A DNA stretch of 64,000 bases from Octopus vulgaris. Taxonomy: Eukaryota. The stretch's first letter is position 1; each line of letters begins with the position of its first letter. The notes below the pieces were generated by a model. The model made no database searches and was not told where the DNA came from. It saw only the letters and a program-made list of their open reading frames with translations. The position numbers and the translations under genes are program-made. The stretch lies in the NCBI GenBank assembly GCA_951406725.2, contig OX597837.1, positions 21,328,001 to 21,392,000 on the forward strand, given 5' to 3'. Shown here piece by piece: positions 1-64,000 of this stretch.

Positions 1-780
1 AACTAACATGCTTCACTTCAGTGTTTTGTGAAGTTATGTTCACTCTACTGGCATAGTTTGTTTGGGAATTTAACCATTTCTCATGAGTTTTGAGGTATGT
101 AGGTGTATTTTGGTGGCTAAATGTGGAATTCCTTCTAATCCACTACTCATCTACTTTGAAGTGAGACTTGTATCTAATTTCTGGCTTACAAAAAATGCTG
201 TTGGAAACTACTAATCCTCAATAAGTTCTGAGTAATTAAGAGGAAGTTTTGATGTTTTCTATGTTTGTTTAAATTTACGAGAAGCCCGTTGGTCATAATT
301 TAATCATTTTTAGTGTTTTGGAGACTAATGGATTATTTAACATTACTGCAGTCAATTACAAAAAGAAAAAAAAGAACAAAAAAAAATAATGTAGGCTAAA
401 TCTGCTTGGTATATATTTTATCTATAACAGCTGCTATATGCACTGGTTTTGTGCAGTTGCAGGTTGGTGTGAGGCTACAACAATCCAAGCAGGTATTTCT
501 GTCAAGGCAGCAAAAATTATTATTTTTTTTTTTCAAATCAGATTTATATCCATGTTAGCAGGTTTAATGTCAGACTGTAAAAGATCATGTTCTTTCTTGA
601 TAATAAAACTTAATTTATATAATAATTTTATATTTGAATCTCATTCATGTCATAACCTTTTGCTATAGTTGATTTCAGTATATAACACAAAGGTGTTCCA
701 AACACAACTGAAGACTTCTTTTTCTTTTCTGTTTTTTAATGATTTTGATTTCAAAACTGTAATTGGAACAAATTCTTTAA

Positions 781-998
781 CCCTTTAGTGTTTAAACCGG
801 CTGTATCCGGCCTGAATATTCTACTCATTTTATGCTCAAACTGGCCAGAACCAGCATCTCACACCTACCCTGCAATGTCATTCTAAGAATAAACAATTAC
901 ATTTTTCAAATCTTGAAGTTACAAGATAATACCAGATTAATATTTTAAAATGTAAATGAATAAGGATTACTTTTGACATTAATTTGAATGCTAAAGGG
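781..998 (+). mobile_element. piggyBac-type MITE family 1 (~220 bp), complete copy
   Basis: TTAA (777-780) + CCCTTTAG ... CTAAAGGG + TTAA (999-1002): terminal inverted repeats with TTAA target duplication; the body recurs many times in the window. Confidence 0.85.
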
Positions 999-1350
999 TT
1001 AATGATTTAATGGCCATTCTTTGGAATAAAGCTTTTTTTCCCCAATTAAGTAAGAATCAAGCTCACTTTATTATTTTTCTCATTTTAAATGGCTGTTGTA
1101 TTCCTGATTGAATATTACACAGTAAAAACAGTAAGCTTTTGATAAGAGATTCAGATGTGACTTTGTCTCCATTTTATTTCTCTTTAGTAAGGGTAAATAC
1201 CTTTGGGATTTGTATGAGCAACATATATCCCATTCACATCCTTGATGCATAACTGCAGAAAACCATTGCAACATAGACGGGGGTGGTGGTGGTGCATTGC
1301 AACATAGCACCCCCTCCCCCGCTCCCAAGAGACTGTAGCTGTATCATTAA

Positions 1351-1550
1351 CCCTCTTTCTTAATTCCAACCCTCCCGGGACCACTCTTGGTTATACAAAT
1401 CAAACTTCCTGGTTTAAACGTCTATCATAATTTCATGTTAATTTATGTCTCAGCTTAAGAATGCCAGTTATTTTGCTGAATTCTTTGTTATTTTCAAAAT
1501 TAATTGAAACAAAGGCAAAGTAATTTAATAGAAATATGGTAATGAAAGGG
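1351..1550. mobile_element. piggyBac-type MITE family 2, decayed copy
   Basis: TTAA-CCCT ... GTAATGAAAGGG-TTAA; body similar (reverse complement) to 26177-26383. Confidence 0.7.
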
Positions 1551-1704
1551 TTAAATGCTATGTTCAGAAACTAGTGTGGTTTGATTACTAGCAGTATGTT
1601 TAGAAATTCATTCTTAACCCTTTTAATATCAACCTGCCTGAGACTGTCTGTACTAAATTATATTTAAATATTCAAATTATAAATCTTCATCAAAATCTTT
1701 TTCA

Positions 1705-1922
1705 CCCTTTAGCATTTAAACTGGCCATATATGGCCCAAATATTTTACCTGTTTTATGTTCAAACCAGCCATAAGGTCTCTCACACCTACCCTACACAGT
1801 CCTTCTAAAAATAAACAATCACATCATCAAAATCTCAAAGCTACAAGGTAATGCATAATTAATTCAAAACAATGTGAATAAATAAGCAATACATTTCTCA
1901 AAGAAATTTGAATGTTAAAGGG
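1705..1922 (+). mobile_element. MITE family 1 copy nested in a decayed MITE family 2 copy (~1618-2089)
   Basis: CCCTTTAGCATTTAAACTGGCC ... TTAAAGGG-TTAA; flanks resemble family 2 ends. Confidence 0.75.
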
Positions 1923-2284
1923 TTAAAATATGAATCAGATTATGAGATTTCTGTTGGTCAATACCTGCATAATGTAACTTTTATATAAAGTTACAGAAAG
2001 CTTAGTAAGTTCCTTCAAAATCTGATTATATTAAAAATTAACTGAAATATATATACAGGTAATTTATTCCAAATTTAGTCATAAAAGGGCCAAGTTAGAG
2101 TGTACAATTACTTGTATCTCCTCCTACCAAAGCTTTGTGGGTATATTTTGGTTGGAGGAAACTGTATGTACATGTATTTGTCTCTCCTACCACTTGACGA
2201 CCAGTGCTGGTTTATGTCCCTATAACTTGGCAATCTGGCAAAAGATGGTAGTCACCACATGGTCATTTTCTTTCTCAATGAATA

Positions 2285-2462
2285 TATGACTGAGGATAGT
2301 TACATCAAGAGGTGCCGATCTCTAATAGTAGAGAGAACATGTGGAAGGGATAAACCCAAGAAGACAAACAAAGTGGTGAGAAGTGATCTACAAATGTTGG
2401 GATTCACAGAGGGGATGACAGGGGACCAAAACTCCTGGCAGTTTGCTGTGTTTGAGAAGACA
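2285..2462 (+). mobile_element. RTE-clade LINE ORF2 C-terminal relic
   Basis: Translates MTEDSYIKRCRSLIVERTCGRDKPKKTNKVVRSDLQMLGFTEGMTGDQNSWQFAVFEKT, matching the RTE C-terminal pattern (VEG..GRGRP.KTW.EVV..DL...G......DR..W). Confidence 0.7.
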
Positions 2463-3579
2463 CTCTATCTCAGCCTCTGGTTTGTGTTCATACCACTTTT
2501 CTGTTGTTTTGAAACCACATACTTGACTAACATCCCAATGCACTCTTTTGCCTACACAGTCATGTCTGCACTTGTATTCCCTTTGTGTGCTAGTATTCAG
2601 CACTCACTCAAAATGTGATTGATATTCTTGTCTCCTTTCCTGCAGATTCTGCGTTTGCTGTCTGACTGAGTTTTGTCGATCTTTGCTACACAAAGTGTGT
2701 ATGTGTTTGTGTTTGTCCCTCACCACCACTTCATAGTTGGTATTGGTTTGTTTATGTCCCTGTAACTTAGTGGTTCAGCATAAGAGACCAATAGAATAAG
2801 TACTTGGCTTTTAAAAAATTAAGTACTCGGGTTGATTCGTATGACTTAAACACTTCAAGGTAGTAACCCCAGCATGGCTGCAGCACAGTTACTGAAACAA
2901 ATAAAACATAATATATATGTTCTGTTATTTTGGTTGAGCAATGAGTGGTTTTCAAAATATTTCTTTCCTGTTTGTTTAGATCATTCTGCCAAATGTAATG
3001 CTTATTTATTCACACTGCTTGGAATTTATCATATAGCTTCAAAATTAATCATATAAGAATTAATCATATAGCTTTTGAATTTCAATGATATGATTGTGTA
3101 GTTTTAGAATGACATTGTTGGGTCAGTGTGATAGGCCAGATCTAGCTGTTTGGGCATAAAACTGGTAGAATATTTAGGCTGGATATAGCCAGTTTAAATG
3201 CTATAATTTAGTTGGCATTACAAAATTAATCCTGTTGGCAAACTTCAGTACATGATATATCACACCTTTGCATGGTGACAGCTTCTACACCTGTAACCAC
3301 TATATGTCATCTAATCAGTTCAGATAAGAAGCATTGAATGACATTTTGGCATTGAGTTCCCCTGTTAGTCCTCAATGAGTAGATTTATGATCATAAGCAT
3401 TCCTATTGCGACCATGTCTTGTTGTATTCATCCAATGTGTTCTTCACCTCATAAGATATCAAGGTGTAATTTGAAAGACATTTGGTTGCTATATCTAGCA
3501 AATCAAATGATGATGTAGAGGCTTCCTCTTTGGCTTGTTATAAAAGTTATTGAATGTAATAGCTGTCTTTGTTTAGAAC

Positions 3580-3775
3580 AATTGTTCTCAACCATTTTTT
3601 TTAATCTATGGACCCCCTTTGGTTACTATTTTATATTCTGGTGGACCCCCTCAGCTATTCGACGTTTAAAAGCTAGTTTTATAGATACTTCTTTCAAGAT
3701 TCTTATTTTGCTTTTTACACATTCACTTGAATTCTTAGCATGCTGTGCAAAATGCTATACAGCATTTTGTTGATA
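3580..3775 (+). mobile_element. hAT-type MITE fragment
   Basis: Begins GTTCTCAACCATTTTT...TGGACCCC; homologous to 11242-11487, 14402-15023 and (reverse) 61735-62083. Confidence 0.6.
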
Positions 3776-4542
3776 TTTATGTTCTGAGATCAAATTCCGC
3801 TAAGGTCAACTTGTTGTCATTTCATCCTTTCAGGGTTCATAAAATAGGTATCATCAGCTGAGCACTGGGGTTTAATGTAACTGACTAGCTTCTTCCCTCA
3901 AATTTACTGGCCTTGTGCCAAAATTTGAAATCATTATTATCATGATCTCGTTCCTCCTCCGCTTCCCCCTCCCCTCCCCCTCCTCATCATCATCACCACC
4001 ATCATCATCATCACCATCATCAACATAAATTTTACGTGTGCTTCTGTTGTTTACTCTGAAATCAGCCTTGATTGAGCAGACTTATGATCAAAAGAATTCC
4101 AGATGCGACTGTCTTATCTTTTATTCAGACAAAGTGTGACTAGGATTACATTTTCCAGTGTAGTGGTTCTCAAAATCTTTTTTAACTTTTGTGGTGCACT
4201 GGAGATCAAACAAGTATGGAAAGTATAAAAAATTTAAAGGCTGAAAACTGGCATGGCTATGTGGTTAAGAAACTTGCTCTGCATTCTTGTTGTTTTAGGT
4301 TCAATCCCACCGCATTGCAGTGGGACTGAACAAGTATCTTCTACTTTAGCCCAGGGCTGATCAGTGCCTTGTGAGTGAATTTGCTAGATAAAAACTGGAA
4401 TCCTGTCATGTATGCAATGCAATTCGGATGTTTCACATTGCATTTTTTTACATTGGCCCTTTTGGAGTCATTTCCATACCTAATCATTATATTTTGTAGT
4501 AGGGGTTCTGAATGAAAGGGGAAGATGTGAGATGACCACCAA

Positions 4543-5268
4543 AAATGGCTGTGAAAAGTTTTCAATCACCTCACATAAACCAATTAAGATACAATGTTTT
4601 AAACAGAAAAATGTCTATAATAAAGATTCATTACATAATGTTCACTTCTGTTCAACTTTATGTTATGTTTATTACATAAAGTTACAGTACATTGTTAATA
4701 TTTTGTGAGGCTTCCCTTAGCTTGAATAATTGCTTCAATGCACCTGGGAAGAGATGCATACAAATCTTCACAGATATGAGATGCCATTCCCTGTTGCTGA
4801 GCACCCACAACTCTTCAAGATTGCATGGATTCTTCTGATGAACTCTTCCCTTTAGCGTTCAGATTAATTTGGCAAAAATAATCCTTATAAAAATAATCAT
4901 ATTTCTAAAAATTAATCTGGTATTATCTTGTAGCTTCAAGATTTGAAAGATGTAATTGTTTATTTTTAGAATTACATTGCAGGGTAGGTATGAGATACTG
5001 GTTCCAGCCAGTTTGAGCATAAAATGAGTAGAATATTCGGGCCGGATATAGCCGGTTTAAACACTAAAGGGTTAAGCCAGGGCTCTAAGCTGGTCAGTCT
5101 TTCAATACGGTAACACCTTCATCAGCCACACTCTGTTGTGTTGCATGTGATCTGTGGCATGGTACTCTGTCATGCTGAAAAATCTCACCTTCATCCAAGT
5201 CTGGTATCAAATTGTTGTTCAGCAACTGGATGCTTTTGGCACTATTCAACTTACTGTCTGCTGGAAGG
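4543..5268 (-). pseudogene. Tc1/mariner transposase 3' relic, interrupted by a MITE
   Basis: Minus strand gives LNNNLIPDLDEGEIFQHDRVPCHRSHATQQ...VTVLKD*PA*SPG (FQQDNAPCH...WPAQSPDLN motif). After the MITE it gives RVHQKNPCNLEELW... ICEDLYASLPRCIEAIIQAKGSLTKY* ending at 4695. A TIR-like GGCTGTGAAAAGTTTTCAATCACC lies near 4547. Confidence 0.85.
4848..5071 (-). mobile_element. MITE family 1 copy inserted in the Tc1 relic
   Basis: CCCTTTAG ... CTAAAGGG-TTAA; close reverse-complement match to 781-998. Confidence 0.85.
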
Positions 5269-5365
5269 TTTTGATTTAGATCACTTTAAAACAAGAAGTT
5301 AGTATCATAGAATTGTGCGATGGCCTCAGGTAGGTTTATATCAAATGGGTTAAGATATAATTTAA

Positions 5366-5584
5366 CCCTTTAGTGTTCAGATTATTCTATCAAACATAAT
5401 GCCTATTGATTCCCATTGATTTGAATTAATCATGCATTATCTCATATCTTCAAGAGCTTGACGGTGTAATTACCTAATGTAGAATAACATTGTAGGGTAG
5501 GTGTGAGAGTCTGGATCTGGTCAGTTTGAACATAAAACAGATTAACTATTTTGGCCGGATATGGCCGGTTTAAATACTAAAGGG
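5366..5584 (-). mobile_element. MITE family 1, complete copy
   Basis: TTAA-CCCTTTAGT ... ACTAAAGGG-TTAA. Confidence 0.85.
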
Positions 5585-6319
5585 TTAAGGCTATTTAAGC
5601 CTTAAGTTATATATATTTTTTTTAATCCATGGTGTACCTTAACATCCTTTCTGGCACTTTTAAATGATTAAATTTTGATTTGAGTTCTGATTTGTGAGCC
5701 CTCAGTGGCTCACAAATTGTTCACCTGTTTCATGAGGGGAACAGGATTTGCTACATCTGCTGCACAAGAAGGCAAAATGTTCAATATAGTGTTTTTATGT
5801 TTTCTTCTCTTGCGAAATCTGAACATCTCTGATTATTTAAAATTTTCTTTGGTATATTTTTCTAGAAAAAAAGTTTGCTTTGATTCTCTCTTCTTGTCTT
5901 GACATTTGCATGCTGATTGTTAACAAAGTTACTGTTCGTACAAAAACAGTGTCATTTGTTTGCAGTCCTCTGTGAAAACATGTCCTGCCATTGTGCTTGT
6001 TTTCAAAGGACTAGGGAAAATATTATCTTATTTGGAAACAAATAAGGATTGGTGATAAGAAAGGCATCTTTCCACCGAAAATCCACCTCAACAAGTTTCA
6101 TCTAACCCATGCCAGCATGGAAAAGTGGATGCTTACATGATGATAGTGGTGTATCTCAACATCGGCTGATGTTCAACAGGATATCAACTCTATTGAACTC
6201 ACAAATTCGATGGGGGTTGCAAGCTCTACAGGCACTGCCCTTTTTCTACATATTATCCACTGGCTATTATTTGGTTTTGTTTGACATATCTTAATATTCT
6301 TCAAATTCCAGCACAACCA

Positions 6320-6700
6320 GCATCATCATCATCATCATCGTTTAACGTCTGTTTTCCATGCTGGCATGGGTTGGATGGTTCGACTGGGGTCTGGGAAGCC
6401 AGGAGGCTGCACCAGGCTCCCATCTGATCTGGCAGTGTTTCTACAGCTGGATGCCCTTCCTAACGCCAACCACTCCATGAGTGTAGTGGGTGCTTTTTAC
6501 ATGCCACCGACACAGGGGCCAGAGGAGGCTGGCAAACGGCTACGATCAGTTGGTGCTTTTTATGTGTCACCGGCACAGACGCCAGTCAAGGCGGCGCTGG
6601 CATCGGCCACGTTCGGATGGTGCTTTTTACGTACCACCGGCATGGGTATCACAACTACAATTTCCACTTGATTTTTATTTTGATGTTGATGTACTTGACT
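6320..6700 (-). mobile_element. SINE-like family C with (GAT)n tail
   Basis: (CAT)n-CGTTTAACGTCTGTTTTCCATGCTGGCATGGGTTGG ... CTGGATGCCCTTCCTAACGCCAACCAC with internal GTGCTTTTTAC repeats; other copies at ~16763, 24108, 36283, 39728, 52044, 53760, 63210. Confidence 0.8.
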
Positions 6701-7299
6701 CAAGCCAAACCAGTTTAAAATTGCATGTTCTGCAACTTGCGAAGTCACTGGCATTCTGTTGAAGACTTCGTAGTGTATCCAGGGCAAGTTAAACTGCCAG
6801 AACTTGGCTATCTCTAAATTATAGACATACAGGATTTTGCCTGAGCAATGCCAGCCTACTGTGTTTTTGCTACTAGATAACTGAGTTGCACCTATTCATG
6901 GTACCTATTTATTGCTAGATGGACTTGCAAGACAAGTGTCTTTTACTATAGCCTCAGGCCAATGAAAGCTTTATGAGTGAATATTGGAGAAAGAAACTCT
7001 AAGTGTGTGTACTTGTCTCTGTTGGTGTTGGTTTGTTAACATTCCTGTGACTTAGCAGTTCAGCAACAGTGACTGAGATCTCTTCAACTAAATCCTTCAA
7101 GGAAGTGCCCCAGCACATACATGCATACATGTATATATTACTTGTTTGAATCGATGGACTTTAGTGTCGAACAAAACGAACCCAGGACTTATTTTTTGTA
7201 AGCCTAGTACTTATTCTATCGGCTTCTTTTGTCGAACTGCTAAGTTATGGGGATATAAACACACCAACTTCAGTTGTCGAATGGTGGTGGAGTTGGGGA

Positions 7300-7830
7300 C
7301 AAACACAGATGCACAAACATATACACACACATACACATATTTGTATATGTATAAAATACATGTGTCTGTATGTCTATGTATATGTATATAAAGTGTGTGT
7401 ATACATATATATATCTATGTATATATTTATGTATGTATATATATATATATGTATGTGTGTATGTATATATATATATATCACATACATACTAGTATTACTC
7501 AATTGTTGGTATGGCTGTGTAATAGTATTATAACACATCCTTTTGATATATATATATATATATATATATACATACATACACATGTACATATATGTGTATA
7601 TATATATATATACACACACACACATGTATATATATATACATATATGAAGAAACACACACACATATGTATATATAAAGAGAGATTAGAGTCTGTCTCTTAT
7701 ATGTGAAAAAAAGAGGCTCCAGAGTTGTTTTGGATTTGCTTGGTTTCGCGCACACACATACATACAGCTCTCCCTGTTCTGTGTATATATATACACACAC
7801 ACACACATAAATACATATGTATGTATATAT
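7300..7830. repeat. (AT)/(GT)/(AC) compound microsatellite
   Basis: Directly visible dinucleotide runs. Confidence 0.95.
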
Positions 7831-7831
7831 C

Positions 7832-8168
7832 GGCACAGATGTAGCTGTGTGGTAATAAGCTTGTTTCCCAACCACATTGTTCCATGTTCAGGCCAACCAA
7901 AGCCTTGTGAGCCGACTTCGTAGACGGAAGCATCTACCTGTGTGTGTGTGTGTGTCTTTCTGTCAGTGTTTGTTCCCTGTCACCACTTGACAATCAATGC
8001 TGGTCTGTTTGCTACCTGTGACTTAGCGATTTTGCAAATGAGACCAATAGAATAAGTACCGAACTTTAGAAATAAAAAGTGCTGGGATCAATACATTCAA
8101 CTAAAAAAATTCTTCAAAGTAGCATCCCAGCATGATTGCAGTGTAATGACTGAAACAAGTGCAAGATA
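7832..8168 (+). mobile_element. tRNA-derived SINE family A, internally deleted copy
   Basis: GCTGTGTGGTAATAAGCTTGTTTCCCAACCAC head and CCAGCATG..GCAGT.TAATGACTGAAACAAGT tail shared with 14583-14979. Confidence 0.8.
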
Positions 8169-8375
8169 TATATATATATATATTATATATACGCATTCAC
8201 ACACATGTATGCTGACTTTAAACAGGAACATGACATTCTTCTATGCTAAGTTTCAGAAAACCTACCCAAACCATGCCAGTAGGGAATAGCAGATGTAAAC
8301 TGATGGTTATGGTGAGATGATGTGTATGAATATGTTTTTTTATTGCCTAGTCAGTGGAAGAAGGGTAGTACCCAT

Positions 8376-8377
<2 letters not shown>

Positions 8378-8446
<69 letters not shown>
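8378..8446. repeat. perfect (AT)n microsatellite
   Basis: Uninterrupted AT run. Confidence 0.98.
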
Positions 8447-8449
<3 letters not shown>

Positions 8450-9099
8450 AGGCACCCCTGGACAGACAGATGTGTGTATACATGCATGAATAAAAGTGTG
8501 TCTGTGAAAGTGTATATGCATGGATGTGTGTGTGTGTGTGTGTGTACATATGTATATAAATGTATTTGCATATCTATTTATATAATGTATTCCTATGTTG
8601 ATGTAAAATGCATGTATGTATATATATACACGCATTACAACGGAAGAATGTGTTGTTACTCCAGAACGATTGAATTAGCCAAGCTAATGCATATCACTGA
8701 CTGTAAGGCACAGAAGAATCAGCAAGATGTAGAAAAATTCTTACCAAAGTTCCAAGAGTATCTGTCCTTCTGTTGGAATTAATGTAAATGATACAGAAAA
8801 AAAAAAAAAAAAATTAGATGTAAGGAGAGAAAAAAAAAAGCATATAACTTTATAAAAATACAAGGAAAAACTAGTAAAACAACAACAATGAGAACAGCCC
8901 TACCTGTAAAGTTATGTATAGTTGTTGTTATGGTCAAACCAAACCAGTTTCTAGCAAGTTGTTATCAATATTGGTTGCTAACTGTCCATTCTTAGAATTT
9001 CGGGCCATTAGAAACTGCTTTCATCTGCAGTTTTCTTCTTTTATTTTGTTCTTTCTTAATTTCTTTTATTATTATTTGTAAACTATTTATATCATTTAC

Positions 9100-9395
9100 A
9101 TTCTCTTTCCTCTTGTTTTTTATCTCTCCCTCCCTCTCTTTCTCTCCCTCTCTCTCTCTCTCTTTGATGCATTTTCTCTCTTATCTTTTACTCTTGCCTA
9201 TCGCACACTTGCCCTTTTTCACTCTCTATCTTTCTCTTACTCTCTCTCTCCCTGACACATTTTTTACTACCTCTTTCTAAACTGCCTCCCTTTTCTCTTG
9301 CTATATATTGTTCCCCTGCTCTCTCTCTCTCACATTTTTTACTAGCTCTTCTTAAAACCCCTCTCCTCTCTCTCTTTCTAGAGTATTGTTTCCTC

Positions 9396-9434
<39 letters not shown>

Positions 9435-9912
9435 CCTCTCTGTATTTTTTCTGTATTTTCTTATCCTTTTCTTTTTATTTCCAGACCCCTCTCTCTTATT
9501 TTCTCTCTTACTCTCCCTGTCTGGCTTAACCCCTCTTCCTTCATAATTCTTCTCTTACTCTCTTTCAGCTCTTTCTCTCTTCTCTTCCATAATCTTTCAC
9601 TTCACTCAACCTCTCCTTCATATTCTTTATATCTGTTTGCACTCTCTCTCTCTCTCTCTCTCTCATACTCATTCTCATATTTTATCTCTCTTTTTAGACC
9701 AATTTGTTTTACATTACTTTTTTTCACCAGTCTTCCCCCACCTCCTTGTCTCTCCCTCTCTCTCTCTCTCACACACTGACAGCCTTGCTCTTCTATCATT
9801 TCCATTTTCTTCTCAAATCTCCTACATTTTCTGTTTGTTCACCCACTTTCCCCTCACACTCCCCCTCTGTCATTCTCTCACACGCTCTCCTTTTTCTTTT
9901 CTTTTTTTCTTT
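9100..9912 (+). repeat. long CT-rich polypyrimidine low-complexity tract
   Basis: About 800 bp dominated by (CT)n and T runs. Confidence 0.9.
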
Positions 9913-10310
9913 TATATTTATTAATTATGTTGATGATTATTATGTATGTTGTGCAGCTGTCGGTTTAAGATAGCTTGGCTCTCTTACTTCAGTCCTGGCC
10001 TTTCTGTCTCGCCCTCTTCCCTTCGTTATTCCTCTCCTCTTCTGCTCCTTTCCCTCCACAAGAAGCAAACACGCACACACATGCACGCATGCACGCACAC
10101 TTCAACTTGGCTGTTACTTCAGATCTAGCCTTTCTGTCTCATCTCATCTCGTTTCATTTCTCTTTACCTTATCCACCACCCCCACCCCCCACTTCAAATT
10201 TCCTCCTCTTCTCATCCTTCCCTCCATAACACACACACACACACACACACAAACTACAACACATTAAAAAAAAAATTCAAAAACAAAAACAAAAAAAAAA
10301 ACAAGTAAAC

Positions 10311-10364
<54 letters not shown>

Positions 10365-11241
10365 GAGGATTGTGATAGTGTGTTGTATGTCTGCAGTTTA
10401 CAAATCATTCCTGTAACACACATAGCTCCTGGCTTTTTACTTGCTGCTTTCAGATACTAAGCTAATTTGTAGTCACCAGTCTTTCTTTCTCTGTACATGT
10501 GTATGTGGGTCTATATATGTATGTATATGTATGTGTGCTTGTGTATGTGGGGTTTATATCTATGTATGTGTATGTGTGTTTGTTGTGGAGTTTTGTCATC
10601 TCTATTCTGTCTCTCTCTGTCTGTCTCTCTCTCTCTTTGTTTCTCATTCTCTTTGTCTCTCTCTTTCACTTGTTTGTATTCATCATATCTTGTTAGTTGC
10701 ACTACTATTAATGATAATGGTAGTGGTGGCGATGATGATGATGATGATAGCTGCAATACTGGTGACTAATGTTGATGGTTGTGGTGGTTGTTGAGCTGGA
10801 CAGTATTATTTGTTACTGTTGATTAGCCCTCAGGTTCAAACCTAATTAAACAAATCTGTAGTCAGTCGCGTTTCAGCCATGACCCTCCTGCCTTTTTAGA
10901 GTTATATCTAAGTTTGCCTTCATTATCTTCTGTGTCCAGTCGTTATACTACATAGTTGTTGTTTGAGGAAGATTTGCCTGTTATTTTTAGCAAATTGAAT
11001 GGCGTGTAATGGCTTTCTCATTGTGTTATTTAACCCCAGGTCAGCTCTGGTGGGACAGACTTATGATCAAAAGCATTGCCATAGCCATCATGTCTTTTTT
11101 TCTCTTTTACTAGTTATCCTAATTGCCCCCAGGACGACATTAACCAATATCTAGAGTGTCTGTTCTTTCCTTTTTAAGAGAGTATAGTGATTTCAGAGAA
11201 GTTTGGCTGCTATTTCTAGAAGATTGATTGACCATATAGAG

Positions 11242-11487
11242 CAGTTCTCAGCCATTTTTTTTTTTATTTTACCTATGGCTCCCTTTGACTTCTATTTGAC
11301 TCTGGTGGCCCCTCTCATAGCCATTTGATGTTTAAAAATATCTTATATTTTTATAATTAACTATTATTAGGAATTGTATAAAAAAAATTAAGGTGTTTTC
11401 TCTGTCGTACATAAATTTTAACTACAAAATTTTATATGGCTCCCAACCCCCACCAAGGGTCATATGGACCCTGGCTGAGAATCACTG
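11242..11487 (+). mobile_element. hAT (Charlie-like) MITE with 8-bp TSD
   Basis: CAGTTCTCAGCC ... GGCTGAGAATCACTG termini; flanks ATATAGAG (11234-11241) and ATGTAGAG (11488-11495). Confidence 0.8.
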
Positions 11488-11519
11488 ATGTAGAGGTTCT
11501 TTGTTGGTTCATCCTTCAT

Positions 11520-11900
11520 TGTATTGTTATTGGTAGTGGTGCTGGTGGAGATGATGATGATGATGGTTGTGATAGCTGCAGTGATGGTAATTGTGTATAA
11601 TGTGAATAATGTGATAGAAGTGGTACTCATTGTGCTGGTGATGGTGGTGGCAGTGGCGAAACAGGCTGTAGTTAAGGTGGTGGTAATGATGATGCTGATG
11701 GTTGAGAGCAAGACAAAAGGCTGCAATGGGGGTAGTTGTGATGAATGTGGTGGTGGTGGTGGTGGTGGTTTTGTGTTGATGATAATGATGAAGGGGGATA
11801 ACTGCAATAGTGCTTGTGGATAATACTGATGGTACCACAATGGTAGTCATTTTGTCTTTGCTGTTGGTGGTAATGGTGGATGGTGGTGCCTCCAGCAGTG
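11520..11900. repeat. degenerate (GGT)/(GAT) trinucleotide tract
   Basis: Visible trinucleotide low complexity; source of the poly-T/H/P/V pseudo-ORFs. Confidence 0.9.
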
Positions 11901-11984
11901 GCCATAAATCCAGCTATATATGCCCTTATAATAATTTATATTAGTGGCACAAGATTTGTTTATGTCTTATGTTTTATCTTTTAC

Positions 11985-12343
11985 TCTGGCCATGCTGGGG
12001 TACCACCTTGAATTTTTTAGTCAAATGAATTGACACCTCAATACTTTTTTTTTTTTTGTTTTAAATCTGGTACTTATGTCAATTGCTTTTGCCAGACTGC
12101 TAAGTAACAGGGATGTAAACATACCAACAGCAGTTGTTAAGTGGAGATGGAGGACAAATACACACACACACACACACACATGACAAACTTCTTCCAGTTT
12201 CTGTGTACGAAATCCACCGACAAGGCTTTGGTCAGCCCAAGGCTGTAGCAGAAGACACTTGCCTAAGATGCTACACATTGGAACTGAACCCAGAACCATG
12301 TGGTTGGGAAGCAAGCTTCTTACCACTCAGTCATGCCTGTGCC
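11985..12343 (-). mobile_element. SINE family A
   Basis: Reverse complement of the 14583-14979 body and head. Confidence 0.85.
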
Positions 12344-12751
12344 TATCCAGATATATATTTATAATTATGTCCCCCCTCCTCTTATCTTTCTCGGTATTTA
12401 TGTAATCTAATATACTGAAAAATTATTTGATTCTCTTTTTCTTCTCTAATTTTATTTGGGGTTCTTCAGCTATTATTTCTGATTTAGTTGTATGTCTGCT
12501 AATCAAATTCATCTCCCCTCTCATTTTGTACCATTAAAATTAATTTTTTACCTTTTCATTTCCATTTATGTTTATCTAAAAGTGTTTCTAATTTAGAGAG
12601 AATGGAGTTAGTTGATTACATCAACCCCTTGTACTTAACTGGTATTAAAAAAAATATTTTTCTTCTACTACTTTTTAAACCTGTACCCCCCCCCCCCCAC
12701 AATGTCATGATTAAATAATTTGAAATTAGAAAATTATTTTATGCTATAAAG

Positions 12752-13155
12752 AGGTACAGGTGTGGATGTGTGGTAAGTAGTTTGCTTCCCAGCCACATAG
12801 CTCTGGGTTCAGTCCCATTGTGTGGCACTTTGGATGAGCATCTTCTACTGTAGCCCTGGACCAACCTTGTGAGTGGATTTGGTTGATGGAAACTGAAAGA
12901 AGCTTGTTTTTGTGTGTGCGTGTGTCTGCTTGTCTTGACTTTGTGTGATTGTTGTAAATGAGTGTGACTTGTCATACAAGCAGTGTTATTCTGTGAGAAC
13001 ATGTCTGGCAATGGAGAAATATTACCTTGCTTGAAAACAAATGAGGGTTGGTGACTGCGAGGGCATCCAACCACAAAAATCAACCTCAAACTTTGACCAA
13101 CCCATGCAAGCATGGGAAAGTGAACATTAAATGATAAAGTTGATGATGATGATGA
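12752..13155 (+). mobile_element. chimeric SINE: family A head, distinct body, family C-like (GAT)n tail
   Basis: Family A head followed by GTCATACAAGCAGTG...GGAGAAATATTACCTTGCTTG...AACCCATGCAAGCATGG...GATGATGAT; the same arrangement occurs at ~39030-39395 and partially at ~5900-6145. Confidence 0.7.
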
Positions 13156-13226
13156 AAAAAGGAGGAGAGAGTAAGCTGAGTTCATGACATGATTTTTATC
13201 TTGTATTTTTTTTCTTTCTTTTGTAG

Positions 13227-13280
13227 TGAACATTTTCCCTCATGCTTATGCAAGGAATCAACATTTCCTTAGGATATTCA
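13227..13280 (+). other. candidate 54-nt internal exon
   Basis: TTTTTTTTCTTTCTTTTGTAG acceptor and GTAAGT donor; one frame is open (NIFPHAYARNQHFLRIF); no recognisable homology. Confidence 0.35.
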
Positions 13281-13623
13281 GTAAGTTTGTTATTTATTGC
13301 TTATTTAATTATACTGACGTAAGGTCACGCTTAAGTTTTTGTAAATGGATTGAGAGTTACTGATGTGTCAATGACAAAAACACTTGGTTCACTTAACTGT
13401 AAACAGGGCACCTGATACCACATGGCAGAAAAAAACAGCTCACCTTCTTTGTGAGCAGCTGTATTACTATAAATTAGAGAATCATTAATTTAGTCTTGTG
13501 TTTCATTCCTCTTGTGAGTAGAGCTTAGAGAGAGGGGGGGATGAGTATTACTTATATCCATTGATTAAATATTAAAAAACTAAAGGGTGAAGGAACTCCA
13601 TGATGCACGTCTTTTTGAACCTT

Positions 13624-14050
13624 GACTCTTTTGATACCAAACCATCTGAGACTATTCCTGGTTCTAAGATACAATCTTCCTGTTTTAAACTGGATTTAGC
13701 CAGTTTGAACGTAAAGCAGGAAGAATATTTTGGCCAGATATATCCTGTTTAAATCCTAAAATTAATTCTAAATGTAAACAATCACATCATTGAGATCTTA
13801 AAGTTATGAGATAATGCATGATTAATTCAAAACAGTATGTCTAAATAAGCCTTACATTTGACAGAGTAACCTGAATGCTAAAAGGTTAAAGTTATCTAAA
13901 TTAAAATCTTTCACCACAATTTCATGCTAATTTGTGTTCCAAACTAGTTTGATAGTGACAGAATTATTTTACTAAATTCTGTATTATTTTAAAAATTAAT
14001 TGAAACAAACACAGTGTATATCAACACAGATATGCTAACAAAAGAATTAA
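13624..14050. mobile_element. MITE family 2 copy containing rearranged MITE family 1 pieces (~13690-13888)
   Basis: CTTTTGATACCAAACCATCTGAGAC start and GCTAACAAAAGAATTAA end, with family 1 sequence inside. Confidence 0.65.
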
Positions 14051-14279
14051 GAGAATGAAAGGGATGATGTTGAGCCTGGCCCTCAGTGGTGAAATTAAAT
14101 GCTACAATGTATTTAGGTCAGTGTTCTCCCATGTCTGGTAATTAAGCCACTGCTTTATTAATTACCATTATCTATAACTTAACAGACTTTACAACTGTTC
14201 AGTGTCTGAATTGTTACTTTTTACATTCAGATTTCTCCATTGCAAGCTACTCATACTTAATATAACTATTAATCATGTA

Positions 14280-14320
<41 letters not shown>

Positions 14321-14401
14321 TTCAGGAAATTATAACACCATCTAGTTTTATTAGCTATTTGTTCATGTTGATGGTAGAGATTTGGACATTACCATTTAGA
14401 C

Positions 14402-15023
14402 TAACGGTTCTCAACCATCTTTTCCTTATAAACCCCTTTGATTCCTATTTCATTCAAGTGGACCCTCAAGGTCATTTGATGTTTGAAAAAAATCTCGTGT
14501 TTTTATAATTAAATATTAGGAATCATACAAAAAGATTAAAATATTTTGTATATTGTAGAAGAATAACCAGTTTATTACACATAGGTGCAGGCATGGCTGT
14601 GTGGTAAGAAGCTTGCTTCTCAACCACATGGTTCAAGGTTCAGTCCCACTGCACAGCACCTTGCTAAAATGTCTTCTATAGCCTTGGGCCAACCAAAGCC
14701 TTGTGAGTGGATTTGGTAGATGGAAACTAAAAGAAGCCCATCATATATGTCTTGTGTGTGTTTGTATTTATGTGTGTATATCTTTTGTGTCTGTGCTTGT
14801 CCCCCCACCATTGCTTGACAACTGATAACTATAACTTAGTGGTTCAGCAAAAGAGGCCGATAGAGTAAGTACTAGGCTTACAAAGAATAAATCCTGGGTT
14901 AATTTCTTCGACTAAAACTTTTTAAGGCAGTGCTCCAGCATGGCCGCAGTCAAATGGCTGAGAGAAGTAAAAGAATAAACTTTAGCAATAAAATCTTATA
15001 TGGAGCCCAGTTAAGAACCACTG
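14402..15023 (+). mobile_element. hAT (Charlie-like) MITE with 8-bp TSD, split by a SINE
   Basis: TAACGGTTCTCAACC ... AGTTAAGAACCACTG termini; flanks ATTTAGAC (14394-14401) and TTTTAGAC (15024-15031). Confidence 0.8.
14583..14979 (+). mobile_element. tRNA-derived SINE family A, full length
   Basis: A-box-like TGGCTGTGTGGT, B-box-like GGTTCAGTCCC, central (GT)-rich tract and A-rich tail; more than ten relatives in the window. Confidence 0.9.
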
Positions 15024-15187
15024 TTTTAGACCCTTAGTAGTTATTCTATATGATTAGGAAATTGTCTTTTGCAACCACATAGTTTCAGGTTCAATCCCTG
15101 TGTTGCACCTTGGATGACTGCCTTCTACTGTAACCTCCAGGTGATCAATGGCTTATGGAAGAATTTGCTAAGGAAGCTTGTCATGTT

Positions 15188-15490
15188 TGAAGGTATGTGG
15201 CTTAGTGGCCAGGGTATTCGGCTCATCATTGTGAGGTTGTGAGTTCGATTCCTGGCAGCACATGTGTGTCCCTGGGCAAGACACTTTATTTCATGTCATT
15301 CCAGTCCACTCGGCTGGCAAAAATGAGTTGTTCTGGTAATTCAAAGAGTCGACTTTGTGACATTGTGTGTCACACTAAATCTCTCTGAGAATTATTTTAA
15401 GAGTACGCAGGCCTGTGGAGTGCTCAGCCTTTAATTTCGCAAGCAGGCTTTTCTGTTGATCAAATAAACTGGAATACTTGTTGTCATCTA
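15188..15490 (+). mobile_element. tRNA-derived SINE with CORE-like domain (family E)
   Basis: TGGCTTAGTGG A box, GTTCGATTCC B box, then TGTGTCCCTGGGCAAGACACTTTATTTC...CCAGTCCACTC..CTG..AAAATGAG, resembling the CORE-SINE domain. Confidence 0.75.
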
Positions 15491-16407
15491 CCAAATTTTC
15501 TAATAACCAATTGTACTGAGATGGAAATATGAGGGAATTTTGTAGGTGTGTGTCTGTGAATGTTTACAATCCACATTCGTTACCAGTTGAGTGAAGTTTT
15601 GGTGATATTGACAATCCTCATTGACATGGCCAATACTCTGTGCTTTCAAAAGACCTGTGGAATAAAGAAGCCCTTTACTTTAAAAACAGGCACAAGTTAA
15701 CAATATAAAGATCATCAGGCTGTAAAATCCTGTCTCAATTTATGTCCAAATGCATGTCAGAATGGAAAAAAAAAAAGAATGTTGAATAAGTGAAAGAATC
15801 AAGACTTTATTTTGTTTTGCTTTTCTCTTGTGTTATCTTTAGTTGAGTGGCGGTGGGAGTTTGAGTATTGTCCTGAAAATACCTTTTAGTATTTGCTTAT
15901 TGTGCTTGAGGTTCAAATCCACATCCCATCTTGTTTGATTTATATTTTCATTCTTCTGAATGATTTGTGTTTCCATTCTTCCGATTGTCTCCTGAAGACA
16001 ATGACCCCAGACACGACCACAGCTCTCTAACTAAAACCAGTAAAAGAAAGGCAACGTGTGTGAGTGCACACACTTGTTGCTTCTTGGGGCATTGTTACTT
16101 AACTGATTGTCAGCTTGCTTTGCATCTTTGAAGACTTGTAAAATAAGAAATCTCTTACTTGAAAATCAGGACAAGATTAGCTACAGAAAGAGCATCCAGC
16201 TGTAAAACACACTCCATAATAAATATGCTTAAGTTATGCTGGCAGACAAAAATGTATGTAAAAAGAACATATAAAGTGTGTGAGTGTGTGTGTAAATCAA
16301 AAATAAAAGGCAGAAATAAAAACAAAAACAGGAAAAACAATAAAAGTCAAAAGGATGTACATAATGGATGTATCAGAGAAAGTTTAAGATGGAAAAAAGA
16401 GGGTGGG

Positions 16408-16436
16408 TGACGTTTCGAACATGTCTCTTCATCAGA
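16408..16436 (-). ncRNA. decayed hammerhead-like core motif
   Basis: Minus strand reads CTGATGA-A-GAGACATGTTC-GAAA-CGTCA; stem II is imperfect and stem I is not formed. Confidence 0.3.
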
Positions 16437-16489
16437 AAGAGGAAAAAGGAGAGAAGGCAAAGTGTCTCATTACGAGTGTGTGTGTATAG

Positions 16490-16745
16490 GTGCATAGCCT
16501 AGTGGTTAGGTTGTTGCAGTCAGGATTGTGAGATTTTGGTTTTGGTGTCCAGACCAGCAGTGTCTTGTGCTCTTGAGTAAAACACATTATTCCATATTGC
16601 TCCAATCCACTCCCATTCAAGGTGAATGCTGACCTGCCCATCCAGCCAGTGGGATGGCATCATTTGAAAGCTACAACGATGTGACAAAGTGCATTGTGAT
16701 CAGCTGTGTATAACAGCATCCAATAACCTGGTTGATATAGTGATA
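16490..16745 (+). mobile_element. SINE family E (tRNA head, CORE-like), decayed
   Basis: TAGCCTAGTGGTTAG head; 3' part matches 49115-49213. Confidence 0.7.
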
Positions 16746-18013
16746 CTGTGAAATTTGACCACCATCATCTTTTAGTGTCTGTTTTCCATGCTGGTATGGG
16801 TTGGATGGTTTGACCAGAGTTGGCAACCAGGAGAGCTGCACCAGGTTCCAGTTTGATTTGGCTTGGTTTCTACAGCTGGATGCCTTTCCGAATGCCAACC
16901 ACTTTACAGAGTGTGCTGGGTGCCTTTTGAGTTGCACTGGCATGGGTGCTTTTACATGGCACTAGCACATTTTAGGTGGGACTGGCATGGGTGCTTTTTA
17001 CATGGCAGCGGCACAGGGCTCTTGTGGGTCAATCCTCTTTAGCAGGAGGAGCAGGATATATAAATATATAGGTGTTAGGAAGGGGCGTCCAACTGTAGAA
17101 ACCATGCCTCAAGGGATAATTAGAATCTGGACAACTCCTGTCAAACAGTCCAACCTGTACCAATGTAGAAAACATGTTAAAAGATGATGATTATAATACA
17201 CACACACACACACAATTATGGAGAGGAAAAGAAGAGATGTGAAATGTTTCGAGTGGGTACAGTATTTGACTGTTTGGCTCATGAGTGTTCAGAATCCATT
17301 TCAGGTGTTTATTTGTCCTTGAGCAAGAAAACTATTTGTCTTAATTCATTTACATGTGTTAAGTGGCATGAGCAGAATATAAAACCATGGGACGTTACTT
17401 GTTGCTTCACATAGATTAGGTGTCCTTGTATCCCACTAAAACAACTTGCAGTAAATTGGATCTGATCAAACTACCTTTACAAATCATTTGAATTTGTAGA
17501 GATATTTGTCATTGTTATTTATTATCAACATTTACACATACATATCTTACATACATACATACTTTTTTAAGTAGGGCACTCAACTGTCTTTGCATGCAGC
17601 GATTAATTTATTTTTTACTTTTATTATCTCCACAACCTAAATACGCAATTTATTATCTTCTCTATTTATTATTGCAGTCATTAATAAATCCTGTCAGTTT
17701 TGCTCAAAGAAGAAAAAAAAAATGTAAATGCATGTGTATCTATTGTTGGTCTCTGTTTCCATATCTTGCCCTCATGATGTGCCTTTTCCTTTTCTTTTTT
17801 TTCTTCCGTTTTTTTTTTTTTGGTTTTGTTTCTCAAATTATTTTTAAAGCTGCACTGATTACATTATCCAGCATTCAGATCATTTATTTTGATATTTATG
17901 TGTAATGGACAGAACATACAAATGTATCCATATAAATACATCTATTGTGTGCTTAGTTGTGTTACATACATACATAATACATGTGCATGTAGGTATGTGT
18001 AGATGTGTGTGTA

Positions 18014-18048
<35 letters not shown>

Positions 18049-18522
18049 GTGTGTGTGTGTGTATCTAAAAAGGTATATATATATATATGTTTGTTCATAT
18101 ATATATATATGTTTGTTCATATATGTATATATATATATAAATTTTCTCATTCAGGCCTTGTGCTTATAATAGAAAGGATTATTATTGTTGTATATATGTA
18201 CACTCATGTTACACACTCTACTTTCATTATTAGCTAAGTGGTATTGTTCTTTTCAGTATTTGTAATGATAAGGTTAAAAATAAAGATTTCTTCCTTGCAT
18301 ATTGGATGTATTTTAGTTAACAGAATAATTTCTCTGTGGTTATTTTCGAATGTCTTCTTGGGAACTATCTTATATATAACTATGAAGTTTATGCAAGGTG
18401 AAATTTAGAATCAACTTTCTTAAATGAGAAGTGACATACCCTCACTTTTTTCTTTACATATTTTCCTTCAGCTCTTCTTGTTTTAAGTTTATGGTTTTGC
18501 TTCTATTTTTTTCTGTCCTTTG

Positions 18523-18561
<39 letters not shown>

Positions 18562-19435
18562 GGCAGTGAGCTAGCGAAATTGTTAGCATGCTGGGGAAAA
18601 TGCTTAGTGGCATTTCATCCGTTTTATGTTCTAAATACAAATTACATCGAGGTCAACTTTGCTTTTCATCCTTTTGGGGTCGATAAGGACCAGTTGAGTA
18701 CTGGGGCCGATGTAATTAACTAAGCTCCCTTCCCCAAAATTTCAGGCCTTGTTCCTTTAGTAGAAAAGATTATTATTATTATTATTATTAAGGCGGCGAG
18801 CTGGCAGAAACGTTAGCACGTCAGGCGAAATGCTTAGCAGTATTTCGTCTGCTGTTACGTTCTGAGTTCAAATTCCGCCGAGGTCGACTTTGCCTTTCAT
18901 CCTTTCGGGGTCGATAAATTCAGTACCATTTACACACTGGGGTCGATGTAATCGACTTGGTCCATTTGTCTGTCCTTGTTTGTCCCCTCTGTGTTTAGCC
19001 CCTTGTGGGCAATAAAAAAATAAGAATTGTTAGCACACTGGGCAAAATGCTGAGTGGCATGTTGTCCATCTTTACGTTCTGTGTTCAAATTCCACCAGGG
19101 TTGATAAATTTAGTTCCAGTGACACACTGGGGTTGATGTAATCATCTAGTCCCTTTTACCAAAATTTCAGGCCTTGTGCCTATAATAGAAGGGATTGTTA
19201 TCATTTAGAAGGTGGTGAGCTAGCAAAATCGTTAGCACACTGGGGAAAATGCTTAGTGGCATTTCGTCTGTTTTATGTTCTGAATTCAAATTATGCCGTG
19301 GTTGACTCAGCCTTTTACCCTTTCAGGGATCAATAAAATATATACCAGTTGAGCACTGGGGTCAATGTAATTGATTAGCCCCCCTCCTCCATAATTTTTG
19401 ATCATGTGCTTGTAATAGAACAGAAAGGATTATTG
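18562..19435 (+). mobile_element. head-to-tail array of four SINE family B copies
   Basis: Repeated GG.GG.GAGCT.GC.GAA..GTTAGCAC...GTTCAAATT...GCCTTTCATCCTTTCGGGGTCGATAAA units, mostly separated by ATT-rich tails; the copy at 18790-19022 is least decayed. Confidence 0.9.
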
Positions 19436-20202
19436 TTATTATTATGCAAATTCAGACATATTCTTAGCCCTTTTCTTTTTGTAAATTACCAATGCTTTCG
19501 GTCTTACACACACACACACACAGATCATTTTTCGAAACAATAATTTAATGAAAATATTCCTTAGAAAATTTAATTATTTGAACATTTTCTTTGAGTTAAT
19601 TAGTGCATTATCATTATCTTTTAACCAGAAATACTTAACGTAAATTAATTTTGGATTATTTCTTCAAAATATTGTTTTTTTGTTTTTTTTCCCCTTTATT
19701 CTACAAATTCCTAACTATGTTTGCTGTTTTAAAAAGAAATATTTCCTGCGATACAAGAACTACTGTGCTTCAGTGTTTCATGGCTTCCTTCACTGCCTCA
19801 GTGTGTGAACAAGCTTTCACAGGAACCGATGAAGGGCAGCATAACCTGACCACTTCACTTGCTAAAGTATTAAGAGCACATGTTTGAATTCTTGATCCCT
19901 TGGGGGCTACATACCCAATACAAAGACAAGATGGTTACATTAAATGAGAGAGAGAGCTGCTGATAGACAAAACTCAACTTAAGGCTTGCTTGCTACATAC
20001 AGTGCAAGCATGTATGCATAATACAATCAACATAATGTATTCCAATAGAACACAAACAATTCAAGCTTTTTTTTATATTATTCTAATACTTCAGAATTTC
20101 AAAGTATACTTGTAACATCAGCACCTAGACCATAATATTACACAAGGTTGCACACAGACACACACATACACACACACACATGTTATGGTCATATGTTTGA
20201 GA

Positions 20203-20418
20203 AGTGAGCTGGCAGAACTGTTAGCACTCCAGGAAAAATGCTTAGCGGCATTTCATGTCTTTATGTTGTGAGTTCAAATTCTGCCAAGGTCAGCTTTGCC
20301 TTTCATCCTTTCGGGGTCAGTAAAAATAAGTACCAGTTGAACACTGGAGTTGGTGTAATTGACCCCTTCCCCCCGCCCCGAAATTGCTGGCCTTTTCCAA
20401 AATTTGAAATTATCATTA
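20203..20418 (+). mobile_element. SINE family B
   Basis: Matches 18790-18960 with the alternative CCTTGTGCCAAAATTTGAAA-type tail. Confidence 0.85.
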
Positions 20419-21431
20419 TGTTTATATGTGTATGTATATTGTAGATACTGATATTGATGCATAAAACATATTGATTTTAAACATGTAATGTTTAATTACT
20501 CACAGGGTTTAGAATTAGTTGTGGATTATCTTGTAGCTGTGAGCTTTTGATAATGTGATTGTTTATTTTTAGAGTAGCATTGTAGGGTAGGTGTGAGAGG
20601 CTGGATCTGGCCAGTTTGAACGTTAAATAAGTAGGATATTTGGGTTGGATATAGTTGACTTAAATATGAAAGAGTTGAATTATGTAGCAATCAGATCATT
20701 CTAAAATTACATTTTACTGTCTGTATGGAAGGGCTCATTGGATAATGTACTTCTAAAGTGTTGTTTTTTGTGGAGGATGTGGAAAGGTGAGAAGAGTCTT
20801 TCAGTTATAGATCTGTTATATAAGTACTGAAATTGGAGGAGGCTAAACAACTACAGAAATAACTATGTAATAAATAAAATAGTACTGAATAGTATAAAAG
20901 GCTATTAACTACTCAGCTTTGTATTTCAGGTGTATTGTGTATTGGTTATGCTATTGTTACACACCTGTCATAAAGTCAATGTCCTTGTGGTGACTTCTAG
21001 AATTTTGTAGTTTTCTTTTTTTTAGCTTATTTTCTATTTAAACTGATTATAATAATACGTGAAATATTGTTATTGTATTTTAAACTGCGTTAGAACATGC
21101 ATAAACCTCTATTTGTGCTATTGATTTCAATTGGATGAATGCTTATACGTTATTTTATTCATATAACATTTCTGAGTACATTTTTATTTGGATTACCTAG
21201 TTTTACATTTTTCCTTTAAAAACAAAAATCTTATTGAGAATATAGATTCTTTTATTTCTTTACTGGAAATGTTAAGTGTGTAAATACAAAATTGTACCTT
21301 AACTAAATGTGTCACTAAGTCTAAAGTAGTCTTCTTATTTTGAAGAACACTCTTCATATTCTCTATGCTCCAACTGTTTTAAATTTTTGTTTCTTTGCTT
21401 TTTACGTCAATCTTTTGTCTTTTACATTTTT

Positions 21432-21811
21432 GCATTCATTGGATTGTGGCCAACCTGGAGCAATGCCTTGAAGGGCATTTAGTCCAGACAAACTGAACCC
21501 CTGTACTTAACTTTTTAAGTCTGGTGCTTATTCTATCAATATCTTTTGATGAACTGTTAAGTTAGAGACTTAAACACACCAACATTGGTTGTCAAGTGGG
21601 ATAGATGGGGGTTACACAAATACAGTTACAGTCTCCTCTCTCTCTCTCACACACACTCATGACAGGCTTCCACACAGTTTCTATGTACCAGATTCACTCA
21701 AAGCATTGGTTGGCCCAGGGCTCTTTAGTAGAAAATATTTTCCCAAGACACCATGCAGAGAACCAATCCTGAAACCACATGGTTGATTAGCAAGCTTCTT
21801 TCTTAATCACA
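21432..21811 (-). mobile_element. SINE family A, decayed
   Basis: Reverse-complement match to the family A tail and body. Confidence 0.75.
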
Positions 21812-22641
21812 CTTATTACAACACAACCTTCGAAAGTTTATCTTGTAAATGCCAGACCATTTTGGAAATGTTGCATCCCCTTTTCTTACTGCACTGGCCC
21901 CTGTAAATAGCTTAACATTTTGTTGAGCAATGTCTAGGTAGAATTGATAAACCCCAGTTTCTGCTTATATTCAGCCTATCCCAGATAGGTGGTTAGAGTC
22001 CTGGGCTCCCGATCATAAAGTTGTAGGTTTCATTCTTGGACTCGGTGGTGCAGTTGTGTCCTTAAGCAGGGCATTTCAGTTCACATTGCTTCGGTCTCTT
22101 CAGCTGAAAATGAACACCAGCTGAATGTTGTTGCAGCCCTCATTTTTTTTATACTCCTCCCTACTGCCTATCATATCCTCACTGTCTCATTTGGTCAAGG
22201 ATGAGATGGAAAGGAGGGTATCTATGTCTGCACCTAAAACAGTTAGTGAAAGCATGGAACATGCTAGCAAGTCGTAGTCTCTTGTTAGTGGCAACTGTGG
22301 TTTTTCTTTTTACGTACGAGTCTATATATGCAATATGAAACTTTGTCTTTACAAAATACAACATTTGAGTTATGTCTGCGCTACACATTGTTTTACTTTT
22401 GTCACAAATTCTTTCTTGTTTGAAACTGTATTTGTCTTACTTTCTCACCTCCTCGCCATAAGTATTTCTAGTTAGGTTTCATTGGACATTCAGGATTGTC
22501 TGAAAATCATGTTTGTATGTAAAAGCTGTGAATAAATGCAACTAGACAGATTACTAAACATTACAAATATTCTTAAGCATGTGCACACAACATAAAAACA
22601 TAAAAGCTTCAAAATAAAAATAAAAATATAGTTTTAATGTT

Positions 22642-23488
22642 CAGCAGTATCAGTACCAAGCAGTGTTTAGGCATAAGCAAACTTTAAGTTAGTCAAGATA
22701 TGTTTATGGCATATTTCATATTTCAGCTTCTGAATTCACTACAAATACTGTGGAGAAAAAAATTCTCTCTTATGGTAAAAAGGGTGTAAAAGCCCATATC
22801 TACCCAGTGCTGCTCCCTATTAGATTCCTAGACATGTTTGTAGCTCTTGAGCCATTATCAATGGCAAATACCAAAGAGAAGCAACTCTGGACAGACTTAA
22901 TTAAAGCTGTAGCTTTAACTAAAATACAGTCAGCAACATTGAGTTGCACCATTAGACTGCCAGGTTGGAAGAAATTTCACCAGTTTCAGTGCCAAGCAGT
23001 GTTTAGGCATAAATGAACTTTAGGTTGGTTAAAATGTTTGTCACATATTTCATCTTCTAATGGCAAATTCACTGCAGTTACCATGGAGAAAAAATACTCG
23101 CTTATTGTAAAAAGGTGTAAAAACACCATATCTGCCCAGCACTGCCCTGTAACTAACCTAAAGTTCACTTATGCCTAAATACTGTCTGGCACTGATACTG
23201 TTGAATTTATTCCAACTTGGTGGTCTAATAGCACAACACAGTCAACAACAGTGACTGTGTCTTAGTTAAAGCTATGGCTTTAAAATATGCCCAGAGTTAC
23301 TTTCTCTTCGGTATTTCCCATTGATAACATTAAAGAGCTTAATGCATCTAAGAAGGAGTACTGGGCAGATGGGGTGTTTCTACAGCTTTTTACCGTAAGA
23401 GAATTTTTTCTTCATGGTCACTGCAGTGAGTTTGCCGTTAGAGGTTGAAATATGTAACAAACATATTTTAATTAACCTAGAGTTCACC
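22642..23488. repeat. ~336-bp unit in 1.5 direct copies plus one abutting inverted copy
   Basis: CAGT.CCAAGCAGTGTTTAGGCATAA at ~22651 and ~22987; 23150-23488 is the diverged reverse complement of a full unit. Confidence 0.85.
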
Positions 23489-24301
23489 TAATTTTAACAT
23501 TGTTGTAAATTGATTAGTTATAACTAGTTTTAGAATAAGTTATGTATTATGTATAAAATTTTTTTACCTTTTTATTCAATTAATAATGACAGAGTCACTT
23601 GGGGATCTCAACATGCAAAAGATAGTAATTAAATCTATCTTACATTACACCTTCACATCCTGACCCATTAACATGTAATGCTTATTTATTCACATTGTTT
23701 TGAATTAATCATACATTATCCTGTAACTTAGAGACTTTGATGATGTGACTGTTTGTTTTCAGAATGACATTGTCGGGTAAATTTGAGAGGCTAGATCTGG
23801 TTAGTTTTAACAGAAAACAGGTACAATATTTGAGCTGGTTATGACTGATTTAAATACTAAAGTATCCTACCCTAAGAAAGGGGTAGACACTTCAGAGAAC
23901 GTAATCCTAGTATTCAGGTTTGACTAAGGGCTAGCTATTGGTTGTGACCATACAGTTTCCTGTTGCTTGTTTTCAGACAAATATTGAGGAGATTTTGGTT
24001 AGGATGTTCTCTTAAAGTGTTGTTCTTGGAAGTAGTCACCATCACAATAAGATCTTGTCACTTTGCATAATTTTAGATTCTCATCTTAAACATTTGTACA
24101 GCTCCACATAAAAAGCACCCAGTACACTCTGTCAAATGGTTGGCATTACAAAGGGCATCCAACAGTAGAAACCAAACCAAAACCTGGAGTGGCTCCTAGC
24201 CTTGTCAATTCCTCTCGAGTCATCCAAACCATGCCAGCATGGAAAACAGATGTTAAATATTGATGATGATGATGATGTATGTGTGTGTGTGTTGGAATAT
24301 G

Positions 24302-24534
24302 TATTTCTTTACTACCCACAAGGGGCTAAACACAGAGAGGACAAACAAGGACAGACAAACGGATTAAGTCGATTATATCGACCCCAGTGCGTAACTGGTA
24401 CTTATTTAATCTACCCCGAAAGGATGAAAGGCAAAGTCAACCTCGGCGGAATTTGAACTCAAAACGTAGCGGCAGACGAAATACCGCTAAGCATTTCACC
24501 CGGCGTGCTAACGTTTCTGCCAGCTCGCCGCCTT
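24302..24534 (-). mobile_element. young SINE family B copy with apparent TSD
   Basis: CpG-rich and near-consensus; TGTTGGAATAT occurs at both 24290-24300 and 24540-24550. Confidence 0.9.
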
Positions 24535-26176
24535 CTATATGTTGGAATATATGTGTAACCAATAGTAGTCATTATTCCATCTCCTTTCCCTCCTTGGTCT
24601 ACATAGTGTAATTGACTATTACTTCTACATTTACTGTGTACAAGGTTCTCCACTTACTGTTCACAGGGTTTAGTTGTTGACTAAATGAGCAGAAAAAGTG
24701 TACAGTTGTGGGGCTCCCTCCTGTTCTGTATCATCAAAGGCCAATTCAGCTTCTCTAGTGTTGGTACCTCAAGAAAAATGCATCGAGTACACTCTGTGAA
24801 AGCTTGGCAGTAGGAGAGACATCTAGCTGCAGAAACCAAGACAAATGGTACCAGTATTTAGCAGCAGTAGCTCTGAATGGGTGATGACAAGGTGTGTGAC
24901 GACTCATTCAACAACCCATGCTATCATGTAAAGCATATGTAAAATGATGATGATCTTTTTTTTTAAACCTCTCTGTCTCCTTGTCAACTTTGCCTTTCAT
25001 CTTTTCAAGGTTGATAAAGTACCATTCCTATACTGGGGTACATTCTTCCTCTTTGTTTCATTTTCTCTCTCTCTCATAAGAAGAAGAAAAAGAAATCAGC
25101 TGTGGTGAGACCTACTGAGGGATGGGTTCCACCAGTTTTAAAACTGCCCAAGATATACTGTATGCCATAATAGCACCTCCTTGACTCAATCAAGGAGTTA
25201 AGGGCCCAAAAGCAAGGCAAGGCAAGGCATCTCCCCTTTCACCTTAGTATAATTCAGAAACATTCTGGCTGAAACAGCTACTGACAGTAGACCCTCAGAG
25301 AGAGAGAGAGAATAAGAGAGAATTTCATAGTTATATATTGAAACAGATTGACCTTAACTGTAACTTATTTTATCAGACCCATAGAAACAACCTAAAGAAT
25401 GAACCATGTCAATATTTCAACTAAAAAAAGAACTGTAAAGTATTGAATTTGATACCACAAAATAACCATGCCATCAATAGCTTGCTTGAGACCTGTGTGG
25501 TGCATGCATGTGTGTACATGTGCATGCATGCACACTTGTCATTGCATAGAATTTACAATTTTTTTCTCCTTATATATATATTTAAACAAACCGATTGTGC
25601 AATACCTATTTCTTTTCAAAGTGTATGAAAATGGCTAATTAGAGTTTCATTGACTTCAATGGATTTTAAAAAGTTATATATGGGTGTGTGTGTGTAAATA
25701 TATATGTATATATAAATATGTGTGTGTGTGTAAATATATATGTATATATAAATGTGTGTGTATATACACACATGTTTATGTGTGTGTGTGTGCATGCTAC
25801 CACAGAATAACATACAGAAAAATACATTTAGAAATATATAAATTTTCAGTAATTTAAAAATATCCTATGAAAAGGCCTAAATTTCATATATTTTTCTTTT
25901 TGTACACTGGTTTAGATTCGAAGGATTACCTTAATTTTGCCTCTTGTTAGTTTTTCCAAAAGGCTGTCTGAATGGCAAGAACTTAGTCCAGACTTTTCCA
26001 TTCTACCGCATCGAGTCTGATGTCGATGAATTTCTCCTCTTCACTAATTTTCCTTCATTGTGATCAGCTTGTGAAGGCTTTGGTGGGAGTCGCTACTAAA
26101 ACCTCTGTTTCATAAATACTTTCTGCACCTTGATGAACTTCACTGGTGATGCTATTTCTAATGCAAGCCAGCTTAA

Positions 26177-26383
26177 CCCTTTCGTTACTGTATTTATTTT
26201 GAGATGCTCTGTGTTTCTTTCAATTAATTTTAAATATAACAAAGAATTTAGTAAAATAACTTTGTTATCATTCAGCTAGTGTTAGGAACATAGATTGTAA
26301 GGTTCGGTGGAAGATTTTAATTCAAAATTTATGAAAACAAGACTTTTGTACTCAGAGCCAGAGCTGGGTTGGTAACGAAAGGG
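26177..26383. mobile_element. piggyBac-type MITE family 2, clean copy
   Basis: TTAA-CCCTTTCGTTAC ... GTAACGAAAGGG-TTAA: perfect 12-bp TIR and TTAA duplication. Confidence 0.9.
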
Positions 26384-27540
26384 TTAAGACGCTGCCACAT
26401 AATTGTTTGACCTGCTGGGAATGAAACAATTAAAATATAATGCTCCCCCATCCACATACACACAAAAATTACACCCTGTTATCTTAAAAATTGGGGATAC
26501 ATTATATAATGTGAACCTAGATACACTATGTAAAAACAAACAAACAATAATTACAGCTGGAATTGCCTTTTGATCAGAGGTGTGCTTGATTGGAGCTGGC
26601 CTGGGGTTAAATGACAACAGTTAGTCTAAGTGTTTTTAGCTAAATCGTTGTGTCTGACAACATGAAGTGGATAAAATTTATGATGATGATGATCACCATC
26701 ACCACTACCATGCTTATCTTCATCATCATAATCTTCACTTCCCACCATCAGCCTTATCATTATCATTTTCACCACCACCATCACCACACCACCACTGCTG
26801 CTGCTGCCACCACCACCACCATCATCGTTGTTGAACTATTTTGTTGAGCTCTAATTACAGAATTAAGGGATCATTTGGCAATAACCCTACAGTAAATCCA
26901 ATATGCAAAATAAGATCTGATTTTTTTCTACTGCTTATCCTAGAGTATTTATGAACCCTTAATTTATCAATCCTAATATTGTTGAAAGATCTGATCTCTT
27001 AAAACAGGATTCATACATAGAAATGACTACCAAACACATCATTATTATTGTACCTAGATAAATATTTCATCTCTTTGTTGCTTTCTTTGATGACCATGAT
27101 GGATGGATGAATGGGGTGAATTATAAAATTTGCATATTGAATGCATCACGCAAACTGCATCTTCTTACCTTATTGTAAAATACTTATATCCTTCCTTAGT
27201 TTATACTCAGTATGAAACAGCCCAATTTAAGAATTTAAGTTCAGTTTTAATTTAGGGCATTTTTTATAATTTTTTACAAACACAAACTAGTGAACCAGTC
27301 TTGTTCCAATCATTGAGAACAAAAAGCATTATTTCCCCTTGTATAACTTATTTTCTATGGAATTATGATTGATAAAAATTAATGTTGCAGTGAGCAATGT
27401 TACAACAATATGCTGAATGTGTCTGGTTTGCCTCATTTGCTTGGTTATAATTAACCAGACAAGTTCACATTGTTGACATTATATATAATTTCATGATGTT
27501 TTGATGTTATATATTCTATTAAATATATCTTTGTGCTTAT

Positions 27541-27628
27541 ATCACTTTGAAGTCATCAGTCTCACTTTGAAGTAGTAAATCTCATTTTGAAATCATAAAT
27601 CTCACTTTGAAGTGGTATGCACTCACTT
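27541..27628. repeat. 20-bp minisatellite, about 4.5 copies
   Basis: TCACTTTGAAGT core recurring every 20 bp. Confidence 0.8.
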
Positions 27629-28231
27629 AGACTGACTAATACTGTCTAGATGGAGGTCTTAAATGCATACCCATAAGACACGCTACTACACACTAAATGA
27701 TAATAAAGATTGTGTTATAATAATACTGCCTTATGTTCATGCTTAACTATTCCAAGATTGTTATTTTTGGTTGCTGGGTTTTGTGAATTTTAAAAATGTG
27801 CATATATTGTATTTTTATTTTGGGTTACATCTAAATAGGTTATATGACATCAAGATTACCATAGTAAAATGGTTGCTAGTAGTTTTTTCTTTTTTTTTTT
27901 TTTTAAATCATGGTACCAATATAGTACCTTTTTGAAAGTGATGTCTTCTGGCATCATATGGTACATTTTGGAGAATAGATTACTCAGAGACACTGTCCAC
28001 ATGTTAGAGATAACATATTCAATGCAGTGAGCATTAAATGTTCATTGGAAATGATTATGTGGTGAGGAAAAGACAATGCTAGTCAATGGCTAGGACTGTT
28101 TTAGTTATTCCTGCATATAAAGGAGATAACTGAAGTATATTTTCTGTCTTATGAGATTTCCTCAATGAAGCAGAGATTTCATCACATGCTGAAGTAGTGA
28201 TGAGTGAATCTTTAAGAGAAAGTACGATAAG

Positions 28232-28672
28232 TGCAGGCATAGCTGTGTAGCAAGAAGCTTGCTTACTTTCCAACCATATGCTTCATGGTTCAGTCCTGCT
28301 GCATGGCACCTGGGCAAGGGTCTTCTACTATAGCCTCAGGCCAGCCAAAGCCTTGTGAGTTGATTTGATAGAGTGGGTAAGGTATATGTAGTGAAGGCGC
28401 ATGGCTTAGTGGTTAGGGTGTTGCACTCACAATTGCCAGACCATGGGTTCAATTCCCAGGCCAGACATTGCGTTGTGTTCTTGAGCAAAGCAATTTCATG
28501 TTGCTTTGCATTCATTTCAACATTTGACATGTGGCACCCAGTTGCACCTGTACAGGTAATGTCGATTTGATGGAGTGAGCTTATGTCTACACAAACATTT
28601 GATCACTTTAAACAAATCATCTGTGTGGATGTACGATAAAAAATTGTCGAATCCTCATATGTTGTTTAACAA
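28232..28672 (+). mobile_element. SINE family A 5' part followed by a family E-type SINE (from ~28393)
   Basis: Two tRNA-like heads in tandem; the second has TGGCTTAGTGG / GGTTCAATTCCC boxes. Confidence 0.75.
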
Positions 28673-28687
28673 TGGGAGAGGTTTATT

Positions 28688-28724
28688 ATATGTATGTATG
28701 TATATATATATATGTATATATATG

Positions 28725-28779
<55 letters not shown>

Positions 28780-29113
28780 ATATGTATATATATTTATATA
28801 TATATGTATTTTTATATATATACACACATATATATATGTATGTATATATGTATATATATTTATATATATATGTATTTTTATATATATACACACATATATA
28901 TATGTATGTATATATGTATATATATTTATATATATATGTATTTTTATATATATACACACATATATATATATATGTATGTATATATATTTATATATATATG
29001 TATTTTTATATATATACACACATATATATATATATGTATGTATATATATATATATTTATATATATATGTATTTTTATATATATACACATATATATATATA
29101 TATTTATATATAT
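28688..29113. repeat. AT microsatellite with ~66-bp higher-order unit
   Basis: GTATTTTT marker at 28806, 28872, 28938, 29000 and 29068; it resumes at 29476 and 29520. Confidence 0.9.
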
Positions 29114-29214
29114 AATCAATATAGGGTGGCAAGGAAAATTTTGTAGAATTTTTTTGCCACCAGCGGCCCAGTGGGAAAAAATTAAATAGTCATAGACCAT
29201 TTTTAAGTTCAACA

Positions 29215-29460
29215 TTAACAATTAAGGAACGGCCATAATAGGCCATTCACCCACTAGAAATAACAGCCAAAGCTTCTACCGCAAATAAAGATCAATTCCG
29301 TAAACAGGAGAAAATTAAAAAAACATTTACCCTAAATGTACCCAGGGTAAATGTTTTTTTAATTTTCTCCTGTTTACGGAATTGATCTTTATTTGCGGTA
29401 GAAGCTTTGGCTGTTATTCTAGTGGGTGAATGGCCTATTATGGCCGTTCCTAATTGTTAA
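29215..29460. repeat. near-perfect palindrome (~118-bp arms, 10-nt spacer)
   Basis: 29215-29333 is the reverse complement of 29344-29460 except for two 1-nt homopolymer indels; spacer AAATGTACCC. Confidence 0.95.
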
Positions 29461-29577
29461 TATTTATATATATATGTATTTTTATATATATACACATATA
29501 TATATATATATATATATATGTATTTTTATATATATACACACATATATATATACACATATATACATATATATATACAC

Positions 29578-29648
<71 letters not shown>

Positions 29649-30092
29649 ATCGTCATCGTTTAACGTCCATTTTCCATGCTGTATGTATATATATACTTAT
29701 GTGTATATATATATGTATACATATATATATATATATATATGTAATAACCTTTGTGGTTCGGCAAAAAGAGACTGATAGAATAAGTACCAGGCTTTAAAAA
29801 AAAATGTTCTGTGATCGACTGATTCGAATAAAATTCCTTCAAGTTGGTACCCCAGCATAGGCACAGTCTAATGACTGAAACAAATTAAAGATGAAAGATA
29901 AATATTACACACTCGTAGGTGTAGAAAATGAGAATATTTTAGAGAATAAATTACTCAAGAGAATTATATAGGCTTGATTAACTCAAAGACTAGTCTACAC
30001 AAGATACTATCAATTATCAGCATAAGAAGCCAGAATTCTCTTATACTAACTCTTTATATAGTTGTTTCATTTTGGCATATTTTTTGTATCAA

Positions 30093-30702
30093 TTCCTTTG
30101 TAACCATATTTTTGTTGAAATACACTCAACCGTTTTTTCCCCCCTCCTTCAATTAATTGTGAAAATAATCAAGAATATAGGCGCAGGCATGGCTGTGTGG
30201 TTAGATGTTTGCTTCCCAACCACATAGTGCTGGGTTCGGTTCCACTGCGTGGCACCTAAGACAAGTATTTTCTACTATATCTTTGAACTGACTGAAGCCT
30301 TGTGAGTGGATTTGGTAGACAGAAACTGAAAGAAGCCCATTGTGTGTGTGTGTGTGTGTGTGTATGTTTTTCCCCCGCTGCTACTTGACAACCAGTGTTG
30401 GTTTGTTTACATCCCTGTAACTTAGAGGTTCGGCAATAGAGATTGATTAAATTAGGATAAAGGACCAGGGTAATTTCATTTAACTGGAGGTTTTTCAAGG
30501 CAGTGCTTCAGTATGGCCGCAGTCTAATGACTGAAACAAGTAAAAGATAAAGGAATTTAGAAGTGATTTGAAGCTGATATTGGGTAATATCGCTAAAGAA
30601 GGTTCTTATATAAAATTATTTCAGTTGAAATATGAATGCTTCATAACAAATGTATTTTGTATCACAAGACTGGTTTGTGGCAAGGCGGTAGCAACGAAAG
30701 GG
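30093..30702. mobile_element. MITE family 2 copy split by a full-length SINE A (30179-30550)
   Basis: CCTTTGTAACC start and GCAACGAAAGGG-TTAA end, with a complete SINE A in between. Confidence 0.75.
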
Positions 30703-31146
30703 TTAAATTATAATCTAGCAGTTGGCATGGGAATTTTGAACTCTTTAATGAAATGCCTTTCAAGTTTTCATTTTCCTATTGTGGGAGTGGAATGAACCTG
30801 AACTAAAGGAGCAGCTAAAGGAGGAGGAGGAGGAGGATTGTTTGTACAATAAGTAAAGAAACAACTAAATTGCTATGCAGTGAACAGAGTGGGAATTTTC
30901 CTGGGAGCAGCATTTACACTGATTTATATTTCAGTGTGTTGTCAGTGAAGGCTTTCAGTGAATTGAGATGACAATCTAGTTTTAATTCCCATTTGTAACT
31001 AATTATCTGATTTCGTTTACATTACCCATGTCCCTGGGGAAAGGCATGAATGTCACAGCCCTCAAACCATTCTCGCAGAAAATTGTTCAGTCTGATCATT
31101 GTTTCATTCCTTAGCTGCTTTTAGTATGAATTACTTAAAATGCTGG

Positions 31147-31335
31147 ATTCAAATTTTGTCACAAGGCCAGCAATTTTGAGGGAGGGGTAAGTCTATGACA
31201 CTGACCCCAGTGCTCAAATGGTACTTATTTTATTGACCCTGAAGGTTAAAAGCAAATTTGACCATGACAGAATTTGAATTCAGAACGTGAAGATGAATAA
31301 AATATTGCCAGGCACGCTAATGATTCTGCCAGCTT
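31147..31335 (-). mobile_element. SINE family B
   Basis: Reverse-complement match to family B. Confidence 0.8.
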
Positions 31336-31361
31336 GATTGAAATTTATTTATTGCAGCAAG

Positions 31362-31713
31362 AAAGATGTGTGGGTGTGGTAAGAAGTTTACTTCTCAACC
31401 ACCCGATACTGGGTTCAGTGTCACTAAGTGGTACCTTGGGCAAATGTCTTCTACTACAACCCTGGGCCAACCAAATCCTTGTGAGTGGATTTGGTTGATG
31501 TAAACTCAAAGAAGCCTGTTGTGTGTATGTTTGTGTTTTAGTCTGTCCCATACCACTGCTTGATAACCAGTATTGGTGTGTTACACCTCATAACTTAACA
31601 GTTTGGCAAAAGAGGCTGATAAAATTAGTACCGTAGTCGATCTATTCAGCTAAGAAAATTCTTCAGGACAGTATCCCAACATAATCGGAGTCTAATGACT
31701 GAAAGAATTAAAA
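31362..31713 (+). mobile_element. SINE family A
   Basis: Head, body and tail match 14583-14979. Confidence 0.85.
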
Positions 31714-31999
31714 GAGTTACATATTGTGGGGCAATAAGATTCTGATAATCAGAACTACTAATTATCTTTGGTGATCATTTTCTTCCAAATTTGTAACCAC
31801 CCCAAAAGTACAGTAACTGCTGTTTAATTTCTAAACAGAAATTCTATATTCTTATATTATTATAGAGATGTACTCGCATAGCAAGTAATTTGATCTGAGA
31901 TCGTGTGCTGAAACGAAAACAATTGCAGCGTGGAAGGTGTTTGTAAGTATTTAAGAAACACACAAAAGCCGTTCGATTCACTTCAACATTTAAGTTTAA

Positions 32000-32049
32000 T
32001 TTGTCAAAATATTTTCGTCGCTAAAATCCGCGACCTGTTCATTGACAAA
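32000..32049 (-). ncRNA. minimal type-I hammerhead-like fold, mutated copy (A3.C8 mismatch)
   Basis: Minus strand reads TTTGTCA-ATGAACA-G-GTCGC-GGATTTTA-GCGAC-GAAA-ATAT-TT-TGACAAA. Confidence 0.5.
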
Positions 32050-32064
32050 GATACAGCACGGATT

Positions 32065-32115
32065 TTTGTCAGTGAACAGGTCGCGGTCTTAAAGCGACGA
32101 AAATATTTTGACAAA
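32065..32115 (+). ncRNA. minimal type-I hammerhead ribozyme candidate with G3:C8 core variant
   Basis: TTTGTCA (stem I) - GTGAACA (core) - G - GTCGC/GCGAC (stem II) - GAAA - ATAT (palindromic loop III) - TT - TGACAAA (stem I'). Confidence 0.65.
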
Positions 32116-33235
32116 TTAAACTTAAATGTTGAAGTGAATCGAACGGCTTTTGTGTGTTTCTTAAATGGCTTATAGATACCTTCCACGCTGCAATTGTTAT
32201 ATTATTATAGTTAACATTTTAATGTTTTCTTGTCAAATTTCCTCCTCCCACTCCCCACTCAATCCCTTCCACCCCAAAGCACCCCCAATTTCATGACATA
32301 TTCCATGCTTTGCTCTAATTAATATTAATAAATCCTTTGTAATTTCATACCCCTTGTCATTGTAGTGGTTCACAATGGAGCTGATACATTACTACTTTTG
32401 GACTTACATCCTGCCTGAAAAAAAAAATCTAGTTTGCTAATTTAGTGAGTTAATCGCTTTCTCTTTACAAATACCTGAAGCTCTGAAGTTACCTTCTCTT
32501 TCTTTTCTCATCATCTATATTTTTTTCTTCCCTTCCAGTTTCTTTCTCTTTTTCTCTTTCTATCCATCTTCCAGTCCATTCACCTGATTTGCACAGATGG
32601 TCTCATCACTGGATTTTCTCTTGACAAGCTTTCTTTTAATTATTTCCATTATTTTATTTTCCCATTTATTTTACTTCTATATAAACTCTGTAGTTTTCAA
32701 ATGTTTGTCGTCACTCTATTTTTAGTACACAATTTTCTCCAGTGGCATCTTGATTCGTTTCCCTGTTTTGAAGACCTGTTGTTTGTTAGTAGATGTAGTT
32801 TTTTTTAAATCTTTTTGTATGCAGAGACTTCAAGATAAATGAAGCAGGTTGGGTTGGGTTGGGTTGGGTGAGAGAGAACTAAATTTGTGACGAAAATGAC
32901 TTTTTCTTTTGAAGTGTTTTCCAGAGTACCATGTAATGTAGAAAACTGTTAATGAAAGTCTCTGTTATTGAACGACTCATCATCAGTCGGTCATTTGTCC
33001 TTTTAGTTGATTCGAGAGGAGGAGGAGGAAGTGGTGGTAATGTGTGTATGTATGATGAAAGAAGATGTGTGGTTTTAGTTTTGAAACTGTGTTTGTAGTA
33101 GTAATAGTAGTAGTGTGTACTTTTGTGGGAATTGCCTTCAGTGAGGTATTATTGCTACTGGTACGGAAAGAAAGGTTGGGGACAAAAAATTTAGTTGGCA
33201 CTTTAATTGTATCACAGATCTTCATATTATTTTAA

Positions 33236-33794
33236 CCTTTCAGCATTTAAGCTGGCCATATCTGTCCAAAATATTTTACCTGTTTTGTGTTTAAACTGGT
33301 TAGATCTGGTTTCTCACGCCAACCCTATATCATTCTGAAAAATTAACAGTTACCTCATCAAAATGTCAAAGTTACAAGATAACGCATGATTAATTCAAAA
33401 CAATCTGCATGACAGGTGAAGGTGCATGGCTCAGTGGTTAGAGCATTGGACTCACAAGCGTGAGCTTGTGAGTTCAGTTCTTGGACTGGGTTGTGTTCTT
33501 GAATAAGACACTTTATTTCACATTGCTTCCAGTTCACTCAGCTGTAGAAATGAATTGTCATGTTACTGGTGCCAAGCTGTATCTGCCTTTGCCTTTCCCC
33601 TGGATAACATCAGTGGTGTGGAAAGGGGAGGCTGGTATTCATGGGTAAACTGCTGGTCTTCATAAACAATCTTGCTTGGACTTGTGCCTCAGAGGGTAAT
33701 TGCCTAGGTTCAATCTCATGGTCACTCATGACCAAAGGGGGTCTTTTACCCATTTTTTTTATCCTTTTGACAGAATAATGTGAATGCTGAAGGG
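33236..33794 (+). mobile_element. MITE family 1 copy split by a CORE-like SINE (~33418-33752)
   Basis: TTAA-CCTTTCAGCAT ... ATGCTGAAGGG-TTAA; the internal SINE has a TGGCTCAGTGGTTAGAGC tRNA-like head. Confidence 0.8.
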
Positions 33795-34514
33795 TTAAAT
33801 GCTGAACAACAGAGTTAACAGATCAAACACTTTACGAGTGCAATTATAATGTTTGTGTAGAATTACTTTCTGTTATATAAAAATACTAAAGTGTCGAGCT
33901 GGCAGAATCGTAAGCACTCTGGCAAAATGCTTAGTGGCATTTCATTCGTATTTAGGTTCTGTGTTGAGATGCCACCAGGGGTCGATAAAATGAGTACCAG
34001 TCAAGAATTGAGGTCAATGTTATCAACTTACTCCTTTGGCCTTCTGCCAAAATTTGAAATCATGAGTTTAGTTGTATATGTATGTATGCGTGTTGTGTGT
34101 GTCCTTCACTAATGCTTGACAACCGATGTTGGTTTGTTTACATCCCTGTAACTTAGTGATCCAGTGTAAGAGACTGATAGAGTAAGTACCAGGCTTTTAA
34201 AACTTTAGCATTTAATCTGACCAAAATATTCTTCCTGTTTTATGATCAAACTGGCCAGATCTGGTCAGTTTGAACATATAAGTTAGCTTGCAGAATTGTT
34301 ACAACACTGGACAAAATGCTTAGCAGCATTTCTTTTGGCTTTATGTCCTCTGAGTTCAAATGCTGCCAAAGTCAACTTTGCCACTCATCCTTTTGGGGCC
34401 AATAAAATAAATACCAATTGAGCAGTATTGGAGTTTAGGTTTTGTGCTTATAGTAGAAACAATTATATAATTGGACTGAAATGCATTTATACACCTATAT
34501 ATGTACTGTTTATC

Positions 34515-35097
34515 TTCTATCTTTTACCTGTTTTCAGTCATTGGACTGCAGCCATTCTGGGGTACTGACTTACAGGGTTTTTATTCAGACAGATCTATCC
34601 CAGTACTTATTTTAACCCTTTACCATTCAGATTACTCTGTCAAATGTAATGTTTATTTATTCAAATTGTTTTGAATTAATCATGTAGATATAAGATTTCA
34701 ATGAAGTGAGTGTTTACTTTTTAGAATGACATTGTATGATAGGTGTAAAAGACCAGATCTGGTCAGCTTGAACAGAAAACAGAGAGAATATTTTGGCCAG
34801 ATTAAATGCTAGTTTTTAAATCCCAGTACTTATTCTACCAGTCTCTTACGCTGAATCATTAAGTTACTAGGACATAAACAAACCAATATCGGTTGTCAGG
34901 TGGCAATGGGGACAAACACACATACATATACAACCACCCTCTTTCTGTTTTTGTCTACCAAATCTACTCATGGGCCTTTGATGAGCTTGGCACTATAATA
35001 GAATACACTTGCCCAAGCTACCATGCAGTGGTTTTGAAACTGGAACCATATGGTTGGGAAACAAACTTCTTACCACCCACCCACCTACACTTGTGCC
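34515..35097 (-). mobile_element. SINE family A split by a MITE family 1 copy (~34616-34815)
   Basis: SINE A tail and head lie on either side of a TTAACCCTTTA-initiated MITE; CCCAGTACTTAT appears on both sides. Confidence 0.75.
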
Positions 35098-36084
35098 CAT
35101 TGTCAATTTATCTTATAAATCTCACTTCCTTTCTCTTTCTCACTGTCTAGAAAAAAAAAAATTAAATATTAAATTAGAGCAGTTAATTTTAGTTAATTAA
35201 CTTGCCATTTTTCAAGTTATATATCATACTTAAAATGCATTTATTTCTATTTTATTGTATTTCAGTTGCAACACATATCTATCTGTTTTATGTCTCCACA
35301 GAAAAGCTGGTCAACACAAATATATTTTTGTCTAATTTCCTAGCCATCTGTTTGCAATACTTTATAAGGATTCTGTAACTGTTATTAAATTAGATGTACA
35401 GCTTCTCATATTTGGAGTTTAATTGTGCCTTTTTAGTAGTAGAGATCTTAGTTAACAATTAGATAAATTATCAAGTGCTTGCAGGGATTTTGAAAACTGA
35501 CAAAGAAAAGTGTTTATTTTTGGAATATGGAAACTATACTCTTGAACTCTTTATATTTATAACAAAGAAATGAAAATGATTTCAAATCATCAGACTCTGT
35601 GTGTATGTGTGTACGTATTTGTGTATGCCCACATATATACACAGTTGATTTGTATTTTACACATGAACAGACGTGTGTATCTATCTATCTGCCTTAAGTT
35701 TGTTTTTATGTTCAGATGTAATAAAAACAATTTTACATTATCTGATAGACTACCCTACACTCTTGTAGAGTACAAATTTATTATTCATATGCAAAAATGT
35801 TGTTGACAGTAACTTTGAAGTTTCAGCCAGCTGGCTGAAAAATCAAAGTTTTTGCCAACACATACACACAAGATTATAAATTAAAAATAGCTCCAGCAAA
35901 TAATAGCAAATATTATCCACCATAGATACATAGTGCATGTGTTTTGCTTAAATGCCCATTTACTGCAGGGTGACGTCCAGGGAAAATTCCCTACATGGTG
36001 CATGTAACAAGCTTTCCTTTGATGCTATCCTGCACCTAATGGGCATATCAACAAAATGCATACACTATACATGTGCAACCAATA

Positions 36085-36122
<38 letters not shown>

Positions 36123-36459
36123 AAATCGATAAATACAGTGAACTACCAATAGGGAGAGGAAAGACACAGCCTTCCACCTACAAGTTCTTGTACTCATATC
36201 AATTTTACTAAATAATACAAGCTTTGCCGATGCAGACCAACCCCAGTCTCTTTGGTGTCTGTTAAGTCATATAAATTAGTACCATCATCATTTAATGTCC
36301 ATTTTCCACGCTGGCATGGGTTGGACAGCTTGATAAGAGCTGGCAAAGCCAGGGCCTGCACCAGGTTCCGTAGCCTGTTTTTTGGCTTGGTTTCTACTGC
36401 TGCATGCTTTTCTAACATGAACCACTTTACAGAGTGTACTTGGGTGCTTTTTAGGTGGC

Positions 36460-37037
36460 ATGGTGAGCTGATCAGAATCATTAACATGTTGCACCAAATG
36501 CTTAGCGGCATTCCTTCCCGCTCTTTGTGGTCTGAGTTCAAATTACACCAAGGTTGATGTCTCTTCATCCTTTCAGGGGTCAATAAAATAAGTTCTTGTT
36601 GAGCACTGAAGTCAATGTAATCAAGTAGCCTTTCCCCCTGAAATATTTCAGGCATTGTGCCTATCGTTGAAAAGATTGTCATTGTTATTATTTCATCTGA
36701 AGGCAGCGAGCTGGCAGAAACATTAGCATGCTGGGTGAAATGCTGAGTGGTATTTCGTCTGTCTTTATGTTCTGAGTTCAAATTCCGTTGAGGTCGACTT
36801 TGTTTTTCATCCTTTTGGGGTCTATAAATTAAGTACCAGCTGCGTACTGGGGTCGATCCAATCAACTGGCCCTGTCCCCCAAAATTTTGGGCCTTGTACC
36901 TAGAGTAGAAAAAATTATAATTACTTCATCTGTCTTTATGTTCTGAGTTCAAATTCTGCAGACGTCGACTTTGCCTTTCATCCTTTCAGGGTCTGTAAAA
37001 TAAGTACCAGCTGAAATTGTCTTGTGTCAAAATTTGA

Positions 37038-37079
<42 letters not shown>

Positions 37080-37880
37080 TACTATTATTATTATTATTAT
37101 GTGGAGGTTGATAAAAATAAATTCCAGTCGAGCACTGGAGTTGATATAATTGACTAATACCCTCCTCCTAAAATTGCTGGCCTTGTGCCAAAATTATTAT
37201 TCTTATTATAAATAAAGCGAGTATCTGGCAGAATCATGAACATGCTGGACCAAAGGCGTAGCAGCATTTTGTATGTTTGAAGTTGACTTTTACATTTTTT
37301 GTGCATTCAGGGTCAGGGAAATAAGTACTAGACAAACATCAGGGTCCGTGTAATCGATTTCCCTTTCCCTTTAAAAACTGCTGGCCCTGTGCCAAAATTT
37401 GTACGTTCTGAGTGCTAATCCCGCTGAGGATGACTTTGCCTTTCATCCTTTCGGGGTTGATAAATTATGTACCAGTGAAACACTGGGGTTGATGTAATCA
37501 ACCAGTCCCCATCCTCCCAGATTTGAGGCCTTGTGCCTCCAGTAGAAAAGATTATTATTACTATGTGGATCAAAAGGCAGTGAGCAAAGTGCCTTGTAGT
37601 ATTTGATCTGGGTTGATTAATGCTTTGTGTTCAAATTCCATCAAGATCTCGGATGAGTAGTATTGACAGAACCCGTCCCCTCAAAGGTGCCGGCTTTGTG
37701 CCTAAATCAGAACGCTAGTTTGTCATATCCCTTATGTTTCTGAGTTTAAATCTTTTGTTGAGTGACTTTGGTTTTTGTTCATGTGGTGGGGTTGATAGTA
37801 TCAATACTAGTCACTTATTGACAACACCCTCTCCTACACCAAAAGAAATTTGTGACTTTGTGCTTCTATTAGACATTATC
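36460..37880 (+). mobile_element. head-to-tail cluster of roughly eight SINE family B copies and fragments
   Basis: Repeated family B bodies and CCTTGTGCC tails separated by ATT/AAT-rich tracts, all in the same orientation. Confidence 0.85.
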
Positions 37881-38556
37881 ATGGTAGTAGAGTGGTTAGC
37901 CTTCTGGTATCTTCCTTCTAGGGATCAGCTTTGATTTTCATACTGGGCTTGATTTTATCAACAGTACTTCTTTCTTCACTAATTTTTTTGCCTTGTGCTC
38001 TTGTAACGCATTAATCATTATCTTTATTATTATGTCTGTATATATTTACACATGTGTTCATTGCGAGCGATTGAGTTATGTAAATCTAATGGCCATATGT
38101 CTGTAATAAAATAAATTAGGCAAGATCTAATTATCTATTATTTTAAAAGCGATTTATTTTATGGAATAGATGTCTAGTTAATAACCTCCGTCTTAATCTC
38201 CTAGAAACGGTCTCTTCCAGACAGCAGTACTTCAGTGACTTAACAGCGGGAGGAGGAGGAAGAGGAGGAGAAACAAAGCCAAAACTACCTTGAATGAATG
38301 AATGAACGAACAATCAATATAAGGGTGAACTGAGTGAGAATTTTAACACGTTTCTATTTAGAAACCAAAGTCGAATTTGTGTTCAATACACAAGCATACA
38401 CATGCAAGCACTCACACAGAAGCACTTGCACACGTAGTCGCTCAGTTCAGAGCTTAAATTCACACTATTTGAATGGTTGAATAAGTAGATGTATTAATGT
38501 TCCGCAAAGAGTTGAGTGAAGAAAAAATATAAATATATTCGTCATACAATTTTGTA

Positions 38557-38601
<45 letters not shown>

Positions 38602-38952
38602 ATAATATAGTAGTTAAATACAATTTGTATATATAGTTAAATGCAGAGAGTATTGGATAGCATCTTACTTCAGGAATAATGTTATGTGTTTGTGTATGTG
38701 TGTGTATTTATATGTATGTATGTATATGTGTGTGTGTGTATATATATATGTATTTGTGTATGTATGTATGTGATTTTGTGTATATATATATGTGTGTCTA
38801 TATATCGTATATATATAATGTTTTTTTGTTTTTTTATATTTAAAGTTTCAGCTCAGAGCTGCGGCCATGCTGATGCACCGCCGTTATATATATATATGTG
38901 TATGTATTTATATGTACCTCCATATATGTGTGTGTTTATATGTGTATGAATT

Positions 38953-38988
<36 letters not shown>

Positions 38989-39497
38989 TCTGTGTGTATG
39001 TATATATATAAATACGCGTGCGCACACACACACACGGTTGTGTAGTTAACTTCCCAGTCACATGACTTTAGGTTCAGTTGCACTGCATGCCACATTTGAC
39101 ATTTGTCTTCTATAAACCTGGGCCAAGTGAAACCTTGTGAATGGATTTAGAGAAACTGAAAGAAAGACCTTGTGTGTGTATCTTGATATTGCATGATAGT
39201 TGTAAATGAGTGTCACTGTCAAACAAGTGGTGTCATTTGTTCACCAGTCTTCTGAAAATTTGCTGGGTCATAGGGAAATATTACTTTACCTGGAAACAAA
39301 AATTGGTCAACTGGAAGGGACATCAGCTGTAATAGTTCTACCTCAGTGAATTGTGTCTAACCAATGCAAACATGGAAAAGTGCTTGTTAAATCGATGCTG
39401 GTGGTTTATACAGACACATATATATTTTTATACGTTTTAAGCCAGTTCATTTGGGGAAGGGGCTACTCTTTTACATCACTTACCATTGGGCTTTCAG

Positions 39498-40345
39498 TGA
39501 AAGTTGTGTCATTGCCTTTGACATTATCACTTTCAACCATGTCTGATAATGCAAATCTGCCGGCTCTACCTGTCTCTCATCTCTTTTAATATTAGCTTCC
39601 AATAAAATCACATGTGTTGAAGGGACTCTTTCTGAACCACTCTCAATCGATTCTGGTGTACCCCAGGGTTCAGTTTTGTTCCCATTCTCTTCCTTCATCT
39701 ATGATTTACTTGCTTTCATTTCTAGTAATCATCATCATCATCATCATCATCATTTAGCGTCCGCTTTCCATGCTAGCATGGGTTGGACGGTTCAACAGGC
39801 CCAGTCTGATCTGGCAATGTTTCTACGGCTGGATGCCCTTCCAAATCCAACCACTACGTGAGTGTAGTGGGTGCTTTTTACCTGCCAGACAGGGCTGGCA
39901 AACGGCCATGGTCAAATGGTGCTTTTTATGTGCCACCGGCATGGAAGCCATGCGAGGCTGGCAACGGCCATGATCGGATCGTGCTTTTTACATGCCATGC
40001 TTGTTCTTATGCAGATGGCATCACTTTTCAGTTCTCTGTGACCTTTCCCAACCATCTTTCATCCACGTGCAGCCATAGCACAATATGCCAAACTTACACC
40101 ATTTCTATGAACGGTGAGCCTTGAAAACATCCTTCAGTTAGGCTTTGCTAATCATTTCACTTGCAATAGTAATGCCTGCTCTTATATAGATGACATCATG
40201 TCCTCTGTGACCTTTCCTAACAATCTATCATCCACATGCAGCCCCAACACAATGCACCAAACTTACACCGAATCCATGATTGGGGACCTCAAAAGTATCC
40301 TCCTGTTGGGCCTTGTTAATCTTGTGACGTTTAGCATAAGTACAC
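39498..40345 (+). pseudogene. CR1/L2-like reverse-transcriptase relic, split by SINE C (39728-39995) and internally duplicated
   Basis: ESCVIAFDI..FNHV* (ALDISKAFDRVW-like), SGVPQGSVLFP..FIYDL, then CSYADG and a second CSYIDD...GDLKSILLLGLVNLVTFS (YADD region present twice). Confidence 0.8.
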
Positions 40346-40794
40346 TCTTCGTATCAAGAGAACACCTAAGCATGAGTTGAGAGTCTTCTTGTTTGTTCTA
40401 AAAGTTAGGCCTCACCACCACCTAAGATCTCTTCTAGTGAAAGCAGATCCTTGACTGGGACTGATTCTCAGACAGGAGAATAATCTCATTCAGACAACTG
40501 CTGATACGATACAAAGCTCAGCTGTGGAACGCAATGTATTATTGCTCCCACATCCTGGGACAGTGCTGTTACTGTGCACATAAGGATCCCAGATAACATT
40601 CATAGAAGTACCATTTAATTTGCTTGCTTCATGCTCTTGCTTAACGAGGTTGGGGTCATTCGAGGTTAGTGGTCCCAGAGATGTCACCATGCATAGAGCT
40701 GACCAGGTCCACCTGTCAATCAATCCCAGCCAAACCATCACTGCAGGCACTGTGGCAACCAACAACACTTGCAGACTTGATCCTGTCACTCCAT

Positions 40795-41075
40795 GATGAA
40801 GTCAGTGTTGCTTTGAAGAAGCTCACCAACTGCAAATCCCCTGGAATGTGCACTATCACTAGAGATGCTGAAGGCAGGTGGGGACAACATGATCCAGTGG
40901 CTCACTTGCATCATCAGCCATGCATGAGTATCAGAGTGTCTTCCAAATGACTGTACCTGGGGTATCATCCTCTCTTTCGGAAAACAGAAGGGCGACAAAC
41001 GCATCTGCACCAACCACAGGGGTATCACCCTCCTCTCCATCTTGGGCAAACTCTTCACCGGCATCATCCTAAGCT
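40795..41075 (+). pseudogene. RTE-clade LINE reverse-transcriptase N-terminal relic
   Basis: EVSVALKKLTNCKSPGMCTIT / frameshift / EMLKAGGDNMIQWL...LPNDCTWGIILSFGKQKGDKRICTNHRGITLLSILGKLFTGIIL. Confidence 0.9.
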
Positions 41076-41289
41076 GTTGCCACTCAACTGGTTGACATAA
41101 AATCATTTACAGACACGTCCCTGCCTCAGACCTACAAACATCCTGTCTGTGATGTGTATCTATGTATTATTATCATCAGTTTTTAACTCTGTAACTAGTT
41201 CCAATTTCAGAGTGGTGGCCATGCTGGGGCACCACCATTAGCTTTGCTACACCATCACTATTTGAAACAGCCTCTGATATGTGGAATTT

Positions 41290-41405
41290 TGTGAATGAGG
41301 GAGTTTCATGCTGCTGCCACCTTCATCTGCATTTCCTGCCATGAGGTAGGCTCGTCTGGAATCCTCGACAGGAAGAAATCCAGTTTTGTTTTGAAGACAC
41401 CTTTT
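41290..41405 (-). pseudogene. CR1-like LINE ORF2 C-terminal relic
   Basis: Minus strand gives GVFKTKLDFFLSRIPDEPT...AAA*NSLIH, typical of the FK..LD.FL..IPDEP...AA.SNSL terminus. Confidence 0.7.
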
Positions 41406-41999
41406 TTGTATTTAATATGGCTCAAATATTCTACTTGTTTTGTGTTCAAACTGACCAGACCAGGCCTCTCAGAACTACCCTGCAATGTCATTCTAAAATC
41501 CGAAAGCTATGAGACAGAAGCAGGATTAATTCAAAACAATTTGATTGAATAAACATCTTATGTGATGGAGTAATCTGAATGCTTGATGGATCCAAGGAGT
41601 GCATTGTTGCTGCAATATCTGCTTTGATACTGGTTTTATAGGCTGAGTGCCCTTCCTAATACCAACCACTTCACACCTTGGACCGGGTGCCCTTGATATG
41701 TCACCTGCACTATTGAGGTCATTGTGCAGTTTGCAGGATGCTAAGGAACAAAGGGGTTTACTATGAAATGGTTTTTTTTTTTTAGGGAGATCTGCATATC
41801 TGTGCACATCCAAGTAAGGGAAAGTGAGAGAGAGAGAGAAAGGGGAAAAGATCAGTAGGGGCTGCAAGAGAATAATGGTGGTGAGGTACCTGGGTGCATC
41901 ACCCCCAATTTTATATAATTAGTATGAGATTTATAAATATGATGCACACATACATGTACATCGCAACTGCCACCATCATTTTATGCAGATATATATGCG

Positions 42000-42662
42000 T
42001 TATGTGTGTGCTTGTGTATATTGTATATATGTGTGTATATATGTATATATATATATATAGTTTGTGTGTGTATATGTAGGTGTGTGTATATATGTATGTG
42101 TATGTATGTGTGTGCGTATATATATATATATATGTATATGTATGTATGTGTGTATATATGTATATATATCTATGTATGTGTGTATATATGTATATATATG
42201 TATGTATGTGTGTATATATGTATATATATATCTATGTATGTGTGTATATATGTATATATATGTATGTATGTGTGTATATATGTATATATGTATGTGTGTA
42301 TATATGTATATATATATGTATGTGTGTATATATGTATATATATATATGTATGTGTGTATATATGTATATATATATATGTATGTGTGTATATATGTATATA
42401 TATATATGTGTGTATATATGTATATATATATATGTGTGTATATATGTATATATATATGTATGTGTGTATATATGTATATATATATATGTGTGTATATATG
42501 TATATATATATGTATGTGTGTATATATGTATATATATGTATATATATATGTATATATGTATATATATGTATGTATATATGTATATATATATATATATGTG
42601 TGTGTGTGTATATATGTATATGTATATATATATATGTATGTGTGTATGTTTGTGTGTGTATT
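42000..42662. repeat. compound (AT)/(GT) micro/minisatellite
   Basis: Repeated GTGTGTATATATGTATATATAT units. Confidence 0.95.
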
Positions 42663-43304
42663 TAAAGAAAAAATTTTAAAAGCATTTCCAAATGATATAA
42701 AAAAAAAATGAGGCAGAAGAAGAATGTAAAGACAAAGGAAATATATGATGAAAAAGTGTCTCTCACCAGCCTTCCATAGAATGTTATCTTTTTGGTTACT
42801 GTGTTTCCCTTCTATAGTTATCTAGTGAGGTTTCCATGGAAATGGAGAGATTCAGAGATTCAGTAGTCTTGGAAGGTCAAACTAGTAGGTGAGGTCAGGA
42901 AGGTGCTTCACACATTCTGAACACTGTGAGGCATGAATGGCCAGGAGCTGAGGAAGAAACATTGTGATGGTGGTGGTGATGGTGGTGGCGATGTCGACGA
43001 TGGTGGTGGTGGCAGGATGGAGAGTGGGTGGGGATGTGGATTGTAGATTGGAAGGTGATGGTGCTGGTGGGAGCATATGTCCTTTTGTGTATGAAATGGA
43101 GATGGTGGATGTGAGAGAGAAATGTAGTCGACTATGCATTATAGCATTATGCGTATGCACATGCACACATACACACGCACACACACACATGGCTGTTTAC
43201 TTGGTTGCATCCTTCTTATCTGTCTATCTCATTCACTCACTCTCTCTCTCTTTCTCTTAACATATATATCTTTCCCTGTCTTCCTCTACATACAGAGACA
43301 TCTT

Positions 43305-43341
<37 letters not shown>

Positions 43342-43411
43342 TAAATATATATATAAATATAAATATAAATATTTATGTATGTATGTATGTGTGTGTATGT
43401 ATGTATGTATG

Positions 43412-43445
<34 letters not shown>

Positions 43446-43775
43446 TATATGCATGTATATTGTATGCGTATATGCCTGTATATTGTATGTATATATGTGT
43501 GTGTATATATATATGCATGTAAATTGTGCGTGTATATATGTATATGCATATATATTGTATGTGTGTGTACACACAAACGCACACACGCATGCATGTATGT
43601 TGTATCTATATTGCATATGTGTATTGTGTGTATTATATATATATATATATATACACTTCACATATGCAGATGCACGTTGCATCCAGATATATGCGCACAC
43701 AAAAGTACATTCATAGGTGCATAATCTATAGATATTCATGCACGCACGCACGCGCACACACACATACACGCACAG
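43305..43775. repeat. alternating purine-pyrimidine low-complexity tract
   Basis: (AT)/(GT)/(AC)/(GC) runs. Confidence 0.9.
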
Positions 43776-44209
43776 AGGCCACATAGAATTCTATTACAGT
43801 ATGTTATTGGCGTCTGATATATAAATGATTGGTTGAGCATTTACTCTCCTCTTTTGCTTGCTGTTAAGACAAACATAAAGAGATACACCTAGATAATAAA
43901 AGTTGCAATAAGAGATTCATTCACTTAGAATCCAAGGTATTTATATTTATGAAATATAGAATTTGGTGTCAACTTGATATTACCTGCTTGATGGAAACAT
44001 GTTTGATAAAGGTGGGTGGTGTTAAATTTAGGTTTCTGTGGCTAGGGGTATTTTTTTTTTTTAATGTTTTGTTATTACTGATGTGTTCATGTCAAATGTT
44101 GTCTTCTATTCATTGTCATCATCATCGTCGTCGTCCCCATCAATCTTATCATTCATCAGTCATTAACACTATTCATTATTACAATCATCCCCACCAACAT
44201 TATCCTTAC

Positions 44210-44248
<39 letters not shown>

Positions 44249-46150
44249 CGACTCCAGCATAAACAGCATCATCATTAATGTCATTATCATCATCATCATC
44301 TTTCTCAGGAGGGAGTGATTTGAAGACAGGTTTAAGAGAGAAAAAACATCTTTTTTTTAATGGAAAACAAAGAAAAGAATCAGTCGTTATTCCTTAATCC
44401 TTCATCTGTAATATTTTACACACACACACACACACACAGATGTATGTAGATAGAAAAATGATGAAATCATAATGAATATTTTATTGCTAATAATTATTTC
44501 TGCAAAGAGGCAGAATTTCTATATTTAGTGGCTATTGTTGTCATAGCTTATTATCATTTTCTTGTTAATTAGTATTAATTATGTCCACTGTGGAAAGTGG
44601 CCATAGCTTAGAATAAGAGGCAGGCTCCTGGCAAGCTACGTCTTGTGTATGTGTGTGTGTGTGTGTTTGGTTGTGTGTTGTCTGACCCCGTTTTTTTCAG
44701 TTACAGGTCAAATCCATTACACTACATTTCTGTGCCAACTGACACAGGTGAAGGGAGGAAAGGCATGAAAGCCTCAACATCACATTTCTTTTTTTTTTTT
44801 ATATCCATCCTTGGAAATTTTAGAGAGAAGAGGCCTGTGTACTTAGTGAGAGAGAGAAAGAAATCAATAGTAATTAATGTCCACAGATTGATTAATATTT
44901 TCAACATTAAACATTTCTGAACTCAGGCCATGTTGTAGAGAATTCATAATTAGGTACTGGAAGATGGAAGAGTGGGGAAGAAGAGGTGAGGTCGGAAGAG
45001 GTGGGTGCGGTTTACTGTGATATTTGTAATAGGTGTTTTGTTATTTAAATAAATAAGATGATCGTTATTAATTTAATTTTTTATTTTTTAAAAAGTGTTA
45101 TTAGCTGGATAGCAAAAAAAAAAAAAAAAAAAAGGAAGCAGACACTGACTGTATCAAATGACTAGTAACTGTATCATGTGTGCTAAGGTAACATTGGTTC
45201 ACCACAAGTTTAGTAGGGAAGTAACAAATTTTTTTTCTTTTAATTGAAATAATTAATCATGATTATCGAGTGTGTGGTTGTGTGAGAGAGTGTGTGTTAG
45301 TAAGTGAGCAACTAGATAGTTTTATTTGCTCCGATCTGGCAGTGACTTGAACAGTTACTAGTGGTGAACCATGTAGAGTGAGGTGGGGGGAGGAGGAGGA
45401 GGAAGAGGAGAGTTCCTTGTGAAACAAGTCTCAAACTAAGAGCTACCATTCTCTTCCTTTTCTACAGATGTTCTTGGGAAATATATACTTATAAACCTGT
45501 TTGCGTGTCCTTATTTTTTTCTGGACCCAGTAGGAGCTAATTTAAGATGGATATACGTATCTGAGATTCCAAAAGTCATTGTGCTCAGTGTGTACTGGAC
45601 ATACATCAGCATTGATTTGCGGAAGATTTGTATTTTCTTTCATGTTGTTGCCATGAGAAAATGCACTCCTTATATTCTGTGAAGTGGTTGGCAATAGGAA
45701 AGGTATACGACCGTAAAAACCTAGCCATAAGGAGCTATGTATGAGCACAAGTGTATGAGAGTAGTGTCTCCCAATTAGAAGTGACCCCATCCACAAGTAT
45801 CCTTCCAACTCATTTCAGCATTGGAATGCAGGCATAGGATGATGATGATGATGATGATGTTGATAGCTACAGCTGCTACTTCCAATCTAGGATAACTTGG
45901 TAGAATATAACTATGCTTCTGCTGATTGTTTTAGGTACATATGACCCAGTAAAACATTCATAAGGTGACAGCAGAAGGGAGAGAAAGGACTGCATCAGCA
46001 CTTGGCTGCTGTTCATTTCAGCTGATTTGTGGCATTTGACTTGTGTATTTGCTAGTGACACCTATCGGGGAGGGGTCCACACATCTATAGTTTGATTATC
46101 TTTGGAACCTCTCACAACTGTTTTTAATGAATGTGCTGGCAATGTACTTC

Positions 46151-46275
46151 AGACAGGTATATTTTGAAGTACCTTAAATTAATATAATCATCATCATCAT
46201 CTGTCCACTTTCCATGCTGGTATGGATTGTATGGTTTGACAAGGATCCAACAAGTCGAAGGGCCACTTCACACAC
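46151..46275 (+). repeat. local duplication, copy 1 (copy 2 at 50811-50943)
   Basis: AGACAGGTATATTTTGAAGTACCTTA ... AAGGGCCACTTCACACAC shared, including non-SINE flank. Confidence 0.9.
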
Positions 46276-46550
46276 GCTAGGAAAGAATCAATCATTGAAA
46301 AGGATTTAGTTAAGTAACCTTTTCATTATTAACCTGATGTTTGTTGTATGACTTAACCAAGAGGACCTCATATAAAATTGTAATTGGATGATTTAAGTAT
46401 GAGCAGTTTCATATGAAAAGTCATGTATCACATAATTAGATAATGTCCCCAAGTAGGTTGGTATAAAAAAAGTTGATTATGTTGGTTAAAGGGAGTTGAC
46501 TAAAATCTTGTGATCTGCAGAGCTTACTAGATATATTATAGAGCTTTTAA

Positions 46551-46760
46551 CCCCTTATCCATCTATCAGAAGTAATGCTTATTTATTCTTGTTGTTTTGT
46601 ATTGGTCATGCATTAACTTGTAGCTTTGAGGTTTTGAAGAGGTAACTGTTAATTTTAGAATGATATTGTAGGGTTGGTGTGAGAGGCCAGATCTGGCCAG
46701 TTTGAACATAAAACAGGTAGAATATTTTGGCCAGATACGGCTGGTTTAAATGCTAAGAAG
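46551..46760 (-). mobile_element. MITE family 1
   Basis: TTAA flanks; body matches 5366-5584. Confidence 0.8.
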
Positions 46761-47344
46761 TTAAACTTGTCTTTATACCGAGATTCTTACTTGCTTTAAG
46801 AGTCACGTGTGGATACCTCCCCCCACCACCACCACCATTCACACATGCATATGCTCACATATGCAGCTATGGTGGTGGAATTTTTCAAACACAGCAAATT
46901 TTCTATAATGTCTGATTTGATGCAACACATTTCCAAGTTTAAATCCCGCCAGCATTGACTTTTTCTTCTCATTTCTTCAAATTGCTGATAAAACAAGAAG
47001 TACTAGCAATAAATAAATAAGAAAGGATTGACTTAGTTGCCAGTGTTTCTTCCTTTTCAAATGAGATCTTGTACCCCAGATGATTGATCAGCTATATTTA
47101 TTGTAAACCTATTAGCCAGACACCTTGTCAGATGCCTCAGTCTGCAGACTCAGCGTGTCTATGTAACTAACTAAATCAATTGTTGTTTATGCTGTTTCAC
47201 TTGTTGTTTATGATAAATCAAATATTGCATATTGGTATCTCTTCATTTTGTTAGAAATTGCCCTGGCCAACCTAAATACAGTAGTAAATATTTTGTACAG
47301 ATATTCACATGAAAAGATTAACATTAATGTTTAAAGAGATTTGA

Positions 47345-48190
47345 TTTATCAAAACAGAAAAATCTCAGATTATGTACAGTGAGAAACACAGGCATGGCTA
47401 TGTAGTTAAGAAGTCCACCTACCAACTACATTATTTCAGGTTCAATTCTACTGCATGGCACCTTGGGTTTTTTTATTACTAAGCCCAAGGTTGATCAGGT
47501 TTTGTGAGGGGCTTTTTATCAAAACAGAAAAATCTCAGATTATGTACAGTGAGAAACACAGGCATGGCTATGTAGTTAAGAAGTCCACCTACCAACTACA
47601 TTATTTCAGGTTCAATTCTACTGCATGGCACCTTGGGTTTTTTTATTACTAAGCCCAAGGTTGATCAGGTTTTGTGAGGGGCTTTTTATCAAAACAGAAA
47701 AATCTCAGATTATGTACAGTGAGAAATGCAGGCATGGCTATGTAGTTAAGAAGTCCACCTACCAACTACATTATTTCAAGTTCAATTCTACTGCATGGCA
47801 CCTTGGGTTTACTACTACAGCCCAAGGTTGATCAGGTTTTGTGAGGGGCTTTTTATCAAAACAGAAAAATCTCAGATTATGTACAGTGAGAAACGCAGGC
47901 ATGGCTATGTAGTTAAGAAGTCCACCTACCAACTACATTATTTCAAGTTCAATTCTACTGCATGGCACCTTGGGGGTTTACTACTACAGCCCAAGGTTGA
48001 TCAGGTTTTGTGAGGGGCTTTTTATCAAAACAGAAAAATCTCAGATTATGTACAGTGAGAAACGCAGGCATGGCTATGTAGTTAAGAAGTTCACCTACCA
48101 ACTACATTATTTCAGGTTCAATTCTACTGCATGGCACCTTGGGGGTTTTCTATTACAGCCCAAGGTTGATCTGGTTTTGTGAGGGGCTTT
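47345..48190 (+). repeat. tandem array, 5 x ~170 bp, containing a SINE A head
   Basis: Units start at 47345, 47515, 47685, 47852 and 48021 and are nearly identical. Confidence 0.97.
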
Positions 48191-48912
48191 AGTAGGGAAG
48201 CTTTTTGTATGCATGCATTCATGTACATGTGTGTGTGTGTGTGTGTGTACATTTGCAAGCATCTGTGTGCGTTTACAGTTGTACTTTTGCCCAAATCACT
48301 GAACTACAACTGCTGGTATTAACATTTTACCTTTTCAACTAATTGTCTGCTAGCGTTGTGCCTTCACAGAAATGTGGATAAGAGATCCTATATTTGCAAA
48401 ACCAATAAGGATTACTTACTGAAAGGACATTCAGCTCTAAACTCATGCAAGCATGGAAAAATCAACAGACAAAAAGATACTGAAAGTCAACATTTGCTAT
48501 TTCATAATCGCAAATTATTATTGATGATTTATCATTATAAGTGATGAATTATATAAACGGGTGTTATTCCCTTCTGTATAGATAGGTGGTGGTGCTATAA
48601 ATTTCTATTATGGTATTTTTCCTTTTGATTACAAAATTCAACAAAATTCCATAATTCTGTGAAATCCTTCTGTTAAACATCCCATTGCAATTGTTTCATT
48701 CCTTGTTTTGTAAGATAAAAGTTTCATTTTACTAATTTTAAAACTCTATGCTCCCAGCTGAAATAACATGTATGTACACACACACAAATATATATATCTT
48801 ATATATATTGAGCACTACAATTCCAGTCTGTTATATATTTCGAGTGTTGTTGTCACTAGCGATCTCAAGATATAATTTTGTATTTTGTAATTTTTATATA
48901 TATATATATATA

Positions 48913-49213
48913 AGTGGCCCAGTGGTTACGGCAGCGGACTCATGGTCGTAGGATCGCGGTTTCGATTCCCAGACCGGGCGTTGTGAGTGTTTATTGAGCA
49001 AAAACACCTAAAGCTCCATGAGGCTCTGGCAGGGGGTGGTGGCGATCCCTGCTGTATTCTTTCGCCACAACTTTCACTCTTTCTTCTGTTGGCCTGCTCG
49101 CTTAGTCAGCGGGTTGGCGTCATTTGAAGGCTAAAAAACAATGCGAAGCGCATTGTGACCAGCGATGTGTAGCAACATCTGATAGCCTGGTCGGTCACGG
49201 TGATCACAGTGAT
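48913..49213 (+). mobile_element. young tRNA-derived SINE (family E related) inserted in (AT)n
   Basis: TGGCCCAGTGG A box, GTTTCGATTCC B box, CpGs retained, GTCACGGTGATCACAGTGATA tail. Confidence 0.9.
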
Positions 49214-50810
49214 ATATATGTATATATATAAAATGGAATACACTAATATCCCTGATTGGGTATATTTCTTCATTTTTATATTTTTGTGACTTCTCCCACT
49301 CTGATAACAGAATGCTCAGCTTATGGAATTCTTACTCAATATCATGATCCACATGCTTGGCTATTTTAGAAACAATTGTAAAGAGACTATGTTTATATTT
49401 CTCTATCTAAAATAAATTTTTTTCCTCCCCAAGTAATGCCAAATGTTTAGCTGTATCATTTATTTGGATGTGTGTGTGTGTGCAGGTCTGTTATGTATAT
49501 GTAGGTGTGTGTGTGTGCATGAGTGTGTCCCCCACCACTTGACACCAAGTGTAGGTTTTATTCATCTCTGTAACCTAGCAGTTCAATTGGTAGAGACTGA
49601 CAGAATAAGTACGAAACTTAAACTAAGTACTAGTGTCAGTTTGACTAAAATCCCTCAAAGCTCTGGCCCCAGCATTATCAGAGTCCTGTGACTGAAACAA
49701 GTAAGAGAATAAAAGTAATAATATGGCAGGAATAATGAACCCCTAGACTTACAAGCCTGCTTTATAGAATATAATTTCATCCCTTTTTGTACTGAGGTTT
49801 TAAAGCCTTCCTGGTTTGATACATCGAGAGTCAATTAAATGAGTAATAGGCATGTAATGATGATGATTCAATTTGCTGTCTTGTAACAGGGTGATAATCA
49901 GTTTTAACCTGTTCAACTTTAGTGAGTGATGGTAGCTGGCTGAATCAATAGATTGGAAGACCAGTGATTGATAAAGGCACTTAATTTTCAATTGATCTGT
50001 CAGCTTCTCGGTAACAAGGTACTACTGGGAGGGAGATACAACTCACTGCAGTAAGCAGCTTGCATTGCAGTGCTTAGATCAAATCTTGCCACAGACTGGA
50101 AACCATCACTAGTGTTGTCATCATCTGAGGAAGTCTGTACATTGTTGCCTGATTTTTTTGAAATAGTAGCCAAATGTCCCTCAGCCACACCCTTTCATCT
50201 TCAGACAGAGTATATTGGATAAATGTAGTCATAGCTTGAATTATATTAATCATCAGTCTGTTTAATCATCGTTACTGATTTGGAATTTTAATCCTCATCA
50301 GCTATAATCCAGGTTTTAATAATGGTTTCAGATTTTGGCACAAGGCCAGTAATTTGTGGGGGGCGGGGTGATAAGTCAATTACATCGACTCCAGTTCTCA
50401 ACTATTACTTACTTTATTGGCCCTGAAAGGATGAAAGGTAAAGTCGACTTTGACAGAATTTGAACTCAGAATGTAAAGATGGAGTGCTAACAATTCTGCC
50501 AACTTTCCACATGGTGGAGTTTGGTTTTAGTTGGCATGAATGAGGACATTAGACATCTGGGAGTTCTATAGAGCAATGGCTTCTGCACTGGTACCTAGAT
50601 ATGTTGGTTCAGAGAAGGTAGAAAATCACTCTGGTGGTATCTATCCTCTTTTAGGGAACATAAAAGACAGGCTTGGGTGGCACAACAATGATCTAAAGAC
50701 TTGTGGAATATTGTAAACAGGTGAATAAATCAGACAGGTGGATTGAATAAAACTTTGTTTTAATTATCGTTTGAGTCTTAGTAACCATATAAATGGAGTG
50801 TGAGTGTAAG

Positions 50811-50943
50811 AGACAGGTATATTTTGAAGTACCTTATATTAATATAATATACATCATCATCATCATCTCTCTACTTTCCATGCTGATATGGATTGTATGG
50901 TTTGACAAGGATCCAACAAGTCAAAGGGCCACTTCACACACAC
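50811..50943 (+). repeat. local duplication, copy 2 of 46151-46275
   Basis: Near-identical to 46151-46275. Confidence 0.9.
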
Positions 50944-51435
50944 ATGATGAGTAAGTTTTGAATTCAGATGTTTTTATAAATTGTACATTTATAACCTTGA
51001 GGACGTTATTTAATACTTAAAATATATCCAATATAATTTGAATATACACATGTGTGTGGGAGTATGTTTATATGTGGATATCTCTCTCTTTGTCTGTCTG
51101 TCTGTCTGTATGTATGTATGTATGTATGAGTCCTGTGGATGATTTCTTTGACTAAAACAACCCTTTAAGGCAGTGCTCCAGCATGGCTGCAGTCAAATGA
51201 CTGAAATAAGTAAAAGAATAAAAGAATCTATATAGGTGTGTGTGTTGCCCAGTGTACTATGTAAAGTGCTTGGCATTAAGAAAGGGTGCCCAGCCATAGT
51301 AGCCACACCAAAACTGAAATAATGGAACAAGACCTGGTTCTTTGGTCCATTTGATCTTGTCAAATTGTCCAATGATGATGGTGCTATATGAATATGTGTG
51401 TGTGCATGTGGGTATATATAATATATATGTATGTA

Positions 51436-51553
51436 CAGTAATCCCTTGCCATATCGCGGTTCACTTATTACACACTCAGTACATTGTATAGATTTTAATT
51501 ATTTCTGTGGGAGGTTTTGGAACGTAACACCCGCAATAGTCAAGGGATTACAG
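51436..51553. mobile_element. Tigger/pogo-like MITE (118 bp)
   Basis: TA-CAGTAATCCCTTGCCATATCGCGG ... CCGCAATAGTCAAGGGATTACAG-TA: ~24-bp imperfect TIR with TA flanks. Confidence 0.8.
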
Positions 51554-52394
51554 TATTTATTATCTTCATCAGTAACCCTCACCTAAGTTGTTTACAACCA
51601 CTCTGTTGGTGTGGGTGTAAGTATAAATATATTTATATTTTTGTGTGTGTGTGCATATATATATATGTATTTGAGAGGTGGGGAGAGAGAGACTACACAG
51701 TATACTATATAAAATGCAGGACAGAGAAAGCATTGCTCCACTTGGTTTGAGACAAAGAACTACCAGTTAAGTTCTAGGTTCAGTTTAATATTTCTCTCAG
51801 GCACTCTAGATTTGAATGGAAATTATATTAGAAGAATCATGGTCATGGAGTGAGTCTGCTGGGTTTGTAAAACATATCAGTAGATTGTTATAAAATTCCA
51901 AGAATATGTATGTTGGTGATACAGGGATTTCTAACATTGGCACAAGTACCATACATCTTGGGGGATTAAGTTGTTCAATTTAATTAGTCCTAGTACTTGA
52001 CTGGTGTTTATTTTATCACCCCTGGAAGCAGAATATAAAGAGATCATCATTTAACATCCACCTTCCATGCTGGCATGGGTTGGATAGTTTGGTGGAGCTG
52101 GCCTGACAGGAACCTGCACCAAACTTTTGTGCCTGTTTTGGCAGGGTTTTTACATTTGGATGCCCTTTACTAACACCAAGTAAATATCTTTGTTTTGTAT
52201 CTGGTTTGCAAGATTCTTCGTGAATTTGCATTGGAACAAATTTTGTTGTGCCTAAGGAGAGTCATTATGCCAATGTTATTATCCGGTGGATTTGGGTTTC
52301 TTTGAGCCAGTGTGTGTTAATTATATTGGCATAAGTAAATATCACAATTTATTTCATCTGATGCTCTACTAATCCTGCCAGTTGCACCCCAAAT

Positions 52395-52585
52395 ATCAGT
52401 TTCAAATTTTGGCACAAAGCCAGCAATTTCAGGGGAAGCAGGTAAGTCGATTATATCGACCCCAGTGCTCAGCTGATATTTATTGCGTTGATCCTGAAAG
52501 GATAAAAGGCAAAGTTGACCTTGGCAGTGTTTGAATTCAGAACGTAAAGACTGACGAAATGCTGCTAAACATTTTGCCAGCTTGA
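52395..52585 (-). mobile_element. SINE family B
   Basis: Reverse-complement match to family B. Confidence 0.85.
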
Positions 52586-52629
52586 TGCCTTGATGATGAT
52601 GATGATGATAATAATAATAATAATAATAA

Positions 52630-53001
52630 CTAGCACTATGACCCAGTGTTGCCGGGTCATAGAGCTAGTGCATGCATTTATAGCTGCGTGTGTGTGCACA
52701 TACACGCGAGTACTGTCCAAATCTCCGACCAATCACATACAGCTAGCTGGCATTCAATTGGTGTATCAGGTTTCGGGCATTTTGATTGGGTTTTGCATAG
52801 AAAATTCACAAAAAAGTCACTTCTATTGATTTTTTAATGGCTTTGCGAGGTGACTAGGTAAATGTAAAGATGTGCGCGACCACCCTTGGACGGTTTTGAA
52901 TGACCATAGAAGTTGCGAGCCCTCTAACTGAAAAATTGTGGATTTGTATAAAGGATACACACACGCACAGACAGACATTTTGCTGTTTATATATATAGAG
53001 A
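52630..53001 (-). mobile_element. non-autonomous Helitron-like element
   Basis: Minus strand starts TC(TCTATATATATAAAC), has a CTGT/GT microsatellite near the 5' end, and ends in CTAG with a subterminal hairpin (CTATGACCC/GGGTCATAG); inserted at A|T in an (AAT)n tract without TSD. Confidence 0.75.
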
Positions 53002-53553
53002 TAATAATAATAATAATAATAACAACAACAACAACATTCCTTTCTACTATAGGCACAAGGCCTGAAATTTGTGGTGGTGGTGGAGGGGGCTAGTTTACTA
53101 CATCAATCCCAGCTTTTGCCAGCTCACTGCTAGATATTCTCACATATTGATGATATAAACATCTTATTTATATCAGAGACATGATCAACAAAATGATGTT
53201 TCTCTCTCTTTTGGGAGGTTATTTGAGAAATTACCATGAGGCTTTACACATGAACATAACAGTGCACATTTAAATCACACACACACATATGCATAATTGG
53301 TTGGCTATCATCGGATTGGCTACAAAATAGTTGCTCTTTGTAGCCTTAAGGCACAAGCCTGGGCAAGTTGTGGAGATTATTGGTTTTCAAACTGTTTGTC
53401 CAGTAACGTCCAGTGATACGACTTTTGAGTTTACTGCAAAAGTTAAACTGATCATAACTGAGTAGTTGTTTGGTCACTTACTAATTCCACTTTCTCTTTA
53501 TGTCACTCCCTCTCATATACACATATACACACCTTGTTATCACCATCATTTAA

Positions 53554-53759
53554 CTCAGCCATACCTGAGCCTAAATATTCAATCTGTTTTATGCTTAAAC
53601 TGGCCAGGTCTGGCCTTTCAAACCTGCCCTACATTGTAATTTTACAAATAAACAATCACATCATCGAAATCTCAAAGCTATGAAATAATGCTCGGTTGAT
53701 TTAAAATGCTGTGAATACATAAGCATTAAATTTGACAGAGTAATCTGAATGCTAAAGGG
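53554..53759 (+). mobile_element. MITE family 1
   Basis: Body matches 1705-1922; ends GAATGCTAAAGGG. Confidence 0.8.
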
Positions 53760-56559
53760 TCAACATCCGTATTCCATGCTGGCATCACTTAAATGGTTTG
53801 ACTGGATACAATCATGCTTCACTGTCTACTTTTGTGTGGTTTCTATGACTGCATGTCCTTCCTAATGCCAACCACTTTACATTGTATGCTGGGTGCTTTT
53901 TTTTTTTCATGCCACTGGCACAAAGCCAGAGGTGGTGTGGGGTGGGGCTTGATGCAAGATGAAGGGCTAAAATAGTTTCAGAGCTCCACCCCACAATGCA
54001 TTCAGATTGCGTTGTTTTTTTAATTTTTTAAAAAGATTTTTATATTGTTTGTGAACTATGGCACTGTTGGTTGCAGGCTTTTCTAAATAGCCAGTCCCAT
54101 CATTTCTGATAGCTAAAGTGACAAGGGGAGTGTCTGTAACTGGGTTTAGAACAAATATCTCAAGGTACTCCATTTGTGAGCCACCTGTTTTGGTGATGTT
54201 TATATACACTCACACAAGCATGGGTGGTAGACTTAATCTGTTACCTGTTTTAATATGATCACCTAGCAACTAGGGTGCCTTTAGTTGTGTCTTTGAGTAG
54301 GGCATTTTATTTCATGTTGCTCCAGTCTACTCAACTGAACATAAAACCATCAGCCTTTCTCCCTCCACATCCTCTATGCTATGCGATTAGTGAAAAGCAC
54401 AGTGCATGTTACCAATTTATTTTCAATTACAAGTGAAGGCTATGGATGAAGAAAGTCCAATCTAACACAATAATCTGTGGGGTTGGACTAAAAAGGGAAC
54501 CTTGGTTATTGTGGGCATTATTCAAGAGAGAGAGAGAGAGGTGGGACTTGCGAGATTGTTAGAAGGAAAGGAAAGGAAGTAGGAAATCACAAATCAAAGG
54601 TGTTAATTGCTATACTGGAGATCTGGTCTGATTACCTGCAATGGACTAAATTCTGTGGAAGATTCCTTATGCCCATTTGGTGGTGTTTAACTTGGCAACA
54701 GAGTGATCTGTGTTACTCCAAAACTAGATACAATCTATCCATTGGATTCCCACACTGTTCCCATCTGTCCATTTCAGCGACAAGCTTTGGTAGACACTTG
54801 CTGAAGGTCCTGTTGTCAGAGAAATTCATAAATAGCTACATAAAATTTATTACCATCTCATTTTAACCTCTTTTAATATTTCTGTCTTTATTATAAGTAT
54901 CATTCAGTCTTCAGAGAGGAACTAACCTCCTCTCTCTCCCTGTATATATATAATTTCAATATCCATTTTTGCATGGGTTAGGCAGTTTTATTGAGGGAGG
55001 CTTTTTTTACGGCCAGATGCCATTCCTGTCGCCAACCAAAGCAAAGTAATGTTATGACATTACTTCTAAGCAAAGTAATGTTATGACATTGCTTATATGA
55101 CTGACAATTATTTACATCACGTGGTGTGACGGCGAGACAAACATTATACACTTACACGCGTGCACACACAACCGGCTTCTTTCAGTTCCTGTCTCCCAAA
55201 TCTGCACACAATACCGGGTTTATTGTGGAAGACATTTGCTCAAAGTGACACGCAACGGGACTGCACCCGGAACCATGTGGTTTGGAAGCAAACTTCGTCT
55301 GTGTGTAGTGTAATAGTAATTGCCTGACATTTTGACCTAATTCATTGCGGAAACGCTTCAGTTTTTCTGTCAACACGTGTATGTGTGGTTGTGTAAATAT
55401 ACGCACACACAAATACGTCTTTGACGAAGTTGAAACTCCCTTTATTAGTAACAATACGTTTTCAATATCCTACATCACAAACAAAGCGGTGAACCAGCAG
55501 AATCGTTAGCACACCGGGCAATATGCTTAGTTGCATTTCGTCCGTCTTTTATTCCGAATTCAAATTCTGCCGTGGTCAACTTCGCCTTTCATCCTTTCAG
55601 AGTCAAGCACTGGGATCGATGCAATCGACTATCCCTCTTCCCCCAAATTTCAGAAGAACGTATATACACTCTGTAAGGTGGTTGACGTTAGGAAGGACAT
55701 TAGGCTATTAGAAACTATGCCAAAGCAGACCTTTGGTTTCGCTGCAGTCCTCTTGCTTTTCGGCTCATGTTCGAGCCGTCCAACTCTTGCTACCCTGGGA
55801 AGATTGGGACGTGAAACGACGACGGTGACAATGGATATATATACGAGGAAGAAAATATGGCATCTATGGTCATTATGCGATCCTAGTTGAAGAATTCTGT
55901 TGGACTTGCCGTCAGTTTATGGGTGGTGCTAATGTTTACATTATCAATGTAAGCGGCATGGATTGGCTGTGTCAATAGAGCGTCGGGCAAAATGTTTTGC
56001 AGCAGTATTTGTTCTGGCTGATTTTCGTAAGTTCGAATCCTAGCGAGGTCATGTTTGCTCTCCATCCTTCCAGAGTCGATTAATCAACAACCCCTCAATT
56101 TCTGGTCTTGTGCCTATGTTAGAAATTGTCATTGTGAAACTGTGGGAACAGGTTTGAGGCATCGCTGGAATATAAATATTTTACATGGTTTAGTATCTTC
56201 ATTTCGGATTTTGTTTTATTGTAGTGTGTGGTTGTAGTTTTAGGCCCTTATGCAAATAACAAGGAAATGATAGTATTGGTGACAGTCGTATGGAAAAATA
56301 GGCAAGTCTAGTAAGAGAAATGTCAGAGGCCGGACCAACTACGTCTCCTATATGTTCTCTGAGTTCAAACTCACCCGGGGTTAATTTGTGGTTCTTTAAG
56401 GAAAGGTACAACGGGTTCAAATCAGTACCGGTTAAGTATTTATTACACCGCATCCTTACAAATCTGTTTTCCTTATGCCAAAGTTCGAAATCATTATGAA
56501 ATTAACTGGGTTTTTTTTTTGTTTGTTTTCGTTATTTGATTTTTTTTTTCATTTTTCGT

Positions 56560-56949
56560 GACGGTTTTTGAACGGGATTGACACAGAGTGAGAGAGAGAG
56601 AGAGAATAATAGAAACGGCTCGTGGTGTACCGTTGCATTGAAGCTCTTACTTGTGGGGTGGTTCTTGTGCTTGAAACGGCGGGTGAGGGCGAGTAACAGA
56701 AACTGACCGTACACGTGTGTGAATGTGTGTGTATGTATATGTATGTGTGACCAAGAATGTGCGCGCACACACACATTTTTTCCAGCAGTAGAGATCAGAG
56801 AGGGAGAAAGAGAAAGAGAGAGAAACCTTGTTTGACCTAATTTCTAGTTTTTACTTGGTGCTTGTAGTGTGGTGTGTGTTTGTAGTGTTATTGGTTAGTT
56901 TTAGTTTAGATTTTAGCTCGACACTTTGTGGAATTCGCTGCTTGCGCAG
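56560..56949 (+). promoter_or_regulatory. candidate promoter plus non-coding first exon
   Basis: CpG-retaining unique sequence with GA repeats and GGCGGG, ending in CAG|GTCAGT donor at 56950. Confidence 0.4.
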
Positions 56950-57105
56950 GTCAGTAATTAACTGTGCTAAATTCTCTCTACACGTTTTTTTTTTCTCTTT
57001 GGGTAACTTTTTTTTTATATATTTAATCATTATTGTAAAGTCGTTTGCCTGTGTTTCTCCTTCTTTGGCTTTCAGTGTTCAGTAGGGTTTTAAATTCACT
57101 GTTGC

Positions 57106-57156
<51 letters not shown>

Positions 57157-57711
57157 CAGAAACAGAATGTATAAGTTCTATGTGATAAAGTGTAATATCT
57201 GATTGTTAGTAAGGTTTTAAAATATTGTTGCCATATGTGTGTGCGCGCGTGTACGCTCTTTGCCTAAGTGAGTTTTTAATTCAGTCACCATGTGTGAGTA
57301 AGAGAGTAGTAATATGCGAAAGATTTATTTGTGAGTAATGAATGAAAGCCTTGTCTATACAAGTGCTCTACGTATTTAAAAATTCACCATTGCCGTACTG
57401 AGTGTGTGTGTGCCTTGTGTATTTAATGTTCGGTGTGATTTTAAAACTCACTGTTGCCATGTGAGTGCGCGCGCGAGTCTGAATGTGTGTGACACAGTTG
57501 AGACCTGGCATCAACATCCAACAGCCACCACCACCATTACAATGTACACAACAACTATTACTACTACTACTAGAAATATTTTTGTCCTCTCCTTCCTCTG
57601 AAATCTCTATCCATGCACAACTTTCTCAAATTTCTGCCATTATTCAGAGCTATAAGCTTGCAGTATACACACACACACACACACACAAACATATATATGT
57701 ATATATATAAA

Positions 57712-57743
<32 letters not shown>

Positions 57744-58833
57744 ATATATTCTTTCTCTACTAATGTGCTCGTATGTAGCATTGCTGTGTGTATTTAAGCA
57801 AGTGTCATGATTTGAGTGTGGGAGAGAGGACAGGCCGACTGTCTGTCTGCTAGTTGTGTTGGTTCACTCTATGTATCCATGGAACCGGCGTGACAGTGAG
57901 TTCTTCACAAGCTAACTTTCTGCTTGTGAAAAACTACCACCATCGTCACACCACTATTAACTACATTTCTCATATGTTTCCACATCTTTCTCTCTCTCTT
58001 CTACTTTGCCTTCTCTCTCTCTCTCATTCTCCGTTTTTCTATCGTTCTTCCTCTTAACACTTCTCCCTCTCTCGTTGCTTTAGTAGTTCTATATGTCAAT
58101 AAGTGTGTAGTTTTGGCTTTCTTCTTAGAACCACCACCACCACCGCCGTTATGACTACCTACTTCCACTTCACTTGCTGCTGCTGCTACTACTACTACTT
58201 CTTCCAGCCACCACCACCACCACCACTGTTACTACTATTACTACCTTGGCATTGTCGTTAAGCTTTTACAGATTGCTTTCTCCGGCGATGGCTACTCATT
58301 CACATACAAACACTCACTCACTCTAACACGCGCGCACGCACACACGCACACAAGCTTTCGATCTCTTCCACACACACACACACACACACGCACTTGCATG
58401 CATACTATATATTCATACAAGCTTTCAATATCTTGCATATACGCACACACTGCGATGACCTCGCCGCACTACTTCTGTGTGTTGTTTGTCTTGGACAGCT
58501 TGTCAGAGAACTTCGCGCGTTGAGTCGATCATGTTTCAGTTCTAAATAACATGTTATTTATTTATTTTTCTCTCTTTTGGTTAGTTACTTGGTTAAAAAT
58601 ACTGACGTCTCGCTTCTACTCTCTTTCCTGTCATAATGTATGACTATGTATATACCTACACACATATAATATACACTATGTGTGTATATATATATATATA
58701 TAAATATATATAAAATGAATATATTGGCACACACCTTGTGTGCATAGGCATACATAAATGTAGTGTTAGAGATAGATGTAAGTAAGGGAGATTAGTCTCG
58801 TGTGCACTATATATATAAATATATATATGTGTG

Positions 58834-58913
<80 letters not shown>

Positions 58914-59040
58914 TATATGTATGTATATATCTATGTATGTACTTACACCAAATTGTGCATCGTCCTCATTTTCTTAAGCAGCCGAAAGGTACGCCTATGC
59001 CGTAACACCCTGCTTTATTGGCTAGCATAGCTTTTAGATG

Positions 59041-59096
<56 letters not shown>

Positions 59097-60052
59097 CATA
59101 CATACATACAGTCTGCATCTGATACACACATACACAATGTGTGAATTGTGTCTATATGTCTTATTTGGTGAAGGGAAGTAACAAAACAGAAATCGAATAA
59201 ATGTTCCTTTTGGAGCACAAGTTTAAAGAATTTTCCAATTCTTCAAACATTAGTTCAACTGAATAACAGTTTATTCATTTGTTTCTGTGTAGACTTTGCC
59301 AATTCTCCATATTGTTTTCATACTTGCCCAATCTTTTCTTCTCTCCAAATTCTCGTTTTAACTTGAAAGCAAAAAATAAACCGACGGACACATTCCATCA
59401 AATTTCTGTGAGTGCATTTCTTAGTGGCCGTCGCCGTCGTCAAGGCGTGCCAGTGTCTTCGTCAGCATCAACATCATTTTCCTTTTGATGACTTATAGAT
59501 ATATCATGCTTGCTACATTCTTGTCATTAATGATAATAATACTAATGATAACGATGAATGTGGTCATGTCGTTTTCCTCTTTGTTCTTTTACACATTCCG
59601 TCACCCAGGCTATTCATTCATTCAAACGACTTTTCTCATTAATTTTTTCCCGCTCAGCTTTTCTTGATGGGAAGAAAGGCGTCTAGTTTGTTCTTGCTGT
59701 TGTTATTATTATTATTATTTATCTCATTTCCCCGTCTTTTCCCATTCTTTCTCTCATCTTTAATGTAACCTCCCCATCCAAATTGTAGCCTGTCTTTATA
59801 TTCCCCTCATCTATGCCCCTGTGACAAATTAAAGAAATCATCATCATTATTCCGTTTTAAAATTTGATCTCGAAATTTGTAGCGCAGTTTTATTAGTTAT
59901 TTTTATATATATATATATATATATAAATATATTTCCAGTTTGAGTTGTATATAATTGAATTCGTTTCTGTTCTGTCTTTGTTCTTATTTCAATATTTCTC
60001 CCTTTAAAAATTTCTTTTCATTCTCTTTGTCTTTTCCTTAAAAAAATAACTT

Positions 60053-60111
60053 TGTCAACATTTTGAAGTTATATATATATATATATATATATAAACTTCA
60101 AAATGTTGACA
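60053..60111. repeat. 59-bp palindrome centred on (AT)n
   Basis: TGTCAACATTTTGAAGTT-(AT)n-AACTTCAAAATGTTGACA. Confidence 0.95.
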
Positions 60112-60902
60112 GTATATATATATACACAGATATTCAAATATTGCAATACTTCAGTTGTATTGGAGTGAATCCTGTTTTGCTGTTATTTACTTTAGTCACC
60201 TGATAATTTTCTTTTACAGTCCCTTTTAATAATCGTTTTAACTTCTGTTCAACATTTTGCTCCATGCCTTTTTAAAAATTTCCAGTTACCAATCCAGTCT
60301 TTTAAATCTTTAAAAAAATCCCCCCCTTTTTCTTTCTAAATTCAAAATATATTTTTCTCATTTTTTCTCAGATTGCATATATGTTTTGAAAAACAGAATG
60401 GAAAGACTTAAGATATATATGCATGATTATATATATATATGTATATATATATATATCTTGAGCTTTTCCATTCTCTGTTTCTCAACACAAACACACATCA
60501 AAATCTCTCAGTCATTCTTTAAATGTCTGTCAAATTCTCCTTCCTTCTCTCCCCTATTCTCTCCTTCACCCCTTTCCAATTCAAATATCCCCGTCAGTTT
60601 TTCCCTCTCAAATTAACCCATTTGTCTTGGCTAATCTGCAATAATTCTTAAATATTTATATTCAAGCCTATACAAGCTTATAATTAATATTGTCTTATAT
60701 TGCTTGGCGTCTTCAACCCCCCCCCCCCAACCTCGTTCTCTCTACGTATATATATCGCTATATATCTATTAAGATAATATAATTCATTTATGACAGTGTC
60801 ATAATTTCAGTCATCTCATCCCACCTCGGCGACAGCCAAGAGAGAAAAGAATTCTCTCTTTCTCTCTCTCTCTCTATCTTTTTCTCGGCTGCCGTCGCCA
60901 CC

Positions 60903-60933
<31 letters not shown>

Positions 60934-61734
60934 CGATCATCTTCTGTTACATTAACATATTCATTCATTCAGTCCTTCAATGATCTTTCATGTCAGTTTA
61001 TTTCCGCGCTATTATCTCTCATCCTTTTGATCTGTCTCTCTCGTTCTCTCTCCCTTATTACCATCTATCTATCTATCTTTTCCTCTCTATTTCTCACCCC
61101 CCTCTCTTTCATGTATTCTATATCATTTTTCTGGGGGGTTTTTTTTCATACTTGTTTTGGAGATTTTATTAATTCAATTCTAAATTTCCATCTTATGAGG
61201 AAATAGAAAAAAAATCCACCTTTTGTTCCATTTGTTTTACCCTCTCTCCTCTCTCTACTCAAGTCTTTTGGTGTCCTTTATTTATCTATCTTATTTTGCT
61301 CAACAATTGAAACCAGTCATTATTTATTTATCTCCTCTTTGTTAAGAAATGTCAATGAGGCATATAGTTGGTCGGCAGGGACACAGGTGTGTGAATTAAT
61401 TACGTGAAATTAGTGGAAGGGTGTTCGATCACCGCTTGTATCAGTCTGAAAAGCAATGAAGCTGAAGTGAAACAGTGTCGGATAAATAGTGCACGATTAT
61501 TATGAACGGTGGTTCTTGGAGTCGCAGAGAGAGAGAGAGAGATGACAATTTTAGAGATGAAGTATTTAGTATCGTCCTCCTAACATTCTAATTTCAAATC
61601 AAGACCAAATTTGACAAATAAGTTGTACTTGGATCGATGTAATTAATGGTTGTGTTTAGCTAGGAAAAATAAGGTGTTGTGATTATTTATCGATCAATTC
61701 TTGTGCCCTGCATCTCGTTCCTTTGTTCCCAACT

Positions 61735-62083
61735 TGAGTCCATATGGCACCCTGAGGATCCATATAAGATTTCTGGTGATCCACGTAACAAAATATTAAA
61801 TTGGGGACCCACAATAGTATTTTAAGGGACTCTGAAAAATTTTTGCTTCAGATGTATGTATTGGTATGTATTGCAAGAAACAGCTGGGTTTCTTTTTCTA
61901 ACATTTTACATAGTTCAACTTAGAAAAGTTAGTGTGTAAAAAAAAAAAAAGCAAAATAGGAATTTTGAAACAAGTTTCTATAAAGCTAGTTTTTAAACAT
62001 TGCATGGCTATGGGGGTCCACCAGAACAAAAAGGGTAATCAAAAGGGTTCATAGGTAATTAAAAAAATTGTTGAGAACCTCTG
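61735..62083 (-). mobile_element. hAT-type MITE
   Basis: Ends TGTTGAGAACCTCTG; reverse-complement homolog of 3580-3775. Confidence 0.7.
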
Positions 62084-62737
62084 CTTCATATTTACACCAA
62101 ATCTGGGTTCTTAGCTTCTGTCAAGTGATGATCTAACAAGGAAGTCTTTTTGTTCTCACTTTATTACATCAATTATACTTGCTTATCTTTGTATCGTTTA
62201 CTTGTTTCAGTCGTTAGACTGTGGCCATGTTGGAGCCACCACCTCAAGCAATTTTTTGTCGAAGCAATTGACTCCAGTACTTATTTTGTTTTTAAGCTTG
62301 GTACTGACTCTTATTGGTCACTTTTGCCGAACCGTTAAGTTACAGGGATGTAAACACGCCAACACCGGATGTCAAGCTGTGATGGGGGTACGAACATAGA
62401 CAAAGACACTCACAGCTTGAAGATCTGTCTTATGTATTGAAATTCTCGACTGCTCTGTTAGGTTTGTGGAGATAGCTGTTCAATCCAGTCAGCCCGAACC
62501 TTCCTGAACGATGATTAAAAGCATTCTGACCCCCCCCCCATATTTACACAATCCAATGTGTCTTTCCTGTTTTAAAGCATTATGTGGAACTAAACTAAAG
62601 TTCAAATCACACCCAGCTCAATTCTTGAGATCAATCCTTGGGATCAATAAAAATAAACAACTATAGGGGGTGGGTTTAATATCAGTAACCTCCTTTTCTC
62701 CTTTCAATTTTATGGTTTTCTACTAATATAAAAAACA

Positions 62738-63064
62738 AGCATGGCTGTGTGATAAGAATATTGGTTCCAGGTTCAGTCCCACTGTGTGTCACCTTATACT
62801 ATAAGCCTCAGGCCGACCAAAGCCTTGTGAGTGGATGTGGTTGACAGAAATTGAAAGAAGCCCATAGTATATATTGTTTGTGTTTGTCCCCCCACCACTG
62901 CTTGACAACTAGTGCTGGTGTGTTTATGTCCCCGTAACTTAGCAGTTCAACATAAGGGACTGATACAGCAAGTACCAGGTTTTAGAAAATAAGTACTGAG
63001 GATGATAGATTTGGCTAAAATTTCAAATTGCATGGCCGCAATTTTAGTGAAACAACTAAAAGAT
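62738..63064 (+). mobile_element. SINE family A (an inverted partial copy lies at ~62185-62410)
   Basis: Matches 14583-14979. Confidence 0.85.
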
Positions 63065-63384
63065 AATTATTAGAAAAGCATTTGACAAAATATCTTTTGT
63101 ACTTTGGTGCATCCCATTATAAAATGAGTTCAAATATTGCCACAGTTAAATTTGTCTACTGCTCAGAGTGGGGGTGGTTGGAAGCATAGAATATATCAGT
63201 GTTAGTGCCACATAAAAGCACCTGGCACTTGGACAGCTCTCTGACTGACCAACTCCTGTCAAACTGTCCAACCCATACCAGCATGGAAAACAAACATTAA
63301 ACAACGGCAATGGCAACAAAGAAGAAACTCTCCCTCAAAATTAGTAGCTTAGGATCTGTCCCAGAAATTATTATTTTAGTAGTG

Positions 63385-63835
63385 TTATTATTGAGGTTCA
63401 ATGGTTGGGTAGAATTATTAGCACATTGGGAAAAATACCTTGTGGTATTTCTTCTGGCTGTTTACATTTCAAGTTCAAATCCTGCTTTGGTCAACTACAC
63501 TTTTCATCCTTCCAAGATCAATAAAATAAAGTAGAGGGTGGGGTAAATGATATTGACTATCCCTCTCTCCTGCATTTTAAAACTGCTGGCTTTGTGCCTG
63601 AATTAGAAACCATTATTATTATCATTAGGATTGGCAGAATCATTAAAGCATTGGGGGGAAATTACTTTTATTTGTTCTGGTTCTATGTTTTGAGTTCAAA
63701 TCCTGCTGAGGTCAGCTTTGTCTTTCATCTCTCCCGGGGTTGCTAAAAGAAAGTACCAATCAAGTATTATAGGCTGATGTAATCAAGTGCCCCTACTTTC
63801 AAAATGGCTGGCCTTGCACCTAATTTAGAAACAAT
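63385..63835 (+). mobile_element. two tandem decayed SINE family B copies
   Basis: Family B body twice, separated by an ATT tract. Confidence 0.75.
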
Positions 63836-63902
63836 TGTTGTTGTTGTTGCTGTTGTTCTGTAATATACTGGTACTTCATGTGAAATTATTGGTTTTCTAT
63901 CT

Positions 63903-63966
63903 AAGAAACCATCATAACTTGCATCATTCTTGAAAAGAAACCATCATAACTTGCATCATTCTTGAA
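63903..63966. repeat. perfect 32-bp tandem duplication
   Basis: AAGAAACCATCATAACTTGCATCATTCTTGAA x2. Confidence 0.95.
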
Positions 63967-64000
63967 ATGTCACAAGAGAAGAGGAGAGTTAAGAATGGAG

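What the first reader, a model, noticed from the sequence alone, without database searches (positions are those of the whole stretch)
32065..32115. Minimal hammerhead ribozyme fold with a swapped G3:C8 core pair
Seen: a 7-bp stem I (TTTGTCA 32065-71 / TGACAAA 32109-15) encloses GTGAACA, one extra G, a 5-bp stem II (GTCGC/GCGAC), GAAA, the 6-nt palindrome AATATT, and a UH-type site (T32107, T32108). Established: this order matches the minimal type-I hammerheads of Penelope-like elements, which have a 1-bp stem III with a palindromic loop and are thought to cleave as dimers. The canonical core is CUGANGA, in which C3 pairs with G8; compensatory 3:8 swaps can retain activity, and an extra nucleotide between A9 and G10.1 occurs in some natural hammerheads. 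Inference: GUGAACA is a G3:C8 compensatory variant that CUGANGA motif searches would miss, so this may mark an overlooked ribozyme-bearing retroelement family in this genome.
Basis: partly seen in the sequence, partly recalled or inferred. Interest (0 to 1): 0.85.

Follow-up and report, generated by a model that had tools for sequence, protein, structure and literature searches.

The report
Octopus retroelement hammerhead with swapped core
A small RNA motif repeated about 8,000 times in the end repeats of an octopus jumping gene is a relative of the hammerhead self-cutting RNA in which two paired core letters have traded places, a swap so far found in print only as a lab-made mutant; it likely still cuts, slowly and in pairs, but cutting is untested.

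Summary
The motif lies in the pseudo-LTR of a young Penelope-like retroelement (RT plus C-terminal GIY-YIG, Nematis-type linker), 56 nt before the start codon. A G3:C8 pattern has 8,343 matches against 260 for the control. G3:C8 is the family state: 52 of 58 copies picked by an outside anchor. Of 11 3' UTRs examined (this family and relatives), 7 hold the fold, all Watson-Crick paired at 3:8 (G:C 1, C:G 4, U:A 2); the sister family in this genome has C3:G8 and a compensatory stem II change. So it is a hammerhead homologue with a derived, natural swap. Against: cleavage is unshown; within the family the motif is no better conserved than its 3' flank (p=0.40); G3 can pair with U17; this particular copy would be buried in a long hairpin if read through. 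Natural U3:A8 is in print; natural G3:C8 was not found in ten searches, but key papers were unavailable. The scan noted G3-C8 candidates in two other genomes (unchecked). New variant of a known kind.

The parts
31852..31865 (+). Left copy of a 14-bp AT-rich direct repeat, likely the target-site duplication (12-14 bp; ends ambiguous)
31866..32050 (-). Pseudo-LTR copy with 3' tail, the 3' end of a 5'-truncated Penelope-like insertion
   Evidence: 96.8% to both pseudo-LTRs of full element L163; tail pattern
31866..31917 (-). Tail (about 52 nt), which is the continuation of the ORF start in full elements
32000..32049 (-). Second hammerhead copy; position 3 mutated to A (A3/C8 mismatch), 8-nt loop II allele
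32049..32198 (+). Inverted, tail-less pseudo-LTR copy that holds the reported motif
32065..32071 (+). Stem I, 5' strand
32072..32078 (+). Core positions 3-9, GUGAACA (G3 = 32072, C8 = 32077)
   Evidence: homologues
32079..32079 (+). Extra nucleotide between 9 and 10.1 (G in all 7 related motifs)
32080..32098 (+). Stem II (5 bp, opens with G10.1:C11.1) and loop II, the variable part of the motif
32099..32108 (+). G12-A13-A14-A15.1, palindromic loop III, U16.1 and U17; predicted cut between 32108 and 32109
   Evidence: numbering by analogy with PMC4209133
32109..32115 (+). Stem I, 3' strand
32165..32198 (+). First 11 codons of the element's ORF (ATG at 32165), cut off by the insertion end
   Evidence: translation from this ATG runs into the RT ORF in L163/L164
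32197..32210 (+). Right copy of the direct repeat (likely target-site duplication)

Best explanation
The motif is a minimal type-I hammerhead homologue in the pseudo-LTR of a young, high-copy Penelope-like retroelement, carrying a fixed G3:C8 pair in place of C3:G8, and it likely still self-cleaves weakly as a dimer. Shown: position in both pseudo-LTRs of full elements, fixation of G3:C8, Watson-Crick covariation at 3:8 among relatives, G:C derived on this family's branch. Inferred: in a tandem transcript (pseudo-LTR, ORF, pseudo-LTR; motifs 4,261 nt apart in L163) two motifs would pair their AAUAUU palindromes into two stems III, probably helped by the element's protein; the swapped pair would keep the ribose of nucleotide 8 in place so its 2'-OH can still act as general acid; the cut after U17 would fall 56 nt before the ATG and give unit-length RNA. 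The rate would be below that of C3:G8 relatives. The copy in the window is a truncated by-product and probably does not fold this way when read through.
For: Full element with motif in both direct repeats and ORF between; GIY-YIG passes the Pfam cut-off. With positions 3 and 8 left free, 7 of 11 UTRs give a hit scoring 10 or more and all 7 pair at 3:8 (G:C 1, C:G 4, U:A 2), while 8 of 28 shuffled hits scoring 8 or more pair there. Sister family (58% protein identity, SH-aLRT 100) and an older relative have C3:G8 and stem II GTCAC/GTGAC against GTCGC/GCGAC. Among 58 unselected copies subfamily changes gather in loop II (5 of 8 sites) and spare the 35 constrained sites (1, an A>G that keeps a G.U pair; p=3e-4). 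Position 17 is U in 58 of 58, never the C that would pair with G3. PMC11167929: the C3G/G8C double mutant partly restores cleavage of a Penelope-like hammerhead, and cleavage needed the element's protein. PMC4209133: same architecture, dimers, natural U3-A8.
Against: No cleavage data. The motif is not better conserved than its 3' flank (1 of 35 vs 5 of 58, p=0.40). No covariation inside the family. G3 pairs with U17 at probability 0.67 in the predicted monomer, a likely trap. The palindrome duplex is very weak (-0.2 kcal/mol) and the one-pair monomer stem III costs 5.4 kcal/mol. The active sister family has fixed C at position 9, so these cores tolerate decay. 4 of 8 metagenome UTRs show no motif (three of the four stretches are short or start at an uncertain ORF end). 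The descriptor was relaxed after seeing the sequences, the seven motifs are related, and the pattern fixed four stem I letters in advance. In PMC11167929 cleavage was not needed for insertion in vitro.
Confidence: 0.62

Rival explanations
1. True hammerhead descendant that no longer cuts at a useful rate; the fold is kept as a protein-binding or template-positioning element, or merely rides along with the pseudo-LTR.
For: Flank as conserved as the motif; G3.U17 trap; sister family fixed C9; cleavage dispensable in vitro and no reads ending at the site in PMC11167929; Naiad elements spread without hammerheads (PMC8557442).
Against: A double transversion that restores exactly the 3:8 pair is expected only if the catalytic conformation was under selection when it arose; core unchanged across subfamilies while loop II changes; U17 kept.
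Confidence: 0.3
2. A foldback or MITE-like hairpin (or pre-miRNA-like stem) in which a hammerhead-like string occurs by chance.
For: The locus is a long inverted repeat that folds at -219 kcal/mol and weakly matches a miRNA model, below its cut-off.
Against: Arms are head-to-head pseudo-LTR copies, one with a tail, of an RT+GIY-YIG element; many copies are single; homologous motifs covary; this anatomy is the published Penelope pattern.
Confidence: 0.03
3. The letters are held by another constraint (reading frame, splice acceptor or promoter), not by RNA structure.
For: An open frame crosses the unit in one subfamily; acceptor-like signals lie 14 nt upstream of stem I.
Against: The loop II indel shifts that frame between subfamilies; the ORF starts 56 nt downstream; it does not explain paired changes across families.
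Confidence: 0.05

Closest known systems
Minimal type-I hammerheads of metazoan Penelope-like elements (Cervera and De la Pena 2014, PMC4209133)
   Same: Place in pseudo-LTRs, extra nucleotide between 9 and 10.1, G10.1:C11.1, palindromic one-pair stem III, UH site, dispersed truncated copies, opposite-strand pairs.
   Different: Core GUGAACA; the rows of its Fig. S3 that I saw (part 2 of 3) are all CUGA..GA or UUGA..AA. The extra nucleotide is G, outside its consensus H (one row seen there has G).
Natural U3:A8 hammerheads (Perreault 2011, PMC3088659; Cercyon elements in PMC4209133)
   Same: Natural compensatory change of the 3:8 pair.
   Different: U3:A8 is two transitions and keeps pyrimidine-purine order; G3:C8 is two transversions and reverses it.
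Engineered C3G/G8C mutant of the anole Poseidon (PAc) hammerhead (PMC11167929)
   Same: Same swap in a Penelope-like hammerhead; partly active.
   Different: Laboratory mutant; here the swap is fixed in a natural family of about 8,000 copies.
Nematis and Neptune clades of Penelope-like elements (PMC8557442)
   Same: C-terminal GIY-YIG with CX3CxxC linker, pseudo-LTR plus tail, inverted 5' copy, TA-rich insertion sites. The short spacer after CxxC (7 residues) matches the Nematis rows of Fig. S2.
   Different: Neptune rows have a much longer spacer. No tree with named references was built, so the clade is by motif only.
Non-LTR retrozymes (PMC7229834; bioRxiv 10.64898/2026.07.22.740005)
   Same: Type-I hammerhead in a short repeated unit; one 9-copy tandem of about 172 bp seen (L026).
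   Different: The other copies inspected are dispersed truncations of an autonomous element.

Membership tests
Minimal hammerhead of Penelope-like elements | Core CUGANGA as in the published descriptor | tested here: not met
   GUGAACA in the window and G:C in 52 of 58 copies. Hence filed as a variant homologue, not as a member under the published descriptor.
Minimal hammerhead of Penelope-like elements | Watson-Crick pair between positions 3 and 8 | tested here: met
   G:C here; C:G or U:A in 6 related motifs
Minimal hammerhead of Penelope-like elements | U4 G5 A6, A9, G10.1:C11.1, G12 A13 A14, A15.1:U16.1, H17, extra nucleotide, palindromic loop III | tested here: met
   whole core intact in 45 of 58 copies
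Minimal hammerhead of Penelope-like elements | Lies in the pseudo-LTRs of an RT + GIY-YIG element | tested here: met
   L163
Minimal hammerhead of Penelope-like elements | Covariation in stems | tested here: met
   Across families only: stem II G:C vs A:U, wholly different paired stems in metagenome relatives. None within the family. No R-scape-type test was run.
Minimal hammerhead of Penelope-like elements | Better conserved than flanks within the family | tested here: inconclusive
   Better than loop II (p=3e-4), not better than 3' flank (p=0.40)
Minimal hammerhead of Penelope-like elements | Site-specific self-cleavage, as a dimer | not testable with these tools
   Only assembled contigs were listed, which cannot show RNA ends
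Rfam hammerhead families | Score against the covariance models | tested here: not met
   No hammerhead match at E up to 10 or at gathering score; none either for five loci holding relatives at E up to 5
Penelope-like element, EN+ C-terminal | Single ORF with RT and C-terminal GIY-YIG; pseudo-LTRs; tail; inverted 5' copy | tested here: met
   (RVT_1 only weak, E 0.052, on a fragment)
Nematis clade | Short CX2-5CxxC linker before GIY-YIG | tested here: met
   against Fig. S2 rows
Nematis clade | RT phylogeny with named members | not tested
Non-LTR retrozyme | Tandem non-coding monomers as the main form | tested here: not met
   1 of 30 loci is a tandem array
MITE / foldback DNA transposon | Terminal inverted repeats as fixed ends, no link to an RT | tested here: not met
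   Arms unequal, many single copies, continuous with the RT ORF

The most novel reading that the evidence does not exclude
The first natural hammerhead family with a purine-pyrimidine-reversed G3:C8 core that is catalytically active and under selection, fixed through several waves of a still-young retroelement and coupled to U17; core-fixed searches have missed a class of such ribozymes across eukaryotic retroelements.
Probability: 0.4. Interest if true: 0.7.

Novelty: new variant of a known kind. Interest (0 to 1): 0.52.

Why it matters
G8 is treated as near-invariant and hammerhead searches are built on CUGANGA. A natural family with G3:C8, next to a sister with C3:G8 in the same genome and cousins with U3:A8, is evolutionary support that only the pair and the ribose matter at position 8, and gives a matched set for an open question: whether Penelope hammerheads must cut for the element to spread. 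It also means hammerhead counts miss thousands of copies here, and some elements called hammerhead-less may only have swapped cores.

Tried and rejected
Rfam found no hammerhead here or in canonical relatives; the MIR6140 match is the inverted repeat and is below cut-off. Best-match copies are about 96% alike and were chosen on the motif, so they were not used for conservation; an outside anchor was used instead (5 second arms dropped from 90 loci, 27 of 85 copies too short to reach stem I). No RNA holder listed; all 24 runs are contigs. Contigs of four runs show the listed frequent variants in loop II and flanks, with 68 rows not shown; not used as evidence on expression. A second read-laying, meant to look for splicing, gave no result, so the intron is untested. 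DNA around the 120 protein homologues could not be obtained, which limits the comparison to 11 UTRs. Viral and prokaryote collections gave one weak and no relative. An early reading as Neptune was changed to Nematis-like. A coding role for the motif was rejected (frame differs between subfamilies). The tree is the quick version (SH-aLRT only, midpoint root). No covariance model was built; the MAFFT alignment misplaces one row and was not used for pair counts. Five papers were not held: PMC5785218, PMC3334697, PMC4447102, PMC1986816, PMC2151028.

Full report
Observation. Stems I and II form in the predicted fold with probabilities 0.93 and 0.99; the fold alone is only mildly unusual (z -1.77). 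The motif sits in the right arm of a head-to-head inverted pair (89.8% over 283 nt) flanked by a 14-bp AT-rich direct repeat. The left arm carries a second copy on the minus strand with A at position 3 and a tail of about 52 nt that the right arm lacks.

What the repeat is. The window lies in a 2.8-Gb genome; the closest named homologue of the element's protein is labelled Octopus vulgaris by its source and is encoded at 100% identity in this genome. [quoted passage not shown] L163 is a whole example: pseudo-LTR with motif, ORF, second pseudo-LTR with motif 4,261 nt later, and an inverted tail-less partial copy at the 5' side. The ATG lies 56 nt after the predicted cut, and the tail is the continuation of the ORF start. 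This is the anatomy described for Penelope-like elements (PMC8557442, passages; PMC11167929, passages). The short Cys linker matches the Nematis rows of a published alignment (supplement part 54 of 59); no named-reference tree was made. The window copy is therefore a 5'-truncated insertion made of two pseudo-LTR ends.

Copy number and fixation. A G3:C8 pattern has 8,343 matches against 260 for its reversed control. With positions 3 and 8 free there are 7,054 matches against 0; 95 of the 100 listed are G:C, counted by eye. An anchor outside the motif has 7,771 matches; of 90 loci fetched, 5 second arms were dropped, and 58 of the remaining 85 reach stem I. In these, 52 are G:C, 45 have the whole core intact, and position 17 is U in all 58. 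Variants shared by at least 8% of copies affect 5 of 8 non-CpG loop II sites, 1 of 35 constrained sites (an A>G that leaves a G.U pair) and 5 of 58 sites of the 3' flank: significant against the loop (p=3e-4; partly an effect of one indel), not against the flank (p=0.40).

Relatives. The sister family in the same genome (58% protein identity; many copies 99% alike with long open frames) has the same fold in both pseudo-LTRs with C3:G8, the extra G, stem II GTCAC/GTGAC, but C at position 9 and a non-palindromic loop III. A pattern with C3:G8 in this family's scaffold found 142 matches against 0, older relatives of the sister family with core CUGAAGA, which differs from GUGAACA only at 3 and 8; four stem I letters were fixed by the pattern, and stem I is imperfect in many of the 20 inspected. 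Eleven metagenome loci were found, 8 with sequence after the ORF. With 3, 8, 9 and 15.1/16.1 free, 7 of 11 UTRs gave a hit scoring 10 or more, all Watson-Crick at 3:8 (G:C 1, C:G 4, U:A 2); one overlapping weaker hit was unpaired; four UTRs gave none. Shuffles gave 8 such hits in 196.5 kb, and 8 of 28 weaker shuffled hits were paired at 3:8. The descriptor was relaxed after seeing the sequences and the families are related, so this is no formal test. The quick tree joins this family with the C:G sister (SH-aLRT 100) among C:G and U:A relatives, so G:C is most simply derived.

Mechanism. By established chemistry G12 is the base and the 2'-OH of nucleotide 8 the acid (PMC6155905, passages), and 3:8 is a Watson-Crick pair of the active fold (PMC3884650, passages). 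In a Penelope-like hammerhead the single changes abolish and the double swap partly restores cleavage, and cleavage needed the protein. Minimal motifs were inactive as monomers and weak as multimers (PMC4209133, parts 1-2 of 4). I infer slow, dimer- and protein-assisted cutting that trims tandem transcripts. Against it: monomer stem III costs 5.4 kcal/mol, the palindrome duplex is -0.2 kcal/mol, G3 pairs with U17 at 0.67, and cleavage was dispensable for insertion in vitro. PMC3884650 notes that a G3-C8 mutant does worse with C17 than with G17 (data not shown there), which fits the absence of C17 here. For the window copy, a transcript across both arms folds into a long duplex (-219 kcal/mol) in which the motif's stems have probability 0.0, so this copy is probably not an active site. 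Overall: homologue of the hammerhead about 0.92; still cleaving at a useful rate about 0.62.

Literature. Natural U3:A8 is reported in PMC3088659 (passages and section 8) and PMC4209133. Five papers that bear most directly were not held, among them the study of hammerhead variants in these elements, so novelty is not settled. Rfam misses this motif and canonical relatives alike. The scan's own notes hold two unchecked G3-C8 candidates near Penelope-like RTs in other genomes, each with an added core letter; none for this sequence or genome.

Verdict. A real, family-wide, derived G3:C8 variant of the minimal Penelope hammerhead; new variant of a known kind; activity untested; interest 0.52.

Noticed in passing
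window 31866-32198; L004; L061; G000:C1:4619633-4619733: The two arms of one inverted insertion carry different loop II alleles (8-nt and 9-nt types) that elsewhere mark different subfamilies. This would fit two different RNA templates being copied in one insertion event; gene conversion or nested insertion are not excluded.
   Followed up: partly
L041 1507-1710 and 108 locus stretches (not deduplicated): Intron-like signals (GTRAG donor, CTAAC branch, YAG acceptor) span about 200-350 nt and end 14 nt before stem I, like the retained intron ending at helix I in Drosophila virilis Penelope. No spliced genomic copy was found in the loci held.
   Followed up: partly
L118-L127 (sister family): Very young family with open frames up to 1,316 codons whose hammerhead has C at position 9 and a non-palindromic loop III; metagenome locus L129 also has C9, with U3:A8.
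   Followed up: partly
L111 minus 4784; L067 plus 7045: Hammerheads of other families met by chance in flanks: one U3:A8 with a CGCG loop, one canonical with an 8-bp stem II near another RT fragment.
   Followed up: no
L026 624-2216: Nine tandem copies of the pseudo-LTR unit at 170-174 bp spacing, separated by TA runs, only the last with a tail: a retrozyme-like array that would favour dimer cleavage.
   Followed up: partly
L128 4973-5015: Metagenome relative with C3:G8 but U15.1:A16.1 and a palindromic loop.
   Followed up: no
window 47345-48190: Five tandem copies of a 170-bp unit, 97% alike.
   Followed up: no
L061 4217-5108: Transposase-like frames (mariner-like by recalled motifs, no family scan run) inserted in the element's 3' region.
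   Followed up: no
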